This document shows positions 1-64,000 of a DNA stretch of 64,000 nucleotides, piece after piece. The position numbers and the translations under genes are program-made. Position 1 is the first letter of the stretch. Each line of letters starts with the position of its first letter. This DNA is from Luteolibacter sp. GTDB taxonomy: Bacteria; Verrucomicrobiota; Verrucomicrobiia; Verrucomicrobiales; Akkermansiaceae. A model generated the notes under the pieces. That model was not told where the DNA came from, did no database searches, and saw only the letters and a list, made by a program, of their open reading frames with translations. The stretch is from the NCBI GenBank assembly GCA_030696085.1, contig JAUYNL010000046.1, positions 4,696 to 68,695 on the forward strand. The letters are read 5' to 3'.

Positions 1-784
1 GACCGGCCATCAGGCGCAGCGTCTTGCAAAACGAGGAGGGCCCGGAGCAAAGATCGGTGAGCGCGGCGACCACCCGGAAATCCAGCGAGCGCGGATAGAC
101 CTGGCCGACGTTGGTCCAGACCGCCGGCATGCCGAGGTGGGCGACGACTCGTCTTTCAAGATCCGCCACCTTGGCGGCATCTCCTTCAAACAGGGAAAGC
201 TGGTCCATCTGCGTGCCGACGGCACCTTTCAATCCGCGCACCGGATAGGTGGCGATCAGGGTTTCCAGGGCGGCGAGCGATCCCAGCAGCTCCTCACCAA
301 ACATGGCCACCCGCTTGCCGAGCGTGGTCGGCTGCGCCGCGACATTGTGGGTGCGGGCGGTCAGCACCAGCTCGCTCCACTGCTCCGCGCGCCCGCGCAT
401 GCGGCGCAGCGAGGCGATGGTTTTGTCCCGCACGATCAGCAGCGAGCGGTAAACCTGGAGTTGCTCCACGTTTTCGGTGAGATCGCGCGAGGTCATGCCC
501 TTGTGCACCTGCTCGTGGCCGGCGAGATCGTTGAACTCCTCGATGCGCGCCTTCACATCATGGCGGGTGATTTTCTCGCGCGCCATGATCGAGGCCGTGT
601 CCACCTGATCCTTCACCTTTTCGTAGGCGGCGATGGCCTCGGCCGGTAAGTCCAGCCCGAGATCCCGCTGCGCCTTCATCACGGCGATCCAGAATTCGCG
701 TTCCAGGACGATCCGGCCCTCGGCGGACCAGATGGCTTGAATGGCGGGCGAGGCGTAGCGTTCGGCGAGGACGTTGGGAATCAC
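1..784 (-). CDS. purB: adenylosuccinate lyase, N-terminal part (runs off the window edge)
   Basis: Absent from the ORF track because it has no stop inside the window. My minus-strand translation from GTG at 784 gives VIPNVLAERYASPAIQAIWSAEGRIVLEREFWIAVMKAQRDLGL...GMTSRDLTENVEQLQ...ARTHNVAAQPTTLGKR...GLKGAVGTQ, which is typical of PurB/ADSL. Confidence 0.85.
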   Translation of the reverse strand, partial: MIPNVLAERYASPAIQAIWSAEGRIVLEREFWIAVMKAQRDLGLDLPAEAIAAYEKVKDQVDTASIMAREKITRHDVKARIEEFNDLAGHEQVHKGMTSRDLTENVEQLQVYRSLLIVRDKTIASLRRMRGRAEQWSELVLTARTHNVAAQPTTLGKRVAMFGEELLGSLAALETLIATYPVRGLKGAVGTQMDQLSLFEGDAAKVADLERRVVAHLGMPAVWTNVGQVYPRSLDFRVVAALTDLCSGPSSFCKTLRLMAG

Positions 785-969
785 GCGCGGAGCTTGGCGG
801 GCGGATCCCCAGCCGCCAACCGGAAAATGCCCTTAGGAAGGCCGCCACCCGGATCAACCCGCCCCCCGAGCATCCGCTTCCGGCGAAAGAAGTAGAAAAA
901 GTATCCAAAAACGAGACCAACCTGGATACTGCTCGTAGCAACTCCTAACAGCGGAGGCGTGCAACTCAT
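781..969 (-). CDS. small hypothetical membrane protein, apparently translationally coupled to purB
   Basis: Track ORF 781..987, re-started at ATG 969: MSCTPPLLGVATSSIQVGLVFGYFFYFFRRKR... It has one hydrophobic helix followed by a basic patch. Its TGA stop overlaps the purB GTG start (GTGA). Confidence 0.35.
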   Translation of the reverse strand: MSCTPPLLGVATSSIQVGLVFGYFFYFFRRKRMLGGRVDPGGGLPKGIFRLAAGDPPAKLRA

Positions 970-979
970 TGAAAATGAG

Positions 980-1056
980 TGGTACACCCGAAGGGACTCG
1001 AACCCCTAACCTTCTGATTCGTAGTCAGACGCTCTATCCAATTGAGCTACGGGTGC
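980..1056 (-). tRNA. tRNA-Arg (anticodon ACG)
   Basis: The reverse complement GCACCCGTAGCTCAATTGGATAGAGCGTCTGACTACGAATCAGAAGGTTAGGGGTTCGAGTCCCTTCGGGTGTACCA folds as a cloverleaf. The anticodon loop is CT-ACG-AA, the T-loop is TTCGAGT, and the CCA end is encoded. Confidence 0.9.
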
Positions 1057-1286
1057 TTTGCGCGTTGCGCGGACGGAGGAAAGCCCGGATCGTTGGCGGG
1101 TGTCAAGAATTTCGGCGTGATTTGTTGAATTTCACGCAGGATCGGATGATGGAGGGAAAGCCAGAGATGCCGCTCGCCGGAAAACCGAACCCGGGATCGA
1201 CGATTTGTCGCGGGTGTTGCGAAAAATTGGCGCTGTGACTGCGAAATTTTGACGCGATTTGCGAGGTGAGGCTTGTATTGACGGAG

Positions 1287-1315
1287 TTGCAAATGATTGA
1301 TTTTCAATCATAAAT
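1287..1315 (+). promoter_or_regulatory. candidate sigma70-like promoter with an embedded palindromic operator upstream of the hsp20 pair
   Basis: TTGCAA (1287-1292), a 17-nt spacer, then ATAAAT (1310-1315). The palindrome ATGATTG-N5-CAATCAT (1293-1311) fills the spacer and runs into the -10 element. Confidence 0.3.
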
Positions 1316-1417
1316 TCTGTCTTGAGGCGACTGGTATCGAGCTTGCTGGAATGTATTTGCGAAGTTCCGGATCAGAAGGTCCGGACGCATCAAACATCAC
1401 CCAATCAACACAACATT

Positions 1418-1861
1418 ATGAATCCAAACAGCATAACGATGAATCCGTGGGGCTCGCTGACCGGATTGAGAGACTTGCAGCGGGAAATGAGCCGTTTGTT
1501 TGACGGAGGAATGACGGTTGAGCGCACGGCGCGGTTTCCGCTGGTGAATGTGCTGAGCGATGCCGATGAGGCGCTCGTCACGGCCGAAATCCCAGGCGTG
1601 GACCCCGCGAACCTGGAAATCAGCCTGACCAAAGGCCAACTGACGATTCGCGGCACCATCAAGGATGCCGCACCGGCGGGCGAAGACATGATTTGTCACC
1701 GCAAGGAGCGGGCTAGTGGTCCGTTTGCCCGGACTTTCAAGCTGCCTTTCGAGGTGGAGGAGGAGAAAATCTCCGCGAAATATGAGAAGGGCGTGCTCGC
1801 GATCACGCTGCCCCGGGCGGAAAAGAGCAAACCCAGAAGCATCCCGGTGATCGCCGGCTGA
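1418..1861 (+). CDS. Hsp20/alpha-crystallin family small heat-shock protein
   Basis: Track ORF 1322..1861, re-started at ATG 1418 (MNPNSITMNPWGSLTGLRDLQREMSRLF...). The alpha-crystallin core is present: VNVLSDADEALVTAEIPGVDPANLEISLTKGQLTIRG...FKLPFEVEEEKISAKYEKGVLAITLPR. Confidence 0.9.
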   Translation: MNPNSITMNPWGSLTGLRDLQREMSRLFDGGMTVERTARFPLVNVLSDADEALVTAEIPGVDPANLEISLTKGQLTIRGTIKDAAPAGEDMICHRKERASGPFARTFKLPFEVEEEKISAKYEKGVLAITLPRAEKSKPRSIPVIAG

Positions 1862-1879
1862 ACCTGAAACATCAAAGCC

Positions 1880-2269
1880 ATGAATACGAACGAAACCATG
1901 ATGTCATCCGCTCCAAGCAGCGCGGTGAAAGAGAATGATCATCCGGTGTTTCTGCCTGCAGCGGACATTTATGAAAGCCCGGCCGGCGTGTGGATCCGCT
2001 GTGACATGCCCGGAGTGGCCGAGGAGGAACTGGAGGTCACTATGGAAAACAAGGTGCTCACCGTGTCCGGGACCCAGATGGGGCAGGGGCGCGAGGGGCT
2101 GGAAACGCTGGCTGGTGAATACCTGACCGGTGTCTATCAGCGGTCTTTCGGCCTCAGCCGTGATTTCGATGAATCCGCAGTGAAGGCCCGCATGAAGGAC
2201 GGAGTGCTGGAAATCGAATTGCCCAAGGCCAAGGAGGCCCGGGCACGGAGGATTCCGGTCGAGGCCTGA
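1880..2269 (+). CDS. Hsp20/alpha-crystallin family small heat-shock protein (second copy)
   Basis: Contains PAADIYESPAGVWIRCDMPGVAEEELEVTMENKVLTVSG...YQRSFGLSRDFDESAVKARMKDGVLEIELPK. It starts 18 nt after the first hsp20. Confidence 0.9.
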   Translation: MNTNETMMSSAPSSAVKENDHPVFLPAADIYESPAGVWIRCDMPGVAEEELEVTMENKVLTVSGTQMGQGREGLETLAGEYLTGVYQRSFGLSRDFDESAVKARMKDGVLEIELPKAKEARARRIPVEA

Positions 2270-2293
2270 CGCCCGATCCGGCCATCGGCCCGC

Positions 2294-4588
2294 TCAGAGC
2301 GGTTTGACGTGCAGCGTGAGGCGCTGGACGTCGCCGGTCCGCGGGTCGGTGGCGGTGAGGGTGTGGGTGCCGGGGGAGAGGTGGATGATGGGTTCCGGCG
2401 CGGCGGGATCGATGCGCAGGCTGGGCGATGACCAGCGGACAGTGCCGGGGAGATTGGTGACGGGCCGGAGTTTTCCGGAACCGGAGGGAATCTCGGGATC
2501 GAGTAAAAACAGGGCTCCATCCTGCGGGCTGAGGATTTTGAGGGCCACCAGATGGGGTGGCGCGGGATCGAGCGCGAGTTCGCCGCGGCGGAGATTTTGG
2601 GGGCTTTCAAACCAGGCGGCGTAGGTGGGATCGAGCAGGGCGATGTTTCCGGATGGGTCGTAGTCGGCGGCGCTGGCGCGAGGCGGGAGTCGGTCGGCGG
2701 GTGCGAGATCGCGCCGGGCGTGGGGATTGTGCGGATCGGCGGAGATGAGTTTGCCGTTGCGGGAGTCGATGGTGATTTCCACGAGCTCTGGTGGCCGTTT
2801 GAACCAGGTGGGGGAGTGATCCCGGTGGAGGCGGCGCAGGGTACGGTTAAAAATGGGTCCGGCTCCGTCGATGCCCGAGATGCCTTTCATCGGTTGGTTT
2901 TCGAAGTTTCCGGCCCAGACACCGACGGTGAACTCCGGCGTGAAGCCGAGGCACCAGTTGTCCCGGAAATCAGACGAGGTGCCGGTTTTCACGGCGCTGC
3001 GGAATGGCAGATCGAGCGGGCCGCCGGGTGGAAACGCGGGAGCGCGGGCGGACTGATCGGATAGAATATCGGCGATCAGAAAAGCCTGGGTTTCGGAAAA
3101 CAGCAGCCTGGATGCGACGGGCGGCGTGTCTAATGGAAAGAGCCGCGGCGGAAGGTGGTGGCCGAGGCGCGCGAGGGTCGCGTAGGCATTGGTGAGTTCC
3201 AGCAGGCGGACGGGTGCGTTGCCCAGCGTAAGGCCGAGGCCGTGTGGCGCGGGGTCGGGGCCGAGAGTGCCCAGGCCGAGCGTGGTGAGCAGTTCATGCA
3301 GCGGGGCGGGGCCGCCGAGGGCATTGAGCTCGCGCAGGGCGGGGAGATTCAGTGAGCAGGCGAGGGCGGTGCGGAGCGTGACGGGGCCGCGGTAGGCGCG
3401 GTCGTAATTTTCCGGTAGGTTCAGCCCCTGCGGCGTGCGGAAGGGGCTGGGGATGTCCGCCAGGATGGAGGCGGGGCCACGGTGCTTGCGCTCGATGGCG
3501 AGCAGGTAGGTGAAGGGCTTGAGAGCGGATCCCGGCGAGCGTGGGGCGAGCACGCCGTTGATCTGGCCGCCGCGCGGGTCGTCCCAGTCGGCGGAGGAAA
3601 CCAGGGCGAGGATTTCTCCGGTGGGATTGTGGATCACGACCGCGGCCGCGTGGCGGAGGTTGGCGGCTTTGAGTTTCGAGGTTTCCTCGCGGACAATGGC
3701 TTCGATATCGCGTTGAATGGGGAGATCCAGGGTGGTGGGGATTTGGGATCTGCGATTGGAGATTTGAGCTTGGCTGGCGAGCCATGGGGCGGGGTGCGAT
3801 TCGCGCAGCGGCCGGAGATGGATGGGTTCCGCGAGGCCGGTGGCGATGCGGGCTGGATCGGTCTTTCCGATGGTGGCCAGGCGTTTGAGAACGATGTTCC
3901 GGCGGGCGGTGGCGCGCTGCGGATGGCGCAGCGGATTGAGGCGGGAAGGGGCCTGCGGCAGCCCGGCGAGCAGGGCGCACTCGGCGAGCGAGAGGTCGGC
4001 GGGTGGTTTCTGATAGTAAAAGCGCGCGGCCTCGGCGGGGCCAATGCGGAGGTTGCCGTAATCGAGGCGGTTGAGATAGGCGGCGAGGATTTGACGCTTG
4101 CTCCACGTCATTTCCAAACGCCTTGCCGCAAGGGCTTCGCGGACTTTCGTGAGTGGTCCGCGATTTACCGGTGGGGATGATATTTTGATGAGCTGCTGGG
4201 TGATGGTGGAGGCTCCGGAAACGATGCGCCGCTGGCTGAGAAAATCCCTTGCGGCGCGCGCGGTGGCGAGTAGATCGATTCCGCCATGGCCATGGAAACG
4301 CTTGTCCTCCGCCGCCAGCGTGCAGGCGATAAGATCCGCCGGGATTTCATCCAGTGTGATCGGCGTGGAGCGAGAGGAATCCGGCAGGGGCAGGTGCGAG
4401 ATGGGCGTGCCGTGGCGATCGGTGAAAACCGGCGAGGCGTCCGGATTGGCCAGCAAGCCGGGCGGCAGCGGGATGGCGAAGGGCAGCACAAACCACACGC
4501 CCACGCCGAGCAGGATGACTGCGAGGAAATGCCGGGCGAGACGCCGTTTGTCTGACAACCAAGGTTTCAATCTGCCGGAAACTGCCAC
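2294..4588 (-). CDS. pbpC: penicillin-binding protein 1C (transglycosylase/transpeptidase with a PbpC-type C-terminal domain)
   Basis: Glycosyltransferase motifs (AAEDKRFHGHGGID, GASTITQQL, RKVREA), a transpeptidase SxxK motif (SPGSALKP), a KTG motif (VKTGTSSDFRDNW), and a beta-rich C-terminal tail. The track ORF (to 4846) overlaps ruvA. I place the start at the in-frame GTG at 4588, just before the TM helix. The start is uncertain. Confidence 0.85.
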   Translation of the reverse strand: MAVSGRLKPWLSDKRRLARHFLAVILLGVGVWFVLPFAIPLPPGLLANPDASPVFTDRHGTPISHLPLPDSSRSTPITLDEIPADLIACTLAAEDKRFHGHGGIDLLATARAARDFLSQRRIVSGASTITQQLIKISSPPVNRGPLTKVREALAARRLEMTWSKRQILAAYLNRLDYGNLRIGPAEAARFYYQKPPADLSLAECALLAGLPQAPSRLNPLRHPQRATARRNIVLKRLATIGKTDPARIATGLAEPIHLRPLRESHPAPWLASQAQISNRRSQIPTTLDLPIQRDIEAIVREETSKLKAANLRHAAAVVIHNPTGEILALVSSADWDDPRGGQINGVLAPRSPGSALKPFTYLLAIERKHRGPASILADIPSPFRTPQGLNLPENYDRAYRGPVTLRTALACSLNLPALRELNALGGPAPLHELLTTLGLGTLGPDPAPHGLGLTLGNAPVRLLELTNAYATLARLGHHLPPRLFPLDTPPVASRLLFSETQAFLIADILSDQSARAPAFPPGGPLDLPFRSAVKTGTSSDFRDNWCLGFTPEFTVGVWAGNFENQPMKGISGIDGAGPIFNRTLRRLHRDHSPTWFKRPPELVEITIDSRNGKLISADPHNPHARRDLAPADRLPPRASAADYDPSGNIALLDPTYAAWFESPQNLRRGELALDPAPPHLVALKILSPQDGALFLLDPEIPSGSGKLRPVTNLPGTVRWSSPSLRIDPAAPEPIIHLSPGTHTLTATDPRTGDVQRLTLHVKPL

Positions 4589-4669
4589 ATTTTCCGTGGG
4601 AATGAAGTGTGAACTTTGAGGGTGGATCGGGATTGACGCCCACCCGCCCGCCGCCAAGCTGGCCGCACG

Positions 4670-5266
4670 ATGATTGCAAGACTGCGTGGCAAAGTGATCG
4701 AGGCCTATCCGAACCGCCTGGTGGTGGATGTGCATGGCGTGGGCTACGAAGTAATCATCCCGATTTCCACGTTTGATCGGCTGCATGCCGCGGAGGGCGT
4801 GGAAGTGGATTTGCGCACGCACCTGCACATCCGGGAAACGGCACACACGCTCTATGGATTCGCCACCGAGGAGGAGCGGGACGTGTTCCTGATGCTCATC
4901 GACCGCGTCAGCGGCATCGGCCCGGCGATCGCGATGGCGGTGCTCAGCGGCATGCCGGTCTCACGTTTCAAAAGCTGCGTGGTGGCGGGAAACACGGCGG
5001 AACTCTCGCGCATCAAGGGGCTTGGGAAAAAAACCGCGGAACGCATCGTGCTGGAGCTCAAGGACAAGGTGGGAGTCACCGACACCTGGCAGGATGCCGC
5101 CGCCGGGGAGGTCAGTGCTTCCGCCGCCGATGCCGAGCTGGCGCTGCTGGCGCTCGGCTACAAGCAGGTGGATGCCCGCAAAGCGCTGCGCAAGGTGCTG
5201 GAGGCGGATGCCGCCGCGCCCGTGGAGGCGCTGGTGCGCGGGGCGCTGCGGGTGCTTCAGGGGTGA
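4670..5266 (+). CDS. ruvA: Holliday junction branch migration complex subunit RuvA
   Basis: MIARLRGKVIEAYPNRLVVDVHGVGYEVIIPISTF..., HhH motifs (VSGIGPAIAMAVLS, IKGLGKKTAERIVLELKDK), and a C-terminal domain III. Confidence 0.93.
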   Translation: MIARLRGKVIEAYPNRLVVDVHGVGYEVIIPISTFDRLHAAEGVEVDLRTHLHIRETAHTLYGFATEEERDVFLMLIDRVSGIGPAIAMAVLSGMPVSRFKSCVVAGNTAELSRIKGLGKKTAERIVLELKDKVGVTDTWQDAAAGEVSASAADAELALLALGYKQVDARKALRKVLEADAAAPVEALVRGALRVLQG

Positions 5267-5401
5267 TGAGGTTACTTCGTTTCGGGGATTTGCCTAACGG
5301 GTGGAATTTTTGTTTCTTGCCAGTCGTAAGCGGAAAACCGGACTCTCCCGGAGCTACGGGAAACAGCGCCGTAGCCCGAAACCCGCATCAACCCTGCAAC
5401 C

Positions 5402-6805
5402 ATGTCATTTTCCTCCGTGAATGAAACGATCGGCCGCCATCGGTGGACGATCTGCGCGCTCGTCTTCGCCGCCACCACCATCAACTACCTCGACCGCAAT
5501 GTGCTCGGTCTCCTCAAGAAAACGCTGTCAGATGACGGCGTTTTCGGTTTGGACAAGGCGGATCAGGAGCTGAACTACTCCACCGTGGTGATTTGTTTCC
5601 AGCTCGCCTATGCGCTCGGCATGCTGGCGGCCGGCAAGATCATCGACAAGGTGGGCACGAAAAAAGGTTATGCCTACTCGCTCATCGGTTGGAGCGTGGC
5701 CGCCATCGGCCACGCCTTCGGCCACCACACCTGGAGCTTCGGCTTCTGGCGTGCCGCGCTGGGCGTCACCGAGTCCGGAAACTTCCCGGCAGCAAACAAG
5801 ACCATGGCCGAGTGGTTTCCGAAAAAAGAGCGCGCGCTTGCGACCGGCCTCTACAATTCCGGAGCCAACGTCGGAGCCATCGTCGCCCCGCTCGCCGTGC
5901 CCTACATCGCGATGGCCTGGGGCTGGGAATGGGCCTTCATACTCACCGGCGCGGTCGGCCTGACATGGCTCGCATTCTGGTACACCATGTATGACACGCC
6001 CGCCGCGAAACTGGCGAGTGGCAAGCTTTCCCAGTCGGAATACGATTACATCCACAGCGATCTGGACGAACAGGAGGCGGAGCGGGCTGATGTGGGCAAT
6101 GAAAAGGTCTCCTGGTTCAAGCTGCTCACTTTCCGTCAGACGTGGGCCTTTTTCGTCGGCAAGTTCATGACCGATCCCATCTGGTGGTTCTTCCTCTTCT
6201 GGCTGCCCGCCTTCCTCGAAGGAGAAAACGCCCGGAAAACCCAGGAGTTTCTGGCCACGAATCCCGCCTTCGCGGGTGACAAGGCGGATATTCCCGGTGT
6301 CATCAGCTGGCCCTTCGCAGTGGCCGTCGTTTACACGGTTTCCACCTTCGGCTCGATCCTCGGCGGCTGGCTGCCCAAGCGCTTCATTGATGGCGGCATG
6401 GATGCCAACAAAGCCCGCAAACTCGCGATGTTCATCTACGCCTTGTTCCCGCTCACGGTGCTGATGGCTTCGCGTCTTGGCGAGATCAACACCTGGTATG
6501 CCGTGGCCACCATTTCCATCGCCTGTGCGGCGCACGCCGCATGGTCCGCCAATATCTTCACCACGGTTTCCGACATGTTCCCGAAAAAGGCCGTGGCATC
6601 CGTCACCGGCATCGGCGGCATGGCCGGCGCCGTGGGTGGCATCCTCATCGCCCGCGCGGCGGGTCTCCTGCTCAAGCACTACACCGCGCTCGGCAAGGTG
6701 GAAGTCGGCTACGGCATCCTCTTCGTGGTCTGCGGTTCCGCTTATCTCACGGCGTGGATTCTGATGCATCTGCTGGTGCCCAAGTTCAAGAAGATCGTTC
6801 TCTGA
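5402..6805 (+). CDS. MFS transporter, ACS/hexuronate (ExuT)-like
   Basis: 467 aa with multiple TM segments. N-terminal RWTICALVFAATTINYLDRNVLGLL, and WFPKKERALATGLYNSGANVGAIVAP, both typical of the anion:cation symporter MFS family. Confidence 0.8.
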   Translation: MSFSSVNETIGRHRWTICALVFAATTINYLDRNVLGLLKKTLSDDGVFGLDKADQELNYSTVVICFQLAYALGMLAAGKIIDKVGTKKGYAYSLIGWSVAAIGHAFGHHTWSFGFWRAALGVTESGNFPAANKTMAEWFPKKERALATGLYNSGANVGAIVAPLAVPYIAMAWGWEWAFILTGAVGLTWLAFWYTMYDTPAAKLASGKLSQSEYDYIHSDLDEQEAERADVGNEKVSWFKLLTFRQTWAFFVGKFMTDPIWWFFLFWLPAFLEGENARKTQEFLATNPAFAGDKADIPGVISWPFAVAVVYTVSTFGSILGGWLPKRFIDGGMDANKARKLAMFIYALFPLTVLMASRLGEINTWYAVATISIACAAHAAWSANIFTTVSDMFPKKAVASVTGIGGMAGAVGGILIARAAGLLLKHYTALGKVEVGYGILFVVCGSAYLTAWILMHLLVPKFKKIVL

Positions 6806-6857
6806 TGCGCGGCACTTGTGGATGGACTCCGGCATTTCCGGCGCCTACACCACGCGC

Positions 6858-8168
6858 ATGACCGTTCGCACCCGTTTCGCGCCATCGCCCACCGGCTACC
6901 TGCATGTCGGCGGGGCCCGCACCGCCCTGTTCAACTGGCTTTTCGCCCGCAAGCACGGCGGCGTGTTCGTCCTGCGCATCGAGGATACCGATGAGGCGCG
7001 CAATACCGACGATGCAAAACAGGCGATCTTCGACGGCATGGAATGGCTGGGGATGGATTGGGACGAGGGCCCGGGGAAGGGCGGAAACTTCGGCCCGTAT
7101 TTCCAGAGCGAGCGCAAGCCGATCTACGACGCGTGGTTTCAAAAACTGGTGGACGCCGGGCGCGTCTATGAGGACGGCGGCGCGTGGCGCTTCCGCTTCG
7201 AGCGCAAACCGGTCACGATGAATGATCTCGTCTGCGGCGAGGTGACCATCGATTACACCGATGAATCCAACACGCCGGACATGGTGGTGAAACGCTCCGA
7301 TGGTTCTTATGTCTTCCATTTCGTGAACGTGGTGGACGATTTGGAAATGGAAATCACCCATGTGATCCGCGGCGAGGACCACCTGATGAATACGCCCAAG
7401 CACCTCCAGCTCATCGAGGCTTTCGGCTGCAAGCCGCCGTTCTACGCGCACATCCCGCTGATCCTGAATCCGGACGGCACGAAGATGTCGAAACGCGATG
7501 CCGGAGCGGCGGTGGGCGACTATCCGCGCCAGGGATTCCTGCCGGGCGCGGTGGTGAATTTCATCGCGCTGCTAGGATGGAATCCGAAGACCGATGAGGA
7601 GATCTTCACGCTCGGGGAACTCGTGGAGCGCTTCTCGCTGGAGAATGTCAATCGCGCGCCCGCCCGCTTCGATTTCGAGAAATGCAAGTGGGTGAACCAG
7701 CAGCATCTCATTCCGATGGGCGTGGAGGATTTCGCCGTGGCGGCGAGACCCTTCGTGGAGGAGGCCGGCCTGCCGATTCCGGAAAACTACACTGCCGTGA
7801 TCGCGGCGGTGAAGGAAAAGGTGCGCCTGCTCGGCGAAGTGCCCGCCGCGGTGGATTTCCTGCTCAAGGACGCATTCGACTACGACGGGGAAGCCATCGC
7901 GAAAGTCCGAGGCAACGCCGCTGCAAAGGACTTGCTGGCCAGTCTCGCGGAAAGTTTCGCCACGCTTGCCGATTGGTCGGCGGATGCGGCGAAGACCGCG
8001 CTCAATGACGTGGCGAAGGCCGCCGGTGCCAAACCCGGACAACTCATGTTCCCGCTGCGCGTCGCCCTCTCGGGCCGCGCCCACGGGCCGGACCTCGGCG
8101 ACATCCTTGATCTGCTAGGAGAAGAACGCTGCACGGAGCGCGTGCGGAAGTTTTCACAAATCCTCTGA
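6858..8168 (+). CDS. gltX: glutamate--tRNA ligase
   Basis: RTRFAPSPTGYLHVGGARTALFNWLFARKHGGVFVLRIEDTD (HIGH motif) and KMSKR (KMSKS motif). Start re-picked to ATG 6858 (MTVRTRF). Confidence 0.93.
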   Translation: MTVRTRFAPSPTGYLHVGGARTALFNWLFARKHGGVFVLRIEDTDEARNTDDAKQAIFDGMEWLGMDWDEGPGKGGNFGPYFQSERKPIYDAWFQKLVDAGRVYEDGGAWRFRFERKPVTMNDLVCGEVTIDYTDESNTPDMVVKRSDGSYVFHFVNVVDDLEMEITHVIRGEDHLMNTPKHLQLIEAFGCKPPFYAHIPLILNPDGTKMSKRDAGAAVGDYPRQGFLPGAVVNFIALLGWNPKTDEEIFTLGELVERFSLENVNRAPARFDFEKCKWVNQQHLIPMGVEDFAVAARPFVEEAGLPIPENYTAVIAAVKEKVRLLGEVPAAVDFLLKDAFDYDGEAIAKVRGNAAAKDLLASLAESFATLADWSADAAKTALNDVAKAAGAKPGQLMFPLRVALSGRAHGPDLGDILDLLGEERCTERVRKFSQIL

Positions 8169-8223
8169 TTCTTCAGGCGCTTCGACGGACACAGTCCGCC
8201 GCTACATTCGTTCCATTCGCATC

Positions 8224-9117
8224 ATGAAAGCCGTTTACACTCTCGACGACCTTGTTTCCCGCGAGACGCTGGATGCCGGCGCGGACAAGCCCGTGCGCCT
8301 CGCCGTGCTTGGCTGGCCGATCGCCCACTCCGCCTCGCCGCGCATGCACCAGCCGGCGCTCGATGCGAACGGCATCCGCTGCCGGTACATCCGCCTGGAA
8401 GTGGAACCGGGAAACATCCCCGAGGCCTTCGCCCGGATGCGCGCGCTCGGTTTCATCGGCTGCAATGTGACGGTGCCGCACAAGCTCGACGCCATGGAAA
8501 ACTGCACCGAAGTCCACCCGGACGCGCGCGCGCTGGGCGCGGTGAACACCGTGCGTTTCGATGCCGACGCCACGCGCGGCTTCAATACCGACGGGCCGGG
8601 ATTCGCCCGCGCCATCGCCGATGATTTCGGGGTGCCGCTCGGCAGCCTGAAAGTCGCCATCATCGGCGCGGGCGGCGGCGCGGGGCAGGCCATCGCCACA
8701 CAATGCGTGCTGCTGGGCGTGGCGAAACTCGTTCTCGTCAACCGCACGATGGAGAAGTTAGGCCCGCTGGTGGAGCGCTTGCGGGCAGCCGGTCGCGCCA
8801 CGGAAATCATCCCGCTCTCCTTCGATGACGCATCTCTGGCGGATCGCTGCGGCGCGTGTGATCTGATCGTGAACACCTCATCCTTGGGCCTGAAACCCGG
8901 CGATCCCTCCATTCTTCCCGCAAGCTGCCTGAAGGCGGAGCACCTCGTGTATGACACGATCTATCAACCACCGGTCACGCCGCTGCTCGCCCTCGCCCGG
9001 GCCAAGGGCTGCCGCACTTCCAACGGACTCTCCATGCTGCTTCACCAGGGAGCGCTCGCCTTCCAGCACTGGTTCCCTCAAACCGATCCGCTTTCAGTCA
9101 TGCGAGCGGCATTGTAG
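8224..9117 (+). CDS. aroE: shikimate dehydrogenase
   Basis: LAVLGWPIAHSASPRMHQPAL..., NVTVPHK, GAVNTV...NTDGPGF, IIGAGGGAGQAIA (NADP-binding), LVYDTIYQPPVTPLL. Confidence 0.9.
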   Translation: MKAVYTLDDLVSRETLDAGADKPVRLAVLGWPIAHSASPRMHQPALDANGIRCRYIRLEVEPGNIPEAFARMRALGFIGCNVTVPHKLDAMENCTEVHPDARALGAVNTVRFDADATRGFNTDGPGFARAIADDFGVPLGSLKVAIIGAGGGAGQAIATQCVLLGVAKLVLVNRTMEKLGPLVERLRAAGRATEIIPLSFDDASLADRCGACDLIVNTSSLGLKPGDPSILPASCLKAEHLVYDTIYQPPVTPLLALARAKGCRTSNGLSMLLHQGALAFQHWFPQTDPLSVMRAAL

Positions 9118-9287
9118 TCCCAGGGTTGCCACATTGGAGGCTGTCCCCAAAATCCGCGGTTTTTTGGAACGATTTTCGAGAATCGCACATTTAAACCGGT
9201 AAATGCGTCGTGATTTGCCATCGCCAGAGGGAGAACCATAAATGCCATGGAGATGGTTTTGGGAAGCATGTGCAAACGCGGAAACTC

Positions 9288-10703
9288 TTAGCGAATTCCC
9301 AACACTTTCGGCGGACTGGCACTGCCGAAGCGGTCGATCGCAGTCACCGCGATGGCGTCCGCCCGGGGAATGCTCATTTGTCCGGCTCCGGCGGATGCGA
9401 TTTTCAGCGTGCGCCAGGATCCTCCGTTGCGGGCCTGCACGGCGATCTTCGCGGTCTTGCCGTCCTGCTCCCAGCGGACCACCGTATTTCCGCCCGACAC
9501 CGAGGCGCTGACTCCCGGGGTGACCGGTACGCTCTTGCTCAGCCATGGCATCGGCGGGATGGCGGCAGGCTGGGTGTAGGTTCCCGCCAACCGGGTGGCG
9601 ATTCCTCCCCGATTGGTGACGAGGCTTTTCGCGCTCCAATGGATGTGGCCATTCCAGTTTTTGCCGATTTTACGGGTGAGATCGATCTGGTTGGTGATCT
9701 CGGATGCGGGGCGGCCGGGATCATCCGGGGAGTTGATGCGCGCGGTCGCAATGCCCGGCCAAACCGGGCGGCTGCCTTGGTTTCTCCACCATCCGAGCAG
9801 GGCGGGAAAACTCTGTTTCTGGGGTGAGATCCGCCAGTAAAGCTGCGGCGCGAGATAATCGACCCAGCCGTTTTTCAACCACTTGCGGGAATCGCCGGCA
9901 AGCTGCTCGTAGCTGTCGATCCCGGCCTCGATGCCGGATGGCACGCCGGGCCGCCAGATGCCGAAGGGACTGATGCCGACACGCACCCAGGATTTCTGGC
10001 GCTTCACGGCGGAATACAGGTTGCTCACGAAGCCATCGACGTAGGCGCGGCGCTGCGACGGGGATTTCCCATCCTGGAAACGCAGGCCGCCGCTGGGATA
10101 CGGATAGAAATAATCGTCGAGGTGGACGCCATCGATGTCGTAGCGGCGGACCACGTCCATAATCACGTTGAGGGCGCGGGTGCGGGTTTCCGGGTGGCCG
10201 GGATCGCACCAGGTCATCGTGCCATAGCGGCTGGTGATCTGCGGCATGGCGCGGGCGATGTGGTTTCCGGCGACCTGTTGGGAGTTGTTGGAAAGCGCGC
10301 GGAAGGGATTGAACCAGGCATGCACCTCGATGCCGCGCGCATGGGCCTCGCGGATGCAGAAGGCCAGCGGGTCATAGCCGGGCGAGCGCCCCATCGTGCC
10401 GGTGAGCCACGGGCTCCAGGGCTCGATCGATGACTGATAGAGGGCGTCGCACTGCGGGCGGACCTGGAAAACGACGGCATTCATTTTCAGGGCGGCCATC
10501 TTGTCGAGCATGGCGCGCAGTTCCGATTGTTGGGCGGACGCGCTGAGACCCTTGGAGCTCGGCCAATCGATGTTGTAGATCGAGGCGATCCAGGCCCCGC
10601 GGAACTCGCGGGCGATCTCCGGCGGCCGTTCGTTGACCGGCGCATAGGACTGGGCGCGGAGAGAGCAGGACAGCGCGATGGCAATCAGCAGGAATCGGAT
10701 CAT
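9288..10703 (-). CDS. glycosyl hydrolase-like family 10 (GHL10/YddW-YngK type) secreted protein
   Basis: Signal peptide MIRFLLIAIALSCSLRAQS, then FRGAWIASIYNIDWPS...MNAVVFQVRPQCDALY...GIEVHAWFNPF...DGVHLDDYFYP, followed by a C-terminal beta domain. Start re-picked to ATG 10703. Confidence 0.75.
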   Translation of the reverse strand: MIRFLLIAIALSCSLRAQSYAPVNERPPEIAREFRGAWIASIYNIDWPSSKGLSASAQQSELRAMLDKMAALKMNAVVFQVRPQCDALYQSSIEPWSPWLTGTMGRSPGYDPLAFCIREAHARGIEVHAWFNPFRALSNNSQQVAGNHIARAMPQITSRYGTMTWCDPGHPETRTRALNVIMDVVRRYDIDGVHLDDYFYPYPSGGLRFQDGKSPSQRRAYVDGFVSNLYSAVKRQKSWVRVGISPFGIWRPGVPSGIEAGIDSYEQLAGDSRKWLKNGWVDYLAPQLYWRISPQKQSFPALLGWWRNQGSRPVWPGIATARINSPDDPGRPASEITNQIDLTRKIGKNWNGHIHWSAKSLVTNRGGIATRLAGTYTQPAAIPPMPWLSKSVPVTPGVSASVSGGNTVVRWEQDGKTAKIAVQARNGGSWRTLKIASAGAGQMSIPRADAIAVTAIDRFGSASPPKVLGIR

Positions 10704-10825
10704 GGCCGCAGGATGCCGCACTTTACCGGAACCTGCAAGCGCCGGCGGCATCGGCGGCAAAAAGCCCGTGGAGCGACGGTGCGCATTCCACGGGCTGCTT
10801 GTTGAAGAATACTTCGAGCCGGAAA

Positions 10826-11257
10826 TCAGTATCTCTGGGCGCGGGAGTGATCGAAATAGGTTTCGAAGCCGAGTTCCGGCGGGAATTCCGAGAGGCCGTC
10901 ATGCACGTTCATTTCGATGCGGTTGTCCTCGCCGCAGCGCTCATACGGTGGCTTGAAGGTGCCGCGATAGGTCGGGCAGGTGAAGGTGAACAATTCATAG
11001 AAGCCGTAGCCGAGGCGGCGAAGAGCACGGTGGGTTCCATCCACGGCACCGTAGGTGGAGCCAGCCTTGCGACCGTAGGTTTCGTTCTTACGGACGATCT
11101 GCTCCGGGATTTCAACCGCGCCGTAGAGGATGTTGCTGAGCGCTCGACCGAGCTTGCGGCCCGCCGTGTAGGTGGATCCGGGAGGCGCATGAATATCGGC
11201 TGCGACAAAACCGGAAAGGGCTGCAAATGCGGTGGCGATGACCAGGAGTTTTTTCAT
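10826..11257 (-). CDS. secreted protein resembling the TIGR04073 exosortase-system-associated family
   Basis: Signal peptide MKKLLVIATAFAALSGFVAA, then RKLGRALSNILYGAVEIPEQI...GAVDGTHRALRRLGYGFYELFTFTCP. The family assignment is from memory of that motif pattern. Confidence 0.55.
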   Translation of the reverse strand: MKKLLVIATAFAALSGFVAADIHAPPGSTYTAGRKLGRALSNILYGAVEIPEQIVRKNETYGRKAGSTYGAVDGTHRALRRLGYGFYELFTFTCPTYRGTFKPPYERCGEDNRIEMNVHDGLSEFPPELGFETYFDHSRAQRY

Positions 11258-11333
11258 GCTGGGAAGAGGTTAATAATCATGTTCAGGGCTTGGCAACGGG
11301 AATTTTGGGATTTTTCAGCGAACCGGAGAATCC

Positions 11334-13199
11334 TCAGGGTTTCCGCCCGATTTCCAGCAGCATCGCCGAGCAGGGCGGGAGCGCGGGCAGGCACACTCCC
11401 ACCTCCGCCAGCGGGGCGCGGGCGGTGGTTTCACTCCATGCGGAATCGAGGCGATCCGTGAACGTCCATGAGGCATCTCCGGTGAGGCCAAGAAACATTT
11501 GCGCGTCATCGGGGATGCGGACCTTCACGCCGCGAAGGGTTTCGGAGCCATGGAAATTCGCCACCACGAGGAAGGCCTGACCGGTCTTGGTATCGCGGCG
11601 GAGGAAGGCATAGAGCCAGTGGCCGGAGGCGCTCTCATCCCCTACCCTGCCGAAGTCCGGATTCTCCTGATTGGCGTGGTTCAGGCCGTAGAACTCGCCG
11701 GCGGTGAAGGCGCGCGCCTGAGTGGCGCGGATGAGCTTTCCGTACCACTCGCGCAATGATTTCTGCCCGGCGCTCAGGCGACCGCCATCGAATTTCCCGC
11801 CGTTCACCCACTTGGTGAACTCGGGCATCGACCAGTAGTCGAAAATCGTGGTGCGCGCGTCATCGCCGCCGAATCCCTCCTCGCCCGCGGCGGGCTCACC
11901 CACCTCCTGGCCGTGATAGAGCATCACCGGCCCGCGACCCATCGCGAAGAGCACGGCGGAAACCGGCTTGCCGGCCTTCATGCCGAGGCCGCCCCATTCC
12001 TTCGGGCTGGCGATGCGCACTTCATCGTGGTTTTCGGCGTAGCGCAGCGAGCGGTGGAAACGTTTTCCGGTGAACGTGAGCGGATCGAGATCATTGGCCC
12101 ATTTTCCCGAATCATACAGTCCCTCCAGCACATCATAGGAAGGGTCGTCATAAACCGCGTCGAAACCCGCAGCTAACAATTCATCGAGCACATGCCCATC
12201 GGCGAGTTTCGCGGGATCGTTCTCATAGGCCTCCGCCGAGAAAAACACGTCCGGATTGCGCGAGCGGCAGCGTTTGACCGTCCAGCGCCAGAAGTCCATG
12301 GGCACCATGTGGGCCATGTCCACGCGGAATCCATCCACTCCCATGGCCTGCCAATGTGCGAGAATCTCGTCCATGGTGCGCCAGGTTTTCGGCACCTCGG
12401 AGGGGGCGGCGTCCGGTCCCGGCAGGTGCGAGGTATCGCGGCCGGTGGTGAAATCATGGCCGTAGTTGAGCTTCACCGTTTCATACCAATCGTTGATGGA
12501 CGGCTCCCAGGAAATCACGTTGTTGCCCGTCACGCGGCCGAATTCCGTTTCCGGCTCGAAGCGCCCGTCGCAGCCCGGTTTTCCCGCAGTCGGCAGTTTG
12601 AGCGGCGGCCCGCCACCCGGATGATGCGCCTGCAGATAGAAGAAGTGGTTGTCGCGCGCAAAGAACACGCCGCGGTCATCGCCCTCGCCGAACGAATGTT
12701 CCGGCCGGACATCCGACTGATAGGAACGCGCCACATGATTGGGCACGAAATCGATGATGACGCGCATGTCATGCTGTTTGCAGCGCTGCAGCAGGGCCTT
12801 GAACTCATCCAACCGCTTGTCGGGATCCACCGCGTAGTCCGGGCAGACATCGAAGTAATCCTTGATGGCGTAGGGACTGCCCGCGATGCCTTTGAGGATG
12901 TCCGGATCGTCGGCCGGGCGTTTCGGATAGGCCGTGCCGCTAGCCTGTTCCAGCACGCCGGTGAGCCATAGGTGGGTGAAACCCATTTCCTTGAGGGATT
13001 CCAGCGCCGCGGGAGTGATCTGGGCGAATTTCCCGCAGCCATTCTCGGCGAGCGTTCCGTTGGTTTTACGAGTCTCGTTGATGTTGCCGAAGGTCCGGAC
13101 CATGAGTTGGTAGATCACGGGGCGGTTCTTCTGCTCGGCGCGGCAGTTGAAACTCATCGCCGCGATCAAAACACCAGAAAGCAGAATTTGCCAAGTCAT
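11334..13199 (-). CDS. alpha-amylase family (GH13) glycoside hydrolase, secreted
   Basis: Signal peptide, then GFTHLWLTGVLE, VIIDFVPNHVA (region I), GVDGFRVDMAHM (region II, catalytic Asp), FSAEAYE (region III), YAENHDE (region IV). Confidence 0.88.
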   Translation of the reverse strand: MTWQILLSGVLIAAMSFNCRAEQKNRPVIYQLMVRTFGNINETRKTNGTLAENGCGKFAQITPAALESLKEMGFTHLWLTGVLEQASGTAYPKRPADDPDILKGIAGSPYAIKDYFDVCPDYAVDPDKRLDEFKALLQRCKQHDMRVIIDFVPNHVARSYQSDVRPEHSFGEGDDRGVFFARDNHFFYLQAHHPGGGPPLKLPTAGKPGCDGRFEPETEFGRVTGNNVISWEPSINDWYETVKLNYGHDFTTGRDTSHLPGPDAAPSEVPKTWRTMDEILAHWQAMGVDGFRVDMAHMVPMDFWRWTVKRCRSRNPDVFFSAEAYENDPAKLADGHVLDELLAAGFDAVYDDPSYDVLEGLYDSGKWANDLDPLTFTGKRFHRSLRYAENHDEVRIASPKEWGGLGMKAGKPVSAVLFAMGRGPVMLYHGQEVGEPAAGEEGFGGDDARTTIFDYWSMPEFTKWVNGGKFDGGRLSAGQKSLREWYGKLIRATQARAFTAGEFYGLNHANQENPDFGRVGDESASGHWLYAFLRRDTKTGQAFLVVANFHGSETLRGVKVRIPDDAQMFLGLTGDASWTFTDRLDSAWSETTARAPLAEVGVCLPALPPCSAMLLEIGRKP

Positions 13200-14914
13200 G
13201 GTTGGGAGGAATTTCCGGTTTCCGACTCATCACCCACGATCAGGGTGGCCACCGAGGCGATCGCCATTGATAGACCGCCGGCCAGCACCGCCTTCATCGC
13301 ATCCCCGCCGAGCAGCGAATCCACCAGTTTGCCCAGCGCCACGGCGGCCAGGATCTGTGGCAGCACGATGAAGAAATTGAAAACTCCCATGTAAAAGCCC
13401 ATCTTGTTACCGGGAATCACGTTGGCGAGCATCGCGTAGGGCATCGAAAGGATCGACGCCCACGCGACTCCCACCCCGACCATCGAAAGAAGCAACAGCG
13501 CCGGTTGTTTGACTAGAAAGGCGGATGCCAGACCGGCCGCGCCCACCGCCAGACAAATCATATGGATGCGCCTGGCCGCCATAAAGCGGGTCAATGCCAG
13601 CAGCACGAATGAAAACCCGAATGCGACGAGGTTATAGGTCGAAAAACACACACCGCCCCATGCGGTGCCCTCCTGATAGCGCCGCGCCGAGGCCAGCGTG
13701 TCCCGCAGGCTCCCGGCCGCGACCGCGATCCCGGTGGCCTCCGCCGAATCCACCTGATGGGTGGCCAGCGCCAGGGCGAAACTCTGGACCAGCGGACTCT
13801 CTCTTTCGTTTTCCGAAGGGGCCTTCGTGGAAACGGCGGCCTCGCGGATCAAGCCTTCGAGGATGGGCGCGTCGATGCGCTCTCCGGCATCCGGATCCGC
13901 CGGGCTGAGGCCGAACATCTGAAGCATCGCTCCATACCAGGGTTTCGGCGCGAGCGCCGCCTTCGCCTCATCGGCGAGCGCGGATTTTTTCGCCTCATAG
14001 GCCTTGGCGAGGGCAGCCGCGGGAGCGAGCCATCGCGTTTCCTTTTCGATCCGCTCCTTGGACTCCTCGTCATGCAGGCCCAGCGGCACGCCGCCGAACA
14101 CCCCCTTGCCCACCGCGGGCACGAAATAAATCCACATGCAGAACAAGGCCAGCCAGGTGAAAAACTGCACCACCGAGAGCTGCTTCATCGCCGTGGGCAT
14201 CGAACCGATCCCCTGGAAAATTTCTCGAAACGCGTGGCCGACCCCGGATTTTTCGCGCTTCATCGCCTCGAACTCCGCCATGTCGTCGGGCGGATACTCG
14301 CGGGTGGATAGAATGGTCACCATCACCGCGGCGATGAACACCCCCGCGCCGATGTAGAATGCCAGCTTCACCGCCGGAGGAATCGGACTGTCCACCGTGG
14401 CCTCCTTGCTCACGCCGAAACCATTGGTCAGGATGAAGGGCAGCGCGGAGGAAAGCACCGCGCCCAGCCCGATGAGCAGGCTCTGCATCGCAAAGCCGCT
14501 CTTGCGCTGAGCTTTGGGCAGCATGTCGCCCACGAAGGCCCGGAACGGCTCCATGCTGATGTTCACCGAGGCGTCCAGAATCCATAACAGGCCCGCCGCC
14601 ACCCATAGCGAGGGCGAGTTCGGCATCGCGATCAACGCCAGGCTCGCCAGGATCGCCCCGGTCAGGAAATACGGCCGCCGCCGCCCGAGCCGCGTCCAGG
14701 TCCTGTCGCTGTAATAACCGATGATCGGCTGCACGATCAGACCTGTCAGCGGTGCGGCGAGCCAGAGGATCGGGATGTCCTTCTCATCGGCCCCGAGAAA
14801 CTGATAGATCGACGACATGTTCGCCATCTGCAGGCCCCAGCCGAACTGGATGCCGAGGAAACCAAAGGACATGTTCCAGATCTGCCAGAACGAGAGGCGG
14901 GGTTTTTCATTCAT
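13196..14914 (-). CDS. MFS sugar transporter, SLC45/GPH-like, with a large internal insertion
   Basis: SFWQIWNMSFGFLGIQFGWGLQMANMSSIY...YYSDRTWTRLGRRRPYFL is typical of sucrose/maltose:H+ symporter-like MFS proteins. There is a 4-nt overlap with the GH13 gene. Start re-picked to ATG 14914. Confidence 0.8.
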   Translation of the reverse strand: MNEKPRLSFWQIWNMSFGFLGIQFGWGLQMANMSSIYQFLGADEKDIPILWLAAPLTGLIVQPIIGYYSDRTWTRLGRRRPYFLTGAILASLALIAMPNSPSLWVAAGLLWILDASVNISMEPFRAFVGDMLPKAQRKSGFAMQSLLIGLGAVLSSALPFILTNGFGVSKEATVDSPIPPAVKLAFYIGAGVFIAAVMVTILSTREYPPDDMAEFEAMKREKSGVGHAFREIFQGIGSMPTAMKQLSVVQFFTWLALFCMWIYFVPAVGKGVFGGVPLGLHDEESKERIEKETRWLAPAAALAKAYEAKKSALADEAKAALAPKPWYGAMLQMFGLSPADPDAGERIDAPILEGLIREAAVSTKAPSENERESPLVQSFALALATHQVDSAEATGIAVAAGSLRDTLASARRYQEGTAWGGVCFSTYNLVAFGFSFVLLALTRFMAARRIHMICLAVGAAGLASAFLVKQPALLLLSMVGVGVAWASILSMPYAMLANVIPGNKMGFYMGVFNFFIVLPQILAAVALGKLVDSLLGGDAMKAVLAGGLSMAIASVATLIVGDESETGNSSQP

Positions 14915-15024
14915 GAGCGGGCGGGGTTTGGGCCGCACGGACGCTAACACGCGCCCCTCCTCATCCGGCAAGCACCACCATGCGGATGGAAACTTTCCTT
15001 AAACCATCGCCCGGAAGCGACATA

Positions 15025-15303
15025 TCAACGATGCCGGTCGCGTTCCTCGCGGATCACCGCCAGCGCGTCATACAGCGCGAAGAGCATCACCATGCAGGTG
15101 AGCCCCGCGCAGCCCGCCCACCAGAGCAGGAAGCACCACGGATTCGCGGCCAGCCAGCCAGCGATGGCCCACAGCCCCGCGGCCATCATCAGCAGGGCGG
15201 CGAGCAGCAGCCGGTCGATCACCTTGCGCCGCGCCGCGCGGTCACGGAGGATCGCCCGGGCGATTCCCTTGCAGTCGTTCCATCCGGTCTTGCCAGCCGC
15301 CAT
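15025..15303 (-). CDS. hypothetical small membrane protein (two predicted TM helices)
   Basis: 92 aa: ...RRKVIDRLLLAALLMMAAGLWAIAGWLAANPWCFLLWWAGCAGLTCMVMLFALYDAL... It heads the minus-strand sugar cluster. I recognise no family. Confidence 0.4.
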   Translation of the reverse strand: MAAGKTGWNDCKGIARAILRDRAARRKVIDRLLLAALLMMAAGLWAIAGWLAANPWCFLLWWAGCAGLTCMVMLFALYDALAVIREERDRHR

Positions 15304-15417
15304 GCGCCCAGTTCATCCCGGCGGAGTTCGCCATCCAAGCGGGAAATGAGCGGCTCTTTTTCCCAAACGGCGCTTTTCCCATCGCCGCATCTTCGACCGG
15401 GTGATACACGAACGTCC

Positions 15418-16329
15418 ATGGATCGCAGACGTTTCCTCACTCTCTCCGCTGTGGCGGTCTCATCCACCCAGACCCGGGCGCAGTCCGCGGAGTCGGATGA
15501 AAAACCGCTTCTTTCCTTCGGCCTGATCACGGATGTGCAGTATGCCGACGCCGACCCGGAGGGCGAACGCCATTACCGGACATCGATCCCGAAACTGAAA
15601 ACCGCCGCCGCGGATCTCGCCCGGGAAAACCTGCCCTTCACCCTGCATCTCGGCGATGTGATCGACCGTGATTTCAAATCCTTCGCGGAAATCATGCCTC
15701 ACTTCGAAGGGCTCGGCCATCCGATCCGCCATTTGTTGGGAAACCACGACTATAGCGTCAAGGACGACGAAAAAAGCAAGGTGCCCGCCACCCTCGAAAT
15801 GCCGGCGGATTATTACGCATTCTCCGCCGCCGGCGTGCGTTTCGTGATGCTCGATACCAATGAAATCTCCACCTACAAACACCCCGCCGGCAGCGAGGCG
15901 GACCGCAAGGCCGAGGCTGAATTGCAGCAGTTGACCGCGGAAGGCAGCACCCATGCCAAGCCCTGGAGCGGAGGAGCCTCCGGCGATCAACTCGTGTGGC
16001 TCGAAAAGGAACTCGCCGCCGCAGACACCGCGAAGGAGCCGGTCATCGTGTGCAGCCACCATCCGCTCCTGCCGGAGGACGATCACCGGGCGTGGAACGA
16101 CCGCGAGATCCTCGCCGTGATCGCGCGCCACACCTCGGTCCGCGCCTGTTTCTGCGGTCACTATCATGCGGGGGCGGAAACCATTTCCAAGGGCATCCCC
16201 TTCATCACCTTCAAATCCCTGCTGCATGAGCCGGATCTCACCGCCTACGCCGTGATCCGCTTGTTCAGGAAGCGCCTCGTCATCGAAGGCCGCGGCCGCG
16301 AGAAATCCCGGGAAATCCCTCTGCCATGA
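15418..16329 (+). CDS. metallophosphoesterase with a Tat-type signal (ADP-ribose/CDP-alcohol diphosphatase-like)
   Basis: Start re-picked to ATG 15418: MDRRRFLTLSAVAVSSTQTRAQ. Then GLITDVQYAD, HLGDVID, GNHD, VCSHHP, CGHYH, which are calcineurin-like phosphoesterase motifs. Confidence 0.8.
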   Translation: MDRRRFLTLSAVAVSSTQTRAQSAESDEKPLLSFGLITDVQYADADPEGERHYRTSIPKLKTAAADLARENLPFTLHLGDVIDRDFKSFAEIMPHFEGLGHPIRHLLGNHDYSVKDDEKSKVPATLEMPADYYAFSAAGVRFVMLDTNEISTYKHPAGSEADRKAEAELQQLTAEGSTHAKPWSGGASGDQLVWLEKELAAADTAKEPVIVCSHHPLLPEDDHRAWNDREILAVIARHTSVRACFCGHYHAGAETISKGIPFITFKSLLHEPDLTAYAVIRLFRKRLVIEGRGREKSREIPLP

Positions 16330-16430
16330 ATCCCGGCCATCTCCGCACGGTTTTTTCAAATGCGTAAAATGCGCAGATTAGAGTAAATCAGGCGAAGCCA
16401 TTTAGGACTTCGGGGTCTTCAATTCAAATC

Positions 16431-17546
16431 GTGATCAACACCACCACCCCACAGGAACCCGCCGGCATGCCGGGGATGGACAGCTACGATTTCGAGGATC
16501 GTCCGTTTCTCGTGTTCTGGGAAATCACGCGCTCCTGCGCCCTCGCATGCAGCCATTGCCGGGCGGAGGCGCAACCGCACCGCCACCCGGAGGAACTCGA
16601 TTCCGAGCAGTCGCTGCGCCTGATCAGCCAGTTCGCCGAGTGGAAACCGCCGATGCTCATTCTCACCGGCGGCGATCCGCTGATGCGCCGCGACGCGCTT
16701 GATCTGGTGCGCGCCGCCGCAAACTCGGGGCTTCACGTCGGACTCAGCCCATCGGCCACCGAACGGCTCCTCCACACGGATTTCGCGGAACTTAGGGCCG
16801 CCGGTGTGCAGCGGATGTCCCTGAGCCTCGATGGAGCCACCCGCGAGACCCACGACAGCTTCCGCGGCGTGACCGGCACCTACGACCGGACCATCGAGGC
16901 CGTGCGCCGCGCCCACGAAGTGGGACTCAGCCTGCAAATCAACACCACCCTCACCCGCGGCAACATGAACGAATACGAGGCTTTCAAAAACCTCATGTTC
17001 GAGCTGAAACCAGCGATGTGGAGCGTGTTTCTGCTGGTTCCCACCGGCCGCGCCGGCTTGGCGGACATGCCGGACGCCGAGGATGTCGAACGCGTCTTCG
17101 AGGACATGGCGGGCCTGGTCGGCAAGGCTCCCTTCGCGGTAAAAACCACCGAAGGCCACCATTTCCGGCGCGTCGTCATGCAGAAAATGGGCGGCGGCGC
17201 GTCACGTCCGCGTCCCGGCATGCGCTCGCCACTCGGCATCCGCGATGGACGCGGCGTGATGTTCGTTTCCCACACCGGCGATGTCTCACCCAGCGGCTTC
17301 CTGCCGATGGTTTGCGGCAACGTGAAAACCACTCATCCGGCGGACATCTATCGCAAGCATCCGCTTTTCGTCTCGCTGCGCGACAACGACGCCCTCGGCG
17401 GAAAATGCGGCCTCTGCGAATTCCGCAAAGTCTGCGGCGGGTCGCGCTCCCGGGCATACGGCATTTATGGCGATCCTTTCGCCGAAGACCCATCCTGCGT
17501 TTACATCCCGAAAAAGGCACAACAACCCACCACCAACACACCATGA
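16431..17546 (+). CDS. radical SAM/SPASM domain protein (NirJ/AhbD-like, TIGR04053-like)
   Basis: FEDRPFLVFWEITRSCALACSHCRAEA (CxxxCxxC), LILTGGDPLMR, and a C-terminal Cys cluster GKCGLCEFRKVCGGSRSRAY (SPASM). GTG start at 16431. ATG 16467 is an alternative. Confidence 0.8.
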   Translation: MINTTTPQEPAGMPGMDSYDFEDRPFLVFWEITRSCALACSHCRAEAQPHRHPEELDSEQSLRLISQFAEWKPPMLILTGGDPLMRRDALDLVRAAANSGLHVGLSPSATERLLHTDFAELRAAGVQRMSLSLDGATRETHDSFRGVTGTYDRTIEAVRRAHEVGLSLQINTTLTRGNMNEYEAFKNLMFELKPAMWSVFLLVPTGRAGLADMPDAEDVERVFEDMAGLVGKAPFAVKTTEGHHFRRVVMQKMGGGASRPRPGMRSPLGIRDGRGVMFVSHTGDVSPSGFLPMVCGNVKTTHPADIYRKHPLFVSLRDNDALGGKCGLCEFRKVCGGSRSRAYGIYGDPFAEDPSCVYIPKKAQQPTTNTP

Positions 17547-18799
17547 TCAATCTCACCAAGCTCTGGACCGGCGTCGCACAACCCGCCGACTCACTCCGCT
17601 ACGGCCACGCCTCCGGACACCCGGCGAACCACGCCAGCAATGGCAGCGACACCTGCATGCCAGTCGCCGCGCGCGCCCGCAAGCCCATCACCGTCTGGAA
17701 CATCACCCGCACCTGCAACCTGCGCTGCGTCCATTGCTACTCGGACTCGATGGCCATGCAATATCCCGGCGAACTCACCTGGGAGCAGATGAAAACCGTC
17801 GTCGATGACCTCTCCGCCTATCAGGTCCCCTCGCTGCTGCTCTCCGGCGGCGAACCCATGATCCACCCGCGCTTTTTCGACCTCGTCGATTACGCCACCG
17901 AAAAGGGCCTCAAGCTCACCATTTCCACCAACGGCACGCTCATCACGCCGGAAAAAGCCGCGCTGCTCAAAGCCGCAAAGGTCGCCTACGTCGGCATCTC
18001 GCTCGATGGCATCGGCAAAATCCACGACGAGTTCCGCCGCAAGGAAGGCGCCTTCGATGCCGCCGTGCGCGGCTTCAAGAACTGCCACGATGTGGACCAG
18101 AAAACAGGTCTTCGCCTCACGCTCACCCGCCACAATGTGGAGAACATCAACCAGATCCTCGACTTCATCGAAGACAAGGAGATCAAGCGTGTTTGTTTCT
18201 ATCACCTCGTGCCCGCCGGCCGCGGCAGCGAGATGCAGGTGCTCGGCGCCGCGGAAGCCCGCGGCGCCATCGACACCCTCATCTCCCGCGTCGAGTCATG
18301 GCACAAGCATGGCATCGACCGCGAACTGCTCACCGTCACCCAGCCCGCCGACGGCGCGTATCTGCTCGTCCGGATGGAGAATGAAAACCATCCGAATCTC
18401 GCCGAGGCCCGCCGCCTGCTCTCATGGAACGGCGGCGGCGCGAACAGCTCCGGCCGCGGCATCGCCAACATCGACACCCAGGGCAGCGTCCACCCCGACC
18501 AGTTCTGGCAGGACATCATCCTCGGCAACGTCAAACAAATGCCCTTCTCCGAAATCTGGGAAGGCAAAAACCCGGACTCCGCCGAGACCCTCGCGTCCAT
18601 CCGCTCCATCGGCCTGCTCACGCAGGAAGAACGCCAGGCCCGCATGACCGGCCCTTGCGCGGATTGCAAATGGTTCCCGATCTGCGGCGGCGGCTTCCGC
18701 ACCCGCGCCGCCTTCTGCAACAACGGCGATCTCTGGGGCTCCGATCCCGGCTGCTATCTCAGCGATGAGGAGCGCCTCGCCGCCTGCGCCGTGGCGTGA
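17543..18799 (+). CDS. radical SAM/SPASM domain protein (NirJ/AhbC-like)
   Basis: Start re-picked to ATG 17543 (an ATGA overlap with the upstream gene): MINLTKLWTGVAQPADSLRYGH...VWNITRTCNLRCVHCYSDS, LLLSGGEPMIH, and C-terminal CADCKWFPICGGGFRTRA. Confidence 0.8.
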   Translation: MINLTKLWTGVAQPADSLRYGHASGHPANHASNGSDTCMPVAARARKPITVWNITRTCNLRCVHCYSDSMAMQYPGELTWEQMKTVVDDLSAYQVPSLLLSGGEPMIHPRFFDLVDYATEKGLKLTISTNGTLITPEKAALLKAAKVAYVGISLDGIGKIHDEFRRKEGAFDAAVRGFKNCHDVDQKTGLRLTLTRHNVENINQILDFIEDKEIKRVCFYHLVPAGRGSEMQVLGAAEARGAIDTLISRVESWHKHGIDRELLTVTQPADGAYLLVRMENENHPNLAEARRLLSWNGGGANSSGRGIANIDTQGSVHPDQFWQDIILGNVKQMPFSEIWEGKNPDSAETLASIRSIGLLTQEERQARMTGPCADCKWFPICGGGFRTRAAFCNNGDLWGSDPGCYLSDEERLAACAVA

Positions 18800-18908
18800 A
18801 TTCGGGCTCTTCTCCCACCTCAAGCCCGCAAAGAGGATGTCGGCGAATACCGGTGGCGATGCTGGCGCAAATTGACAGCGAGCTGACAGCAAGGTTTCGT
18901 TCGACCCA

Positions 18909-18945
18909 CAAAAAAGGGAGCTTTTGGGCTCCCTAAGTCTTTTAT
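18909..18945. terminator. bidirectional rho-independent terminator-like hairpin
   Basis: AGGGAGC-TTTTGG-GCTCCCT (18915-18934). It is flanked by an A6 run on one side and a T-rich run on the other, so it is followed by a U-tract on both strands. It lies downstream of tRNA-Lys (minus strand) and of the radical SAM pair (plus strand). Confidence 0.6.
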
Positions 18946-18953
18946 TTTAAGAG

Positions 18954-19029
<76 letters not shown>

Positions 19030-19297
19030 ATTGGCTTTTTCCAGATCACGAATAACTTCGTAACCCTTTGAGAGTGAGCGCTAGTCACTCTCGCCGGGGC
19101 AGTGATAGCTATGGCGGGAGCAGGGAGCAAGAGGAAACTTCAGAAACAACGCAAATCCGTTGTTTTCTTGTTTTTGCGCAATTTCCAGGTTGTTTTGCCA
19201 CCCCAATTCGCCACCCATTTCCCATGGCCAGGCAAGGAATCAAGGGCCTGTATGAAAAGCGGGCTGGACCAAAAGCGTTCATGAGAACACTTGAAAA

Positions 19298-20587
19298 TTG
19301 ACCTCAACGCCATTCGGAAGCACCCTCTCCGATGTGACCAAGCCGCTGACCGCCCTTTTCATCGATTGCGATTCGTATTTCGCATCGGTGGAGCAGCACC
19401 TGGATCCCGCGCTGCGCGGCAGGCCGGTGGGAGTCGCGCCGGTCATGGCGGAAAGTTCCTGCTGCATTGCCGCCAGTTATGAGGCCAAGGCCTTTGGCGT
19501 GAAAACCGGCACCCGCATCAGCGAGGCCCGCATCCTGTGCCCGGCCATCACCATCGTGGAGTCGAAGCCCGCCGAATACATCCGCCACCACCATCGCATC
19601 GTTGAGGCGGTCGAGGACTGCATCCATGTCGAGGCCGTGTTGAGCATCGACGAAATGTGGGCCTGGCTGCCCTTCAACCTGCGCGAGCCCGAGATCGTGG
19701 AAACCATCGGCCGCAAAATCAAGGAGGCGGTCGCCCGCGACGTGTCACCGGTCATCAAGGTGAGCGTGGGCGCGGGGTCTAACCGGTTTCTGGCGAAAAT
19801 GGCGAGCAAGATGCGCAAGCCCGACGGCTTGTTCGTCATCGAACACCGCGATCTGCCGGACATCCTGCACCCGCTCAAGCTCCGGGATTTCACCGGCATC
19901 GCCCGCAGCATGGAAATGCGCCTGCACGCCGCCGGAATCCACACCGTGGCGGAACTGTGCGCCGCGCCGAAGCCCGTGCTGCACGGCGTGTGGGGTGGAG
20001 TGATGGGCGACCGGCTCTGGCACCTGCTGCGCGGTGATGAAATTCCGGAATTGGCGTCGGCCCGCAAATCCATCGGTCACAGCCATGTGCTGCCGCCGGA
20101 CTGCCGCCACCCGGACAAGGCGTGGCCGATCCTCTGCAAGCTCCTGCACAAGGCCTGCGAGCGCCTGCGTTCCCACGGCCTGCTCGCCGGGGCGCTGACG
20201 ATGCAGCTCGCGTTTCTGAGAGGTGCGTCATGGGCGGCCGAGGTCCGCACCGATGAGACGGACTCCACACTTTCCCTCATGCGCCTGCTGGACCGCCTGT
20301 GGCGCGACCGGCCCGAACCGGGCTGCCAGATCCTGCAGGTGGGGGTGCTGCTCACCCGCCTTTGTGAACAAGGAAATCACACGCCATCCCTTTTTCAAAC
20401 CGTGGCCGACACCATGGCGGCGCTCGACAAGGAGAAGCACCAGCGGCTCGATGCCACACTCGACAAGCTGCGGGCCCGTTATGGCCGCAAGGTGGTGTAT
20501 TTCGGTGGGGTGCAGGAAGGCCGCGAGCAGGCTCCCATGCGCATCAGTTTCACGCATATTCCGGATTTGGGCCTGGAGCAGGATTGA
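19298..20587 (+). CDS. Y-family DNA polymerase (DinB/UmuC-like, catalytic residues present)
   Basis: LFIDCDSYFASVEQ (catalytic Asp motif), SIDEMW (DE motif), GAGSNRFLAKMASKMRKPDG. The track start at 19298 is TTG. The in-frame GTG at 19334 is an alternative. Confidence 0.85.
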   Translation: MTSTPFGSTLSDVTKPLTALFIDCDSYFASVEQHLDPALRGRPVGVAPVMAESSCCIAASYEAKAFGVKTGTRISEARILCPAITIVESKPAEYIRHHHRIVEAVEDCIHVEAVLSIDEMWAWLPFNLREPEIVETIGRKIKEAVARDVSPVIKVSVGAGSNRFLAKMASKMRKPDGLFVIEHRDLPDILHPLKLRDFTGIARSMEMRLHAAGIHTVAELCAAPKPVLHGVWGGVMGDRLWHLLRGDEIPELASARKSIGHSHVLPPDCRHPDKAWPILCKLLHKACERLRSHGLLAGALTMQLAFLRGASWAAEVRTDETDSTLSLMRLLDRLWRDRPEPGCQILQVGVLLTRLCEQGNHTPSLFQTVADTMAALDKEKHQRLDATLDKLRARYGRKVVYFGGVQEGREQAPMRISFTHIPDLGLEQD

Positions 20588-20898
20588 CGGCCCTTGTTGA
20601 ATCCCGCGATCTGGTAGAGACTGCCAGTGGAGATTTTTTTACGCCATGCCCCGGTTTTCACTCCTGAATCCATCCGTATTCGCGGCGAAGGCCCTGTTGC
20701 CCTCATGTCAGTCGCTCAAGCTCCATGCCGGGCAAATGCCGGCGTTCCAGAATCTGCTCGCCCGGTGAGGCGGGAATCTGGATCTTTTCTCCTCAACGGT
20801 CCGCCTCACTGATTCCACTCCACTCAAATCCAACCCGATCAAGCCGTCGTCATGAAATTCAAAACCATGCCGTTTTTCGTCTTCACCACTTCCGAATC

Positions 20899-21999
20899 AT
20901 GAATCTCGCTCAAGACTCACGCATCGTCATGACGCTTGACGCGGGCGGCACGAACTTCCGCTTCACCGCCATGCGTGGCGGCGCACCCATCACCGGCACC
21001 GCCGCCCTGCCGTCCAACGGCGATGATCTGCCACAATGCCTCGCCAATCTAATCGAAGGCTTCACCCGGGTGAAAGCGCTGTGCCCCGAAGCGCCGGCGG
21101 CCATCAGTTTCGCCTTCCCGGGACCGGCGGACTATCCGAACGGAATCATCGGCGATCTCGGCAATCTTCCCGGTTTCCGCGGCGGCGTGGCCATCGGCCC
21201 GATGCTTGAGGAGAAATTCGGCATTCCGGTGTTCATCAACAACGACGGCGACCTGTTCGTCTACGGCGAGTCCATCGGCGGTTTCCTGCCGCATGTGAAC
21301 GGTCTGCTGGAGAAAGCAGGCAGCCCGAAACGCTACAAGAACCTGTTTGGCATCACGCTGGGCACCGGTTTCGGCGGCGGCATCGTGCGCAACGGAGAGC
21401 TATTCATCGGCGACAACTCGATGGCCGGCGAGGTCTGGCTGCTGCGCAACAAGCTCAACCCCGCGATGAACGCCGAGGAGGGTGCCTGCATCCGCGCCGT
21501 ACGCCGCGTCTATGCGGAACGGAGCGGAGCGCCTTTCGACGAGGTGCCCGAACCAAAAATTCTGTTTGATATCGCCAACGGAGACGCCCCAGGAAACAGG
21601 GACGCGGCCCTCGAAGCTTTCCGTCGTCTCGGCGAAGTCGCGGGAGATGCCATGGGCAACGCTCTGACCTTGATCGACGGTCTCGCCGTGATCGGGGGCG
21701 GCGTGTCCGGTGCCTGGCCCTTGTTCCTGCCCGCGCTGCTTGAAGAACTGAACGGCACCTACACCGGGCCAAAGGGCAACACCTTCCGCCGCCTGACCTC
21801 CGCGGCCTTCAACCTGGAGGACGCATCACAACTCGAAGTTTTCCTAAAAGGGGAAACCCGCACGATCCAAGTGCCACACAGCGAACGCTCCATACAATAC
21901 GATCCCTTGCAGCGGGTGGGAGTCGGCATGTCCCGCCTTGGCACCAGTGAGGCCGTCGCGCTTGGTGCCTATGCGTTCGCCGTGAATCAGCTCGGTTGA
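20899..21999 (+). CDS. ROK family sugar kinase/regulator-like protein
   Basis: Start re-picked to ATG 20899: MNLAQDSRIVMTLDAGGTNFRF (ATP-binding DxGGT), PGPADYPNG, NNDGDLF, LGTGFGGGIV. Confidence 0.75.
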   Translation: MNLAQDSRIVMTLDAGGTNFRFTAMRGGAPITGTAALPSNGDDLPQCLANLIEGFTRVKALCPEAPAAISFAFPGPADYPNGIIGDLGNLPGFRGGVAIGPMLEEKFGIPVFINNDGDLFVYGESIGGFLPHVNGLLEKAGSPKRYKNLFGITLGTGFGGGIVRNGELFIGDNSMAGEVWLLRNKLNPAMNAEEGACIRAVRRVYAERSGAPFDEVPEPKILFDIANGDAPGNRDAALEAFRRLGEVAGDAMGNALTLIDGLAVIGGGVSGAWPLFLPALLEELNGTYTGPKGNTFRRLTSAAFNLEDASQLEVFLKGETRTIQVPHSERSIQYDPLQRVGVGMSRLGTSEAVALGAYAFAVNQLG

Positions 22000-22808
22000 T
22001 CGATCAAGGTACCTTTGGCCGCCTGCCAGGATTGCTCCATTTGATCGGGGCTGGCGTCTAGCAGATCGAGCCCGCGTTGTTTGAGTCCTCGTTCCATGGT
22101 GGCGAAGCGCTGTTCGAATTTCGCGTTGGCGGAGGCCATCAGGACCTCGGGATCCACCTGGCGGAAGCGCGCGAGATTGACCACCGAGAACAGCAGATCG
22201 CCGAGTTCCTCATGCACGGCCGGGGAGTCGCCCGCTGCGATGGCGGCTTCAAGTTCGTCGAGTTCCTCGCGGAGCTTGGCCAGCACGCCCGTCTCATCCG
22301 GCCAGTCGAAGCCGACCTTGGACGCCTTTTTCTGGAGCTTGGCGGCACGCAGCAGCGCGGGCAGTCCTTTGCCGACGCCGTGCAGGTAGGGCTGGGCCTC
22401 GTCGCCTTTTTCGGCGCGCTTGATCTGGTCCCATTGTTGGAGCACGGCATCCGAGGTGGATGCCGCGCTCTGCGCGAAGACATGCGGGTGGCGGCGCACG
22501 AGCTTGTCGCTGATGCCGCGGGCGACCTCGTCGAGATTGAAATGCCCGGACTCTTCGGCGAGTTCGCTGTGGAAAATGACCTGTAGCAGGAGATCGCCGA
22601 GCTCTTCCTTGAGGTGCTCGTGATCGCCGCGCTGGATGGTGTCCACCGTTTCGTAGGCTTCCTCGATAAGATTGGGCACGAGCGAGGCGTGGGTTTGCTC
22701 CGCATCCCACGGGCAGCCGCCGGGGGTGCGCAGGCGGTGCATGATGGCGCGCAAGCGGGCGAGTTGTGTCGCGTCATCCGGTGAGTCGATCATTTCGGCG
22801 TCGGTCAT
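21987..22808 (-). CDS. mazG: nucleoside triphosphate pyrophosphohydrolase MazG
   Basis: Tandem MazG domains: CPWDAEQTHASLVPNLIEEAYETVD...EELGDLLLQVIFHS and KLREELDELEAA...HEELGDLLFSVVNLAR. ATGA overlap with the upstream rhomboid gene. Confidence 0.9.
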   Translation of the reverse strand: MTDAEMIDSPDDATQLARLRAIMHRLRTPGGCPWDAEQTHASLVPNLIEEAYETVDTIQRGDHEHLKEELGDLLLQVIFHSELAEESGHFNLDEVARGISDKLVRRHPHVFAQSAASTSDAVLQQWDQIKRAEKGDEAQPYLHGVGKGLPALLRAAKLQKKASKVGFDWPDETGVLAKLREELDELEAAIAAGDSPAVHEELGDLLFSVVNLARFRQVDPEVLMASANAKFEQRFATMERGLKQRGLDLLDASPDQMEQSWQAAKGTLIDQPS

Positions 22809-23662
22809 GAGTCGGGATTCTGGCGTTGGGAGGCTTTGTGGAGGATTTCGCGCTCGGCATCGGTGAGGCTTTGGAAGCCCTCGCGGGAAATCTTGTCGAG
22901 AATCAGATCCACGGCGCTGTCCTCGCCGGGACGCAGGCTGGTGCGAGGCTTTAATTTCGATTCGAAACGGCCGCGTTGCCTCTGCGGGCGGAAGATTTCC
23001 ACTCCGGGGTCCATGCCTAGCAGGCGCGGATGACGGACCAGGAAAAACCCGAGGATGGCCCCGCCGAGGTGGCCGGCCTCACCGCCTTCGTTGCCGCCGA
23101 GGCCGAGCAGGATCGCGCCGGTGGAGATGACCAGCAGCGCGATGGCGAGCTGGCGCATCGAGAGTTCGATGGGCGGGAAAAGCAACATCACGCGAAGGTC
23201 CGGCGCGATCACCGCGACACCGATGAAAATGCCATAGATGCCGGCCGACGCGCCGATCATACCGGTCTGCATGTCGCCGGGAAGCAGACCAAGAAACATC
23301 AGCAGCGTGAAGAATACGGCCCCCGCGCAGCCGCAGAGCAGATAGAAGATGATGAACTTTTTCGAGCCCCACCAGCGTTCCATCCAAGGTCCGAAGAAGT
23401 AGAGGCCGATGCAGTTGAACAAGACGTGGCCGAGACTGCCGTGGAGAAACTGGAAGGTGACGAACTCCCAGACCCGGTATTCAAAAATGGCGGATTGGAT
23501 CGCGAAGGCACCAAATTGCACCATGCGGTGGTCGAGGAACAGATCGAAGAAGAAGATTCCGATATTGGCGAGCAACAGCCACTTCACGACCGGAGGGAGC
23601 CGCGAAAAAAAACCGCCGCCCTGCGGTGGATTCCGATGATAGTCCCGCTCCGCGATCCCCAT
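22805..23662 (-). CDS. rhomboid family intramembrane serine protease
   Basis: Start re-picked to ATG 23662 (MGIAERDY...). EFVTFQFLHGSLGHVLFN, GASAGIYGIF (GxSG catalytic Ser), and AGHLGGAILG (catalytic His). It has a roughly 70-aa soluble C-terminal tail. Confidence 0.85.
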   Translation of the reverse strand: MGIAERDYHRNPPQGGGFFSRLPPVVKWLLLANIGIFFFDLFLDHRMVQFGAFAIQSAIFEYRVWEFVTFQFLHGSLGHVLFNCIGLYFFGPWMERWWGSKKFIIFYLLCGCAGAVFFTLLMFLGLLPGDMQTGMIGASAGIYGIFIGVAVIAPDLRVMLLFPPIELSMRQLAIALLVISTGAILLGLGGNEGGEAGHLGGAILGFFLVRHPRLLGMDPGVEIFRPQRQRGRFESKLKPRTSLRPGEDSAVDLILDKISREGFQSLTDAEREILHKASQRQNPDS

Positions 23663-23758
23663 GAGGCCGGGACTTAACACGGACGCATGCCCGCCGCAAG
23701 GCCGGCTGAAATTTCCTTCGACTGAAAGGCACGACCACAAGCCCGCGTATTTCGCCGC

Positions 23759-24676
23759 ATGAAGGCAAACCACCATCGTTTCGGTTCCGGGCGGCGGCTG
23801 TCCGGATTTTCGTGTATTCTCGCGGTGATCGCGCACATCGGCGGCATCCTGCCTGGAGCCTTGCGTGCCGAGGGCACCTCCCTCTCAGCGCTCGGGGACA
23901 AAGTCATTGTCGAATCCGGCGGGGCCACCCAGGTCGTTGAAAAAGTCCGTGCACGGGCACCGGGTGTCCTGATGGAGGTGCATGTGAGGGTGGGGGATTC
24001 CGTGAAGAAAGGACAGGCGCTGGGCAATACCGAACTCGCCCCCACCAAGTATCAACTCAATCTCGCCCGCCAGGCACTGGCGAACAACGCGAGTCTCAAT
24101 GCCACGGAAGGACAGGCCGATGCCTGGTCCGCAACCCGTGAGGAAACCGAGGCGGCGCTTCGCAAGCGCACGGTTGAGAAATCCCGCTTGGACTGGGCGA
24201 CCGGAATGGAAAAATACCACCGCGGCAACTACGAGGCGCAGCTCGAACAAAAGAAGGTCCAGCGGATTCAATACGAATATTGGCAGGAACAATATGAGAG
24301 TCGTTTTTTCCGCTCTCCGGTGGATGGGATCGTCACGGAGGTGCTGTTGGAACCTGGCAAGCCGGTCAATTATGCGACGCACGTCTTCACCGTTGGAAAC
24401 GAGGAATCCTTCATGATTCCGGTGACGGTTCCCGCGGAGCTCGCCGCCGGCTTGCTCCCCAACACCCTGCTGCCGGTCCGTGCGACCACCGGCAAACATG
24501 TGGCCCGTGGCACGGTGGACAGCATCGCAAACGACCCGAAGTCCGCTGGCAAAAAAATCATCAAACTCCTCGTCAGTGATGATGACTTCCCCGGCGGCAC
24601 CCATCTATCCGGAACGAAATTCGATGTGCTGCTGCCTCAAGCGGCGGACCCGCCGCAGACCGTTGCGGGTCCTTGA
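23759..24676 (+). CDS. membrane-fusion (HlyD/biotin-lipoyl-like) family protein, orphan
   Basis: N-terminal anchor, a lipoyl-like hairpin (APGVLMEVHVRVGDSVKKGQALG...SPVDGIVTEV) flanking a coiled-coil stretch, then a beta-barrel-like tail. There is no adjacent transporter. Confidence 0.5.
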   Translation: MKANHHRFGSGRRLSGFSCILAVIAHIGGILPGALRAEGTSLSALGDKVIVESGGATQVVEKVRARAPGVLMEVHVRVGDSVKKGQALGNTELAPTKYQLNLARQALANNASLNATEGQADAWSATREETEAALRKRTVEKSRLDWATGMEKYHRGNYEAQLEQKKVQRIQYEYWQEQYESRFFRSPVDGIVTEVLLEPGKPVNYATHVFTVGNEESFMIPVTVPAELAAGLLPNTLLPVRATTGKHVARGTVDSIANDPKSAGKKIIKLLVSDDDFPGGTHLSGTKFDVLLPQAADPPQTVAGP

Positions 24677-24682
24677 GCGCCG

Positions 24683-25885
24683 TCAATCGGGCGGCCGCGT
24701 TTGCAGCCAGGCCGCCGCTTCCCGTCCCGCCCGCGTGCCGGTGGCGAAACATCCCTGCATGAGGTAGCCGCCGGTCGGGGCTTCCCAGTCGATCATTTCC
24801 CCCGCCACGAAGATTCCGGGAAAACGTTTCACCATCAGCGCGGCATCCAGCTCCCGCCAGCACACGCCACCGGCGGAGGAAATCGCCTCCGCGAGCGGAC
24901 GCGGGCCTGTTAGCCCGATCACGCAATGCTTCACCTCGTGTGCGAGCGCCGCGGCATCCTGCCATGGCTTGCGCCCGAGAATCGCCACCGCCGCATCGCT
25001 CAAGCGCCAGCGGACCCGTGCCTCCGCCAGGAAATCGCGCCGCGCGGATTCCATTTTCGCCACCAGACGGGCGTGGGAGAAGGTTGGCTTGAAATCAATG
25101 GCGATGGCCGGCCGGGGCATGGCGCGGAGGACCGCCCCGAGTTGATAAATCGCGCCACCTTCGATGCCATGGCGCGTCACCATCAACTCGCCGATGGCGG
25201 TGACCTCGCCGGCGCTGACCACGATGTTCTTTAGGGGCTTGCCCTCGGCGGCGGCGAGCACCTCCGGCGGCCATGGATGTTCCCAGCCGCAGTTTGCCGG
25301 GACCAGGGGATGGCAGGAAATTCCGAGTGATTCGAAAACGCGCATCCAGCCGCCATCGGAACCGGTTTGCGGCCAGGATCCGCCGCCGAAAGCGAAAACC
25401 ACCGCATCGGCCGGGAAGGACGCGCCATTGGAGAATGCCACAAGGTGCGGACTGCCGGGCACAAGCCCGCTCCAGCGGTGATTCATCTCGAAACGCACGC
25501 CGAGTTCCTTGAGGCCCAGGAGCCAACGCCTCAGCAATGGCGCGGCCTTGAGCTCCTTCGGATAAACGCGGCCGCTGGTGGCTTGGAAGGTCTCCACGCC
25601 GAGGCCCGCCGCCCACCCGCGCAGTGCGGCGGCATCGAAGTCCGCCAGCAGCTCACGCCAGATACCGTTCGGTTGGTCCGGGGCGTCGTAACGCCTGGCG
25701 AAGGTCTCTATGTCCTCGCCGTGGGTCAGATTGAGCCCGCCTTTTCCGGCGACGAGGAATTTCCTGCCCACCGATGGCTTGGCGTCGAAAAGTGTCACGT
25801 CCACGCCGGCCAGTGCGGCCGTTTCCGCGGCACGCAGGCCGGCCGGTCCGCCGCCGATCACGGCGAGTTGGCGGGCTCCGATCAA
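24683..25885 (-). CDS. NAD(P)/FAD-dependent oxidoreductase, HI0933/BaiN-like (TIGR03862-type flavoprotein)
   Basis: LAVIGGGPAGLRAAETAALAG, SVGRKFLVAGKGGLNLTH, SGRVYP, C-terminal FVAGEMIDWEAPTGGYLMQGCFATG. Start placed at the in-frame TTG 25885, which overlaps the upstream stop. The start is uncertain. Confidence 0.8.
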   Translation of the reverse strand: MIGARQLAVIGGGPAGLRAAETAALAGVDVTLFDAKPSVGRKFLVAGKGGLNLTHGEDIETFARRYDAPDQPNGIWRELLADFDAAALRGWAAGLGVETFQATSGRVYPKELKAAPLLRRWLLGLKELGVRFEMNHRWSGLVPGSPHLVAFSNGASFPADAVVFAFGGGSWPQTGSDGGWMRVFESLGISCHPLVPANCGWEHPWPPEVLAAAEGKPLKNIVVSAGEVTAIGELMVTRHGIEGGAIYQLGAVLRAMPRPAIAIDFKPTFSHARLVAKMESARRDFLAEARVRWRLSDAAVAILGRKPWQDAAALAHEVKHCVIGLTGPRPLAEAISSAGGVCWRELDAALMVKRFPGIFVAGEMIDWEAPTGGYLMQGCFATGTRAGREAAAWLQTRPPD

Positions 25886-26685
25886 TGGCTTTGCTGGAAA
25901 AAGTGTTGCAGCGCCTCGATGGCCCCAGCGCCGTGGACGCCGCAGGTGACCAGACCGCCGGTGGCGGTGATTTTTTCGTGAACATCGCTCACCGAGTTCG
26001 CGGGGCAGGCGCACATGCCGGCGTGGGCGGGATCGAGCATTTCAAGATCGTTGTGGCTATCGCCCATGGCAAAGCAGCGCGCGGCGGGCAGGCGGTGGAG
26101 GCGGGCGATTTCCGAAAGGCTGCTGCCTTTATGGAAATCCCGGTGGCCGAAGCGCAGGTAGATCGAATTCCGCTGCCATGAGAGATGCGGTTCATCGGCG
26201 GCGAGCGACGTCACGCGCTGGACGATCCACTCCATTTCCTCCTCGGTGCGGGAGATGACGCCTGCGGGCTCGCCATGCCATTCCATCCACTGGGCCCCGG
26301 TGTGCTCCTCGATTTCATGGCGGATGTGGTCCAGCAGTTTGCGGGCGCGTTTGAAAAGCCCGTGGACCTCCTTTTCGCAACGCTGGTTCCACGGGGCGTG
26401 CGGCAGCCAGCGGCCATGGCTGTCCGGAAAGTAAATCTCGCGCTCACGGGCGACTACCCAGTCGGGCAGGAATGGAAAACTGCTTTCCGAAAAGGCCTCC
26501 TGCAAGTGCTCCAGCGAGCGGCCGGTGTTGATGCCCCAGAGCGCCTCCCGATCAGCGCGAAGCTGGCGGATGAGCACGAATAACTCCCTCGGCACCGGCG
26601 GATCGGTGGCCGGATGGTGGAGGGTTCCGTCGAAATCAAACGACAGGATGACGGTAGGGATGGGTGCGGGTGGAAGTGTCTGCAT
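25882..26685 (-). CDS. HAD-superfamily hydrolase (Cof/IIB-like)
   Basis: Start re-picked to ATG 26685: MQTLPPAPIPTVILSFDFDGTL (DxDGT motif), GINTGRS, and C-terminal CFAMGDSHNDLEM. Confidence 0.75.
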   Translation of the reverse strand: MQTLPPAPIPTVILSFDFDGTLHHPATDPPVPRELFVLIRQLRADREALWGINTGRSLEHLQEAFSESSFPFLPDWVVAREREIYFPDSHGRWLPHAPWNQRCEKEVHGLFKRARKLLDHIRHEIEEHTGAQWMEWHGEPAGVISRTEEEMEWIVQRVTSLAADEPHLSWQRNSIYLRFGHRDFHKGSSLSEIARLHRLPAARCFAMGDSHNDLEMLDPAHAGMCACPANSVSDVHEKITATGGLVTCGVHGAGAIEALQHFFQQSH

Positions 26686-26702
26686 CGGGTGATTGGACAA
26701 AA

Positions 26703-27704
26703 TTACCGAGTGGCGGCGGGCAGCCAGACTTTGGCCCCGACACTGCGGCCTGCCGGGCTGCGAAAGAATTCTTGCATGCCGCGGCGGGTTTCCAGATCGG
26801 CCACGGCATCCGCGGCGCGGGCCCAGCGCCAGCGGAAACCGGCGTCGTGCAGGCGCAGCGGCTGCGCCCAGCGGCTTTTGGTGATCAACTCGGTCTCGGT
26901 GCGCAGCAGTCGTGCGCCGATTTCCAGCATCCAGCGCCTGGCGGGCAGTCCGAGCGGCATGCCCACCGTTTCCCGGAAGACCTGCATCCACTCGCGGTTG
27001 CTCGGGAAATCAGGGGCCGTCACGTTCACCGCGCCGTCCAAAAATGGATCACCGATGATGAACTCGACAGCTCGCAGGAAATCCTCCATGTGGATCCAGC
27101 TCACCCGTTGGCTGCCGCCCGCCATCGCGCCGCCGAGGCCGCAGCGTGTCAGCTTCCACAACACGTCGAACACCGTGTCCTCCTCATTGGCCAGCACCAT
27201 CCCGGTCCGCAGGGCGACCTTGCGGGTTTCCGCAGGCACCATCACGCCGAAAAACGCCTCTTCCCAGGCCCGCGCGACATTGCAGGAAAATCCCTCACCC
27301 GGCTCGCCCAGCCAATCATCCTGCGGACGGTCCTCCGCGTGGCGGTACCAGGTGGCAGTGGCGGCGTTCAGCCACACCTTGGGCGGTGCCTTGCAGCCCG
27401 CGATCGCGCGACCGATGGCCTGTGTGGAATTGACCCGCGAGTCGAGGATTTCCCGGCGATTTTCCGCATGATAGCGGCAGTTCACACTGCGTCCCGCCAG
27501 ATTGATCACCGCTTCCGCGCCTTCCAGCGCCAGCGTCCAAGGCCCCGCTGTCTTGCCGTCCCATTCGAGAAACATGCCGTCGCCACTCCAGCCCTTGCGG
27601 CTGCGCGCGACCGCCACCACCTCCTTGCCCTGCCGCGCGAAATACCGGCACAAGTATCTGCCTAGAAAGCCGTTGGCTCCGAAAATGACGATGATGGAAT
27701 TCAT
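26703..27704 (-). CDS. TIGR01777/YfcH-like NAD-dependent epimerase family protein (with a DUF1731-type C-terminus)
   Basis: Start re-picked to ATG 27704: MNSIIVIFGANGFLGRYLCRYF (Rossmann GxxGxxG), INLAGRSV, and a conserved C-terminal region ...GFRWRW. Confidence 0.75.
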   Translation of the reverse strand: MNSIIVIFGANGFLGRYLCRYFARQGKEVVAVARSRKGWSGDGMFLEWDGKTAGPWTLALEGAEAVINLAGRSVNCRYHAENRREILDSRVNSTQAIGRAIAGCKAPPKVWLNAATATWYRHAEDRPQDDWLGEPGEGFSCNVARAWEEAFFGVMVPAETRKVALRTGMVLANEEDTVFDVLWKLTRCGLGGAMAGGSQRVSWIHMEDFLRAVEFIIGDPFLDGAVNVTAPDFPSNREWMQVFRETVGMPLGLPARRWMLEIGARLLRTETELITKSRWAQPLRLHDAGFRWRWARAADAVADLETRRGMQEFFRSPAGRSVGAKVWLPAATR

Positions 27705-27732
27705 GGAAAATGCTGAAATTTTGAAATTTGGA

Positions 27733-28254
27733 TCACCCCAGCATCTTCGCCGCCATTTGCAGGGCGAAGCCATGTTTCATGCCGGCCACGCGATCAGCCA
27801 TGGTGGAGGCGAATTCGACAAACTCCTCCAATTGCCGCATCTGTTCGTAAAAGGCCCGGCCCTCCGGCGTGTCGATGTCCTGGCTTTCTTCCGCGCACTT
27901 GCGCAGCACCTGTAGCGCGGGATCGATTTCCCGCCGCTTTCGCTCCCTCGTCACCATGATGAAAACCTTCCACACGTCCTTCTCCGCCTCGAAATATTCC
28001 CGCCGCTCGCCCTTGCGCACCACCACCCGCAGCAGACCCCACGCCACCAACTCCTTGAGGTTGGTGTGCGCGTTGCCGCGGCTGATTTCCAACTCCTCCA
28101 TCACCTCGTCGGTCCCCAACGGCTCAGGGGCCGTCATCAACAGCGCGTGGATCTGCGCCATCGTCCGGTTGATCCCCCACTGCGTCCCCAAGGCCCCCCA
28201 CTGCGCCACAAACTCATCCCTCGCCTGCTTCAATGCATCCGTTGTCGCGCTCAT
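27733..28254 (-). CDS. GbsR/MarR-family transcriptional regulator
   Basis: FVAQWGALGTQWGINRTMAQIHALLMTAPEPLGTDEVMEELEISRGNAHTNLKELVAWGLL is a winged-HTH layout typical of the GbsR family. Confidence 0.75.
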   Translation of the reverse strand: MSATTDALKQARDEFVAQWGALGTQWGINRTMAQIHALLMTAPEPLGTDEVMEELEISRGNAHTNLKELVAWGLLRVVVRKGERREYFEAEKDVWKVFIMVTRERKRREIDPALQVLRKCAEESQDIDTPEGRAFYEQMRQLEEFVEFASTMADRVAGMKHGFALQMAAKMLG

Positions 28255-28299
28255 TGCTTTCAGAAATTACTGAAACTTCAGAATTAGCAAGAAAAAAGT

Positions 28300-28702
28300 G
28301 AGGGGTGCCGCTCCCCTGTAAGCCGGATTCTGTCCATCCCGCTTGCGCGGAACTGGACGGCCATTTCTCTCACCCCGCCGAGGCGGAGCGCCCCGCTTGC
28401 GCGGAGTGCGACTAATACCCGGAGATTAAACGGGCGGGCAGCCCTTCCCCTGTTCTGTCTTGCACCACGCGGGGTTTGCCGTGCCGCTCCGGTTACCCTC
28501 GGCGCGGTGGGCTCTTACCCCACCATTTCATCCTTACCTGTGCCCTTGCGGGCCATCGGCGGTATGCTTCCTGTTGCACTTTCCGTCCGGGTCCCTCGCG
28601 GTTCCCGTCCCTCACTTTCATGAGGCGCGTTGCCCTGTGGTGTCCGGACTTTCCTCAAGCCCCGCTTGCGCGGAGCCTGCGACCGTCCGGGGAGCGGCCC
28701 GG
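28300..28702 (-). ncRNA. rnpB: RNase P RNA, bacterial type A
   Basis: The minus strand carries the universally conserved blocks GAGGAAAGTCCGG (P4 5' side), ...CCGATGGCCCGCAAGGG...GGTAAGGATGAAATGGTGGGGTAAGAGCCCACCGCG..., and ACAGAATCCGGCTTACAGG (P4 3' side). The P1 pairing is CCGCTCCCC/GGGGAGCGG. A terminal hairpin plus a T6 run lies at about 28290-28300. Ends are good to about 10 nt. Confidence 0.92.
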
Positions 28703-28773
28703 AGAGACTGCCCCCCGCCACTGCTGATTCCAAGGAAAAGATGTGCCGACTTGCGCGGCGGGGCTTTCGGACC

Positions 28774-29310
28774 TCACCCGATCAGGAAAACATCGAGGAA
28801 AAACCACAGGATCATGGCCGCGCCGAAGGCGAGCTTGAGGCCCATGCCGGTAAGCGTGCCCACCACCGAGCCGACGCCCGAAATGACCGCAGGCCGGAAT
28901 TTGCTGCGGGCAAACCCGAGTTCACAGACCAGCGCTCCCGCAAGCGGACCCACCAGCAGGCCGAAAGGCATGAAAAACATCCCGACAAGGCCGCCAATCA
29001 AGGCCCCGAGCGCACCCCAGCGGCTGCCGCCGAACCATTTCGCGCCGGCGGCTCCGCTCAACAATTCCAGAGTTTGCGATGCCGCCATCATCAGACCGAG
29101 AATCAGGAATGACCACCATTGCAGTCCGGAATCCTCCTCGCCCAGCATCAGGCGGTGCGCCACCGCGGCGATGAGCAGGATCAAATGGCCCGGCAGGACC
29201 GGCAGCACGCATCCCACGGCCCCCGCCAGCAACAGGCTCAAGGTCACCAGCCAAGCCACGCCGATTCCGACTCCTCCCCACAGCGTATCGGATTGAAACC
29301 ACTCCCACAC
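28774..29310 (-). CDS. DUF456 family membrane protein
   Basis: VAWLVTLSLLLAGAVGCVLPVLPGHLILLIAAV...GAAGAKWFGGSRWGALGALIGGLVGMFFMPFGLLVGPLAGALVCE. GTG start. Confidence 0.75.
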   Translation of the reverse strand: MWEWFQSDTLWGGVGIGVAWLVTLSLLLAGAVGCVLPVLPGHLILLIAAVAHRLMLGEEDSGLQWWSFLILGLMMAASQTLELLSGAAGAKWFGGSRWGALGALIGGLVGMFFMPFGLLVGPLAGALVCELGFARSKFRPAVISGVGSVVGTLTGMGLKLAFGAAMILWFFLDVFLIG

Positions 29311-29322
29311 GTGCTTGTTGGG

Positions 29323-29802
29323 TCAGCCTTTCACCTGTGAATTGGAAATCCGCTCTTCCGGTATCGCGCTTGGGGCTGCGCCAGTCGCCCGGTTCCGTAT
29401 GGCGTGGAGGTTTGTTCCGCGCTTCGGGAGAAAGGGATGGAGCAGCGACTCTTCAAAATCGAAGGCTTCGGAGAAATCCTCGCGGCGATCCGAGTCCTGC
29501 TTGCCGAAAACCTGCTCCTCGATCAGATGAAACACCATGTCGCCCACGTCCTGGCATTTGCGCAACCCCCATTCGCGCATCAGCGTGGAGGCCATCGGGC
29601 CGAATTGATCGAGCGCAAAATCCCGGAATCCTTCCAGCAGTTCCGGACCACTGACATGGCGCGCCATTCCGCTGTTGCCCTCCGCGATGCGCTTGAGCGT
29701 GAAGTCCAGCGCGTCCTTGAGAAAAAAATAGGCATGCGGATCAAAACGCTGGTCGCGTTTCAGGATTGAAACGACGGATTGTTCAAACTGCATCGCCTGC
29801 AT
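29323..29802 (-). CDS. Minf_1886 family protein (TIGR04138-like)
   Basis: ILKRDQRFDPHAYFFLKDALDFTLKRI......HVSGPELLEGFRDFALDQFGPMASTLMREWGLRKCQDVGDMVFHLIE matches my recollection of this PVC-enriched family. The start is ambiguous (GTG 29826, ATG 29802 or ATG 29793). Confidence 0.65.
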   Translation of the reverse strand: MQAMQFEQSVVSILKRDQRFDPHAYFFLKDALDFTLKRIAEGNSGMARHVSGPELLEGFRDFALDQFGPMASTLMREWGLRKCQDVGDMVFHLIEEQVFGKQDSDRREDFSEAFDFEESLLHPFLPKRGTNLHAIRNRATGAAPSAIPEERISNSQVKG

Positions 29803-29979
29803 GGCGGCAAGATGCAGGATCACCACCCTCCTGTCAAAGATCTTGGTCCTCGCCAGGAAAATTCCGCATGCCCCGCCATGCTTTCTGCAAATTTCCTGTC
29901 TGCATGCTCAGCGTCCACAATCCCGTCTTGCCCCGCGCGGTCCCGCCTGCTTCGATCCGCGCCCCAGCACTCAAATCCC

Positions 29980-31545
29980 ATGGCCAACAAAGACGTCACC
30001 GATCCCGCCCGAATGGAGAAAATCGTATCGCTGTGCAAACGCCGCGGCTTCATTTTCCAAGCCGGCGAACTCTACGGCGGACTCAACGGATGCTGGGATT
30101 ACGGTCCGCTCGGCGCGGAACTGAAACGCAACCTCAAGGATTTCTGGTGGCGCAAGACCGTCCAGGAACGCGACGACGTGCTCGGCTTGGACGGAGCGAT
30201 CCTGACCATGGAGCAGGTGCTCGTTTCTTCGGGGCATGTCGGTGGTTTCTCCGATCCGATGTGCGACTGCCTTCTTTCGAAGGCCCGCCTCCGCGCCGAT
30301 CAGATTCCGGCCCAGGACGGCACGGCGGTTTGGTTCAGCGGCGCGAAACACGCGGCGACCGAGTGGAGCCTCGAGCGTTCCTTCGCAGTTCTCGTTGCCA
30401 CCGGCAAGGACCCGATGGACGCCCACAAGACCGCCCGGAAATACTACTCCGAATTTCTATCCAACAAACAGATCTCGCCGAAGGAACTCGAAGTCACCGA
30501 GGAGCGCCGCGAGGAAGTCACCGGCACCACCCAGTTCAATCCGGACAACGGCTCGCTGCTCACCGAGCCACGCCAGTTCAACCTGATGCTCCAGACGAAC
30601 TTCGGCGCCACCGGCGAGCAGATCGCCTACCTCCGCCCGGAGACCGCGCAGTCAATCTTCTGCCAATACAAGAACGTGCTCGATTCCAACCGCATCAAGC
30701 TGCCATTCGGCATCGCGCAGGTCGGCAAGTCATTCCGCAACGAGATCAACCCGCGCAACTACACCTTCCGCTCGCGCGAGTTCGAGCAGATGGAAATCGA
30801 ATACTTCTGCCACCCGGACGACGGCATGCGCCTCACCGACGAGTGGTTGGAAACACGGCTGAGTTTCTATGAGGAAATCGGCATCCCGCGGGAAAAACTC
30901 CACATCCTCGATGTGCCCGATGGCGAGCGCGCGTTCTACTCGAAAAAGACCTACGACATCGAATACGAATTCCCCTTCGGCATCCAGGAACTCGAAGGCG
31001 TCGCCTACCGCACCGACTACGATCTCGGCGTCCATCAGAAAGGCGCGGGCAAGCCGCTCGAATACTTCGATGAGGAAACGAAACAGAAGTTCCTCCCGCA
31101 CGTCGTCGAGCCGTCCGCCGGTTGCGACCGCACCATCCTCGCGCTCATCTGCGAGGCCTTTGATGAGGAGACTCTAACCGACGACAAGGGCAAGGAAGAC
31201 ATCCGCACCGTGTTGCGCTTCAAGCCCACCATGGCTCCGATCAAGGTTGGCATCTTCCCGATGCTCAAGAAGAACGAGGAGCAGGTCCGCATCGCCCGGG
31301 ACGTCCAGAAATCCCTGCAAAAATGGATGCCCGTCTTCTACGACGACGGCGGTGCCATCGGCCGCCGCTACCGCCGCCAGGACGAAATCGGCACGCCATT
31401 CTGCGTGACCGTGGACTTCGACACCCTCGGCGAAAACGGCGACGACCTCAAGGGCACCGTCACCATCCGCCACCGCGATTCCATGGAACAGGAACGCATC
31501 AAGATCGACGCCCTCCTGCCATGGCTGCTGGAGCGCGTGAGATGA
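29980..31545 (+). CDS. glyQS: glycine--tRNA ligase (dimeric class II, GlyQS type)
   Basis: Start re-picked to ATG 29980: MANKDVTDPARMEKIVSLCKRRGFIFQAGELYGGLNGCWDYGPLGAELKRNLKDFWW..., FRNEINPRNYTFRSREFEQMEIEYF, EPSAGCDRTILA, and a C-terminal anticodon-binding domain. Confidence 0.93.
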   Translation: MANKDVTDPARMEKIVSLCKRRGFIFQAGELYGGLNGCWDYGPLGAELKRNLKDFWWRKTVQERDDVLGLDGAILTMEQVLVSSGHVGGFSDPMCDCLLSKARLRADQIPAQDGTAVWFSGAKHAATEWSLERSFAVLVATGKDPMDAHKTARKYYSEFLSNKQISPKELEVTEERREEVTGTTQFNPDNGSLLTEPRQFNLMLQTNFGATGEQIAYLRPETAQSIFCQYKNVLDSNRIKLPFGIAQVGKSFRNEINPRNYTFRSREFEQMEIEYFCHPDDGMRLTDEWLETRLSFYEEIGIPREKLHILDVPDGERAFYSKKTYDIEYEFPFGIQELEGVAYRTDYDLGVHQKGAGKPLEYFDEETKQKFLPHVVEPSAGCDRTILALICEAFDEETLTDDKGKEDIRTVLRFKPTMAPIKVGIFPMLKKNEEQVRIARDVQKSLQKWMPVFYDDGGAIGRRYRRQDEIGTPFCVTVDFDTLGENGDDLKGTVTIRHRDSMEQERIKIDALLPWLLERVR

Positions 31546-31561
31546 CATCACTCCTCCTCAC

Positions 31562-32215
31562 GTGAAACCTTGTGTGATCTTCGACCTCGACGGCACGCTC
31601 GTCGATTCGCTGCCCGGCATCGCCGCCTCGCTCAACCGCAGCCTCAGCGCGCACGCCCTGCCGGAACACCCGCGGGCCGCCATCCGCGGCTTCGTCGGCG
31701 ATGGCCTCCGCACCCTGGTCCAGCGCGCGGCCCCCGCCGGCACCGATGCGGCGGGAATCGATTCGCTCATCGGCGTGTTCAAGGCCGACTACGCGCTCAC
31801 CTGGGCGGATGGCACCAAGGCCTATCCCGGCATTCACGGACTGCTTATTGAGCTTATGAAGTCTGGCTTCCAGCTCGCCGTATTATCTAACAAAACACAC
31901 GCATTCACCGTGGAAATGGCGCGTGGACTTTTCCCGGGAATCCACTTCTCCGAGGTGCTCGGCCAGCGCGATGGCTCCCCTCACAAGCCGCACCCCGCGG
32001 GAGCCCTGCAAATCTCCCTCACGCTCGGCGCGGCTCCTGAAAACTGCGTGGTCATCGGGGATTCCACCATCGATATCGAAACCGCCGCCAATGCCGGCAT
32101 GAAGGCCATCGGCGTCTCCTGGGGCTATCACAACCGCGCCCGCCTGCTCGCCGCCGGTGCGGAAACGATCATCGACCATCCATCGGAACTGCCCGCGCTG
32201 CTGGCTCTCCATTGA
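31562..32215 (+). CDS. gph: HAD family phosphoglycolate phosphatase-like hydrolase
   Basis: CVIFDLDGTLVDS, LAVLSNK, KPHPAG, VVIGDSTIDIETAANAGM. The track start at 31562 is GTG. Confidence 0.8.
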   Translation: MKPCVIFDLDGTLVDSLPGIAASLNRSLSAHALPEHPRAAIRGFVGDGLRTLVQRAAPAGTDAAGIDSLIGVFKADYALTWADGTKAYPGIHGLLIELMKSGFQLAVLSNKTHAFTVEMARGLFPGIHFSEVLGQRDGSPHKPHPAGALQISLTLGAAPENCVVIGDSTIDIETAANAGMKAIGVSWGYHNRARLLAAGAETIIDHPSELPALLALH

Positions 32216-33596
32216 ATTCCCTCGCAGCCGGCCGTGGCGGGCGGGTGAGGTCCAGCGCACGCTCTAACAAAGGCAGGCCGAGTGCGACCTGCTTCATGCG
32301 GATCAGCGCGTGCCACACCCATTCGAATTTTTTCCAACCGCCGGCGTAGGCGATGTGGCGCAGGGCTCCGGCAGCCTCCTTGGTCATGGCACCTTTAAAA
32401 ATATTGCCCCATTCGTAGAAGCGTCCGTAGGCATTCCAATAACCGTTTTCAAGTTGCTCCGGTGTCATCCGCGCGGGGCGGAACACCGTGTGGCGGGTGT
32501 CGTAGAGATCCCAGTCGCGGTGAAGCATGCGGCCTTCCGCCTCCATGCGCTGGAACAGCGCGGTGCCCGGATAGGGAGTCATCACGTGGAAGGTGGAGGT
32601 TTCGATGCCCTGGGAGACCGCCCAGTCCGCGGTGCGCTCGAAGACGTCCGGGCCGTCCTCGTCCATGCCGAATACAAACGAGCCGTTGACCATCACGCCG
32701 TGTTCATGCACGCGGCGGACGGCGGCGTTGTAATCGCGGCCGAGGTTCTGCACCTTGCCGTGATCGCGCAGGTTGTTGGCATCGAGGTTTTCGAAGCCCA
32801 CGAAAATCGAGCGCAGTCCGGCCTCCGCGGCTTTTTCCAGCAGGCCGGGCTTGATCAGGGAGTTGACGGTGGCGGCTCCCTGGAACACGCGGCCCATGCC
32901 CTTCATGCCATCGAACAACATCGCGGCGAAACGCGGCTCGCCTAACAAATGGTCGTCGAGGAAATAGACATGGCGGCCCGGCAGGCTGTCGATTTCCGCC
33001 AGCGCGTCGTCCACTTTTCGCACGTAGAAACCCGTGCCCTTGCCGAAGAACGCGTCCTTGTAACAGAAGTCACAGTGATGCGGGCAGCCGCGCGAGACGA
33101 TGATCGAGTTAGGCACCAGATAGAGGTCGCGCTTGATCAGATCCCGGCGCATGGGCGGAAGGTGGTCGAGCGTGCGGCCGAGCGGGGCGGCATAGCATGG
33201 TTTCGGGCGGCCCGCTTTGAAATCACGCAGGAATTCCGGAAACGTATCCTCGCCCGGTCCGAGAAATACCGTGTCCGCATGGGCCGCAGCCTCATCCGGC
33301 AGCGAGGTGACGTGCAGCCCGCCGAGGCATACATGCGCGCCTTTTTTCCGATAGTGATCCGCATAACGATAAGCGCGCGAGGCGCTGGTGATGTAAACCT
33401 GGATGATCACAAGATCCGGTTCGTCGGACAGGTCGACGTGTTCGACGTGTTCGTCCTGAAGCGTGATTTCCGCATCGGCGGGCAGATAGGCGGCGAGCGT
33501 CGCCAGGCCGAGCGGAGGAAAGAGCGAATACTTGATAGGCCGGAACAAGGGGCTGCGCGCTTCCGTCAGTGCGGGCAGGATCATTTTGACTTTCAT
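32169..33596 (-). CDS. B12-binding domain-containing radical SAM protein (with a DUF4070-type C-terminus)
   Basis: Start re-picked to ATG 33596: MKVKMILPALTE..., an N-terminal B12-binding-like Rossmann region, SRGCPHHCDFCY (CxxxCxxC), and a C-terminal helical region. Its 3' end overlaps the gph 3' end by 47 nt (convergent). Confidence 0.8.
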   Translation of the reverse strand: MKVKMILPALTEARSPLFRPIKYSLFPPLGLATLAAYLPADAEITLQDEHVEHVDLSDEPDLVIIQVYITSASRAYRYADHYRKKGAHVCLGGLHVTSLPDEAAAHADTVFLGPGEDTFPEFLRDFKAGRPKPCYAAPLGRTLDHLPPMRRDLIKRDLYLVPNSIIVSRGCPHHCDFCYKDAFFGKGTGFYVRKVDDALAEIDSLPGRHVYFLDDHLLGEPRFAAMLFDGMKGMGRVFQGAATVNSLIKPGLLEKAAEAGLRSIFVGFENLDANNLRDHGKVQNLGRDYNAAVRRVHEHGVMVNGSFVFGMDEDGPDVFERTADWAVSQGIETSTFHVMTPYPGTALFQRMEAEGRMLHRDWDLYDTRHTVFRPARMTPEQLENGYWNAYGRFYEWGNIFKGAMTKEAAGALRHIAYAGGWKKFEWVWHALIRMKQVALGLPLLERALDLTRPPRPAAREFNGEPAARAVPMDGR

Positions 33597-33664
33597 CGGC
33601 TGAATCGATGACAGCGATTCGTGAATCCCGTGTGAAGCTTGGGTGAAAAAACGGAGATCCGCTC

Positions 33665-34078
33665 TCAGCCGGCCCGGTTGCGCTCGTCCACCTGGCTGTT
33701 GAGCGTGCAGAAATCGTAAAGCCAGCCGAATCCAAGCAATCCCCCGGTCAGCAGCCACAGGATGCCCGTGCCGATTTTCCCGAGATAGAAGCGGTGGATG
33801 CCGAACAGGCCTAGAAATGTCTGCAAGATCCACGCCACCGAATAATCATATTTCCCGGCCGTATAGCGGAAGTCCGCGCGGCGGTCCATGCCCGGAATCA
33901 GGAACAAATCGACCAACCAGCCGATTCCTAACAATCCAAGCGTGAGCAGCCAAATCGTTCCGGTCACCGGCTTGCCATAATAAAACCGGTGCGAGCCGGT
34001 GAAGCCGAAAATCCACAGGAGATAACCGATCGTCTTGCTATGAGTGTCACCGCGCAGGATGTCCATGGCGGAAACCAT
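33665..34078 (-). CDS. TM2 domain-containing membrane protein (two TM2 repeats)
   Basis: GYLLWIFGFTGSHRFYYGKPVTGTIWLLTLGLLGIGWLVDLFLIP and AWILQTFLGLFGIHRFYLGKIGTGILWLLTGGLLGFGWLYDF. Confidence 0.8.
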   Translation of the reverse strand: MVSAMDILRGDTHSKTIGYLLWIFGFTGSHRFYYGKPVTGTIWLLTLGLLGIGWLVDLFLIPGMDRRADFRYTAGKYDYSVAWILQTFLGLFGIHRFYLGKIGTGILWLLTGGLLGFGWLYDFCTLNSQVDERNRAG

Positions 34079-34142
34079 GCCGCAAGCCCCGCTGCGGCGC
34101 CATCGAAATTCCGCGTCATCTGGACGATGTATTGGCGAAAAA

Positions 34143-34439
34143 TCAATTACCTCCCCGTTTTTTCCAATAACCGGGGCGTCGGCTCATGTGCATCACGGCA
34201 AGAACTTGCAGTTCATCAGACCGTATCCTGAAAACGAGAGCATAAGGGAAGACATCGAACCGGCATTTGCGCAGTTCTCCTTCAAAACAACGGTGGATCC
34301 CTGGATTTGCCGCCATGCGGTTTTCAGCGTCCTTCCATTTTTCAAGGAATCTGTTCTGGAGACCTTTTTCTTGCGATCCATACCACGCGGCGGCCTCGAT
34401 GCCTTCCTCACGCGCGTCCCGAGCATAGTTTACACGCAT
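34143..34439 (-). CDS. type II toxin-antitoxin system RelE/ParE family toxin
   Basis: 98 aa: ...EAAAWYGSQEKGLQNRFLEKWKDAENRMAANP...RKCRFDVFPYALVFRIRSDELQVLAVMHMSRRPGYW matches the ParE-like pattern. It begins 3 nt after the antitoxin ORF. Confidence 0.75.
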   Translation of the reverse strand: MRVNYARDAREEGIEAAAWYGSQEKGLQNRFLEKWKDAENRMAANPGIHRCFEGELRKCRFDVFPYALVFRIRSDELQVLAVMHMSRRPGYWKKRGGN

Positions 34440-34442
34440 GGC

Positions 34443-34688
34443 TTAGAGGGCTGTGCCAAAGCGCTGATTGATTTCCTTCCAGATCCCGTCCGCAGGAATG
34501 AGCGGCTCCTTGTGTGAGTCGATGTCGCTGGCGCGGCGCTGCAATTCCTCGCGCCACTCGGAGCTTAATTCATGATCGTCCTCATCCAGACTTTCCAACA
34601 GCCGGCTGGCGAGTTTGGAGCGATCCACGCGAGGAAGGTGGAGAGCTTCTTCCTCCAAGTGCTCGTAGGATTGGGTGGAAACTGCCAT
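34443..34688 (-). CDS. addiction-module antitoxin component (TIGR02574-like)
   Basis: Start re-picked to ATG 34688: MAVSTQSYEHLEEEALHLPRVDRSKLASRLLESLDEDD...SSEWREELQRRASDIDS. Confidence 0.7.
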   Translation of the reverse strand: MAVSTQSYEHLEEEALHLPRVDRSKLASRLLESLDEDDHELSSEWREELQRRASDIDSHKEPLIPADGIWKEINQRFGTAL

Positions 34689-34769
34689 GTCGGGAAAATA
34701 TACGATACTCCCTGTTCCTGCCAGCATTTTCCCGGATGCCTGTAAGCAAGCTGCCCCAATCATGCGGAT

Positions 34770-37700
34770 TTACAAACCCCCGAGCGCCGCCAGCATTTCC
34801 ACGATGCGTTTTTCGGAAACCTTGGTGGCGCAAGGCACGTCCGGCGCGAACAACGATACGCGCAGCTCCTCCAGCGCCCAGCCAAGCGGCCACAAGGCGG
34901 AATCCTCCGGATTCTCCGTCCAGCGCCGGAACCACGGAGTCCACAAACGGCGCAGGCGCTCCATTTTCTCAAGATCCTTCACAATCGGCAGCGAACCCAG
35001 CCGTCCTAACCGCGAGCGAATCGCCCGCAGGCGGCGCGGATAGTCGCGCAGCCCCGCGTGGCCCGCCCGCCACGCGAAACGCTGGCGGAACAACCACGCG
35101 AGCTGCTCGTCGAGATCTTCGGCGATATCCCCGAGATTGCGGTCCCTGCGGTGGCGGGCCAGCCAGTGATGGATGTCCGGAAGGAGTTCCAATATCTCAT
35201 CGAGGCTGCCGCCGATCCGCGCGGCGGACTCGAACCATCGCCCGCGCGCCCGCTCCGCCAGAGCGCGGAACTCATCCGGCGATTTCGGAAACACCCCACC
35301 GGCGGACTCCTCACAGGCTAACAGAATGATATCTTCCAACGAAGTCCCTCCCGCACCCAGCCGCGGCAGTTCCACCTTCGCCATCATGCCCATGGGAAAC
35401 TTCTTCCGCAGGTGATCGACCTGCGCCGCATGGGCGAGCCACAGCAAACGGGCGGCGCCCGCACGGTGGGATTCCGCCGCTTCGGCCGCGCTGGCGAAGG
35501 CCCGCACGCCGACGCTTTTCCCTTCGTCCACCAACGCCGGAAATGCGGGCCCGCCGGGCGTTTCCACGCGCTCCGGCAAGGTCTCGCCATCCCATGAGCT
35601 GATGCCGCTGCGCTCGACATCCGCATTCGCGGCCGCTTCGAAACGAACGCGCATGTGGTCGGCGAGCTGGAGTTTCAGCACGGCCACGTCCTCACCCATC
35701 GCGAGTTCCGCGCCATCGTCATCGCAGACCCATATCTTGGTCACCAGATGTGGTGGCAGCCGCGAGATATCATAGGCATCCACGGGAACCACCGCGCCGG
35801 TCCGCTCCTTGACATGATCCGACAAGGCCTGGAAAAGCGGCACATCCTTCGGCGCGTGGCACCACAAGTCCGCGAAGCCATCGGCCACAGCGCCGATCGG
35901 CTGGCAGACGCGCCGGTAATCCTTCGGCAGCGAGCGCAGCAGGATCTCGGCGCGCTCGCGCAGGTTGCCATCCACTCCCCAGCCCGGCAGCCAGGTGGGA
36001 AGCTTCGGCAGTTGATCGACATGCAGCCCCAGCGTCACGCCGTCGTCGCGCTCGCCGGCCTTGGCATGATAGTAGAGTTGATACTCATCCCCGTCGTGGC
36101 TGAGCCTGTCGGGAAACAGTTCGAGTCCCAGGGCGTCGAGATCCTCATCGAGCACATCGGCGAGCGAAAGCATGAGCTCGTCCTCATGGCTGGCGAGCCA
36201 CTTGTGAAAGGCCGCCGCGGTGTGGATGTCTTCCGGGATCCGGTCCTCACAGAAACGCAGCACCGCCTCCTCGCTCCACAAGCCGCCGGGCCTGCGCAGC
36301 TTCTCCTCCACCGCACCGATGTTGCCGCGCATCTCGTCGAGCTGGTTGAGAAAACGGCAGCGTTTCCTCAGACCGCCGCCTAACAAACCTTCGCGCAGGA
36401 ACACCGAGCGCGCCGCCCTGGCATCCACCCGGCCGTAATGCACGCGCCGCCCGGCCACCACCGGCAGGCCGCCGCAGATCACGGTTTCCTTGCCATACAC
36501 CGCGCCGTGGCCCTCGTCCCAGCGCGCATCGCCATAGCGGCTACGGCAAAGGTGCGGCGCGACCTGCTCCACCCACTCCGGATCGATGCGGGCCACCCGC
36601 CGCGCCCACAGCCGCGAGGTTTCCACCAGTTCCATGGCCACCACCCATTCGTGGCGCTTCGGCAATGCGAACAGGCCGGACCCGGGGAACACCGCGAAAA
36701 ATCCGCCCGACGCGCTGCGATACGCCTTGTTTTCCCGGTCCCACAGGCCGAACTGCCGCGGCACTCCGGCTAACAGCGAGCGGTGGATCGCCGCGTAGGG
36801 CAACTCCGCTCCTCCGCCTCCGGATGGTTTGACCTTCCACTCGCGCTCTAACAAATCAGCGAGTTCGTCCGCCACATTCGCCCACTCCATCACGCGGCGC
36901 GCGTTGAGAAACGCCGGGATGCAGAATTTCCGCAGCGCGTTGCGTTTCCATCGTCCGCGTTCGTCGCGGAACTTCGTGACATCCCGCCACATGCGCAGGA
37001 TGCCGATGAAGTCGCTGCCGCCATCCTTCCAGCGGGCGTGGGCCGCATCCGCCTCGCGGGCCTTTTCCGCCGGACGCTCGCGCGCATCGTTGGACTCCAG
37101 CGCGGCGATGATGGGCAGCATTTCCGCGAGGCAGTCTTCCTTGCGCGCCTCGATGAGCATCCGCCCGAGCCGCGGGTCCACCGGCAGGCGCGACATGCGC
37201 CGCCCGTAGTCGGTTAGATTTTTCTCGCGGTCCAGAGCGCCCACCTCGCGAAGCGTGCGGTATCCCTCGGAGACGGCTTTCGGCGCGGGCGGATCGAGAA
37301 ACGGAAAGTCGGAGATCTCCGGCAGGCCGAGCGCCTTCATGCGCAGGATCACCCCGGCGAGCGAACTGCGGCGGATTTCCGGATCGGTGAATTCCGGGCG
37401 TTCCGTCAGTTCCTCCTCTTCGTAGAGCCGCAGGCAGACGCCGTCGCGAACGCGGCCGCAGCGGCCCTTGCGCTGGCGCGCGCTGGCCTGGCTGACCGGC
37501 TCGATTTGCAGCCGCTGCACGCCCTTGCCCGGGCTCCAGCGGTTGACGCGGGCCACGCCGGAATCGATCACGCAGGCGATCCGCGGAATGGTGAGCGAGG
37601 TTTCCGCCACGTTGGTGGCGAGAATGATGCGGCGGTTGTTTCCAGGGTTGAACACGCGCTGCTGATCGGCCAGGCCGAGCCGTGCGAAGAGCGGCAGCAC

Positions 37701-38468
37701 CTCGGTGCCCGGATAGCGGCGGCCGTCCAGCAGCTCCGCGCACTCGCGGATCTCGCGCTCGCCGGGCAGGAACACCAGCACGTCTCCGCGCGGTTCCACG
37801 CCTGCCAGCCAATCGACCGCCCGCGCCACATGCTGCGGCAGGTCCTCATCGTCCTGAGGCGGCAGGAAAAACTCCGCCACCGGAAACATCCGGCCCGGAG
37901 CTTCGATCACCGGCACCTCCCTGTTCCCGCTGCCGAAAAACGCCGCGAATGAGCCCGCATCAAGCGTGGCGGAGGAGATCACCAGCTTCAGGTCCCGGCG
38001 TTTTTCCAGCAGCCGCTTCAGCCAACCTAACAGGAAATCAATATTCAGAGAGCGCTCATGGGCCTCGTCGAGGATGAGCACCTGATATTGGCGCAACTCG
38101 GGATCGCCCTGGGTCTCGGCCAGCAGGATGCCATCAGTCATGAACTTGATGCGCGTGTCGCGGGAGGTCCTGTCGTCGAAACGCACCTGATAGCCGACGA
38201 ATCCGCCGAGCGGCACGGTGAGTTCCTCGGCAACGCGTTTCGCCACGCTGGCTGCGGCGATGCGCCGCGGCTGGGTGCAGCCGATGCGTCCGCCGTCCGG
38301 GCCCATCGCCTCCGCCACCATTTTGGGAAGCTGGGTGGTTTTCCCCGAGCCGGTATCGCTCACCACCACCACCACCTGCCGGGTCCTGAGCGCGGCGAGG
38401 ATTTCCTCCCGGTGCTCGACCACCGGCAGCTCCGCGGGATAATTCCAGTTTCCAGAAAACCCAGTCAT
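34770..38468 (-). CDS. hrpA: ATP-dependent RNA helicase HrpA (DEAH-box)
   Basis: VVVSDTGSGKTTQLPK (motif I), LILDEAHERS (DEAH), SATL, LVFLPGEREI, TNVAETSLTIP, QRKGRCGR, and a long HA2/OB/HrpA C-terminal region. Start re-picked to ATG 38468. Confidence 0.92.
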   Translation of the reverse strand: MTGFSGNWNYPAELPVVEHREEILAALRTRQVVVVVSDTGSGKTTQLPKMVAEAMGPDGGRIGCTQPRRIAAASVAKRVAEELTVPLGGFVGYQVRFDDRTSRDTRIKFMTDGILLAETQGDPELRQYQVLILDEAHERSLNIDFLLGWLKRLLEKRRDLKLVISSATLDAGSFAAFFGSGNREVPVIEAPGRMFPVAEFFLPPQDDEDLPQHVARAVDWLAGVEPRGDVLVFLPGEREIRECAELLDGRRYPGTEVLPLFARLGLADQQRVFNPGNNRRIILATNVAETSLTIPRIACVIDSGVARVNRWSPGKGVQRLQIEPVSQASARQRKGRCGRVRDGVCLRLYEEEELTERPEFTDPEIRRSSLAGVILRMKALGLPEISDFPFLDPPAPKAVSEGYRTLREVGALDREKNLTDYGRRMSRLPVDPRLGRMLIEARKEDCLAEMLPIIAALESNDARERPAEKAREADAAHARWKDGGSDFIGILRMWRDVTKFRDERGRWKRNALRKFCIPAFLNARRVMEWANVADELADLLEREWKVKPSGGGGAELPYAAIHRSLLAGVPRQFGLWDRENKAYRSASGGFFAVFPGSGLFALPKRHEWVVAMELVETSRLWARRVARIDPEWVEQVAPHLCRSRYGDARWDEGHGAVYGKETVICGGLPVVAGRRVHYGRVDARAARSVFLREGLLGGGLRKRCRFLNQLDEMRGNIGAVEEKLRRPGGLWSEEAVLRFCEDRIPEDIHTAAAFHKWLASHEDELMLSLADVLDEDLDALGLELFPDRLSHDGDEYQLYYHAKAGERDDGVTLGLHVDQLPKLPTWLPGWGVDGNLRERAEILLRSLPKDYRRVCQPIGAVADGFADLWCHAPKDVPLFQALSDHVKERTGAVVPVDAYDISRLPPHLVTKIWVCDDDGAELAMGEDVAVLKLQLADHMRVRFEAAANADVERSGISSWDGETLPERVETPGGPAFPALVDEGKSVGVRAFASAAEAAESHRAGAARLLWLAHAAQVDHLRKKFPMGMMAKVELPRLGAGGTSLEDIILLACEESAGGVFPKSPDEFRALAERARGRWFESAARIGGSLDEILELLPDIHHWLARHRRDRNLGDIAEDLDEQLAWLFRQRFAWRAGHAGLRDYPRRLRAIRSRLGRLGSLPIVKDLEKMERLRRLWTPWFRRWTENPEDSALWPLGWALEELRVSLFAPDVPCATKVSEKRIVEMLAALGGL

Positions 38469-38475
38469 TGGAAAT

Positions 38476-38985
38476 TCACTCGCCGCCGAGTTCGGGTTTC
38501 TTTTTTCCGCGCGCCTCACGGAAGAAGCTTTGGAGGAGTCCGAGGCATTCCTCGCCGAGCACGCCGGAGGTGATATCGCAGCGGTGGTTGAGCGGCGGGT
38601 TGGACTCCAGCAGGTTGATCCAGCCGCCAGCCGCGCCGCCTTTCGGGTCCGCGCAGCCGAAAACCACGCGCTCCGGCCGGCAATGTACGATGGCTCCCGC
38701 GCACATCGGGCAGGGCTCCTTGGTCACGTAAAGCGTGCATTTTTCCAGCCGCCAGTCGCCCAGCGATACTTGCGCGGCGGTGAGAGCGAGCATTTCCGCG
38801 TGGGCGGTGGCGTCCTTGAGCGTCTCCACCTGGTTCCAGGCGCGGGCAATGATGCGCCCCTCGCGGACAAGCACGGCACCCACCGGCACCTCGCCGGCGG
38901 CATAAGCCTTGCGCGCCTCGCGCAGCGCCTGGCCCATGAACCAGGCATCGCTGTGCAAATCAATGATCGGTGAGTCGTCGTCCAC
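38476..38985 (-). CDS. tadA: tRNA adenosine(34) deaminase
   Basis: WFMGQALREARKAYAAGEVPVGAVLV, HAEMLAL (HAE), and PCPMCAGAI (PCxxC). The start is ambiguous (TTG 39072, GTG 39021, GTG 38985 or ATG 38937). Confidence 0.88.
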   Translation of the reverse strand: MDDDSPIIDLHSDAWFMGQALREARKAYAAGEVPVGAVLVREGRIIARAWNQVETLKDATAHAEMLALTAAQVSLGDWRLEKCTLYVTKEPCPMCAGAIVHCRPERVVFGCADPKGGAAGGWINLLESNPPLNHRCDITSGVLGEECLGLLQSFFREARGKKKPELGGE

Positions 38986-39264
38986 GCGGGATGGGGTAGC
39001 GGACGCCGGGTCTTCCCGCACGCGTAAAAAATTTCCCCGTGATGCGGCGGGCCATGATGCAGGGCATGCCAATTGCCATGATGCAAACCATGACGATGAG
39101 GTGGATGACTCTCATGGGAGAACAGATGGATTGCCTTGAAGAAAGCAGTTTTTACGCCGCAAATTCCAATCTTAAGTGGCGGCTCGATTCTCCACGCCGC
39201 GCGGTGGGTTTTCCCGCAGCGTGGATCGCGCGGACTTCGCGGCAACTGGCTACTTGCCAGGCCA

Positions 39265-39924
39265 TCAGTTTCCGCGGGCGGACAAATAACGCTGCCACAG
39301 TCTTGCCGCGCCCTGATTGGAAGCACTGCGCACTGCGGCCCATGAGGTGGTGGCGGTGGCCGGGCGCTTGGCTCCGAGGCGGTGGTCGCTCAGTGCGCTG
39401 AGGCGCTCGCCGGTGGTGGAATCGAGGATTTCCCCCTCGAAGGAGACACTGGAGATGAAGGATGCCAGCGAATCCGAGCCGAGTGAGCCGGAGAGGGACG
39501 TCCTGGGATTTCCGTGGATGGTGGTCACTGCTTTTCCGCCCTTCTGGCCTTCAATCACATCGGTGAGGGCGGTGCGCACCCGCAGGGTGCCGGGACCCGG
39601 CGAGCTGGCGAGTTTGATGCCTGCGGGCACTTGAGAGCGCAGGGATTCCGAGAGATAGGCTGCAAGCTGGTCCTTCACCTGCGGGCTGATCCCCGGTGCG
39701 GCCACCACGGTGGTGACGGGCTCAAAAATGACGCTGTCGTATTTAGTGAGGTCCACACCGGGCTTGACGTAGGACGCCACCGCATCGGCGGTGCCGTACC
39801 CGGCGTCGAGCTGGGCATAGTTGGCAAGGAATCCCGATGGCGAACGACCGCCGGTCGAGCATGAGGAGACGGCGAGGGACAGCCCCGCCATGATGATTGC
39901 GCCGATGAATTGCATTGGTTTCAT
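39265..39924 (-). CDS. DUF3313 domain-containing lipoprotein
   Basis: Start re-picked to ATG 39924: MKPMQFIGAIIMAGLSLAVSSCST (lipobox), then GFLANYAQLD...YVKPGVDLTKYDSVIFEPV. Confidence 0.65.
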   Translation of the reverse strand: MKPMQFIGAIIMAGLSLAVSSCSTGGRSPSGFLANYAQLDAGYGTADAVASYVKPGVDLTKYDSVIFEPVTTVVAAPGISPQVKDQLAAYLSESLRSQVPAGIKLASSPGPGTLRVRTALTDVIEGQKGGKAVTTIHGNPRTSLSGSLGSDSLASFISSVSFEGEILDSTTGERLSALSDHRLGAKRPATATTSWAAVRSASNQGAARLWQRYLSARGN

Positions 39925-40029
39925 AAAATGAGTGTTGGTGGTTGATAACGAAGTTTCGTCCGCGGCTCCGTTGCGCCCCACTCTCTGTCAGGCTTGTCGC
40001 CGCAGGTCAAGGGTCGGGCTGCGTCAGCC

Positions 40030-41178
40030 TCACAAACGCACCGCGAGCCGTGTCTCGCGCGTGAGAGGGAATTCCTGGGAGACGCGCACATGGGACCGGC
40101 GGTGAATGCCCACCAGGATGCCCACCGCCGCAAGGCTGAAGACCAGGCTGGTGCCGCCGAAGCTGACGAAGGGCAGCGGCAGTCCGTCATTGGGAAGCAG
40201 CGCCGTGGTCACCGCGATGTTCTGGATGGCTGGAATCACAATCACGCAGGTCAGGCCCAGCGCGACGCAGCGGTTGAACATGTTGGCCGCCTGGAGGGCG
40301 ATGCCGCAGCCGGCCACGGCGATGAGCACATAACAGAATACCACGCCCAGCGTGAAGGGCAGGCCGAGCTCCTCACCCACGACCGGAAAAATGAAATCGA
40401 TGTGGGCGAAGGTGAGCGTGCCGAATTTTTCCACGCCATTCCCCAGGCCAACGCCCCACGGACCGCCATTGCCGAGGGCGAGCAGGGCGCGCCATTGCTG
40501 CATCCCGCGGTCGAGCTGGTGCACCGGATTTTCAAGATCCAGCCATGCCTCGATGCGCAATGAGCGGACCGGGTCGTTCAAGATGTACCAGACGGCCGCC
40601 GATGCGAGCAGGAGAGCGGTGGGGACGGTGTATCTCAAGCGGGTGCCGACGCAAAACAGGATGGCTCCCACAGCGACCGAGAGCGAGAGCGCGGAGCCGA
40701 CGTCCGTTTCGCCGGCGATGAGGATGATGGGAAGTCCCGCGATCATGCCCGGCAGGATGAAGCCGCGCCAGAAGGTATGCACTTCGGTCTGCCAGCGGGC
40801 GAACCATGCGGACAGGCATATGACGACCACGATCTTGGACAACTCGGATGGCTGGAACTGCGAGATGACCGGCATCTTGATCCAGCGTTTCGAACCGTAT
40901 ATCTCCACACCGATGCCCGGCACATAGCACAGGATCAACAGCACGCAGGCCACCGCCAACATCCATGGGGCGAGCTTGCGGAACTTCTCCGCCGGAACCC
41001 ACGCCGCGAAAATCGCCGCCACAATCCCCACCACGACCATGAGCGCCTGGCGGGTCAGGAAATGATAGGGGGCCTCGGCTCCCCTCACCCAGGTGCTGGT
41101 GCTAGCCAGCATGATCAGCCCGAGGGCGACCAGCGCGGCGACCGCCGCGCACAGGATGATGGAGCAATGACGAGCCAT
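40030..41178 (-). CDS. ftsW: FtsW/RodA/SpoVE (SEDS) family peptidoglycan glycosyltransferase
   Basis: About 10 TM segments. QPSELSKIVVVI, TDVGSAL, and DFIFPVVGEELGLPFTLGVV are typical SEDS motifs. It sits at the distal end of the dcw cluster. Confidence 0.88.
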   Translation of the reverse strand: MARHCSIILCAAVAALVALGLIMLASTSTWVRGAEAPYHFLTRQALMVVVGIVAAIFAAWVPAEKFRKLAPWMLAVACVLLILCYVPGIGVEIYGSKRWIKMPVISQFQPSELSKIVVVICLSAWFARWQTEVHTFWRGFILPGMIAGLPIILIAGETDVGSALSLSVAVGAILFCVGTRLRYTVPTALLLASAAVWYILNDPVRSLRIEAWLDLENPVHQLDRGMQQWRALLALGNGGPWGVGLGNGVEKFGTLTFAHIDFIFPVVGEELGLPFTLGVVFCYVLIAVAGCGIALQAANMFNRCVALGLTCVIVIPAIQNIAVTTALLPNDGLPLPFVSFGGTSLVFSLAAVGILVGIHRRSHVRVSQEFPLTRETRLAVRL

Positions 41179-41195
41179 GTGGGAGATATGAGATT

Positions 41196-41987
41196 TTATT
41201 CCGCGGGGATGGTGAGTTTCATGCCGATTTTCATCTTGCGGGGATCGCTGATGCCATTGGCACGCATGAGCGCCTCCTGGCTCACCTTGTAGCGCCCGGC
41301 GATGCGGAAGATGCTTTCGCCCGCCAGGACGGTGTGGCTGGTTCCGGATGCCGCTGGCGCGGGACTTCCACGGTCCGGCTTGGGACGGATCAATTGCGCC
41401 CTCGGCGCGCCGCTGACATCCACGGGCAGCGCCTCCACCAGCCCGCGGTCGTGATCCGCCGGGGTTTGAGCACGGATGGCGGCGACTTCCGGAGGATCCT
41501 CCGCGACGATGCGTTTCGGCGGAATCTTGAGGATCAATCCCGGTCGGATGTCCTTGTGTTCGTTGACCCTGCGGAGCTCTCCCTCATCCACTCCCTCGGC
41601 GGCGGCGATGCGCGCGTAGTTATCGCCGGTTCTAACGAAAATGGCTTTTTCACCGGTAGATAGGCGCGGAAGATCCTCACGGACTTGCGCGGCGGGTGCC
41701 GCAGCCTGCGCCGTTGCACTTTTCACGGCAGGGGCGGTCACCGCCGGAGAGCGCCCGTCCAGGAATCGCTGGTGGATGAATATCAGGGCGATGGCCACGA
41801 TGTGAATCAGGAAAATGATGGTCAGCGCACGCGAGATTTTCGAGCTACTGTCTTCCATTTCCATTTCGGAGGCGGGCGCAGCTGCGGCTGCAACACGCTG
41901 CCTGCGGTTGTTGGCGACGGCATGGAGGCGGCGGAAAATTCCTTTGGGTGCCGGACGGCGTTTGACGGGGAGTGTTTGGAGTTTCAT
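41196..41987 (-). CDS. LysM domain-containing membrane-anchored protein (two LysM repeats)
   Basis: One TM helix (ALTIIFLIHIVAIALIFIH). LysM-like repeats FVRTGDNYARIAAAEGVDEGELRRVNEHKDIRPGLILKIP and HTVLAGESIFRIAGRYKVSQEALMRANGISDPRKMKIGMKLTIP. Confidence 0.8.
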   Translation of the reverse strand: MKLQTLPVKRRPAPKGIFRRLHAVANNRRQRVAAAAAPASEMEMEDSSSKISRALTIIFLIHIVAIALIFIHQRFLDGRSPAVTAPAVKSATAQAAAPAAQVREDLPRLSTGEKAIFVRTGDNYARIAAAEGVDEGELRRVNEHKDIRPGLILKIPPKRIVAEDPPEVAAIRAQTPADHDRGLVEALPVDVSGAPRAQLIRPKPDRGSPAPAASGTSHTVLAGESIFRIAGRYKVSQEALMRANGISDPRKMKIGMKLTIPAE

Positions 41988-41996
41988 GACAAGGTG

Positions 41997-43307
41997 TTAG
42001 CGAAGCTGGTGGACAAGGTCACGAAACGCGTTGCCACGTTGTTCGTAACCGGAGAACTGATCGAAGGATGAGGTGCCCGGCGACAGCAGGACCGTCGAAC
42101 CGTGGGGTGAGAGGATGCGCGCCGCGGCCACGGCGTCCGCCAGGGTGGCTACCGGCTCGCTCGGCACGGCCTCGCCGAACAATGCGGCGAGCGGGCGGGC
42201 GATCTGGCCGAAAGTCACAGTGGCCAGGGCTTTTTCGCGCAACAGTGGCACGACCGGTTCATAATCGAGGCCCTTGTCCTTGCCACCGGCGATCAGGACG
42301 ACCGGCCGGGTCTGTGATCGCAGTGCGCTTTCCAAGGCATGCAGGTTGGTCGCCTTGGAATCGTTCAGATACTCCACGCCATCCAGCGTGCGGATGAGTT
42401 CGCAACGGTGGGGCGGAGGTGCATAACCATGAAGCGCCTCGCGCATGGTGGATGCCGGAATGCCTAGTGCCTGGCAGGCCGCCATGGCCGCCATGGCGTT
42501 CTCCGCGTTGTGCAGTCCGCGCAGGGCGGTGTCGTGCGCCATGTCGAGCCATGTCTCCCCGGCATGGAGAATCACATGGCCATCGGAAAACCAATCCGCC
42601 CCGGGATCAGTGGTGGAAATGGTCACGGTTCCGGCGACGAGCGACGGCAAAACCTCACCCGAGCGGATGACGGCGGTGTCCTGCGGCGTCTGGTTTTCGA
42701 AAATCCGGAGTTTTGCCGCGCGGTAGGCGTCCACGGTGGGATAGCGGTCCATGTGATCCGGCGCGAAATTCAACCAGACCGCGACGACCGGGCGCAGGGT
42801 GCGGATCGTTTCGAGTTGGAACGAACTGAGTTCTAACGAAACGGTGGCGGGCGGACTGGCTTGCAGGACCACCTCGGCGAAGGGCGTGCCGTAGTTTCCG
42901 CAGGGCGTGCCGCCAAGGCCGGCGTGGGCGAGAATGCGGGCCACCAGTTCGGTAGTGGTGGTTTTGCCGTTGGTGCCGGTGATGCCGACGATCCCGCCCT
43001 GATAGAAACGGGCGGCGAACTCGACCTCGCCGATCACCTCTCCGGCATGGGCGGAAAACGCGGCGACATAGGAACCGCAGGTGTCGATGCCCGGACTGAT
43101 CACCAGCAGATCGGAAACCACGTCACGCCCCTGCCCTGCGGTGGCTTCCGGGTGGATCTCCACGCCCGCCGGCATCTCCGCGAAAGCCCGTGCTCCTGCG
43201 AGATCCCAGATGGAAACCCGCGCCCCCTCGCGCAGCGCGAGCAGCGCCGCGGCGCGGCCGCTGCGGCCGACCCCGAGAATGGCGATGTGTTTTCCGGTGA
43301 GATCCAT
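41997..43307 (-). CDS. murD: UDP-N-acetylmuramoyl-L-alanine--D-glutamate ligase
   Basis: MDLTGKHIAILGVGRSGRAAA, GITGTNGKTTT, NAENAMAA. The track start (TTG 43322) overlaps mraY. I prefer ATG 43307. Confidence 0.9.
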   Translation of the reverse strand: MDLTGKHIAILGVGRSGRAAALLALREGARVSIWDLAGARAFAEMPAGVEIHPEATAGQGRDVVSDLLVISPGIDTCGSYVAAFSAHAGEVIGEVEFAARFYQGGIVGITGTNGKTTTTELVARILAHAGLGGTPCGNYGTPFAEVVLQASPPATVSLELSSFQLETIRTLRPVVAVWLNFAPDHMDRYPTVDAYRAAKLRIFENQTPQDTAVIRSGEVLPSLVAGTVTISTTDPGADWFSDGHVILHAGETWLDMAHDTALRGLHNAENAMAAMAACQALGIPASTMREALHGYAPPPHRCELIRTLDGVEYLNDSKATNLHALESALRSQTRPVVLIAGGKDKGLDYEPVVPLLREKALATVTFGQIARPLAALFGEAVPSEPVATLADAVAAARILSPHGSTVLLSPGTSSFDQFSGYEQRGNAFRDLVHQLR

Positions 43308-43314
43308 GGTTTCG

Positions 43315-44532
43315 TCAGACAATCTTGAGAATGGCCAGGCCGAAGAGCGCGAGCATGATCGAGAGGATCCAGAAGCGGACGATCACCTGGCTCTCATGCC
43401 AGCCTAACAACTCGAAATGATGGTGGATGGGAGACATCCTGAAGATGCGCTTGCGGCGCAGCTTGAAACTGCCGACCTGCAGGATCACCGACATCGCCTC
43501 CATCACGAAGATGCCGCCGATGATGACGAGCAGCAGCTCCTGCTTGGTGCAGATGGCCGCCGTGGCCAGCGCGCCGCCGATGGCCAGCGAGCCGGTGTCG
43601 CCCATGAACACCTTGGCGGGATGGCAGTTGAACCACAGGAAACCAAAGGCCGCCCCGGCCAGGGCCATCAGGAACACCGACAACTCACCGATGTAGAGGT
43701 TGTGCGGGATGACCAGATACTCGACGGACATGAAGTAGTGCCCGGCGAGATAGGCGAGCAGCGCGTAGGCGAGCGCACTGCTGATCGTGCAGCCGGTGGC
43801 CAGCCCGTCCAGACCGTCGGTTAGATTCACGGCGTTCGAGCAGGCCACGATGATCAGCGCGAAGAACGGGATCACCATCCAGCCGAGATCCACCAGCGGA
43901 ATCTTGGACAAGGGAAAACACACCGCGCCGATGCCGATCGGGTTGTTGCTGCCGAGGGTGAAGCCGGCCTCGCCCGCGGCGATGCGCGCCTCGCCCGCGC
44001 CGAAACCCGAGATTTCCGGCTTGAAGCAGATGAATGCGGCGGCGATCAGGGCGATCACCACCTGCCAGACGAGCTTGGTCCGGGAGCTGATGCCATCGGA
44101 TTTTTTCTCCTTCACCTTCTTGTAGTCGTCACACAACCCTAACAACCCGCAGGCCGCCATCGTGAAGGCGCAGACCGCGACGAAGGGATTGAGCGGGCGG
44201 GCGCAGACGATGGTGGAGACCAGCACGGTGCCGAGGATGAGCACGCCGCCCATGGTGGGCGTGCCGATTTTTCCGCCGTGAAGTTCCGCGAGCTTGTGGA
44301 CTTCCGCAGCGGTGCGGATCGGCTGGCCGACCTTGAGCGAGATCAGCCTGCGGATCACCCGGGGCCCGATGAGCAGCGAGAGGATGAAGGCGAGCAGACC
44401 GGCGCTGGCGGCGCGGAAGGTGATGTATTGGAAGAGATTGAGGAATGAAAACGTGTGGGCCCAGCCTTGATGGCCGGAAGCCTTTTCCGCATCGAACGCC
44501 TGGAGCCAGAAATCGTAAATCGCGGGAAGCAT
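43315..44532 (-). CDS. mraY: phospho-N-acetylmuramoyl-pentapeptide transferase
   Basis: GTPTMGGVLIL, NAVNLTDGLDGLA, MGDTGSLAIGGAL, SPIHHHFELLGW. Confidence 0.95.
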   Translation of the reverse strand: MLPAIYDFWLQAFDAEKASGHQGWAHTFSFLNLFQYITFRAASAGLLAFILSLLIGPRVIRRLISLKVGQPIRTAAEVHKLAELHGGKIGTPTMGGVLILGTVLVSTIVCARPLNPFVAVCAFTMAACGLLGLCDDYKKVKEKKSDGISSRTKLVWQVVIALIAAAFICFKPEISGFGAGEARIAAGEAGFTLGSNNPIGIGAVCFPLSKIPLVDLGWMVIPFFALIIVACSNAVNLTDGLDGLATGCTISSALAYALLAYLAGHYFMSVEYLVIPHNLYIGELSVFLMALAGAAFGFLWFNCHPAKVFMGDTGSLAIGGALATAAICTKQELLLVIIGGIFVMEAMSVILQVGSFKLRRKRIFRMSPIHHHFELLGWHESQVIVRFWILSIMLALFGLAILKIV

Positions 44533-45896
44533 CAGTTTTTAGGGAATGCGGCGTTCATGACTTTTTCGACGGTGGCAGCGCGGCTGCCCTTGAACAGGAC
44601 CACGTCACCGGGTTTCACCTCGCTGGAAAGCCAGGCGGCGGCATCCCCGAAGTCTGAAAAATAGGGAGCGTCTCCGGCACCGCGGGCGATGCCCTCCGCG
44701 CCTTCGCCCACGGCGATGGTCCTGAGCCCGCGAAGTGCGGCGAGCTCGCCCGCACGCAGGTGGGCGGCGGGGGCGTGGGCGCCGAGCTCGCCCATGCGGC
44801 CCATGACCATGATGCGGCGCGCGCCGTTAGAGACAGGCATGTCGGCGAGGGTTTCGATGGCGGCGGCCATCGATTCCGGGTTTGCATTGTAGGTGTCGTC
44901 GATCACCGAAACGCCGTTCCAATCGTAACGATTGAGGCGTCCGCCTGAAAGCGAGACGGCTGATAGAGCGGTGGCGATTTCAGTGACGGGCACACCGAGC
45001 TTCCAGCCTGCTCCGGCGGCGAGCAGGGCATTGGTCACCATGTGTTTGCCGGGAACCGGCAGCGTGACTTCGACGGCACCCTCCCCTTCGATGACGAGGT
45101 TGAAAACCGTGGATTGGGCGCCGAAGCGCGGATTTTCCGCGCGGACGAGACCGCGGCCGTTGCCGACCGGGATGAGGTGCGCCTTGGTCCGCTGGCGCAG
45201 ATATTCGTGGTAGTCGCAGGTGGCCGGAATGAAGAGAACACCATCGGGCGGCAGCGCGCGGGCGAGCGCACCCTTTTCCTCGGCGATGGCATCGCGCGAG
45301 CCTAGGAACTCGATGTGCGCCGTGCCGATGTTGGTGATGATGCCGAATTTCGGCCGGGCGATCTCGCACAGCGGGGCGAGCTCGCCGGAGTGGTTCATGC
45401 CCAGTTCCCATACGGCAGCGCCGTGTTGCGGAGTGGTGGCAAGAACCGTTAGAGGAACTCCGATGTGGTTGTTGAGGTTTCCCTTGGTGGCGGAGACGTT
45501 GAACTTGCGGGAGAGCACCGCGGCGGTGAAATCCTTGGTGCTGGTCTTGCCGTTGGAGCCGGTGATGCACACCACCGGAAGGTCGAGCTGCCTACGCCAC
45601 CAGTGCGCGAGTTTCTGCAGGGCGAGCAAGGCATCGGAAACCACGATCACCGCGGCGCTGGCAGGGGCATCACCGTTCCATGTGTGAACGACCACGACCG
45701 CCGCGCCTTTTTCGAAGGCGGTCTGGGCGAAGGCGTCGCCATCGAAGTTTTCGCCGCGCAGGGCGAAGAAAACCGCGCCCGGCGGCAGCGTGCGGGTGTC
45801 CGTGGAAACGCCGCCGGCCGCGAGCACGCCGGGATTTCCCGCGGCCACCTGCGTGCCGAGGATCTCCGCGATCTGTTGGGCGCTGAGTGGGTTCAT
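44532..45896 (-). CDS. murF: UDP-N-acetylmuramoyl-tripeptide--D-alanyl-D-alanine ligase
   Basis: ITGSNGKTSTKD, ELGMNHSGE, DDTYNANPESM. Confidence 0.92.
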   Translation of the reverse strand: MNPLSAQQIAEILGTQVAAGNPGVLAAGGVSTDTRTLPPGAVFFALRGENFDGDAFAQTAFEKGAAVVVVHTWNGDAPASAAVIVVSDALLALQKLAHWWRRQLDLPVVCITGSNGKTSTKDFTAAVLSRKFNVSATKGNLNNHIGVPLTVLATTPQHGAAVWELGMNHSGELAPLCEIARPKFGIITNIGTAHIEFLGSRDAIAEEKGALARALPPDGVLFIPATCDYHEYLRQRTKAHLIPVGNGRGLVRAENPRFGAQSTVFNLVIEGEGAVEVTLPVPGKHMVTNALLAAGAGWKLGVPVTEIATALSAVSLSGGRLNRYDWNGVSVIDDTYNANPESMAAAIETLADMPVSNGARRIMVMGRMGELGAHAPAAHLRAGELAALRGLRTIAVGEGAEGIARGAGDAPYFSDFGDAAAWLSSEVKPGDVVLFKGSRAATVEKVMNAAFPKN

Positions 45897-47392
45897 CGGC
45901 TTTCGGAAATGAGCTGGGCGCGTTCGCGCAGGGCCTTGGAGGCATGCTTGCGGTCGTCGAAGTCGATCGTGTGATCGGCGAATTGCTGGGTGCTTTCGTG
46001 GCCCTTGCCGGCGATCAAAATGATATCTCCGGAGAGCGAGTTCCTGATGGCGTGGGAGATCGCCTCGGAGCGGTCCGGGATGCTGAGGTGACCCTTGTTT
46101 CCCATGCCCGCCTCGATCTCGCGAATGATGGCGAGCGGGTCTTCCGAGCGCGGGTTGTCGGAAGTGACGACACAGGCGTCGCTGAGGCGCGCGGCGGCGG
46201 CCCCCATCAGCGGGCGCTTGCCGGTATCGCGGTCCCCGCCGCAGCCGAAGACGGTGATGAGGCGGCGCGGGTCCAACTCCTTGAGGGTGCGGCAGGCGTT
46301 TTCCAGCGCGTCCGGAGTGTGCGCGTAATCGACAAAAACAGTCGCGCCGCCGGCATTGCCGACGTTTTCCATGCGTCCCGGGACCTGCGGCGCGTTCGCG
46401 GCGGCGGCCACGGCCTCGCGCGGACGGATGCCACAGGCGTTGGCGGCGGCGATCGCGGCCAGCAGATTGTAAACATTGAATCGCCCGATCAGCGGAGCGC
46501 GGACGAGGAAGGTTTTGCCCTTGGCGGCGAGTTCGAATTCCATGCCGCGCGGGCTCTGGCGGAAGTTGTTCGCGCGGAAATCACAATGCACGTTGAAGCC
46601 GAAACGGATGACCGGCATTTTCCCGTCCAGCGAGGCGGCAAGGTCCGAGCCGTGGGCGTCGTCGGTATTGATCACGGCCACCGGTTTCTTGCCGCGCGGA
46701 TCGGTGGCGAGCGCCTGGAACCAATCGGCCTTCGCCTGATAATATGCTTCGAGCGTGCCGTGATAGTCCAGGTGGTCCTGCGTGAGATTGGTGAACACGC
46801 AGGCGTCGAAACCGATGGCGGAAATCCGTTTCTGATGGATGCCATGGGAGGAAACCTCCATCGCCACGCCACGGCAGCCGTGATCGCGCATACGGCCTAA
46901 CAAGGCACTCAGCTCGATCGATCCGGGAGTGGTGTGTTTCGCGGTTTCGGTGGCCTCCCCGTCATCGACGAGGATGGTTCCCAACAAGCCGGCGCGGTGC
47001 CACGCCGTCTTCATGATATGGTGGATCAGGAACGCGGTGGTGGTCTTGCCATTGGTGCCGGTGACACCGGCGATGGCGAGATCCTTCCACGGGTGGTCCT
47101 CGATGGTGGAGGAAAGTTCCGAGAGCGCCGCGCGGCTGTCCGGCACGTGCAGCCATGCGATGGCGGGATCGAGATCCACGGGCGGCGCGGTCTCCGCGAG
47201 GATGGCGGCTGCTCCGGCCGCGAGCGCATCGGAAATGAAGCGGTGGCCATCGATGCTGGTGCCGCGGATGGCGGCGAAGAGCACGCCCGGGGCCACCTCG
47301 CGCGAAGAGGCCGTCAGGGCGTGGATCTCCGCGTCCAGCGGGCCGGAGGCCGTGAGGCGGGAAAGGCAGGAAATGAGCTCGCGGAGGATCAT
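45893..47392 (-). CDS. murE: UDP-N-acetylmuramoyl-L-alanyl-D-glutamate--2,6-diaminopimelate ligase
   Basis: GVTGTNGKTTTAFL, MEVSSHG, VDYAHTPDAL, GCGGDRDTGKRPLMG (DNPR-type region SDNPRSEDP). Confidence 0.93.
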   Translation of the reverse strand: MILRELISCLSRLTASGPLDAEIHALTASSREVAPGVLFAAIRGTSIDGHRFISDALAAGAAAILAETAPPVDLDPAIAWLHVPDSRAALSELSSTIEDHPWKDLAIAGVTGTNGKTTTAFLIHHIMKTAWHRAGLLGTILVDDGEATETAKHTTPGSIELSALLGRMRDHGCRGVAMEVSSHGIHQKRISAIGFDACVFTNLTQDHLDYHGTLEAYYQAKADWFQALATDPRGKKPVAVINTDDAHGSDLAASLDGKMPVIRFGFNVHCDFRANNFRQSPRGMEFELAAKGKTFLVRAPLIGRFNVYNLLAAIAAANACGIRPREAVAAAANAPQVPGRMENVGNAGGATVFVDYAHTPDALENACRTLKELDPRRLITVFGCGGDRDTGKRPLMGAAAARLSDACVVTSDNPRSEDPLAIIREIEAGMGNKGHLSIPDRSEAISHAIRNSLSGDIILIAGKGHESTQQFADHTIDFDDRKHASKALRERAQLISESR

Positions 47393-49311
47393 CGGGCGGC
47401 GGCGGCGAGCGGCGTTGGCAGCGGCTCGGTGGGTTGCAGGTTCATATAAGCGGCGGCTCGTGCGGCAATGCGGCCGAAGGCGGGCGCGGCGATGGTGCCG
47501 CCGTAGCGCGAAACCTTGGTGGTGCGCGGATCGTCGATGACGACGATGGCGACAAAGGCCGGATCATGGGCGGGCAACATGCCGGCGAAGGAAACAGTAT
47601 AGCTGTTGGCAAGATAGCCGCGGCCGTTCGGGTTGTGTTTCTTGGCGGTTCCGGTCTTGCCCGCGACCTTGTATCCCGGGACGGCGGCGAGCGTGGCGGT
47701 GCCGCCCGCTTCGGTGACCTTGCTCAGGGCCTCGCGCATCTTTCTCGCGGTCTCCGGCTTGAGCACCTGGCGGACGACTTCCGGCGGATAGGTCTCGATG
47801 ATGGTGCCATCATTGGCGACGAGCGACTTGACGATCCGGGGCTTGAGCAGCTTGCCATCGCCGGCGATCACCGAGTAGGCGCAGGCCATTTGCAGCGGGG
47901 TGACGTTGAGCGCATACCCATAACTGGCGCGGGAGAAATCCACGGCGTTGCCGGTGTTGCGGGCGATGCCGGAGCTTTCGCCGCCGAGCAGCACGCCGGT
48001 CTTCCGGCCGAAGCCCCAGCGCTCGGTGTATTCATAGAAACGCTTCGCGCCGAGCTGGCGGGCGAACTTGTAGGCGCCGATGTTGCTGGATTTGATCAAC
48101 ACGCCTTCGAGCGTCAGATTGCCATACGGATGGTGGTCGGGGACCTGGATCTTGCCCTCGGAGTAGTTGCCGTTGTGGCAGAAAACCGAGGTGAACGGGG
48201 TGGCGACGCCCTCGTTCAACACGCCGGAGGTGGCCACGATCTTGAAGGTCGAACCCGGTTCGTAAATCGCCTGGATGGCGAAGTTGAAACCGTTTTCCGC
48301 GACATTCTGCTTGTGGTTCAGATCGAAGTGCGGGCGGCTGGCCATGGCGAGGATCTCTCCGGTTTTCGGATCCATCAGGACCACCGCGCCTCTAACCGAC
48401 TCGAATTCCTCAAGGCAGGCGTCCATTTCCTCCTCGATGATCGCCTGCAGGCCCATGTCGATGGTGAGCTGCACGTTGAGGCCGGCGCGGGGCGGCAGCA
48501 GGCTGGAGGAGGTTCCGGGAACGACCAGTCCGCGGGCGTCACGACAGTGCTCGCGCCAGCCGTCGCGGCCGGCAAGGTATTCCTCCATCGAGGCTTCCAC
48601 CCCGAAACGCCCGACCACGCGGGTCTCGGTCTTGCCCTCTTCGGTGGTCTCCTCGACTTCTCCGGTGAAACCTAGCAGGTGGGTGGCGAGATTGGGCGCG
48701 GTGTACCAGCGCTTGATCGTGTTCTGGAATTCGAAGCCCTGGATCCAGTGTTGATCCACCGCTTCGCGCAGATTGTCGGCCACGTCTTCTGGCAGTTCCT
48801 TGGCGATGGTTACCCACTTGCCCTTGCTGGATTGGATTTTCTCGCGGAGTTCCTCGCGGCGCAAGCCGAGCGGACGGGCGAGCACGCCGACGGCATAGGC
48901 GAGATGCTTGCGGACGATGGTTTCCGCAGGCTCGCGGTTGAGGATATCCCCGCGCAGGCTGCTGATGCGGCGGCGGCGGGCGGCATCGTCCAGCTCGTTC
49001 CAGCCGGCTTCCGCGCTGGCTTCCTGATAGGCGAGGCCATAGGCGGCGAGCTTGGGATCCAACAAGTGGTTCTTGTCCACGAACACGGTGGAAACCGGAA
49101 TGCTCCTGGCCAGCGCCTCCTCCCGGCGGTCCACGATCATGCCACGCAGCGCGGGGAGTTTTTCGGTGCGGTGATAGGCCTTGCGCGAGCTCTCCGCATA
49201 TCGCTGCCGGTCCACCAACTGGATTTGCACCAATCTCCCTGAAAGCACACTGAGCCCGATCACCAGGATCGAGCACAGAATGATGCAGCGGTTTTGAAAC
49301 GAGGACTTCAC
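47389..49311 (-). CDS. ftsI: penicillin-binding protein 2/3 family D,D-transpeptidase (division PBP)
   Basis: N-terminal TM anchor, PBP dimerisation region, YEPGSTFKIV (SxxK), KSSN (SxN), GKTGTAKK (KTG). GTG start. Confidence 0.9.
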   Translation of the reverse strand: MKSSFQNRCIILCSILVIGLSVLSGRLVQIQLVDRQRYAESSRKAYHRTEKLPALRGMIVDRREEALARSIPVSTVFVDKNHLLDPKLAAYGLAYQEASAEAGWNELDDAARRRRISSLRGDILNREPAETIVRKHLAYAVGVLARPLGLRREELREKIQSSKGKWVTIAKELPEDVADNLREAVDQHWIQGFEFQNTIKRWYTAPNLATHLLGFTGEVEETTEEGKTETRVVGRFGVEASMEEYLAGRDGWREHCRDARGLVVPGTSSSLLPPRAGLNVQLTIDMGLQAIIEEEMDACLEEFESVRGAVVLMDPKTGEILAMASRPHFDLNHKQNVAENGFNFAIQAIYEPGSTFKIVATSGVLNEGVATPFTSVFCHNGNYSEGKIQVPDHHPYGNLTLEGVLIKSSNIGAYKFARQLGAKRFYEYTERWGFGRKTGVLLGGESSGIARNTGNAVDFSRASYGYALNVTPLQMACAYSVIAGDGKLLKPRIVKSLVANDGTIIETYPPEVVRQVLKPETARKMREALSKVTEAGGTATLAAVPGYKVAGKTGTAKKHNPNGRGYLANSYTVSFAGMLPAHDPAFVAIVVIDDPRTTKVSRYGGTIAAPAFGRIAARAAAYMNLQPTEPLPTPLAAAAR

Positions 49312-49314
49312 TGG

Positions 49315-49656
49315 CTATGGAGCGGCGGACGCGACACTACGGCGGTGTGTCGGCGCGGGATCAATCTCTTCAACGACGGCGAGGGAGATCGGACGTAGTT
49401 TTGATCCGTTCTCCTCGAGTTGCTTGCGGATGACGAAGCGGTTGAGGAGTTGGTCCATCCGCATTTCGGTGGTGCGGATTTCCAGGCGGCAGTGTTCGAC
49501 GCGGCGGTCGATCGCATCGATTTCCCGCCGAACTTGAATCTGGCGGTTCTTATAAAAGACATGGAGCACGCCGCCGGCCGCCATGATCGCGAAGGCGAGG
49601 ATGACGGAGAAAATCACGGACGGGGGCGTCCGAACCTGATCACGGCGACGGTTCAT
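49315..49656 (-). CDS. ftsL: FtsL-like cell division protein
   Basis: 113 aa. A single TM helix (VIFSVILAFAIMAAGGVLHVF) is followed by a coiled-coil-like segment. It sits between rsmH and ftsI, with an ATGA overlap to rsmH. Confidence 0.65.
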   Translation of the reverse strand: MNRRRDQVRTPPSVIFSVILAFAIMAAGGVLHVFYKNRQIQVRREIDAIDRRVEHCRLEIRTTEMRMDQLLNRFVIRKQLEENGSKLRPISLAVVEEIDPAPTHRRSVASAAP

Positions 49657-50627
49657 GAGGTGGGGTCCAAAAGGCGTGCGACCCGCAGTTTGGCACTGCG
49701 GGCTCGCGGGTTGCGGGTTGTTTCCTCAGCACTGGGGAAGATGGCCTTGCGGGCGAGAAGCTGGAATTGGAAATCCGGATTCGGTCGGGGTTCCGGCCAG
49801 CCAGGGTCATCGATGAATGCGGTGGACCGGTGCCGGAGGAAACGCTTGACCATGCGGTCCTCCAGGCTGTGGAAGGTGATTACCAGCAAACGCCCGCCCG
49901 GTTTGAGGACGGAAGGTGCGACGGCCAGCGCGGCGGCCAGAGATTCGAGCTCCTCGTTGACCGCCATGCGGATGGCTTGGAATGCGCGGGTCGCCGGATG
50001 GGTGCGGCCATGGCGGCCGACGGCGGCTTCGATGCAGGCGGCGAGCTCGGTGGTGGTCGCGAATTTTCCGAGAGCCCGTTGTTTCACGATGGCTGCGGCG
50101 ATGCGCCGGGATCTGGGTTCCTCGCCAAATTCGAAAAAGATGCGGGCCAGATCCGCCTCGTTCCATTCATTGACGATTTCCGCAGCGGTGTGCGGGCTGG
50201 AAGGACCCATCCGCATGTCGAGCGGTCCCTCGCGCATGAAGGAAAACCCGCGGACCGCCGAATCGAGCTGGCGGGAAGAGACTCCCAGATCGAGCAGGAG
50301 CCCGTCGGCGCGCCCACCCTGCTGGATCGCCGGAATTTCACTCACTCGTGAAAAATTTCCCTCCCATGTGGAAAAACGTCCGCCGAACTCACCGAGCCGT
50401 TCGCGCGCGTGCGCAAGGGCCTCCGGATCGCGGTCGATGCCGAGCACCGAAGCGCCAGCCTTAAGAAAAATTTCGCTGTGACCGCCGCCGCCGAGAGTGC
50501 CATCGATGATGAATTTGCCCGCCGCAGGCTCCATCCATCCGGCAATTTCCGCCGGAAAAACCGGCAGATGATAGCGCCCGTCTGGTGCCGCTTCTTCAGA
50601 AAAACCGGCGGGGGCCTGCGCCGACAA
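49653..50627 (-). CDS. rsmH: 16S rRNA (cytosine1402-N4)-methyltransferase
   Basis: YHLPVFPAEIAGW..., IIDGTLGGGGHSE, LLDLGVSSRQLD, GFSFMREGPLDMRM, AIRMAVNEEL, ITFHSLEDRMVK, NPRARSAKLRV. There is no ATG near the conserved N-terminus. I place the start at the in-frame TTG 50627. The ORF stays open to 51338. Confidence 0.85.
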   Translation of the reverse strand: MSAQAPAGFSEEAAPDGRYHLPVFPAEIAGWMEPAAGKFIIDGTLGGGGHSEIFLKAGASVLGIDRDPEALAHARERLGEFGGRFSTWEGNFSRVSEIPAIQQGGRADGLLLDLGVSSRQLDSAVRGFSFMREGPLDMRMGPSSPHTAAEIVNEWNEADLARIFFEFGEEPRSRRIAAAIVKQRALGKFATTTELAACIEAAVGRHGRTHPATRAFQAIRMAVNEELESLAAALAVAPSVLKPGGRLLVITFHSLEDRMVKRFLRHRSTAFIDDPGWPEPRPNPDFQFQLLARKAIFPSAEETTRNPRARSAKLRVARLLDPTS

Positions 50628-51113
50628 CCAGCCAGAAGCGGCGCAGGCACCCGTAGTTTCGACAAGACACCGTGCTGTCCCGAGTCCGGTGTCCTGCGTT
50701 ATTTCAGAAAATCCCGATGGCCGCGCAAACAACACACCTGAAGCGGCGCGAACCATCGTCTGGAGCTGCGGAAAAAGCCCCGTCCCGGGGAGTTCTCCGC
50801 GCCCAACCATGAAAGTCACCGGACGCCGCGCCGACAACCAGCCAGAAGCGGTGCGGACGTCCGTGGATTTGACAAAACGCCGTGCTGTCCCGAGCCCGGC
50901 GTTTCTTCTGTCAGGGAAAATTTGCGATGGCCGCGCGAACAACCAGCCGGAAGCCGCGCGGACCATCGTTTCAAATGACGAAAGAAGTTCTGTCCCGAGA
51001 GACTTCTTGCGCCCAGCCATGAAAACCGGCGAACGCCGCACCGACAACCAGCCAGGAGCGGTGCGGACGTTCGTGTTCCTGACAAGACCCGGTGCTGTCC
51101 CGAGCGCAGGGTC
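50614..51113. repeat. array of ten imperfect hairpins (about 2.5 copies of a ~210-bp unit built from ~105-bp sub-units) between mraZ and rsmH
   Basis: A-type hairpins are at 50614-50648, 50715-50758, 50821-50862, 50925-50968 and 51030-51073, with loop consensus ACAACCAGCCRGRAG. B-type hairpins are at 50666-50693, 50768-50800, 50875-50904, 50983-51007 and 51086-51113, with loop core GTCCCG (TGCTGTCCCGAG in three of them). Stem sequences differ between copies but remain complementary. Confidence 0.85.
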
Positions 51114-51252
51114 CTGTATTTTGGAAAAAAGGAATCCCAACTCCGGAGCCTGGGCGACGACGGCCGGAGCCGCCGGTATGCGGACCGCCTCAAGCGCCAG
51201 AGTTGGTGGGGTGAACAACATTGCTGCTGTTGGGTGTGTCGTGGGTGAGTGG

Positions 51253-51705
51253 TTAGAAAATACCGAGGTCGTCGTCTTCCTCCTGGCCCATTTCGATGGC
51301 CAGCTTGGTGTCGAAGTTCGTTTTGGACCAAATTTCAAAGTGCAGGCCGCGCCCGGCGAGCATCACATCGGACTCGGCGGCGATGCCGGCCATTTCACTG
51401 AGATCTTTGGGAACAAGCAGCTTTCCCTGTTCATTGAGAGCGGTTTCACGGGAAAGCATCGCCAGCTTGCCAAGGGTCTTGTTCTTTTCCGCAGGGGTTT
51501 TTTCACTGTTCTTGATGAGCTCCACCCGTTCGTCATAGGCGGCTTGGCTCAGGACCTTCACGACCGGCATGTCGTGCTCCTTGGAGAACAACAAATACAA
51601 CGAGGCTCCAGCTTCCGGCCGCCAAGCACTTGGGACGGAAACCCGAAACTTCGGGTCCATCTTGAAGGGCTTGAATCCCTTGTAGGGCTGGTGGGTGTTG
51701 CTCAT
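51253..51705 (-). CDS. mraZ: division/cell wall cluster transcriptional regulator MraZ
   Basis: Two SpoVT/AbrB-like halves: KMDPKFRVSVPSAWR and NEQGKLLVPKDLSEMAGIAAESDVMLAGRGLHFEIWS. It is the first gene of the dcw cluster. Confidence 0.85.
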   Translation of the reverse strand: MSNTHQPYKGFKPFKMDPKFRVSVPSAWRPEAGASLYLLFSKEHDMPVVKVLSQAAYDERVELIKNSEKTPAEKNKTLGKLAMLSRETALNEQGKLLVPKDLSEMAGIAAESDVMLAGRGLHFEIWSKTNFDTKLAIEMGQEEDDDLGIF

Positions 51706-52109
51706 CTGAAAGCACTAACGGTCGCGTCAGTGTTCGGAAAGTACACTAAAACACACTCAGCCAGCAAGATTTATTTGGCGGAAACTAAATAAAATTTTTA
51801 AGAACTGGCAATCAACGAGTTGCGCTCATGGAAAACTGCAAATCGCCAATTTTCAATCGACCAAATTCACGGCATTGGCGATATTTTTGAATAAACTCCA
51901 TCCTTTTCTGAGGCGTTTTTGGCACTTTCCGGGGTCGGTGTACCAAAAAACTTCAAAAATACAGCAAGGTGTACTATGGCTGGACTTTTCAACTACGAAC
52001 TCGTGGAAAATCACCGAAAAATTCCGCAAACCGCCATCGGCTCCTGAAATTTCGCCCTTCCCCCACCCCGCTGGATTTGATCGCCCCAATCCATGGTGAT
52101 CCGGACGAC

Positions 52110-52144
52110 CCCAAAACAAGACCAATAGGCCGCACAATGCGGCC
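52110..52144 (-). terminator. rho-independent terminator-like hairpin downstream of the DUF465 gene
   Basis: On the minus strand, GGCCGCA-TTG-TGCGGCC (52128-52144) is followed by TATTGGTCTTGTTTTGG. Confidence 0.5.
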
Positions 52145-52198
52145 TTGATCCCATCTCGGTCCGGCGAAGGTCTCCCTGCCACCGCGTTTTACCACACT

Positions 52199-52450
52199 TC
52201 AGGCCTTGGCGATTTCCGCGCGCAGGGCTTGGTAAATCTGGTCTTTCAGGGCAGCCCGCTCGAATTTCATGCGTTCGATCTCCAGATCGGATATCGGCGA
52301 CTGCCGCTCCTCAAGCTGGCGGATTTCGTCGTCAATATAATCGTGCTTGGCGACCAACGAATCGAAGGAGGCATCGGTGGCGCGGAGCGCGTCCAACATG
52401 CGGCGATATTCGGGAAACTCGTGACTGATGTCGTGATGTTCGGAGAGCAT
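52199..52450 (-). CDS. DUF465 (YdcH-like) family protein
   Basis: Only the last 83 aa of track ORF 52199..52936 look genuine: MLSEHHDISHEFPEYRRMLDALRATDASFDSLVAKHDYIDDEIRQLEERQSPISDLEIERMKFERAALKDQIY. Confidence 0.75.
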   Translation of the reverse strand: MLSEHHDISHEFPEYRRMLDALRATDASFDSLVAKHDYIDDEIRQLEERQSPISDLEIERMKFERAALKDQIYQALRAEIAKA

Positions 52451-52597
52451 GATCAGGTTTTCTATGGTTGGTGTGAAATGTGCCGGATTCTGGACAAACA
52501 GGAGCGGTGATGGCCAGCGCAAAAGAAGCGATTTCGCGGAGTCCGGAGCGGTGTGTTCCGGGCGATGCTGTGAATTTTTGGAAACCGCTCTTGTCCG

Positions 52598-53398
52598 ATG
52601 GCGCCCGCCCGCCATACGGTCGCGCAACCTTTTGCAGGCGTGTCTCATTCTTCTCCCAAATCTCATGTCCTTGGTGTCCTGCCCGCGCGCTGGGGCTCCA
52701 CCCGCTTCCCCGGCAAGCCGCTCCATCTCATCGCCGGAAAACCCCTGATCCAGCATGTTTGGGAGCGCTGCGGGCAGTGTGGACGCCTCGACGAAATCCT
52801 TGTCGCCACCGATGACGAACGCATCTTCAGAACGGTGGAAGCCTTCGGCGGAAAAGCCGTGATGACCTCCGCGCAACACCCGACCGGCACCGACCGCATC
52901 GCCGAGGCCCTGCGCGCCGTGCCGCAGGCCAGCCACATCGTCAACATCCAGGGCGACGAGCCGCTCATCGATCCGGCATTGATCGACCAGCTCGCGGACA
53001 TCATGACCACCGATCCCTCTCTGGACATGGCCACCGCCGCCAATCCGCTCGATCCCGCGGATCCTGCGGTGAGCGATCCGAACGTGGTGAAAGTCGTCAT
53101 CGCGCTCGATGGCAGGGCCTTGTATTTCTCACGCTCTCCGCTGCCGTTTTTCCGCAATCACGCCGCCGGACTGCCGGTGCTGCGCCACAAGGGCATCTAT
53201 GCCTACAGCCGCGGCTTCCTCGAACGTTTCGTCACCTGGCCGCCCTCACCCCTGGAACAAGCCGAGTCGCTCGAACAACTCCGTGCGCTGGAAAACGGCG
53301 CCTCCATCAAGGTCATCCTCACGAACGACACCTCGCCCGGCGTCGATACTCCCGAACAAGCCCGCGAAATCGAACGACTTCTAGCCGCTGAAAACTGA
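52598..53398 (+). CDS. kdsB: 3-deoxy-manno-octulosonate cytidylyltransferase
   Basis: VLPARWGSTRFPGKPL, ATDDERI, TGTDRIAEA, NIQGDEPLIDP, EQLRALENG. Confidence 0.9.
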   Translation: MAPARHTVAQPFAGVSHSSPKSHVLGVLPARWGSTRFPGKPLHLIAGKPLIQHVWERCGQCGRLDEILVATDDERIFRTVEAFGGKAVMTSAQHPTGTDRIAEALRAVPQASHIVNIQGDEPLIDPALIDQLADIMTTDPSLDMATAANPLDPADPAVSDPNVVKVVIALDGRALYFSRSPLPFFRNHAAGLPVLRHKGIYAYSRGFLERFVTWPPSPLEQAESLEQLRALENGASIKVILTNDTSPGVDTPEQAREIERLLAAEN

Positions 53399-53422
53399 AC
53401 ACTCCAAACAAACAAACTTCCC

Positions 53423-55042
<1,620 letters not shown>

Positions 55043-55050
55043 AGCGCGGT

Positions 55051-56124
55051 TCATCCTTCAAAGACGCCGCCGCCGAGGAGCCGGCCGCCCTCGTAAAAGG
55101 CGCAGATCTGGCCAGGTGCGATCGCGCGCTGCGGGCGCTGGAATTCCAGGCGGACTCGCCCGCCGCCGAGCGGCAGCATGAGCGCCGGTTCCGCCTTCGC
55201 CCGATAGCGCGGTTGGGCCTCGACCAGGCGTTTTGAATCGAACGCTTCGTTGAGCGCCGAGAGGCTGCCAACGCTGCATTCGCGGGTGTAAAGCCCCTCC
55301 GCATCCGGGCGGTCCCAGCCGACGATGAGGCGGTTTTTCTCCGGATCCTTGCCGACCACGACATAGGCCATGCCCTCGCGCGGCGATGCGACGCCGTGGC
55401 CCTTGCGCTGGCCCAGTGTGTAAAGATGCAGCCCTTGATGCGTGCCGAGCACCCTGCCTTCGGGATCGACGATTTTGCCCGGTGAATCCGGCAGATAATG
55501 GCGGAGGAAATCGCTCATCTTCACCTGGCCGAGAAAACAAATGCCCTGGCTGTCCTTTTTTTCCGCGACGGGAAGCTGGAAGCGCCGGGCGACCTCGCGC
55601 ACCTCGGGCTTGAGCATCTCACCGGTGGGAAACAGCGCATGCGCCGCCTGCCATTGGGTCATCAGCGAGAGGAAATAACTCTGGTCCTTGTTCGGATCCG
55701 CACCGCGCAGGATGCCGGCGGAGCCATCGGATAGATACCGCAGCCGCGCGTAGTGGCCGGTACCCACGGACTCGAATCCCTGCGCCAGAGCGTAATCGAG
55801 AAAGATGCCGAACTTCATCTCCCGGTTGCACCAGACGTCCGGATTGGGCGTAATGCCGGAACGGTAGCCTTCGACGAGGTAATCAACGATGTGCTCGCGA
55901 TACGCGTCGATCAGATCGATCACCCGGAACTCGATGCCCAGCGTTCTGGCGACGGCGCGGGCATCCTCGATGTCCTGTTCCCACGGGCAATCGCCGGGAA
56001 TGCCCTCGTCATTGATCCAGTTCTTCATGTAGCCGGCGGCCACTTCGTGCCCCTGCTCCACCAGCAACGCGGCGGCCACCGCGCTGTCCACGCCGCCTGA
56101 GAGTCCCACCAGCACCTTCGCCAT
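55051..56124 (-). CDS. mnmA: tRNA 2-thiouridine(34) synthase
   Basis: VLVGLSGGVDSAVAAALL (PP-loop SGGxDS), TPNPDVWCN, TGHYAR, DQSYFL, KDSQGICF. Confidence 0.93.
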   Translation of the reverse strand: MAKVLVGLSGGVDSAVAAALLVEQGHEVAAGYMKNWINDEGIPGDCPWEQDIEDARAVARTLGIEFRVIDLIDAYREHIVDYLVEGYRSGITPNPDVWCNREMKFGIFLDYALAQGFESVGTGHYARLRYLSDGSAGILRGADPNKDQSYFLSLMTQWQAAHALFPTGEMLKPEVREVARRFQLPVAEKKDSQGICFLGQVKMSDFLRHYLPDSPGKIVDPEGRVLGTHQGLHLYTLGQRKGHGVASPREGMAYVVVGKDPEKNRLIVGWDRPDAEGLYTRECSVGSLSALNEAFDSKRLVEAQPRYRAKAEPALMLPLGGGRVRLEFQRPQRAIAPGQICAFYEGGRLLGGGVFEG

Positions 56125-56393
56125 GCCGGGAGCTTGAGCCAGGACCGTGGCGGCGTCGAAAACAAATCACTGCCAATGAAGCGCGGACTTCAGACAACGT
56201 TTTTCATCGCGCGGCTTTGGAGGCGTTTCGTGCGTAAGACGACCGATCAGGCGATTCCGCGCCGGTGACAAGTACGCCCACAGGCCGAATCGCGCCTTGC
56301 CACCCGCGAAAAAACCCGCCATAGCCCCGCCCCCGGCGGCTTAAGTAGTCGCCGATGGTCACAGACCGCCGCCACATTCCAAATCATCACTCC

Positions 56394-58238
56394 ATGTCCC
56401 TGAAGATCCGCAATCTCGCCATCATCGCCCACGTTGACCACGGCAAAACCACGCTCGTCGACCAACTCCTCCAGGCCGGTGGCACCTACCGTGAAAACCA
56501 GGCCACCACCGAGCGGGCGATGGACTCGATGGACCTCGAGCGCGAAAAGGGCATCACCATCAAGGCCAAAAACACCGCCATTCTCTGGAACGGCTACACT
56601 ATCAACATCGTCGATACTCCAGGCCACGCCGACTTCGGCGCGGAGGTGGAACGTGTGATGAAAATGGTCGATGGCGTGCTGCTCGTCGTCGATGCCTCCG
56701 GCGGCCCGCAGGCGCAAACCCGCTTCGTGCTGCGCAAGGCGATGCAGGAGGGCCTCAAGCCGATCGTCGTCATCAACAAGATCGACCGTCCGCTCGCCGA
56801 TCCGCTCAAGGTTCACGACCAGGTGCTCGAACTCTTCCTCGACCTCGATGCCGATGAGGAACAATTCAACGCCCCGTTCTGTTATGGTTCCGCCCGCGAC
56901 GGTTATTTCATGAATCATCCGGACGACGAACGGAAAGACTGCATCCCGCTTCTCGAAAAAATCGTCAAATACATCCCGGAGCCGAAAGCCGATCCGGCGG
57001 CGCCGTTTTCCATGCTCGTTTCCAACATCGAGTGGGACGACTACGTCGGCCGCGTCGCCATCGGCAAGGTGCTTGGTGGCAGCGTCACCAAGGGCGATAC
57101 GATCTGGCTGCTCCGCAAGGACGGCACCAAACAACAATCGAAGGTAATGAAAACCTTCACCTATTCCGGCCTCGCCACGGCGGACTCCGAAGGCTGCGGC
57201 GCGGGCGGCATCGTCGGCATCGCCGCCGGCATTGAAAACATCGACATCGGCGAGACCCTCGCCGCCAACAGTGACATGGAGGCGCTTCCCTTCGTTGCCA
57301 TCGATCCGCCAACGGTTTCGATGCAGTTCTCCATCAACGATGGCCCGCTGGCAGGCAAGGAAGGCAAACACGTCACGTCCCGCGCCATCCGCGACCGCCT
57401 GATGCGCGAGTTGAAAACCAACATCTCGATCCAGGTGGAGGACACCGATCTGTCAGGCGTATTCAATGTTTCCGCCCGCGGAGCCATGCAGATCGCCGTG
57501 CTCGTCGAGCAAATGCGCCGCGAGGGATTCGAGGTGCTGGTTTCCCGGCCGGTGGTGATTTTCCGCCGCGACGACGCGGGCAAGCTGCTCGAGCCCTTCG
57601 AAACGCTTTATGTCGAAGCTCCGGGCGACTACACTCAGGGCATTCTCAAGATCATGATGAACCGCAAGGGCATCATGGAGCACATGGACACCGAACCGAG
57701 CGGCCGCACCTTCATCCAGGCTGTCATCCCCACCCGCGGCCTGATCGGTTTCGAAACCGAGCTCGTCAACCTGACGTCCGGCCATGGCATCATGAGTCAC
57801 CTTTTCAAGGAATACGGCCCGCACGCCGGCGAGATCCAGAACCGCACCACCGGCACGCTCGTTTCGATGGATTCCGGAGTGGCCACACCCTACTCGCTGC
57901 AAATGCTCGAAGACCGCGGCATCCTGTTTGTCGCTCCCGGCGATGCGGTTTACGGCGGCATGCTCGTTGGTGAAAACCCGCGCGTCGGCGATCTTCCCGT
58001 GAACCCGGTGAAGGAAAAGCACCTCGACAACATGCGCTCCTCCGGCAAGGACAAGACCTCCAAACTCACGCCAGCCGTGCGCTTCTCACTGGAACGCGCC
58101 ATCGAATACATCGACATCGACGAACTCGTCGAAGCCACGCCGAAGAACATCCGCCTGCGCAAGCGCGTGCTCGATGCGAACGCCCGCAAGCGCGCCGCCA
58201 AGGGAGCCACCGTCGAGGATCGCAGCAACCGCGGCTGA
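56394..58238 (+). CDS. typA: translational GTPase TypA/BipA
   Basis: Start re-picked to ATG 56394: [26 protein letters not shown] (G1), [19 protein letters not shown], and a BipA-specific C-terminal domain. Confidence 0.95.
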
Positions 58239-58763
58239 TTACGAGGGTGAAAATTCAAGGCCGGAAAACCTCGCCGGCCATCGTCCGCCTCAAGGCGAAC
58301 CGCTCTGGCCCGCCGTGATTTCTTCTCTCCGCACAAAGTGGCTGGGACTCGCAGCCCCAATCCGTCTGGGTTAGGGGTCACTCTGTCCCCTTTCCTTGTG
58401 TCAGCGGCCGGAATCTCACCGGGGCACGGAGCTTCTTCGCGGTTGGGGGGTGCATTGAATGAACGCGAATGAGCACGGGCTGCAACCTCAAGCGGCCTTT
58501 CAACCCCGATTGCCTCAGGTGGGGTTTGATCGCGAAGAAGGTGGTCCGATTGCCGGACGCGGCGCGAAAAATTCACTGGCAAGGAGGTTTGTAAGCCGAC
58601 ATTCTCTCTCGGCGGTGCCAGAAAAGCCACAATCCGGGCGCAGCCGATTCAATTCTAGTTTCAGTTTCACCTGTCCAGTCCCACCTGTCCCAGGAAAGCT
58701 CCTGGCATTTTGAAAAAACTCCGATTTGACACGGTGAATCCAAGATGTTCAAATGAACCCGCA

Positions 58764-59957
58764 ATGACTCTCAAGACAATCGATCTTTTCGCGGGAGCCG
58801 GTGGCATTACCGAGGGGTTCAGGCAAGCTGGATCTGCCTGCCTTTTTGCCAACGATTTCAACCCTTACGCTTGCGAAACCTTTCGGCTCAACCACCCCGG
58901 GGTGGAGATGATCTGCGGGGCGATCCAGGATCTCGATGCATCGGCGATCCGGAAATCTCTTGCGATCCGGAAGGGCGAATTGGATGTCCTCGTTGCAGGG
59001 CCGCCCTGCCAAGGATTTTCAATCAATGCGCCGGAGCGGTTCCTTGAGGACCCACGAAACTCGCTTTTCAAGCATTATCTCCGTTTTGTGGATGAGTTTG
59101 CTCCGAAAACTTTTCTGTTCGAGAACGTCCCTGGAATGCTCTCCTTGGGCGGTGGAAGAATTTTCGACACCATTCTGAGCCAAATGCGTGAGCGTGGATA
59201 CCGGGTCAGCGCGCGCATTCTGCTCGCGGCCCATTATGGAGTCCCGCAAGTCCGCTGGCGCATGATCATTCTTGGATCTCAATTGGGCGAAGCACCCGCA
59301 CATCCCAAACCCAGCCACTACTACGATTGCCGCCCCAACTTCAAGGGAGGGGCTACCATTGCAACAAGGCTGGTTCCATTTGATCAACTTTCTCTCAAAA
59401 CGGCAGTCACCCTCGCGGACGCGATTTCCGATCTACCTCCCGTCGAGGCGGGGGGAGGCGAGGAGGTGATGGCCTATGGAAAGCGGACTCCCAAGTCGAG
59501 CTACGGAGAATCCATGCGCGAAGGCAGCAGGGTGCTTTACAATCATACCGCGAACCGGCTTTCCAAGATCAACTTCGACAGACTGGCGCACATCGCCCCG
59601 GGTTCCGCCTGGACAAGCATTCCGCATGCGCTGCTTCCCGCAGGAATGAAAAAGGCACGCACCAGCGATCACACGATGCGCTACGGCCGGCTTTCCTGGC
59701 AATCGCTGGCGGGCACCATGATGACGAAATGTGATCCCCATTGGGGAGCGGTCTTTCACCCTGGTCAGGATCGGACGTTTACGGTGCGCGAGACCGCGAG
59801 GATACAGAGTTTCCCGGATAGTTACCGCTTCCTCGGTCCCCGGGCCGCGCAGTATGAGCAGGTTGGCAACGCCGTCCCCGTTCTGTTGGCGAAGGCCATC
59901 GCGAACTCTCTGGCCAAGCACTTGGCCGCAACCACTCCTGAAGCACGATGCCTCTAA
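58764..59957 (+). CDS. DNA (cytosine-5)-methyltransferase
   Basis: IDLFAGAGGITEGF (motif I), LVAGPPCQGFS (motif IV), ENVPGM (VI), QVRWRMIILG (VIII), TVRETARIQSFPD (IX), GNAVPVLLAKAI (X). The track start (58710) is TTG. I prefer ATG 58764. Confidence 0.92.
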   Translation: MTLKTIDLFAGAGGITEGFRQAGSACLFANDFNPYACETFRLNHPGVEMICGAIQDLDASAIRKSLAIRKGELDVLVAGPPCQGFSINAPERFLEDPRNSLFKHYLRFVDEFAPKTFLFENVPGMLSLGGGRIFDTILSQMRERGYRVSARILLAAHYGVPQVRWRMIILGSQLGEAPAHPKPSHYYDCRPNFKGGATIATRLVPFDQLSLKTAVTLADAISDLPPVEAGGGEEVMAYGKRTPKSSYGESMREGSRVLYNHTANRLSKINFDRLAHIAPGSAWTSIPHALLPAGMKKARTSDHTMRYGRLSWQSLAGTMMTKCDPHWGAVFHPGQDRTFTVRETARIQSFPDSYRFLGPRAAQYEQVGNAVPVLLAKAIANSLAKHLAATTPEARCL

Positions 59958-60884
59958 GATACTACGAATGCTTCGGCCACCCAATCGACTCGCCGCAGTT
60001 AGGCGAGGCTTTCCGTAAAAAAACGTTGCCCATTTGTCGGGGGAACGTGCTCGAAGTCTTTTTCCAATGGGATCATTAATGGAGCCTGTACCTTGGTGAA
60101 TCCGACCAACAGCGTTCCCGTTCCATGCTGTCCCAAACGTCTTTACGGCGATGATTTCCGTGTGCTCCAGGATGTCGTCCGTGCCGCGTGGGGTGAGGGT
60201 GTGCCGCTGATTCCTCAAGGAGGTGATATTCCGCTCTCCGGAGATTTCGTGATCCCGTTCGGGCAAAAACAAGGTCAGGAAATCCGTATTGCTTACAAGG
60301 AACTGAAGAGTGCTTCCAAATTCTCAATCGATTGGATTCTGGCCAAAGTGGATGGGAACCGGAATCTTGAGGGTTTTGTTGCGGTGGAAGTCCAGACCAT
60401 TGACACCACCGGCAACTACCAGTGGCCGTTCCATGAACTTGCGGCTGTGCATGACCCGGCAACGGCCATGGCGATGAAGCTGCCCAAATCCAAGGCTTCC
60501 AGTCTGAATTTTGAGAATGTCAATAAACGCATCCTTCCGCAGCTCATTACAAAAGGTCATGTATTGAGAAGGGAGCAGCTTTGCACAAAAGGGCTTTTCT
60601 TTATTTGTCCAACTGCGGTGCATGACCGGATCCTGACTCGGGTCGGCAAGTTGGATGACTATCCGATCCAATCGGGCTCAGTGACGTTTCTATCCTATTC
60701 CGTGAATCAGGATTCCAGAATGGTTCCGAAATCACTCATTCTCGACCACCAGACAACTACCACGACGGATCAGCTCTCACTGGCCTTTTCATCTCCGAAG
60801 TATCTGCCTCCTCAAGGGGTTTATGAGGAGGCGATCCGGAGAGCTTTGTCGAAGCGGTTCAATCAAACTCCGTGTGGATCCTGA
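59948..60884 (+). pseudogene. type II restriction endonuclease gene (NotI-like by recollection) interrupted by a 1-nt frame change at an A7 run
   Basis: ATG 59948 overlaps the methyltransferase stop (ATGCCTCTAA). That frame reads MPLRYYECFGHPIDSPQLGEAFRKK and stops at 60077-60079. The +1 frame is open from 60003 and reads ...KKRCPFVGGTCSKSFSNGIINGACTLVNPTNSVPVPCCPKRLYG... through to 60884 (track ORF 60093..60884). The frames meet at A7 (60017-60023). A PD-(D/E)XK-like core is present (FSIDWILAKVD...VAVEVQTID). Confidence 0.65.
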
Positions 60885-61061
60885 TGTTCTGATGTAACAC
60901 CATGTCCAGCATGTCTTTGAGCATCAGGCCATTGCGCACACCCAGAGGATTTGATACTGCTTGCGCCATGAGGACTCTCGATTGACCGGCAAACGGCAAT
61001 CACGCTGCCGCGCAACCCGGGGCGGTTGACAGCGCCCACGCCCGCCGCTTTGCTCGCCGGG

Positions 61062-62048
61062 ATGTCTCCCGATTCGCAACAGGACTTCGCGCTCGCGTTT
61101 CTGAGCATTCTCTTCGAGGGGGCCCCCTTCATCCTGCTGGGCACCCTGGCCAGCGGCTTCATCGACATCTATTTGCCGGCCGGAACGATGGACCGCTTCC
61201 TGCCGAAAAACCGCAAGCTGGCGATCGCGGCGGCCGGCTTGTTAGGCGCGGTGTTTCCGGTCTGCGAGTGCGCGGTGGTGCCGGTGATCCGCCGCCTGGT
61301 GAAGAAGGGCCTGCCCGTTTCCTGCGCCATCACCTACATGCTCGCCGCTCCCATCGTGAATCCGATCACCGCGTTGAGCACCTGGAAGGCATTCCAGGGC
61401 CAGGGCGCGGCGATGATGACCAGCTCGCGCCTGCTGCTGGGCTTCCTCATCGCGGTGGCCGTGGGCCTGATCGTCTCCCGGCTGCCGCTGGCGATGGTGC
61501 TCAAGGAGAAGCTCGTCGAGTCGCTCGATGAGCCGGAGCACCATCATCCGCATGAGCCGCACATGCACGAGCACGGGGATTGCCGCGAACATCATTCCTG
61601 CGACTGTCATGGAACCAAGGACGATCAGGATCACCGCCTGGTAGCGGCCTTCCGCTCCGCGATGAAGGACTTCGTGGATGTGGGCGTGTATTTCTCGATC
61701 GGTGTCTCGATCACCGCGCTGTTCAACACCGGCATCGCGCCCGGCGCGGTGTGGCTCGACAGCCTGGCGGGAAACCTGGTGGGAGCTCCCGCCGCGCTGA
61801 TGGCGCTGGCCTTCATCCTGAGCCTGTGCAGCACCTCGGACGCCTTCATCGCCGCCACCCTCGACAAGTTCGCCTGGGGCGCGAAACTCGCCTTCCTCAC
61901 CTTCGGCCCGATGATGGATGTGAAACTGATCTTCCTCTATCAGACCGTGATGCGGAAAAACTTCATCATCGCGCTGGGCCTCGGATTGTTCCTCGCCATC
62001 GGCGCGATCACCATTTTCTGGCAACACCTTGTTTTCCAAGTGAAATGA
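61062..62048 (+). CDS. permease (PF03773-type, large subunit of a two-component membrane permease), His/Cys-rich loop
   Basis: Multi-TM protein. It has a CECAVVPV motif and a cytoplasmic loop EPEHHHPHEPHMHEHGDCREHHSCDCHG. There is an ATGA overlap with the downstream gene. The track start at 61026 is TTG. I prefer ATG 61062. Confidence 0.75.
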   Translation: MSPDSQQDFALAFLSILFEGAPFILLGTLASGFIDIYLPAGTMDRFLPKNRKLAIAAAGLLGAVFPVCECAVVPVIRRLVKKGLPVSCAITYMLAAPIVNPITALSTWKAFQGQGAAMMTSSRLLLGFLIAVAVGLIVSRLPLAMVLKEKLVESLDEPEHHHPHEPHMHEHGDCREHHSCDCHGTKDDQDHRLVAAFRSAMKDFVDVGVYFSIGVSITALFNTGIAPGAVWLDSLAGNLVGAPAALMALAFILSLCSTSDAFIAATLDKFAWGAKLAFLTFGPMMDVKLIFLYQTVMRKNFIIALGLGLFLAIGAITIFWQHLVFQVK

Positions 62049-62863
62049 ACCCCAAACTCCGGCGCATCTTGTTTTCCCTGGCCGTGCTCGTCTGGAGCGG
62101 GGTGCTGCTGTATTTCCACGCCAGCGGACGCATCAACAAATACCTCGCGCCGGATTTCCGGCCGATCGCCTTTGCAGGCGGACTCGGGCTCGCGGTGCTG
62201 GGCCTCTTCAACCTGCTCACAGCCGGACAATCCGCCGATTGCGGCCATGATCACGGCGATGACGCGGATGCCCACGATCATGAAACCAGCGATGTGCATC
62301 CGCTGGTGGCGCTGTTGCTGATGGTCCTGCCGGTGGTCTGTTCGGTGGCATGGACCAAGGATGAATACTCCGCCGCCGCCCTGGCGCGCAAGGGGCTGTA
62401 TGACTCGCCGGCGGACATGAACACCTCGTTTCTCGCGTCAACGATGCCGCCACTCACCCGCGAGCAGATCGAGAAAAACCACCGCAAGACCGCGGACGGT
62501 TATTATGAGTTCAATCTCATGGAAATGTTTTTCGCCACCGGCGACCGCGAGATGCAGGCGGCCATCGATGGACTCAAGGTGGAAACCGAAGGCCGCTGGA
62601 TCGATGAGAAAACGCGCAACCCGAACGGCACGCGCAAGCGCCTCTACCGCTTGTTCATCACCTGCTGCGCCGCGGACAGCCGCGCGATCCCCATCGTGCT
62701 CGAGTTCGGAAAAACCCCGCCCGACCTGCCGGAGAACGGCTGGGTGAAGGTGGCCGGCACGATGCGATTCCTGTTGGAGGAGGGGGTGATCCAGCCGGTG
62801 CTGGTGGCCGAGCGAGCGCTGGCCGCCGAACCACCGTTCGAGGAAAGTTTCATGCGCAAGTGA
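62045..62863 (+). CDS. TIGR03943/DUF1980 family protein (small subunit of a two-component membrane permease)
   Basis: Start re-picked to ATG 62045: MNPKLRRILFSLAVLVWSGVLLYF..., a His/Asp-rich loop CGHDHGDDADAHDHE, and C-terminal RLFITCCAADSRAIPIVLEF. Confidence 0.75.
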   Translation: MNPKLRRILFSLAVLVWSGVLLYFHASGRINKYLAPDFRPIAFAGGLGLAVLGLFNLLTAGQSADCGHDHGDDADAHDHETSDVHPLVALLLMVLPVVCSVAWTKDEYSAAALARKGLYDSPADMNTSFLASTMPPLTREQIEKNHRKTADGYYEFNLMEMFFATGDREMQAAIDGLKVETEGRWIDEKTRNPNGTRKRLYRLFITCCAADSRAIPIVLEFGKTPPDLPENGWVKVAGTMRFLLEEGVIQPVLVAERALAAEPPFEESFMRK

Positions 62864-62876
62864 TGGGATCCCGGGC

Positions 62877-63485
62877 TCAGCCGGAAATCACGTTCTTGAT
62901 CTCACGCAGCAGGTCCGCGTGGGATTCCACGGCTTTGAACTGCGGAAACTCCAGCTTCACATTTTCCGGCGCGTGAATCAGGAAACCCACGTTCGCCTCG
63001 ATCAGCATCGTGGTGTCATTGTAGGAATCCCCCGCGCTGATGACCTGGTAGTTCATCCGCCGGAATGCCGCCACCGCCTCGCGCTTCTGCTCGCGGATGC
63101 GCAACTGGTAATCGACAATACGGTCGTCCTCCACCACCAGCCGGTGGCATAACAGCGTGGGCCAGTTGAGTTTCCAGATCAACGGCGTGGCGAACTGTTC
63201 GAAGGTGTCCGATAGAATGACGACCTGCACCAGGGTGCGCAGTTCATCGAGAAACTCCTTCGCGCCGGGCAGCGGATCGAGCGAGCCGATGACCTCCTGG
63301 ATGTCCGAAAGTTTGAGGCCGTGCTGGTCCAGAATGTCCAGACGTCCGCGCATGAGGATGTCGTAGTCCGGTTCATCGCGCGTGGTCCGGCGCAATTCAG
63401 GAATTCCGGTCTTCTCGGCGACGGCGATCCAGATCTCGGGTGTCAGCACCCCCTCCATGTCCAAAGTCACAATGGTTTGTTTCAC
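62877..63485 (-). CDS. thrH: bifunctional phosphoserine phosphatase/homoserine phosphotransferase ThrH
   Basis: Collinear match over essentially the full length to Pseudomonas ThrH as I recall it: LDMEGVLTPEIWIAVAEKTGI...TTRDEPDYDILM..RLDILDQHGLKLSDIQEVI...VVILSDTF...AAGDSYNDTTML...HAPENV..EFPQF. GTG start. Confidence 0.88.
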   Translation of the reverse strand: MKQTIVTLDMEGVLTPEIWIAVAEKTGIPELRRTTRDEPDYDILMRGRLDILDQHGLKLSDIQEVIGSLDPLPGAKEFLDELRTLVQVVILSDTFEQFATPLIWKLNWPTLLCHRLVVEDDRIVDYQLRIREQKREAVAAFRRMNYQVISAGDSYNDTTMLIEANVGFLIHAPENVKLEFPQFKAVESHADLLREIKNVISG

Positions 63486-63615
63486 GTGGCGGGAGGCTTT
63501 CAGAGCCGGCGGCGGGAATCAACCATCGAAGACGCCGCGGGTGGAAATCCACGGAAATCAGGATCTCCCCGGTTCATACCTTGATCCGGCCGCGGGTTGC
63601 CGCCAGATTCCCGCC

Positions 63616-64000
63616 GTGCACCGCAGCAAGATCCACCATCCCCACCCGGCAGGCCATGTGCCGCTGCCCGCCTTGGCGATCGGCGGGCTGTCGATGGCGC
63701 TGGCCGCGGGCATGGAGTGGCTGGGAATCCTCCCCCGGGTGAACGCCGGCATCGCCCGCATCGTTTCGCGCGGCGGCGCGGAAACCTTTCCCAAGCAGCT
63801 TCCCGACTGGGCGCTGTGGCTGGCTGCGGCCGCATTCGCCTTCGGCCTCGCCGCCGCCATCCTTGGCACGCCCGGCCCCGGACGCCGGGTGATCCTGTGG
63901 CTCAGCGCCGTCATTCTGGTGGCCGCCTGGGCACCGGTGCTCAGCCTCGCGGCCCATGCCCCGGACATCGCCGCCCCATGGATCGCCACCGTCTGGTCCG
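63616..64000 (+). CDS. hypothetical membrane protein, N-terminal part (runs off the window)
   Basis: Not in the track because there is no stop in the window. My translation gives ...VHRSKIHHPHPAGHVPLPALAIGGLSMALAAGMEWLGILPRVNAGIARIV...DWALWLAAAAFAFGLAAAILG...RRVILWLSAVILVAAWAPVLSLAA, with several TM-like segments. The start is uncertain (GTG 63541 or GTG 63616). Confidence 0.4.
   Translation, partial: MHRSKIHHPHPAGHVPLPALAIGGLSMALAAGMEWLGILPRVNAGIARIVSRGGAETFPKQLPDWALWLAAAAFAFGLAAAILGTPGPGRRVILWLSAVILVAAWAPVLSLAAHAPDIAAPWIATVWS

Follow-up and report, generated by a model that had tools for sequence, protein, structure and literature searches.

The REP/BIME sequences of enterobacteria form tandem arrays of two alternating hairpin types within operons, stabilise upstream mRNA and bind host proteins; REP elements lie outside genes, number hundreds of scattered copies and alternate in orientation. 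Phage and host two-hairpin transcript signals are represented by lambda nut boxA/boxB (common to rrn operons) and by the HK022 put RNA, and protein-sequestering RNAs of the CsrB/RsmZ type are independent sRNA genes. The ratio of MraZ to RsmH matters for division control, and the array described here lies at the mraZ/rsmH junction. Structured RNA fragments can also derive from coding regions, as reported for decRNAs by Dar & Sorek (2018, PMC6156199), one example being an ftsI-derived fragment of the dcw operon of E. coli. Rickettsia palindromic elements and intragenic MITEs, palindromes of about 100-150 bp that are scattered over many unrelated genes in the Rickettsia case, sit in frame and are read as protein (PMC10969869). 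Upstream of rsmH itself, the actinobacterial mraW RNA motif (RF01746; Weinberg et al. 2010, PMC2864571) was listed as a likely cis-regulatory RNA, and Park et al. (2026, PMC13317604) reported that mRNAs with a stem-loop at the start codon or immediately downstream of it require RsmH-modified ribosomes for their translation.

Here we describe an array of five units of exactly 105 nt (50602-51126), in register and without indels, each with one B and one A hairpin, in a 64-kb window, that is, the whole stretch of Verrucomicrobia DNA that was analysed. Units were scored with the covariance model R1, and the related set comprised 91 loci from Luteolibacter and other Verrucomicrobia. The features of the locus are as follows.

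51253-51705, minus strand: mraZ (150 aa), first dcw gene, from the ORF list; stop codon 51253-51255.
51222-51252, minus strand: C/A-rich spacer of 31 nt between mraZ and the ATG, from the alignment of 59 loci.
49653-51221, minus strand: extended rsmH ORF, 522 aa; ATG 51219-51221, stop 49653-49655.
51137-51206, minus strand: leader hairpin, from RNAfold and pair counts over 59 loci.
51022-51126, minus strand: Unit 1 (type I); B 51086-51113, A 51030-51073; R1 92.8 bits.
50917-51021, minus strand: Unit 2 (type II); B 50983-51007, A 50925-50968; R1 104.3 bits.
50812-50916, minus strand: Unit 3 (type I); B 50875-50904, A 50821-50862; R1 97.8 bits.
50707-50811, minus strand: Unit 4 (type II); B 50768-50800, A 50715-50758; R1 75.3 bits.
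50602-50706, minus strand: Unit 5 (terminal type); B 50666-50693, A 50614-50648; R1 85.9 bits.
49653-50570, minus strand: canonical RsmH methyltransferase core (HLPVF through the stop codon), based on PF01795, PDB alignment and AlphaFold.

Compared with the described systems, the array resembles decRNAs in its conserved nucleotide sequence, little synonymous preference and stable stem-loops, being an ORF-internal structure whose nucleotides are conserved beyond coding needs; unlike decRNAs, it is a tandem two-hairpin array with invariant loops and an otherwise unconstrained protein tail that RNA would dictate, its sequences are unrelated to theirs, and it has phage homologues. It shares with REP/BIME the tandem arrangement of two alternating hairpin types within an operon, but it is made of direct repeats, is translated and is confined to one locus in the 540 kb searched, so that it is neither dispersed over extragenic sites nor untranslated. 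Like the Rickettsia elements it is in frame (105 nt make 35 codons, and the spacing variants are all multiples of 3); unlike them it occupies one orthologous site clade-wide, with long-term covariation and invariant loops, and DNA copies are found at rsmH and singly in phages and not in many unrelated genes. With the mraW motif it has in common a conserved structure on the 5' side of mraW/rsmH, although the architecture differs and the array lies in an ORF of Verrucomicrobia instead of an untranslated Actinomycetales leader. A difference from that motif had been suggested by an earlier sequence-only reading of this DNA and agrees with the Rfam check: cmscan of 49500-52500 at E <= 10 returned three spurious matches only (mir-558, mir-3155 and RNaseP_nuc), and a scan of the whole window at Rfam gathering thresholds returned only RNase P RNA and two tRNAs. 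Like nut and put, the units are small conserved-loop hairpin modules on the sense transcript of phage and host operons; unlike them, they have no sequence similarity to these signals, follow stop codons and not promoters, and are tandem and translated. The many hairpins with the same short loop motif, including a GGA within the CGGGAC hexaloop of 205 of the 215 B copies (none in the A loop), recall CsrB/RsmZ, yet the array lies inside an ORF and is thus not an independent gene. As for protein tandem-repeat domains, neither purifying selection on amino acids nor a known or predicted fold was found.

All ten hairpins proposed in the sequence-only reading fold individually on the sense strand at the coordinates listed above, the A hairpins with -20.8 to -28.2 kcal/mol (z -2.8 to -4.7) and the B hairpins with -5.5 to -19.5 kcal/mol, and the full 666-nt stretch, compared with dinucleotide shuffles, reaches z = -4.7 (sense) and -5.6 (antisense). 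Tandem Repeats Finder reports 50618-51105 with a period of 210, 2.3 copies and 78% matches. The stem of hairpin A measures 13-14 bp and has a single bulged base; its CUY/UUGU internal loop is separated by 2 bp (C-G, then U.G, C-G or A-U) from a GGCU tetraloop. Hairpin B has a variable stem in which 3 covarying bp close a CGGGAC hexaloop; what had been taken as simple loops is thus partly base-paired in both types. An A-type loop common to all five copies had also been described, which holds for four of them, exactly ACAACCAGCCRGRAG (50624, 50834, 50939 and 51044), and fails for A2, which reads ACAACACACCTGAAG. Unit 4 is the most diverged, with the B loop CCCGGGACGG and the A loop CUUCAGGUGUGUUGU. 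Ahead of the units, a leader hairpin with a long stem and an inner hairpin begins 16 nt after the ATG and, folded with the first 99 nt of the ORF, has about -45 kcal/mol. Host loci carry 1-7 units after mraZ, and the copy number differs between loci in steps of one or two units.

The array had been placed in a spacer between mraZ and rsmH; it lies inside an ORF that is continuous with RsmH. Between the ATG and the core, 73 of 74 loci have no stop in the RsmH frame (species-level genomes, 62 of 63; metagenome loci, 11 of 11); any one of the remaining frames is open in 0-3 of 63 loci, and in mononucleotide shuffles of the stretch frame 0 stayed stop-free in 1.2% of trials. The A-loop spacings observed (105, 99, 102, 108, 111, 141, 207, 210 and 213) are every one divisible by 3, frame-shifted B loops return to frame before the next A loop, and no ATG, GTG or TTG is found from the array to the core. 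The ATG of the extended ORF is conserved in the alignment of 59 loci about 30 nt past the mraZ stop, and the 31-nt spacer before it, which has no Shine-Dalgarno-like sequence, is G-poor and conserved in its nucleotides (CACCCACCACACACCCAACAGCAGCA-ATG). Homologues 516-525 aa long align over 100% of the query. The mraZ stop and the start of the RsmH core (His codon, 50570) are 682 nt apart; mraZ orthologues were found upstream of every array by tblastn, and the array keeps this place in all 75 related loci with mraZ and the RsmH core, at MraZ identities down to 43%. At the other end, the rsmH stop overlaps the ftsL ATG as ATGA (49653-49656). As such, the array region is almost certainly translated, judging from reading frame and alignment. 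Annotation of the start is inconsistent: NCBI begins the gene at a TTG in the A loop of Unit 5 (50625-50627), giving the 324-aa product P0063, and its start calls yield 324-374 aa in general, compared with about 520 aa from other callers, a difference of up to 200 codons that seems to arise because RNA structure dictates the translated stretch. A 348-aa ORF made of the extension only (P0121) was rejected as a separate gene, its source being an indel-rich assembly with fragmented genes.

The protein encoded by this stretch appears to be under little constraint. PF01795 (Methyltransf_5) covers the core only (E = 3.9e-100, residues 217-516, profile 3-307 of 309), PDB entries 3TKA, 1WG8 and 1M6Y align from query residue ~216, and AlphaFold gives the core a pLDDT of mostly 65-92 with a few low-confidence blocks, compared with 20-27 (about 22) and no secondary structure for residues 1-221. 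The N-terminal extension matched no Pfam family, and a search with the extension alone returned RsmH proteins or fragments only, the repeat being absent from other families. In close species pairs, substitutions per codon position number 88/86/121 in the array versus 80/55/404 in the core, and synonymous and non-synonymous changes stand at 74:106 versus 365:59; within the array the three codon positions are about equally conserved (0.71/0.68/0.68). Of the copies of CTCGGGACAG, 177 are read in frame 0 and 51 in frame 1, and the same B-loop nucleotides encode LGT in one frame and SGQH in another. Some constraint at the protein level may exist, given a mild excess of third-position changes and a synonymous share of 41% where random change would give about 25%. 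We infer that selection would act on RNA structure and loop sequence, with openness of the frame as the sole coding constraint; the N-terminal tail of ~216 residues, which is probably disordered, would therefore be a by-product. The sequence-only reading had also raised a repetitive N-terminal protein extension, and of that idea the translation stands, almost certainly, but its amino-acid sequence is hardly under selection.

The shape of the hairpins, in contrast, is conserved. Across 76 non-redundant units, 93.3% of hairpin A cells are paired, compared with 82.1% after shuffling (0 of 500 shuffles reach the observed value) and only 30-54% when the partner is slid; double-change cells number 150 versus 55 in the shuffles, and pair types include CG 111, TA 47 and GC 23 at one pair and AT 103 and TA 64 at another. 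When type I and type II units were aligned together, RNAalifold missed hairpin B owing to their offset of 1 nt in register, and this hairpin was therefore tested by duplex energies of own and swapped partners: over 215 distinct copies with 166 distinct arm sequences, the own partner gives -13.8 versus -8.6 kcal/mol for the swapped one (p = 1e-54). The leader hairpin covaries as well (59 loci; pair 25-76 AT 29, GC 9, GT 8; pair 30-71 CG 25, TA 15). The apical loops are almost invariant, four-fold degenerate sites included: those in the A loop are 93-94% conserved, compared with a median of 56% for conserved four-fold sites of the RsmH core, and one first-codon-position site in the A loop switches freely between Ser and Pro. 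Compensatory stem changes, previously argued from five copies of each type, are now backed by the 76 units and 215 B copies, and the suggestion of a selected structure in place of a recent duplication gains from stems that covary and loops that are kept across more than 90 loci. Correction of palindromes at the DNA level through template switching could partly contribute to the strength of the covariation.

With regard to strand, a single G-T pair had hinted at a plus-strand, antisense transcript; the larger set reverses this. Owing to G.U pairs, the sense strand gives the more stable fold for 155 B hairpins, compared with 53 for the other strand, and for 116 A hairpins, compared with 84. Each of the five phage-like copies runs in the direction of the genes that flank it. 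Both observations favour the sense mRNA, though strand-biased mutation could be part of the cause of the G.U asymmetry. Terminator-like sites in the window number 6 versus 4.1 expected, not above chance. UUUUU directly follows hairpin A in the phage-like contigs L165 and L216, with a partial tract in L213, and host units have a conserved UUU ~8-10 nt beyond the stem.

Outside rsmH, the only related units in the sequence searched were found in phage-like loci. R1 matches in the window are the five units only, and of the nhmmer matches in 540 kb all 299 unit matches fall in rsmH 5' regions, with one further marginal match at E = 0.49; the dispersal check suggested earlier thus reveals no generic dispersed repeat within the 540 kb. 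Single intergenic B+A units occur in phage-like L165, L204, L213, L216 and L218 (four distinct units; R1 26-45 bits, E = 3e-10 to 3e-5), where they adjoin terminase, portal, endolysin and spanin-like genes, begin 8-16 nt past the stop codons of late genes and are non-coding. L165, which holds one stand-alone unit among 21 genuine metagenome hits, and L216 share the unit position despite differing stems and a neighbour ORF that is only 44% identical. In a loose pattern scan of viral contigs, chance hits were roughly as frequent as real ones, and L212, L214 and L215 were rejected as phage units on folding.

Given these properties, we consider it reasonably likely that the array and the leader hairpin are sense-strand structured-RNA modules, recognised by their loops, in the translated 5' part of rsmH, and the structured-RNA module of the array is best read as new. 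What the sequences show is the structure and how it is conserved, the open frame, the weak constraint on amino acids, the confinement to one locus within the sequence searched and the homologues in phages; the role of the array we infer. Starting at the conserved ATG (51221), ribosomes would cross all the hairpins before they reach the RsmH methyltransferase core, and the invariant loops may be recognition sites for a hypothetical trans-acting factor of the host, likeliest an RNA-binding protein or RNase, which would decide the fate of the transcript just past the end of a cistron by processing, by attenuation or by way of 3'-end stability. Host copies, one to seven after mraZ, would tune mraZ against rsmH-ftsL-ftsI and downstream genes; in phages, one copy after late-gene stop codons would tap the same hypothetical factor. 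As ribosomes reading through would melt the hairpins, factor binding would compete with translation, and the translated stretch would also spare the overlapping ftsL from polarity. More speculatively, and with a low probability in our view, a putative regulator or RNase of Verrucomicrobia might dock on B+A, ribosome traffic (hairpins melted) versus factor binding (hairpins folded) serving as a readout of translation capacity or of the quality of ribosomes; this readout would set the expression of cell-division genes via the ATGA overlap with ftsL, and the single phage copies after late genes would use or titrate the shared host factor. Were this so, RNA structure would dictate coding content, and the RsmH tail would be a 'passenger peptide'.

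Among other explanations, RNases might cut the array out of the rsmH coding region as a stable trans RNA, a sponge or decoy that would accumulate and titrate an RNA-binding protein or sRNA at its many sites, in the manner of decRNAs or CsrB-type RNAs. Such structured, RNase-resistant fragments have a precedent (Dar & Sorek 2018, PMC6156199), and many identical loops in tandem, with GGA in the B hexaloop CGGGAC, would suit it; it nonetheless seems unlikely, as GGA is missing from A, the best-conserved loop, the array lacks a promoter and a terminator of its own, and single phage copies suit a cis element better. A DNA-level or selfish palindromic element of the REP/BIME, MITE or Rickettsia type, amplified in tandem at a tolerant site, would survive only through the loss of frame-breaking insertions; its complementarity would be kept by template-switch correction, and the hairpins would matter in single-stranded DNA or never. 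In-frame, translated Rickettsia elements (PMC10969869), the good folding of both strands (antisense z = -5.6), the shifts by one or two units and the presence of related units in phages, which are mobile DNA, all fit, but the lack of any convincing copy beyond rsmH 5' regions across 540 kb, the single locus in all 75 related loci even at 43% MraZ identity, loops invariant at protein-neutral sites, G.U pairs tolerated preferentially on the sense strand and phage copies always co-oriented with flanking genes make it improbable. Casual inspection revealed neither terminal inverted repeats nor target duplications. We regard as still more doubtful a device by which RsmH senses itself, the hairpin-rich ORF start being translated efficiently only by ribosomes with (or without) m4Cm1402, so that expression of RsmH and of the overlapping ftsL would follow how far the ribosomes of the cell are modified. 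The covarying leader hairpin at +16, the ATGA overlap and the reported dependence of mRNAs with such start-proximal stem-loops on RsmH-modified ribosomes (PMC13317604) are in its favour; however, it predicts positive feedback, odd for homeostasis, does not need an invariant loop sequence and leaves the non-coding phage copies unexplained.

Two further alternatives turn on the reading frame. A functional N-terminal domain of 35-residue repeats (LGTA...VRxASGWLxAR), with hairpins and nucleotide conservation incidental, would account for the frame open in 73 of 74 loci, the period of exactly 35 codons and some invariant residues such as G57, W58 and L59, but it is largely refuted and very improbable: the same nucleotides are read in two frames (LGT and SGQH), loop synonymous sites are conserved as much as other sites, codon periodicity is missing, pLDDT is about 22 with no Pfam family, and stem covariation would have no cause. 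Hardly credible, finally, is an untranslated intergenic regulatory RNA, rsmH then beginning internally at the TTG of the last A loop or elsewhere, to which the NCBI start (TTG 50627; P0063, 324 aa) and the non-coding phage copies might point, since in such a spacer no one frame would have stayed clear of stops across 73 of 74 loci, its indels would not be limited to multiples of 3, and an ATG 31 nt past mraZ would not be kept.

If the structured-RNA reading is right, the array adds a new and well-supported family of structured RNAs, its covarying copies numbering in the hundreds, for a phylum that is understudied and for the phages of that phylum, and represents a natural case in which several hundred translated nucleotides would be set by RNA structure and not by protein function. 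It also makes the claim on RsmH-modified ribosomes and structured ORF starts directly testable, and it urges caution, as 'N-terminal extensions' and 'long intergenic spacers' may both misread one thing.

Several more specific roles were tried. Complements to the loops within the window are at chance level, and to our knowledge the loops have nothing convincing in common with the 16S rRNA around C1402 or at its 3' end. Hairpin A as a translation-start enhancer was rejected, as the ATG is not universal in the alignment; an ATG does lie ~10 nt downstream of hairpin A in type-II units and L204, and the ORF lists of L165, L216 and L218 contain no start codon close downstream of the unit. A recoding signal in phages was likewise rejected, no read-through or frameshift frame being consistently open (L165 stops after 2 codons). 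The phage B loop lies at a constant +20 to +22 from the stop codon in four of the five cases.

In the window, mraZ is followed by a stop-free frame that ends in the RsmH methyltransferase domain (PF01795, E = 3.9e-100, residues 217-516 numbered from the ATG at 51221), and the alignment to solved RsmH structures begins at residue ~216 and runs onward. The mraZ stop is separated by 682 nt from the His codon (50570) with which the conserved core begins and by 31 nt from the RsmH-frame ATG at 51221, and the stretch from the last hairpin loop to the RsmH core contains no ATG, GTG or TTG. The elements concerned are:

51253-51705, minus strand: mraZ, upstream of the rsmH frame
49653-51338, minus strand: stop-free rsmH frame of 561 codons, following mraZ
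51137-51206, minus strand: long leader hairpin from the first 85 nt of the ORF, which covaries too

In a protein search, RsmH homologues of 516-525 aa spanning the entire 522-aa product were very numerous, and size classes of ~450 and 589 aa also appeared. The NCBI start of the window gene is a TTG (50625-50627) inside the last A loop, giving a product of 324 aa (P0063), and other NCBI-listed relatives in the match list are annotated at 365 and 374 aa. The 522-aa ORF is probably cut short by these starts.

To avoid gene-caller bias, 80 loci were fetched from species-representative genomes with the RsmH core as sole query. Most of these are metagenome-assembled genomes labelled Luteolibacter or Akkermansiaceae, and Luteolibacter pohnpeiensis is also among them. 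Among the 64 loci with mraZ, the mraZ-core spacers fall into classes of ~320-400, 450-480, 670-690 and 885-897 nt, with few intermediates. The array had been taken as intergenic in the sequence-only reading, which the relatives contradict: the RsmH frame, from a conserved ATG, crosses the spacer without a stop codon in 62 of 63 usable loci and in 11 of 11 additional metagenome loci (core identity down to 64%, MraZ identity to 43%). The five remaining frames are each open in 1-3 of the 63 loci, with a mean of 2.5-5.3 stops, and mononucleotide shuffles of the spacer left frame 0 stop-free in 1.2% of trials. The distance from A loop to A loop is 105 nt almost everywhere, and all variants (99, 102, 108, 111, 141, 207, 210 and 213 nt) are multiples of three. 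The ATG is aligned in 59 of 59 leader sequences; the ~30-nt mraZ-rsmH spacer before it (window 51222-51252) is conserved, C/A-rich and G-poor and has no Shine-Dalgarno sequence in the 59-locus alignment, and nucleotide conservation continues across the ATG (…CACACCCAACAGCAGCAATGTTGTTCACC…). From the open frame, the spacings in multiples of three and the conserved ATG, we infer that ribosomes must read through the array. As rsmH stops and ftsL starts within one overlapping ATGA (49653-49656), this translation is likely coupled to FtsL synthesis.

The sole interrupted frame, in locus L015 (2711-3026), has a 106-nt spacing and comes from an assembly of 2.3x coverage, and in locus L220 the mraZ and rsmH genes are fragmented; both irregularities look like assembly indel errors and not biology. 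Three metagenome loci from more distant relatives (L118, L127 and L130, core identity 68-71%) have some units that measure 117 nt, or 39 codons, in place of 105 nt and stay in frame. An opposite-strand ORF of 367 codons (50689-51792, plus strand), running through the array and antisense to mraZ, was set aside as a chance ORF because antisense frames are closed in the relatives (open in 1-3 of 63).

Compared across six independent close species pairs, the extension has 88/86/121 substitutions at the three codon positions and the core 80/55/404, and codons with a single difference are synonymous:non-synonymous at 74:106 in the extension versus 365:59 in the core. Conservation of the unit by codon position (0.71/0.68/0.68, with a crude sorting of type I and type II units) has no codon periodicity. 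Related loci yielded 242 A loops and 231 B loops. The A loop, CUYCUGGCUGGUUGU on the sense strand, keeps the four-fold third positions of its Ala and Gly codons in 94% and 93% of copies; in these genomes' RsmH core, conserved four-fold sites hold the major base in only 56% of sequences (median). UUG, a minor Leu codon in that core, encodes the Leu of the A loop in ~97% of copies (third base 208/210, first base 206/210), and the first position of the loop's Ser/Pro codon is free (T in 81 copies, C in 123). CTCGGGACAG, the B motif, encodes Leu-Gly-Thr in 177 copies; in 51 it is shifted by one base and encodes Ser-Gly-Gln. The frame is regained by the time the following A loop is reached, and 237 of 242 A loops share one frame. 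The extension has no Pfam match, and AlphaFold with a 44-sequence alignment gave residues 1-221 a pLDDT of 20-27 without secondary structure and modelled the core. Together, these patterns argue that RNA, not protein, is what the conservation of the array preserves.

The hairpins themselves, ten of which had been proposed, all fold at the expected places, and the array is confirmed by folds, z-scores and repeat register. Tandem Repeats Finder reported a 210-nt period (50618-51105), since the units alternate between two flavours; aligned in register, the array divides into five units, each exactly 105 nt and free of indels relative to the others, the two flavours being joined by one terminal type. 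Folding of the whole stretch against dinucleotide shuffles gave z = -4.7 for the sense and -5.6 for the antisense strand. The suggested common A loop holds exactly for four of the five copies, the fifth (A2, 50715-50758) being diverged. Inside this loop, positions 4-11 and 5-10 pair (C-G, then U.G/C-G/A-U) and enclose a GGCU tetraloop, leaving CUY/UUGU as an internal loop, and in hairpin B three covarying pairs close a CGGGAC hexaloop that is present in 205 of 215 copies.

Covarying stems were likewise borne out. RNAalifold recovered hairpin A from an alignment of 76 non-redundant units, in which 93.3% of the cells are paired versus 82.1% when shuffled (0/500 reach the observed value) and 30-54% when the partner is slid. 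Double-change cells number 150 versus 55; these counts take in paralogous copies, and covariation events are therefore fewer than cells. Single stem pairs swap among CG/UA/GC, GC/AU and AU/UA. In hairpin B (166 distinct arm sequences), pairing is far stronger between native arms than after partners are swapped (-13.8 vs -8.6 kcal/mol, p = 1e-54).

Whether the unit is dispersed or locus-specific had been proposed as a check. Within the 64-kb window, the covariance model of the unit matches the five units and nothing else. With an nhmmer profile, the 540 kb made up of the window and related loci gave 299 units, each of them in an rsmH 5' region, and one further, marginal match (E = 0.49). A metagenome scan with the A-loop 17-mer returned at least 120 stretches; among the matches listed, 21 hold genuine units, 19 of which adjoin mraZ and/or rsmH, one stretch was rejected as a chance fragment, and one (L165) carries a complete single unit without dcw genes nearby. 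Scans of viral contigs added L204, L213, L216 and L218, so that with L165 the single, non-coding B+A units in phage-like loci are:

L165, ~8693-8787, minus strand
L204, 8405-8493
L213 (identical to L217 and L219), 7557-7658
L216, 2771-2875
L218, 2315-2417

These score 26-45 bits with the covariance model. All are intergenic, co-oriented with the flanking genes (terminase, portal, endolysin, spanin-like and tail-fibre-like) and have covarying stems of their own; the B stem starts 8-16 nt past the stop codon of the upstream late gene, and the B loop follows at +20 to +30. No consistently open read-through frame was found in the phage-like copies, which are therefore non-coding. In L165 and L216 the position of the unit is kept, while the upstream ORFs are only 44% identical and the stems entirely different. 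The single copies thus mark the B+A unit as an autonomous, selected module.

Invariant loops on variable stems are what would be expected where a putative trans-acting factor binds, and the retention of one phage copy right behind late-gene stops makes a host RNA-binding protein or RNase the most likely candidate. At the ends of cistrons, such a factor might decide what becomes of the transcript, by 3'-end protection, by processing or by attenuation, and the multi-copy host array just behind mraZ could tune mraZ against the remaining genes of the operon. Translation of the array might avoid polarity across ~680 nt, given the rsmH/ftsL overlap, or ribosome passage might compete with hairpin folding and render the element translation-sensitive; both possibilities fit the data. 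A requirement for RsmH-modified ribosomes has been reported for mRNAs whose stem-loops lie on the start codon or immediately past it (PMC13317604). This suggests a self-sensing variant, in which rsmH translation would be tied to such ribosomes, but leaves the loops and the phage copies unexplained.

The sequence-only reading had seen a weak hint of a plus-strand, antisense transcript. The sense strand is more stable via G.U pairs in 155 vs 53 B hairpins and 116 vs 84 A hairpins, and sense A stems hold 115 G.U vs 54 A.C; one A-stem position, the pair noticed earlier, runs opposite. This asymmetry and the orientation of the phage copies favour the dcw mRNA itself, as supportive and not decisive evidence, since mutation bias could contribute.

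The array has no match to an Rfam family, the actinobacterial mraW motif RF01746 included, in keeping with the earlier impression that it differs from that motif. At gathering score, the window has just three Rfam matches:

28303-28698, minus strand: RNase P RNA, class A (198 bits)
983-1056, minus strand: tRNA gene
18957-19029, minus strand: tRNA gene

Literature searches found no published description of the array. Unlike REP/BIME arrays, it is translated and, within the 540 kb covered, locus-specific, and unlike Rickettsia palindromic elements (PMC10969869), it has been kept at a single orthologous site by long-term selection on structure. It shares with decRNAs (PMC6156199) the placement of a structured RNA inside an ORF and differs from them in being a modular array and having phage homologues; we rate it among the ORF-embedded or cis-acting structured RNAs. 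At the array/core junction there is also a direct repeat (GAAAAACCGGC…, 24 nt, 75% identical, window 50555-50622, plus strand), which on the sense strand reads GCCGGUUUUUC and occurs twice, 44 nt apart.

Follow-up and report, generated by a model that had tools for sequence, protein, structure and literature searches.

A NotI-family restriction endonuclease gene split at an adenine run beside an intact C5 cytosine methyltransferase gene in Luteolibacter sp.

Introduction

What is to be made of a restriction endonuclease gene that changes frame by one base exactly at a run of adenines, while the methyltransferase gene in front of it is complete? The question is raised by a locus in a 64,000-nucleotide stretch of DNA from Luteolibacter sp. 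(GCA_030696085.1 JAUYNL010000046.1:4696-68695), here called the window, in which a C5 cytosine DNA methyltransferase gene (M) is followed by the gene of a nuclease (R) carried in two frames. An earlier note, made from the sequence alone, had offered four explanations, namely slipped-strand phase variation of restriction activity, a decayed R gene beside an orphaned methylase, programmed +1 frameshifting and a homopolymer sequencing error. Choosing among these requires knowing which protein family R descends from, whether the extra base is real, and how old the lesion is in comparison with the gene that carries it.

Results

The features of the locus, all on the plus strand and numbered from the first base of the window, are as follows.

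58239 to 61025, plus strand: restriction-modification (R-M) island of lower G+C, with typA (56355-58238) on one side and a permease operon (from 61026) on the other
58764 to 59957, plus strand: gene of a C5 cytosine DNA methyltransferase, intact and encoding 397 aa when read from ATG 58764
59948 to 60884, plus strand: pseudogene of a NotI-family type II restriction endonuclease, its coding sequence split between two frames
59948 to 60079, plus strand: ORF of the 5' fragment of R, 43 codons, of which codons 1-25 are the native N-terminus (MPLRYYECFGHPIDSPQLGEAFRKK) and the next 18 are out of frame
60017 to 60023, plus strand: A7 run with one extra A, the frameshift site, at R codons 24-26
60024 to 60884, plus strand: 3' remainder of R (codons 26-311), read in the +1 frame and bearing the Cys4 cluster and the catalytic core

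The M gene, for which TTG 58710 is an alternative upstream start, matches Pfam PF00145 with 235 bits over profile positions 1-323 of 324 and TIGR00675 (dcm) with 214 bits, and its translation shows the motifs FAGAGG, PPCQ, ENV, QxRxR and GNAVP. Measured against the allele of contig L001 its dN/dS is 0.094, and an identical methyltransferase protein is encoded on four other public assemblies in the same typA-M-R-permease context. We infer that methylase activity has continued in the lineage of the window. The M stop codon, TAA 59955-59957, is overlapped by the start of R, ATG 59948-59950 (ATGCCTCTAA), and the 10-nt overlap (ATGCCNNTRA) recurs in L001, L011, L014 and L038. Since the overlap is kept in these relatives it suggests translational coupling of the two genes, and R is, to judge by this arrangement, probably coupled to M. 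The locus thus has the layout of a type II R-M operon, with a full-length PF00145 methyltransferase upstream and an overlapping R gene downstream in a conserved arrangement.

The position of ATG 59948 across the methyltransferase stop and the end of the 43-codon ORF at 60079 (stop codon TAA 60077-60079) are as the earlier note had given them. So too are the run at 60017-60023, which is exactly seven A preceded by T and followed by C, the +1 frame, which has TAG at 60000-60002 and is then open from 60003 until TGA 60882-60884, and the single ORF of 311 codons (311 aa) that results when one A is deleted. Its statement that the two frames coexist only across the run did not hold as worded, as both are open together over 60003-60076, but homology does put the switch in or next to the run: in the alignment the homologues follow frame 0 as far as ...AFRKK and the +1 frame once RCPFV... 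begins, and the change of frame must therefore lie inside or beside the A run. K25 and R26 flank the break, which precedes the first invariant cysteine (C27) by one codon. The first 25 codons of the short ORF agree at 24 of 25 residues with the N-terminus of the closest intact homologue and the ORF is therefore more than a chance occurrence; homology of the segment 59948-60016 to the N-termini of intact relatives, whose absence the note had proposed as the mark of a fortuitous upstream ORF, is clear.

Beyond the run the +1 frame contains no ATG, GTG or TTG until TTG 60093 and GTG 60096. The 3' portion carries the Cys4 cluster (C27, C34, C47 and C60/61) and the core D128...E147-x-Q149, and all family-invariant residues are retained in the remnant. 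When the M-R segment was aligned with L001 over 2078 nt there was exactly one gap, the extra A, and the downstream frame of R held no stop. A single uninterrupted frame encoding an active enzyme is not present in the window, the gene being split by the extra A at 60017-60023.

The read-through protein matches the Pfam NotI profile PF12183 with 32.2 bits against a cut-off of 22, with only profile positions 105-189 of 238 covered, and the 263-aa downstream ORF alone scores 30.4 bits; a six-frame search of the whole genome with the same profile returned this locus only. In a collection of 5.8 billion protein clusters the read-through protein has 1308 homologues, the best of them 94% identical. 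Among the matches listed nearly all are 295-311 aa long with 95-99% query coverage; most come from Verrucomicrobiota MAGs, and the name 'NotI family restriction endonuclease' is attached to a number of them. The read-through protein aligns over its whole length with more than 1,000 full-length homologues of ~305-311 aa. When a family profile was compared with NotI itself (PDB 3bvq), the two matched with an E value of 5.9e-9 over profile positions 6-227, a span that takes in both the Cys cluster and the FS(I/F)DW...(V/L)E(V/I)Q core. NotI has a Cys4 structural Fe site and a Q in place of the K of the PD-(D/E)XK motif (PMC4081073). Across 63 diverse homologues of the window protein C27, C34, C47, C61, D128, E147 and Q149 are invariant, and D128 (in FSIDW) together with E147 and Q149 (in VEVQ) align with the FSFDW and LEIQ of NotI, giving a PD-(D/E)XK-type core with Q for K. 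All four Cys codons of the N-terminal site are present in the window, separated from the start codon by the frameshift, and would form a predicted metal site.

The fold was assessed on an intact homologue, P0001, which is 94% identical to the read-through protein, and not on the window's own product. Its AlphaFold2 model has a pLDDT of 90.8, and in a Foldseek comparison with the PDB the NotI chains were the sole matches below 1e-3 (E 7e-15, TM 0.68/0.61), as expected of a NotI-like fold. The NotI-family assignment, which the earlier note had suggested, is thus secure on the Pfam score, on the profile match to 3bvq and on a homologue fold that matches only NotI. The window protein resembles NotI (PDB 3bvq/3c25, PF12183) in a profile match over NotI residues 16-268, which includes the N-terminal Cys cluster and the D...E-x-Q core, and in the methylase gene that adjoins it. 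It is unlike NotI in being only ~17-20% identical, ~75 residues shorter (311 versus 383 aa) and broken, and in belonging to a large and uncharacterised subfamily of ~305-aa proteins found mainly in Verrucomicrobiota metagenome genomes. The R locus is NotI family by descent and a pseudogene as it stands, and so adds a new, though broken, member to a known family. In the genome GCGGCCGC (observed/expected 0.79) and CGGCCG (0.77) show no notable avoidance; the strongest palindrome avoidances concern GTCGAC, CAGCTG, CTCGAG, GGCGCC, GTAC and CTAG and are not attributable to this recently acquired island.

Whether the extra A is real was examined in other assemblies of the same sequence. Three contigs are 100% identical to the window, namely L035 (JGI 3300037043, 6958 nt), L036 (Logan SRR13727540, 6199 nt) and L037 (Logan SRR11844738, 3849 nt), and a fourth, L039 (JGI 3300037048, 7905 nt), is 99.987% identical with one SNP at window position 60211; all four carry A7. 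The five assemblies, the window included, were compared at the level of the consensus, where contigs hide minority variants such as an A6 subpopulation, and as public assemblies may partly share read sets, what they prove is two distinct consensus sequences, on which two assembly pipelines agree. A scan of JGI metagenomes for the site with five to nine bases in place of the run gave no match, a result that weighs on neither side since near-identical records appear to be missing from what was scanned. Within the window's own genome, a MAG of 110 contigs and ~96% completeness, an audit based on codon usage found uninterrupted coding frames across 127 A/T7, 24 A/T8, 31 G/C7 and 7 G/C8 runs and across 3 G/C runs of greater length. 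At the well-sampled A/T6 and A/T7 runs the frame seemed to change in 3-5% of cases, close to the 3% at random positions, with higher figures on small counts at the rarer long G/C runs; there were 15 frame changes at runs of at least 7 bases, most of them plainly gene boundaries such as ribH/nusB and nuoB/nuoC. The assembly thus shows no general homopolymer problem. The audit is a lower bound and misses breaks near gene starts, including this one, because at least 60 coding codons are required on each side of the run. A collection of 15 billion proteins holds no intact protein 100% identical to the R allele of the window, and the 90% cluster of that allele contains, beside two intact but diverged alleles, just two calls that are cut short at 262 aa.

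A sequencing or assembly error, which would hide an intact gene with A6, has in its favour that homopolymers are the classic site of indel errors and that the source is a MAG in 110 contigs. Yet A7 was recovered from two JGI metagenomes and two Logan-assembled SRA runs by different assemblers, in one case together with an independent SNP, nearly 190 other runs of at least 7 bases sit in intact coding frames of the genome, and the identical intact protein is absent from the protein collection. Taking the other assemblies, the genome audit and the protein collection together, such an error is very unlikely. Every available assembly has A7 and not A6, the length that the earlier note had held would reveal an intact gene.

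At the run the window reads CGT AAA AAA A CGT TGC, whereas the nearest intact alleles read CGT AAA AAG CGT (L001, 92% nt identity) and CGT AAA AAG AGT (L038, 94.5% nt identity). Three orthologues from the genus have GCG AAG, GCA AAG and TTG AAG at the site, and AGTCGG also occurs there among relatives. Downstream of the break the dN/dS of R against L001 is 0.097, beside the value of 0.094 for M, and when changes were polarised with outgroups the branch to the window carried 22 synonymous and 7 nonsynonymous changes, a ratio no worse than on the branch to the intact L001 allele with 12 and 6. These values, together with the single gap in the alignment, argue that purifying selection acted on R during practically the whole of its divergence and that the lesion is recent, although a low dN/dS and an absence of secondary decay are also expected of a gene still in use, switchable or leaky, and are no proof of recency. 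The SNP of L039 is nonsynonymous (Ile88Ser) and lies within the R remnant; as a single data point it is suggestive of drift.

The 2.8-kb M-R segment has a G+C content of 50-55% versus 60-65% in its flanks. An orthologous M-R pair occurs in only 3 of 36 relatives in the genus, in each case on a contig other than that of the permease gene, and in relative G005 typA and the permease gene lie ~800 nt apart with unrelated DNA between them. A search of the island borders for flanking repeats or a tRNA-type target gave only short, chance-level repeats. Base composition and distribution fit a mobile R-M island that would have been acquired horizontally.

Discussion

We regard the lesion as real, fixed in the sampled population and recent, and the reading that we favour, with good though not complete confidence, is that of a two-gene, horizontally acquired type II R-M unit in which a recent, fixed slippage insertion inactivated R while M was retained. 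A synonymous AAG>AAA change at the codons of Lys24 and Lys25 would have produced an A6 run, to which replication slippage would then have added one A to give A7; we infer this slippage origin from the comparison with intact alleles. Translation from the true start would now yield a peptide of 43 residues, 25 native and 18 out of frame, and the remaining 286 codons would be left without a proper start. The endonuclease would be off while the methylase gene stays intact; loss of R with M kept costs the host nothing and is the usual first step toward an orphan methylase. Loss of endonuclease activity is presumed by analogy with NotI, in that a restart at TTG 60093 or GTG 60096 would deprive the product of three of the four invariant cysteines of the Cys4 site and would thus leave it inactive. 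Among the four explanations of the earlier note it is accordingly that of a decayed R beside a methylase becoming orphaned which stands, while a sequencing error is essentially excluded and phase variation and programmed +1 frameshifting are unsupported.

That the upstream ORF plays no part, and that a functional nuclease of reduced length starts at TTG 60093 or GTG 60096, is hardly credible, in spite of a GGAG 8-11 nt upstream of these codons and of public (JGI) gene callers that give a 262-aa product from GTG 60096. The homologues are uniformly ~305-311 aa long with an N-terminus of the form MPL...CPF...C...C...CCP, and shorter calls in relatives come from a mis-called start (P0038), a nonsense mutant or a deletion. 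The earlier note had rightly observed that a product from TTG 60093 would lack three upstream cysteines; these are C27, C34 and C47, all invariant in the 63 homologues, in a region that aligns to the Cys cluster of NotI. Programmed recoding, by which functional full-length enzyme, perhaps at a deliberately low level, would arise either from a ribosomal +1 shift of tRNA-Lys on AAA-AAA-A or from the loss of one A through slippage of RNA polymerase, appears scarcely more plausible. A P-site tRNA-Lys on AAA (60020-22) could re-pair perfectly on AAA (60021-23) and continue into the native ...RKKRCPF..., and the downstream frame is free of decay; against this, the shift is not conserved, every relative examined encoding the protein in one frame, the A-site codon is ACG, neither slow nor a stop, the 87 nt after the run show no RNA structure (z = 0.19), and the sole Shine-Dalgarno-like element, GAGG 10-11 nt upstream, is not conserved (GAAG in L001). 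Efficient transcriptional slippage needs runs of about nine or more.

Slipped-strand phase variation, with the run as a contingency tract that would turn R on at A6 and off at A7 and with the off state sampled here, is unlikely, but deserves more weight than recoding. In its favour, the gene changes frame precisely at a homopolymer close to its 5' end, and a single step would mend it; what follows downstream is pristine, with a low dN/dS; and other bacteria are documented to have phase-variable R-M genes driven by homopolymer or dinucleotide tracts (PMC9465063). The tracts documented there are, however, poly(G) of 6-11 or poly(GA), as in Mycoplasma (PMC9465063). The length of the window's run is A7 in five of five assemblies with an A6 consensus in none, a comparison in which contigs would hide minority variants, and the tract is missing from the nearest intact alleles and from the genus orthologues, so that it is not a conserved feature of the gene; the genome moreover is not enriched in long G/C tracts, nor does it have any other gene clearly split at a homopolymer. 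Helicobacter, Neisseria and Haemophilus also have R-M genes that vary in phase through simple-sequence tracts, and seven A is short for a contingency tract. The locus is thus like such genes in where its frameshift falls, at a homopolymer close to the 5' end of an R-M gene, and unlike them in a tract that is short, unconserved in orthologues and constant in length. A further possibility, that the A6/A7 run serves an environmental Verrucomicrobiota population as a functioning reversible switch, or else as a place of leaky +1 slippage, with a pristine R kept in reserve behind a constitutively expressed M, is similarly doubtful. If it were true, restriction would be on only in rare revertant cells, which would explain a remnant free of decay. 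The run is, all told, probably not a regulated switch.

The locus matters chiefly for annotation: it ought to carry the label of a frameshifted NotI-family endonuclease pseudogene beside an active-looking C5 methylase, in place of the 262-aa 'NotI' protein given by public gene callers. It also catches R-M decay cleanly, and in nature, at its first step, in which a single slippage has occurred, M is kept and other damage is absent. The inactivation is an ordinary event in R-M evolution and leaves current understanding unchallenged. The ~305-aa subfamily, for its part, is large, and to look among its intact members for a GC-rich specificity, whether new or already known, would be reasonable.

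Loss or erosion of R beside a retained methylase is reported for homologues of M.Hpy99III in Helicobacter pylori (PMC8706393), and R-M erosion is known from Mycoplasma agalactiae (PMC9465063). As in these orphan-methylase systems, the window has an intact M and an R disrupted by a small frameshift; it differs from them in coming from an environmental Verrucomicrobiota MAG and not from a host-adapted pathogen, in an event so recent that the R remnant is otherwise perfect, and in that the activity and any regulatory role of its methylase are putative. Two further short proteins were considered as frameshift alleles and rejected, P0038 (243 aa) being a mis-called start on an intact gene and P0023 (271 aa) a nonsense mutant whose contig also begins inside the gene. 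Independent lesions of other kinds in relatives, a nonsense mutation and a deletion, indicate that loss of R with M kept is recurrent in this R-M family. The Logan contig L010 has a TGC>TGA nonsense change at the Cys34 codon of R, and L011-L013 carry an in-frame R deletion of ~115 codons beside an intact M, which was seen on seven contigs and takes out the Cys cluster and D128.

The methylase and its upstream region

The methylase of the system, an intact C5 cytosine methyltransferase gene (window 58764-59957, + strand), is a DNMT1-like bacterial C5 methylase. Its top matches among solved structures were eukaryotic DNMT1 catalytic domains, with E values of about 1e-52, and since the alignment spans residues 3-317 and 64-386 it takes in the target-recognition region, whilst the bacterial enzymes M.HaeIII and M.HhaI gave far weaker matches (about 1e-29) that were confined to the N-terminal half. 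A 14-nt direct repeat in tandem, CAGTTTCACCTGTC / CAGTCCCACCTGTC (window 58662-58689; family D4 of the repeat search), lies approximately 75 nt 5' of the methylase ATG. No C-protein gene was present, and a promoter search of window 58200-61100 found no sigma-70-like promoter.

Lesions and gene calls in endonuclease relatives

Lesions of other kinds were observed in relatives of the frameshifted NotI-family endonuclease gene. In contig L011 (1595-2170), and likewise in L012 and L013, the relative carries an in-frame deletion of approximately 115 codons that fuses ...CPFV straight to AVEVQ..., and this deletion was recovered in seven contigs from several runs. The shortened gene adjoins an intact methylase, with a giant gene (>6,000 aa) downstream. 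A further relative, 80% identical, on contig L010 (1-140) has TGA at the codon of the invariant cluster residue Cys34 (GGP*TKAF), and the public gene call on this contig therefore begins downstream, at MINGACTL.

The public 243-aa family member P0038 was rejected as a real short product, its start having been called too late. The encoding contig, L040, holds an open, full-length frame of the 305-aa class (2310-3232), which starts at an ATG overlapping the methylase stop and contains an in-frame A7 run (ACA AAA AAA TTC) at a position different from that of the A7 run in the window.

Over 7905 nt the window and contig L039 (JGI 3300037048) differ solely by a T>G change at window 60211, which is nonsynonymous (Ile>Ser) and falls inside the frameshifted endonuclease remnant.

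Genome-wide observations

An audit of the Luteolibacter genome gave one other candidate homopolymer frameshift, outside the window, where the coding frame apparently changes at a C8 run (C89:39943-39950) between a 238-codon ORF with a signal peptide and an RHS/YD-repeat ORF of approximately 850 codons. Gain or loss of one base at this run unites both ORFs with no stops, though the two could alternatively be separate genes.

Palindrome avoidance in the whole genome was scored relative to maximal-order Markov expectation. Neither CGGCCG nor GCGGCCGC was notably avoided on this measure. Strong avoidance was seen for GTCGAC (0.10), CAGCTG (0.17), CTCGAG (0.27) and CACGTG (0.29), and likewise for GGCGCC (0.35), GTAC (0.29) and CTAG (0.38), which hints at other restriction systems met in the past or at present.
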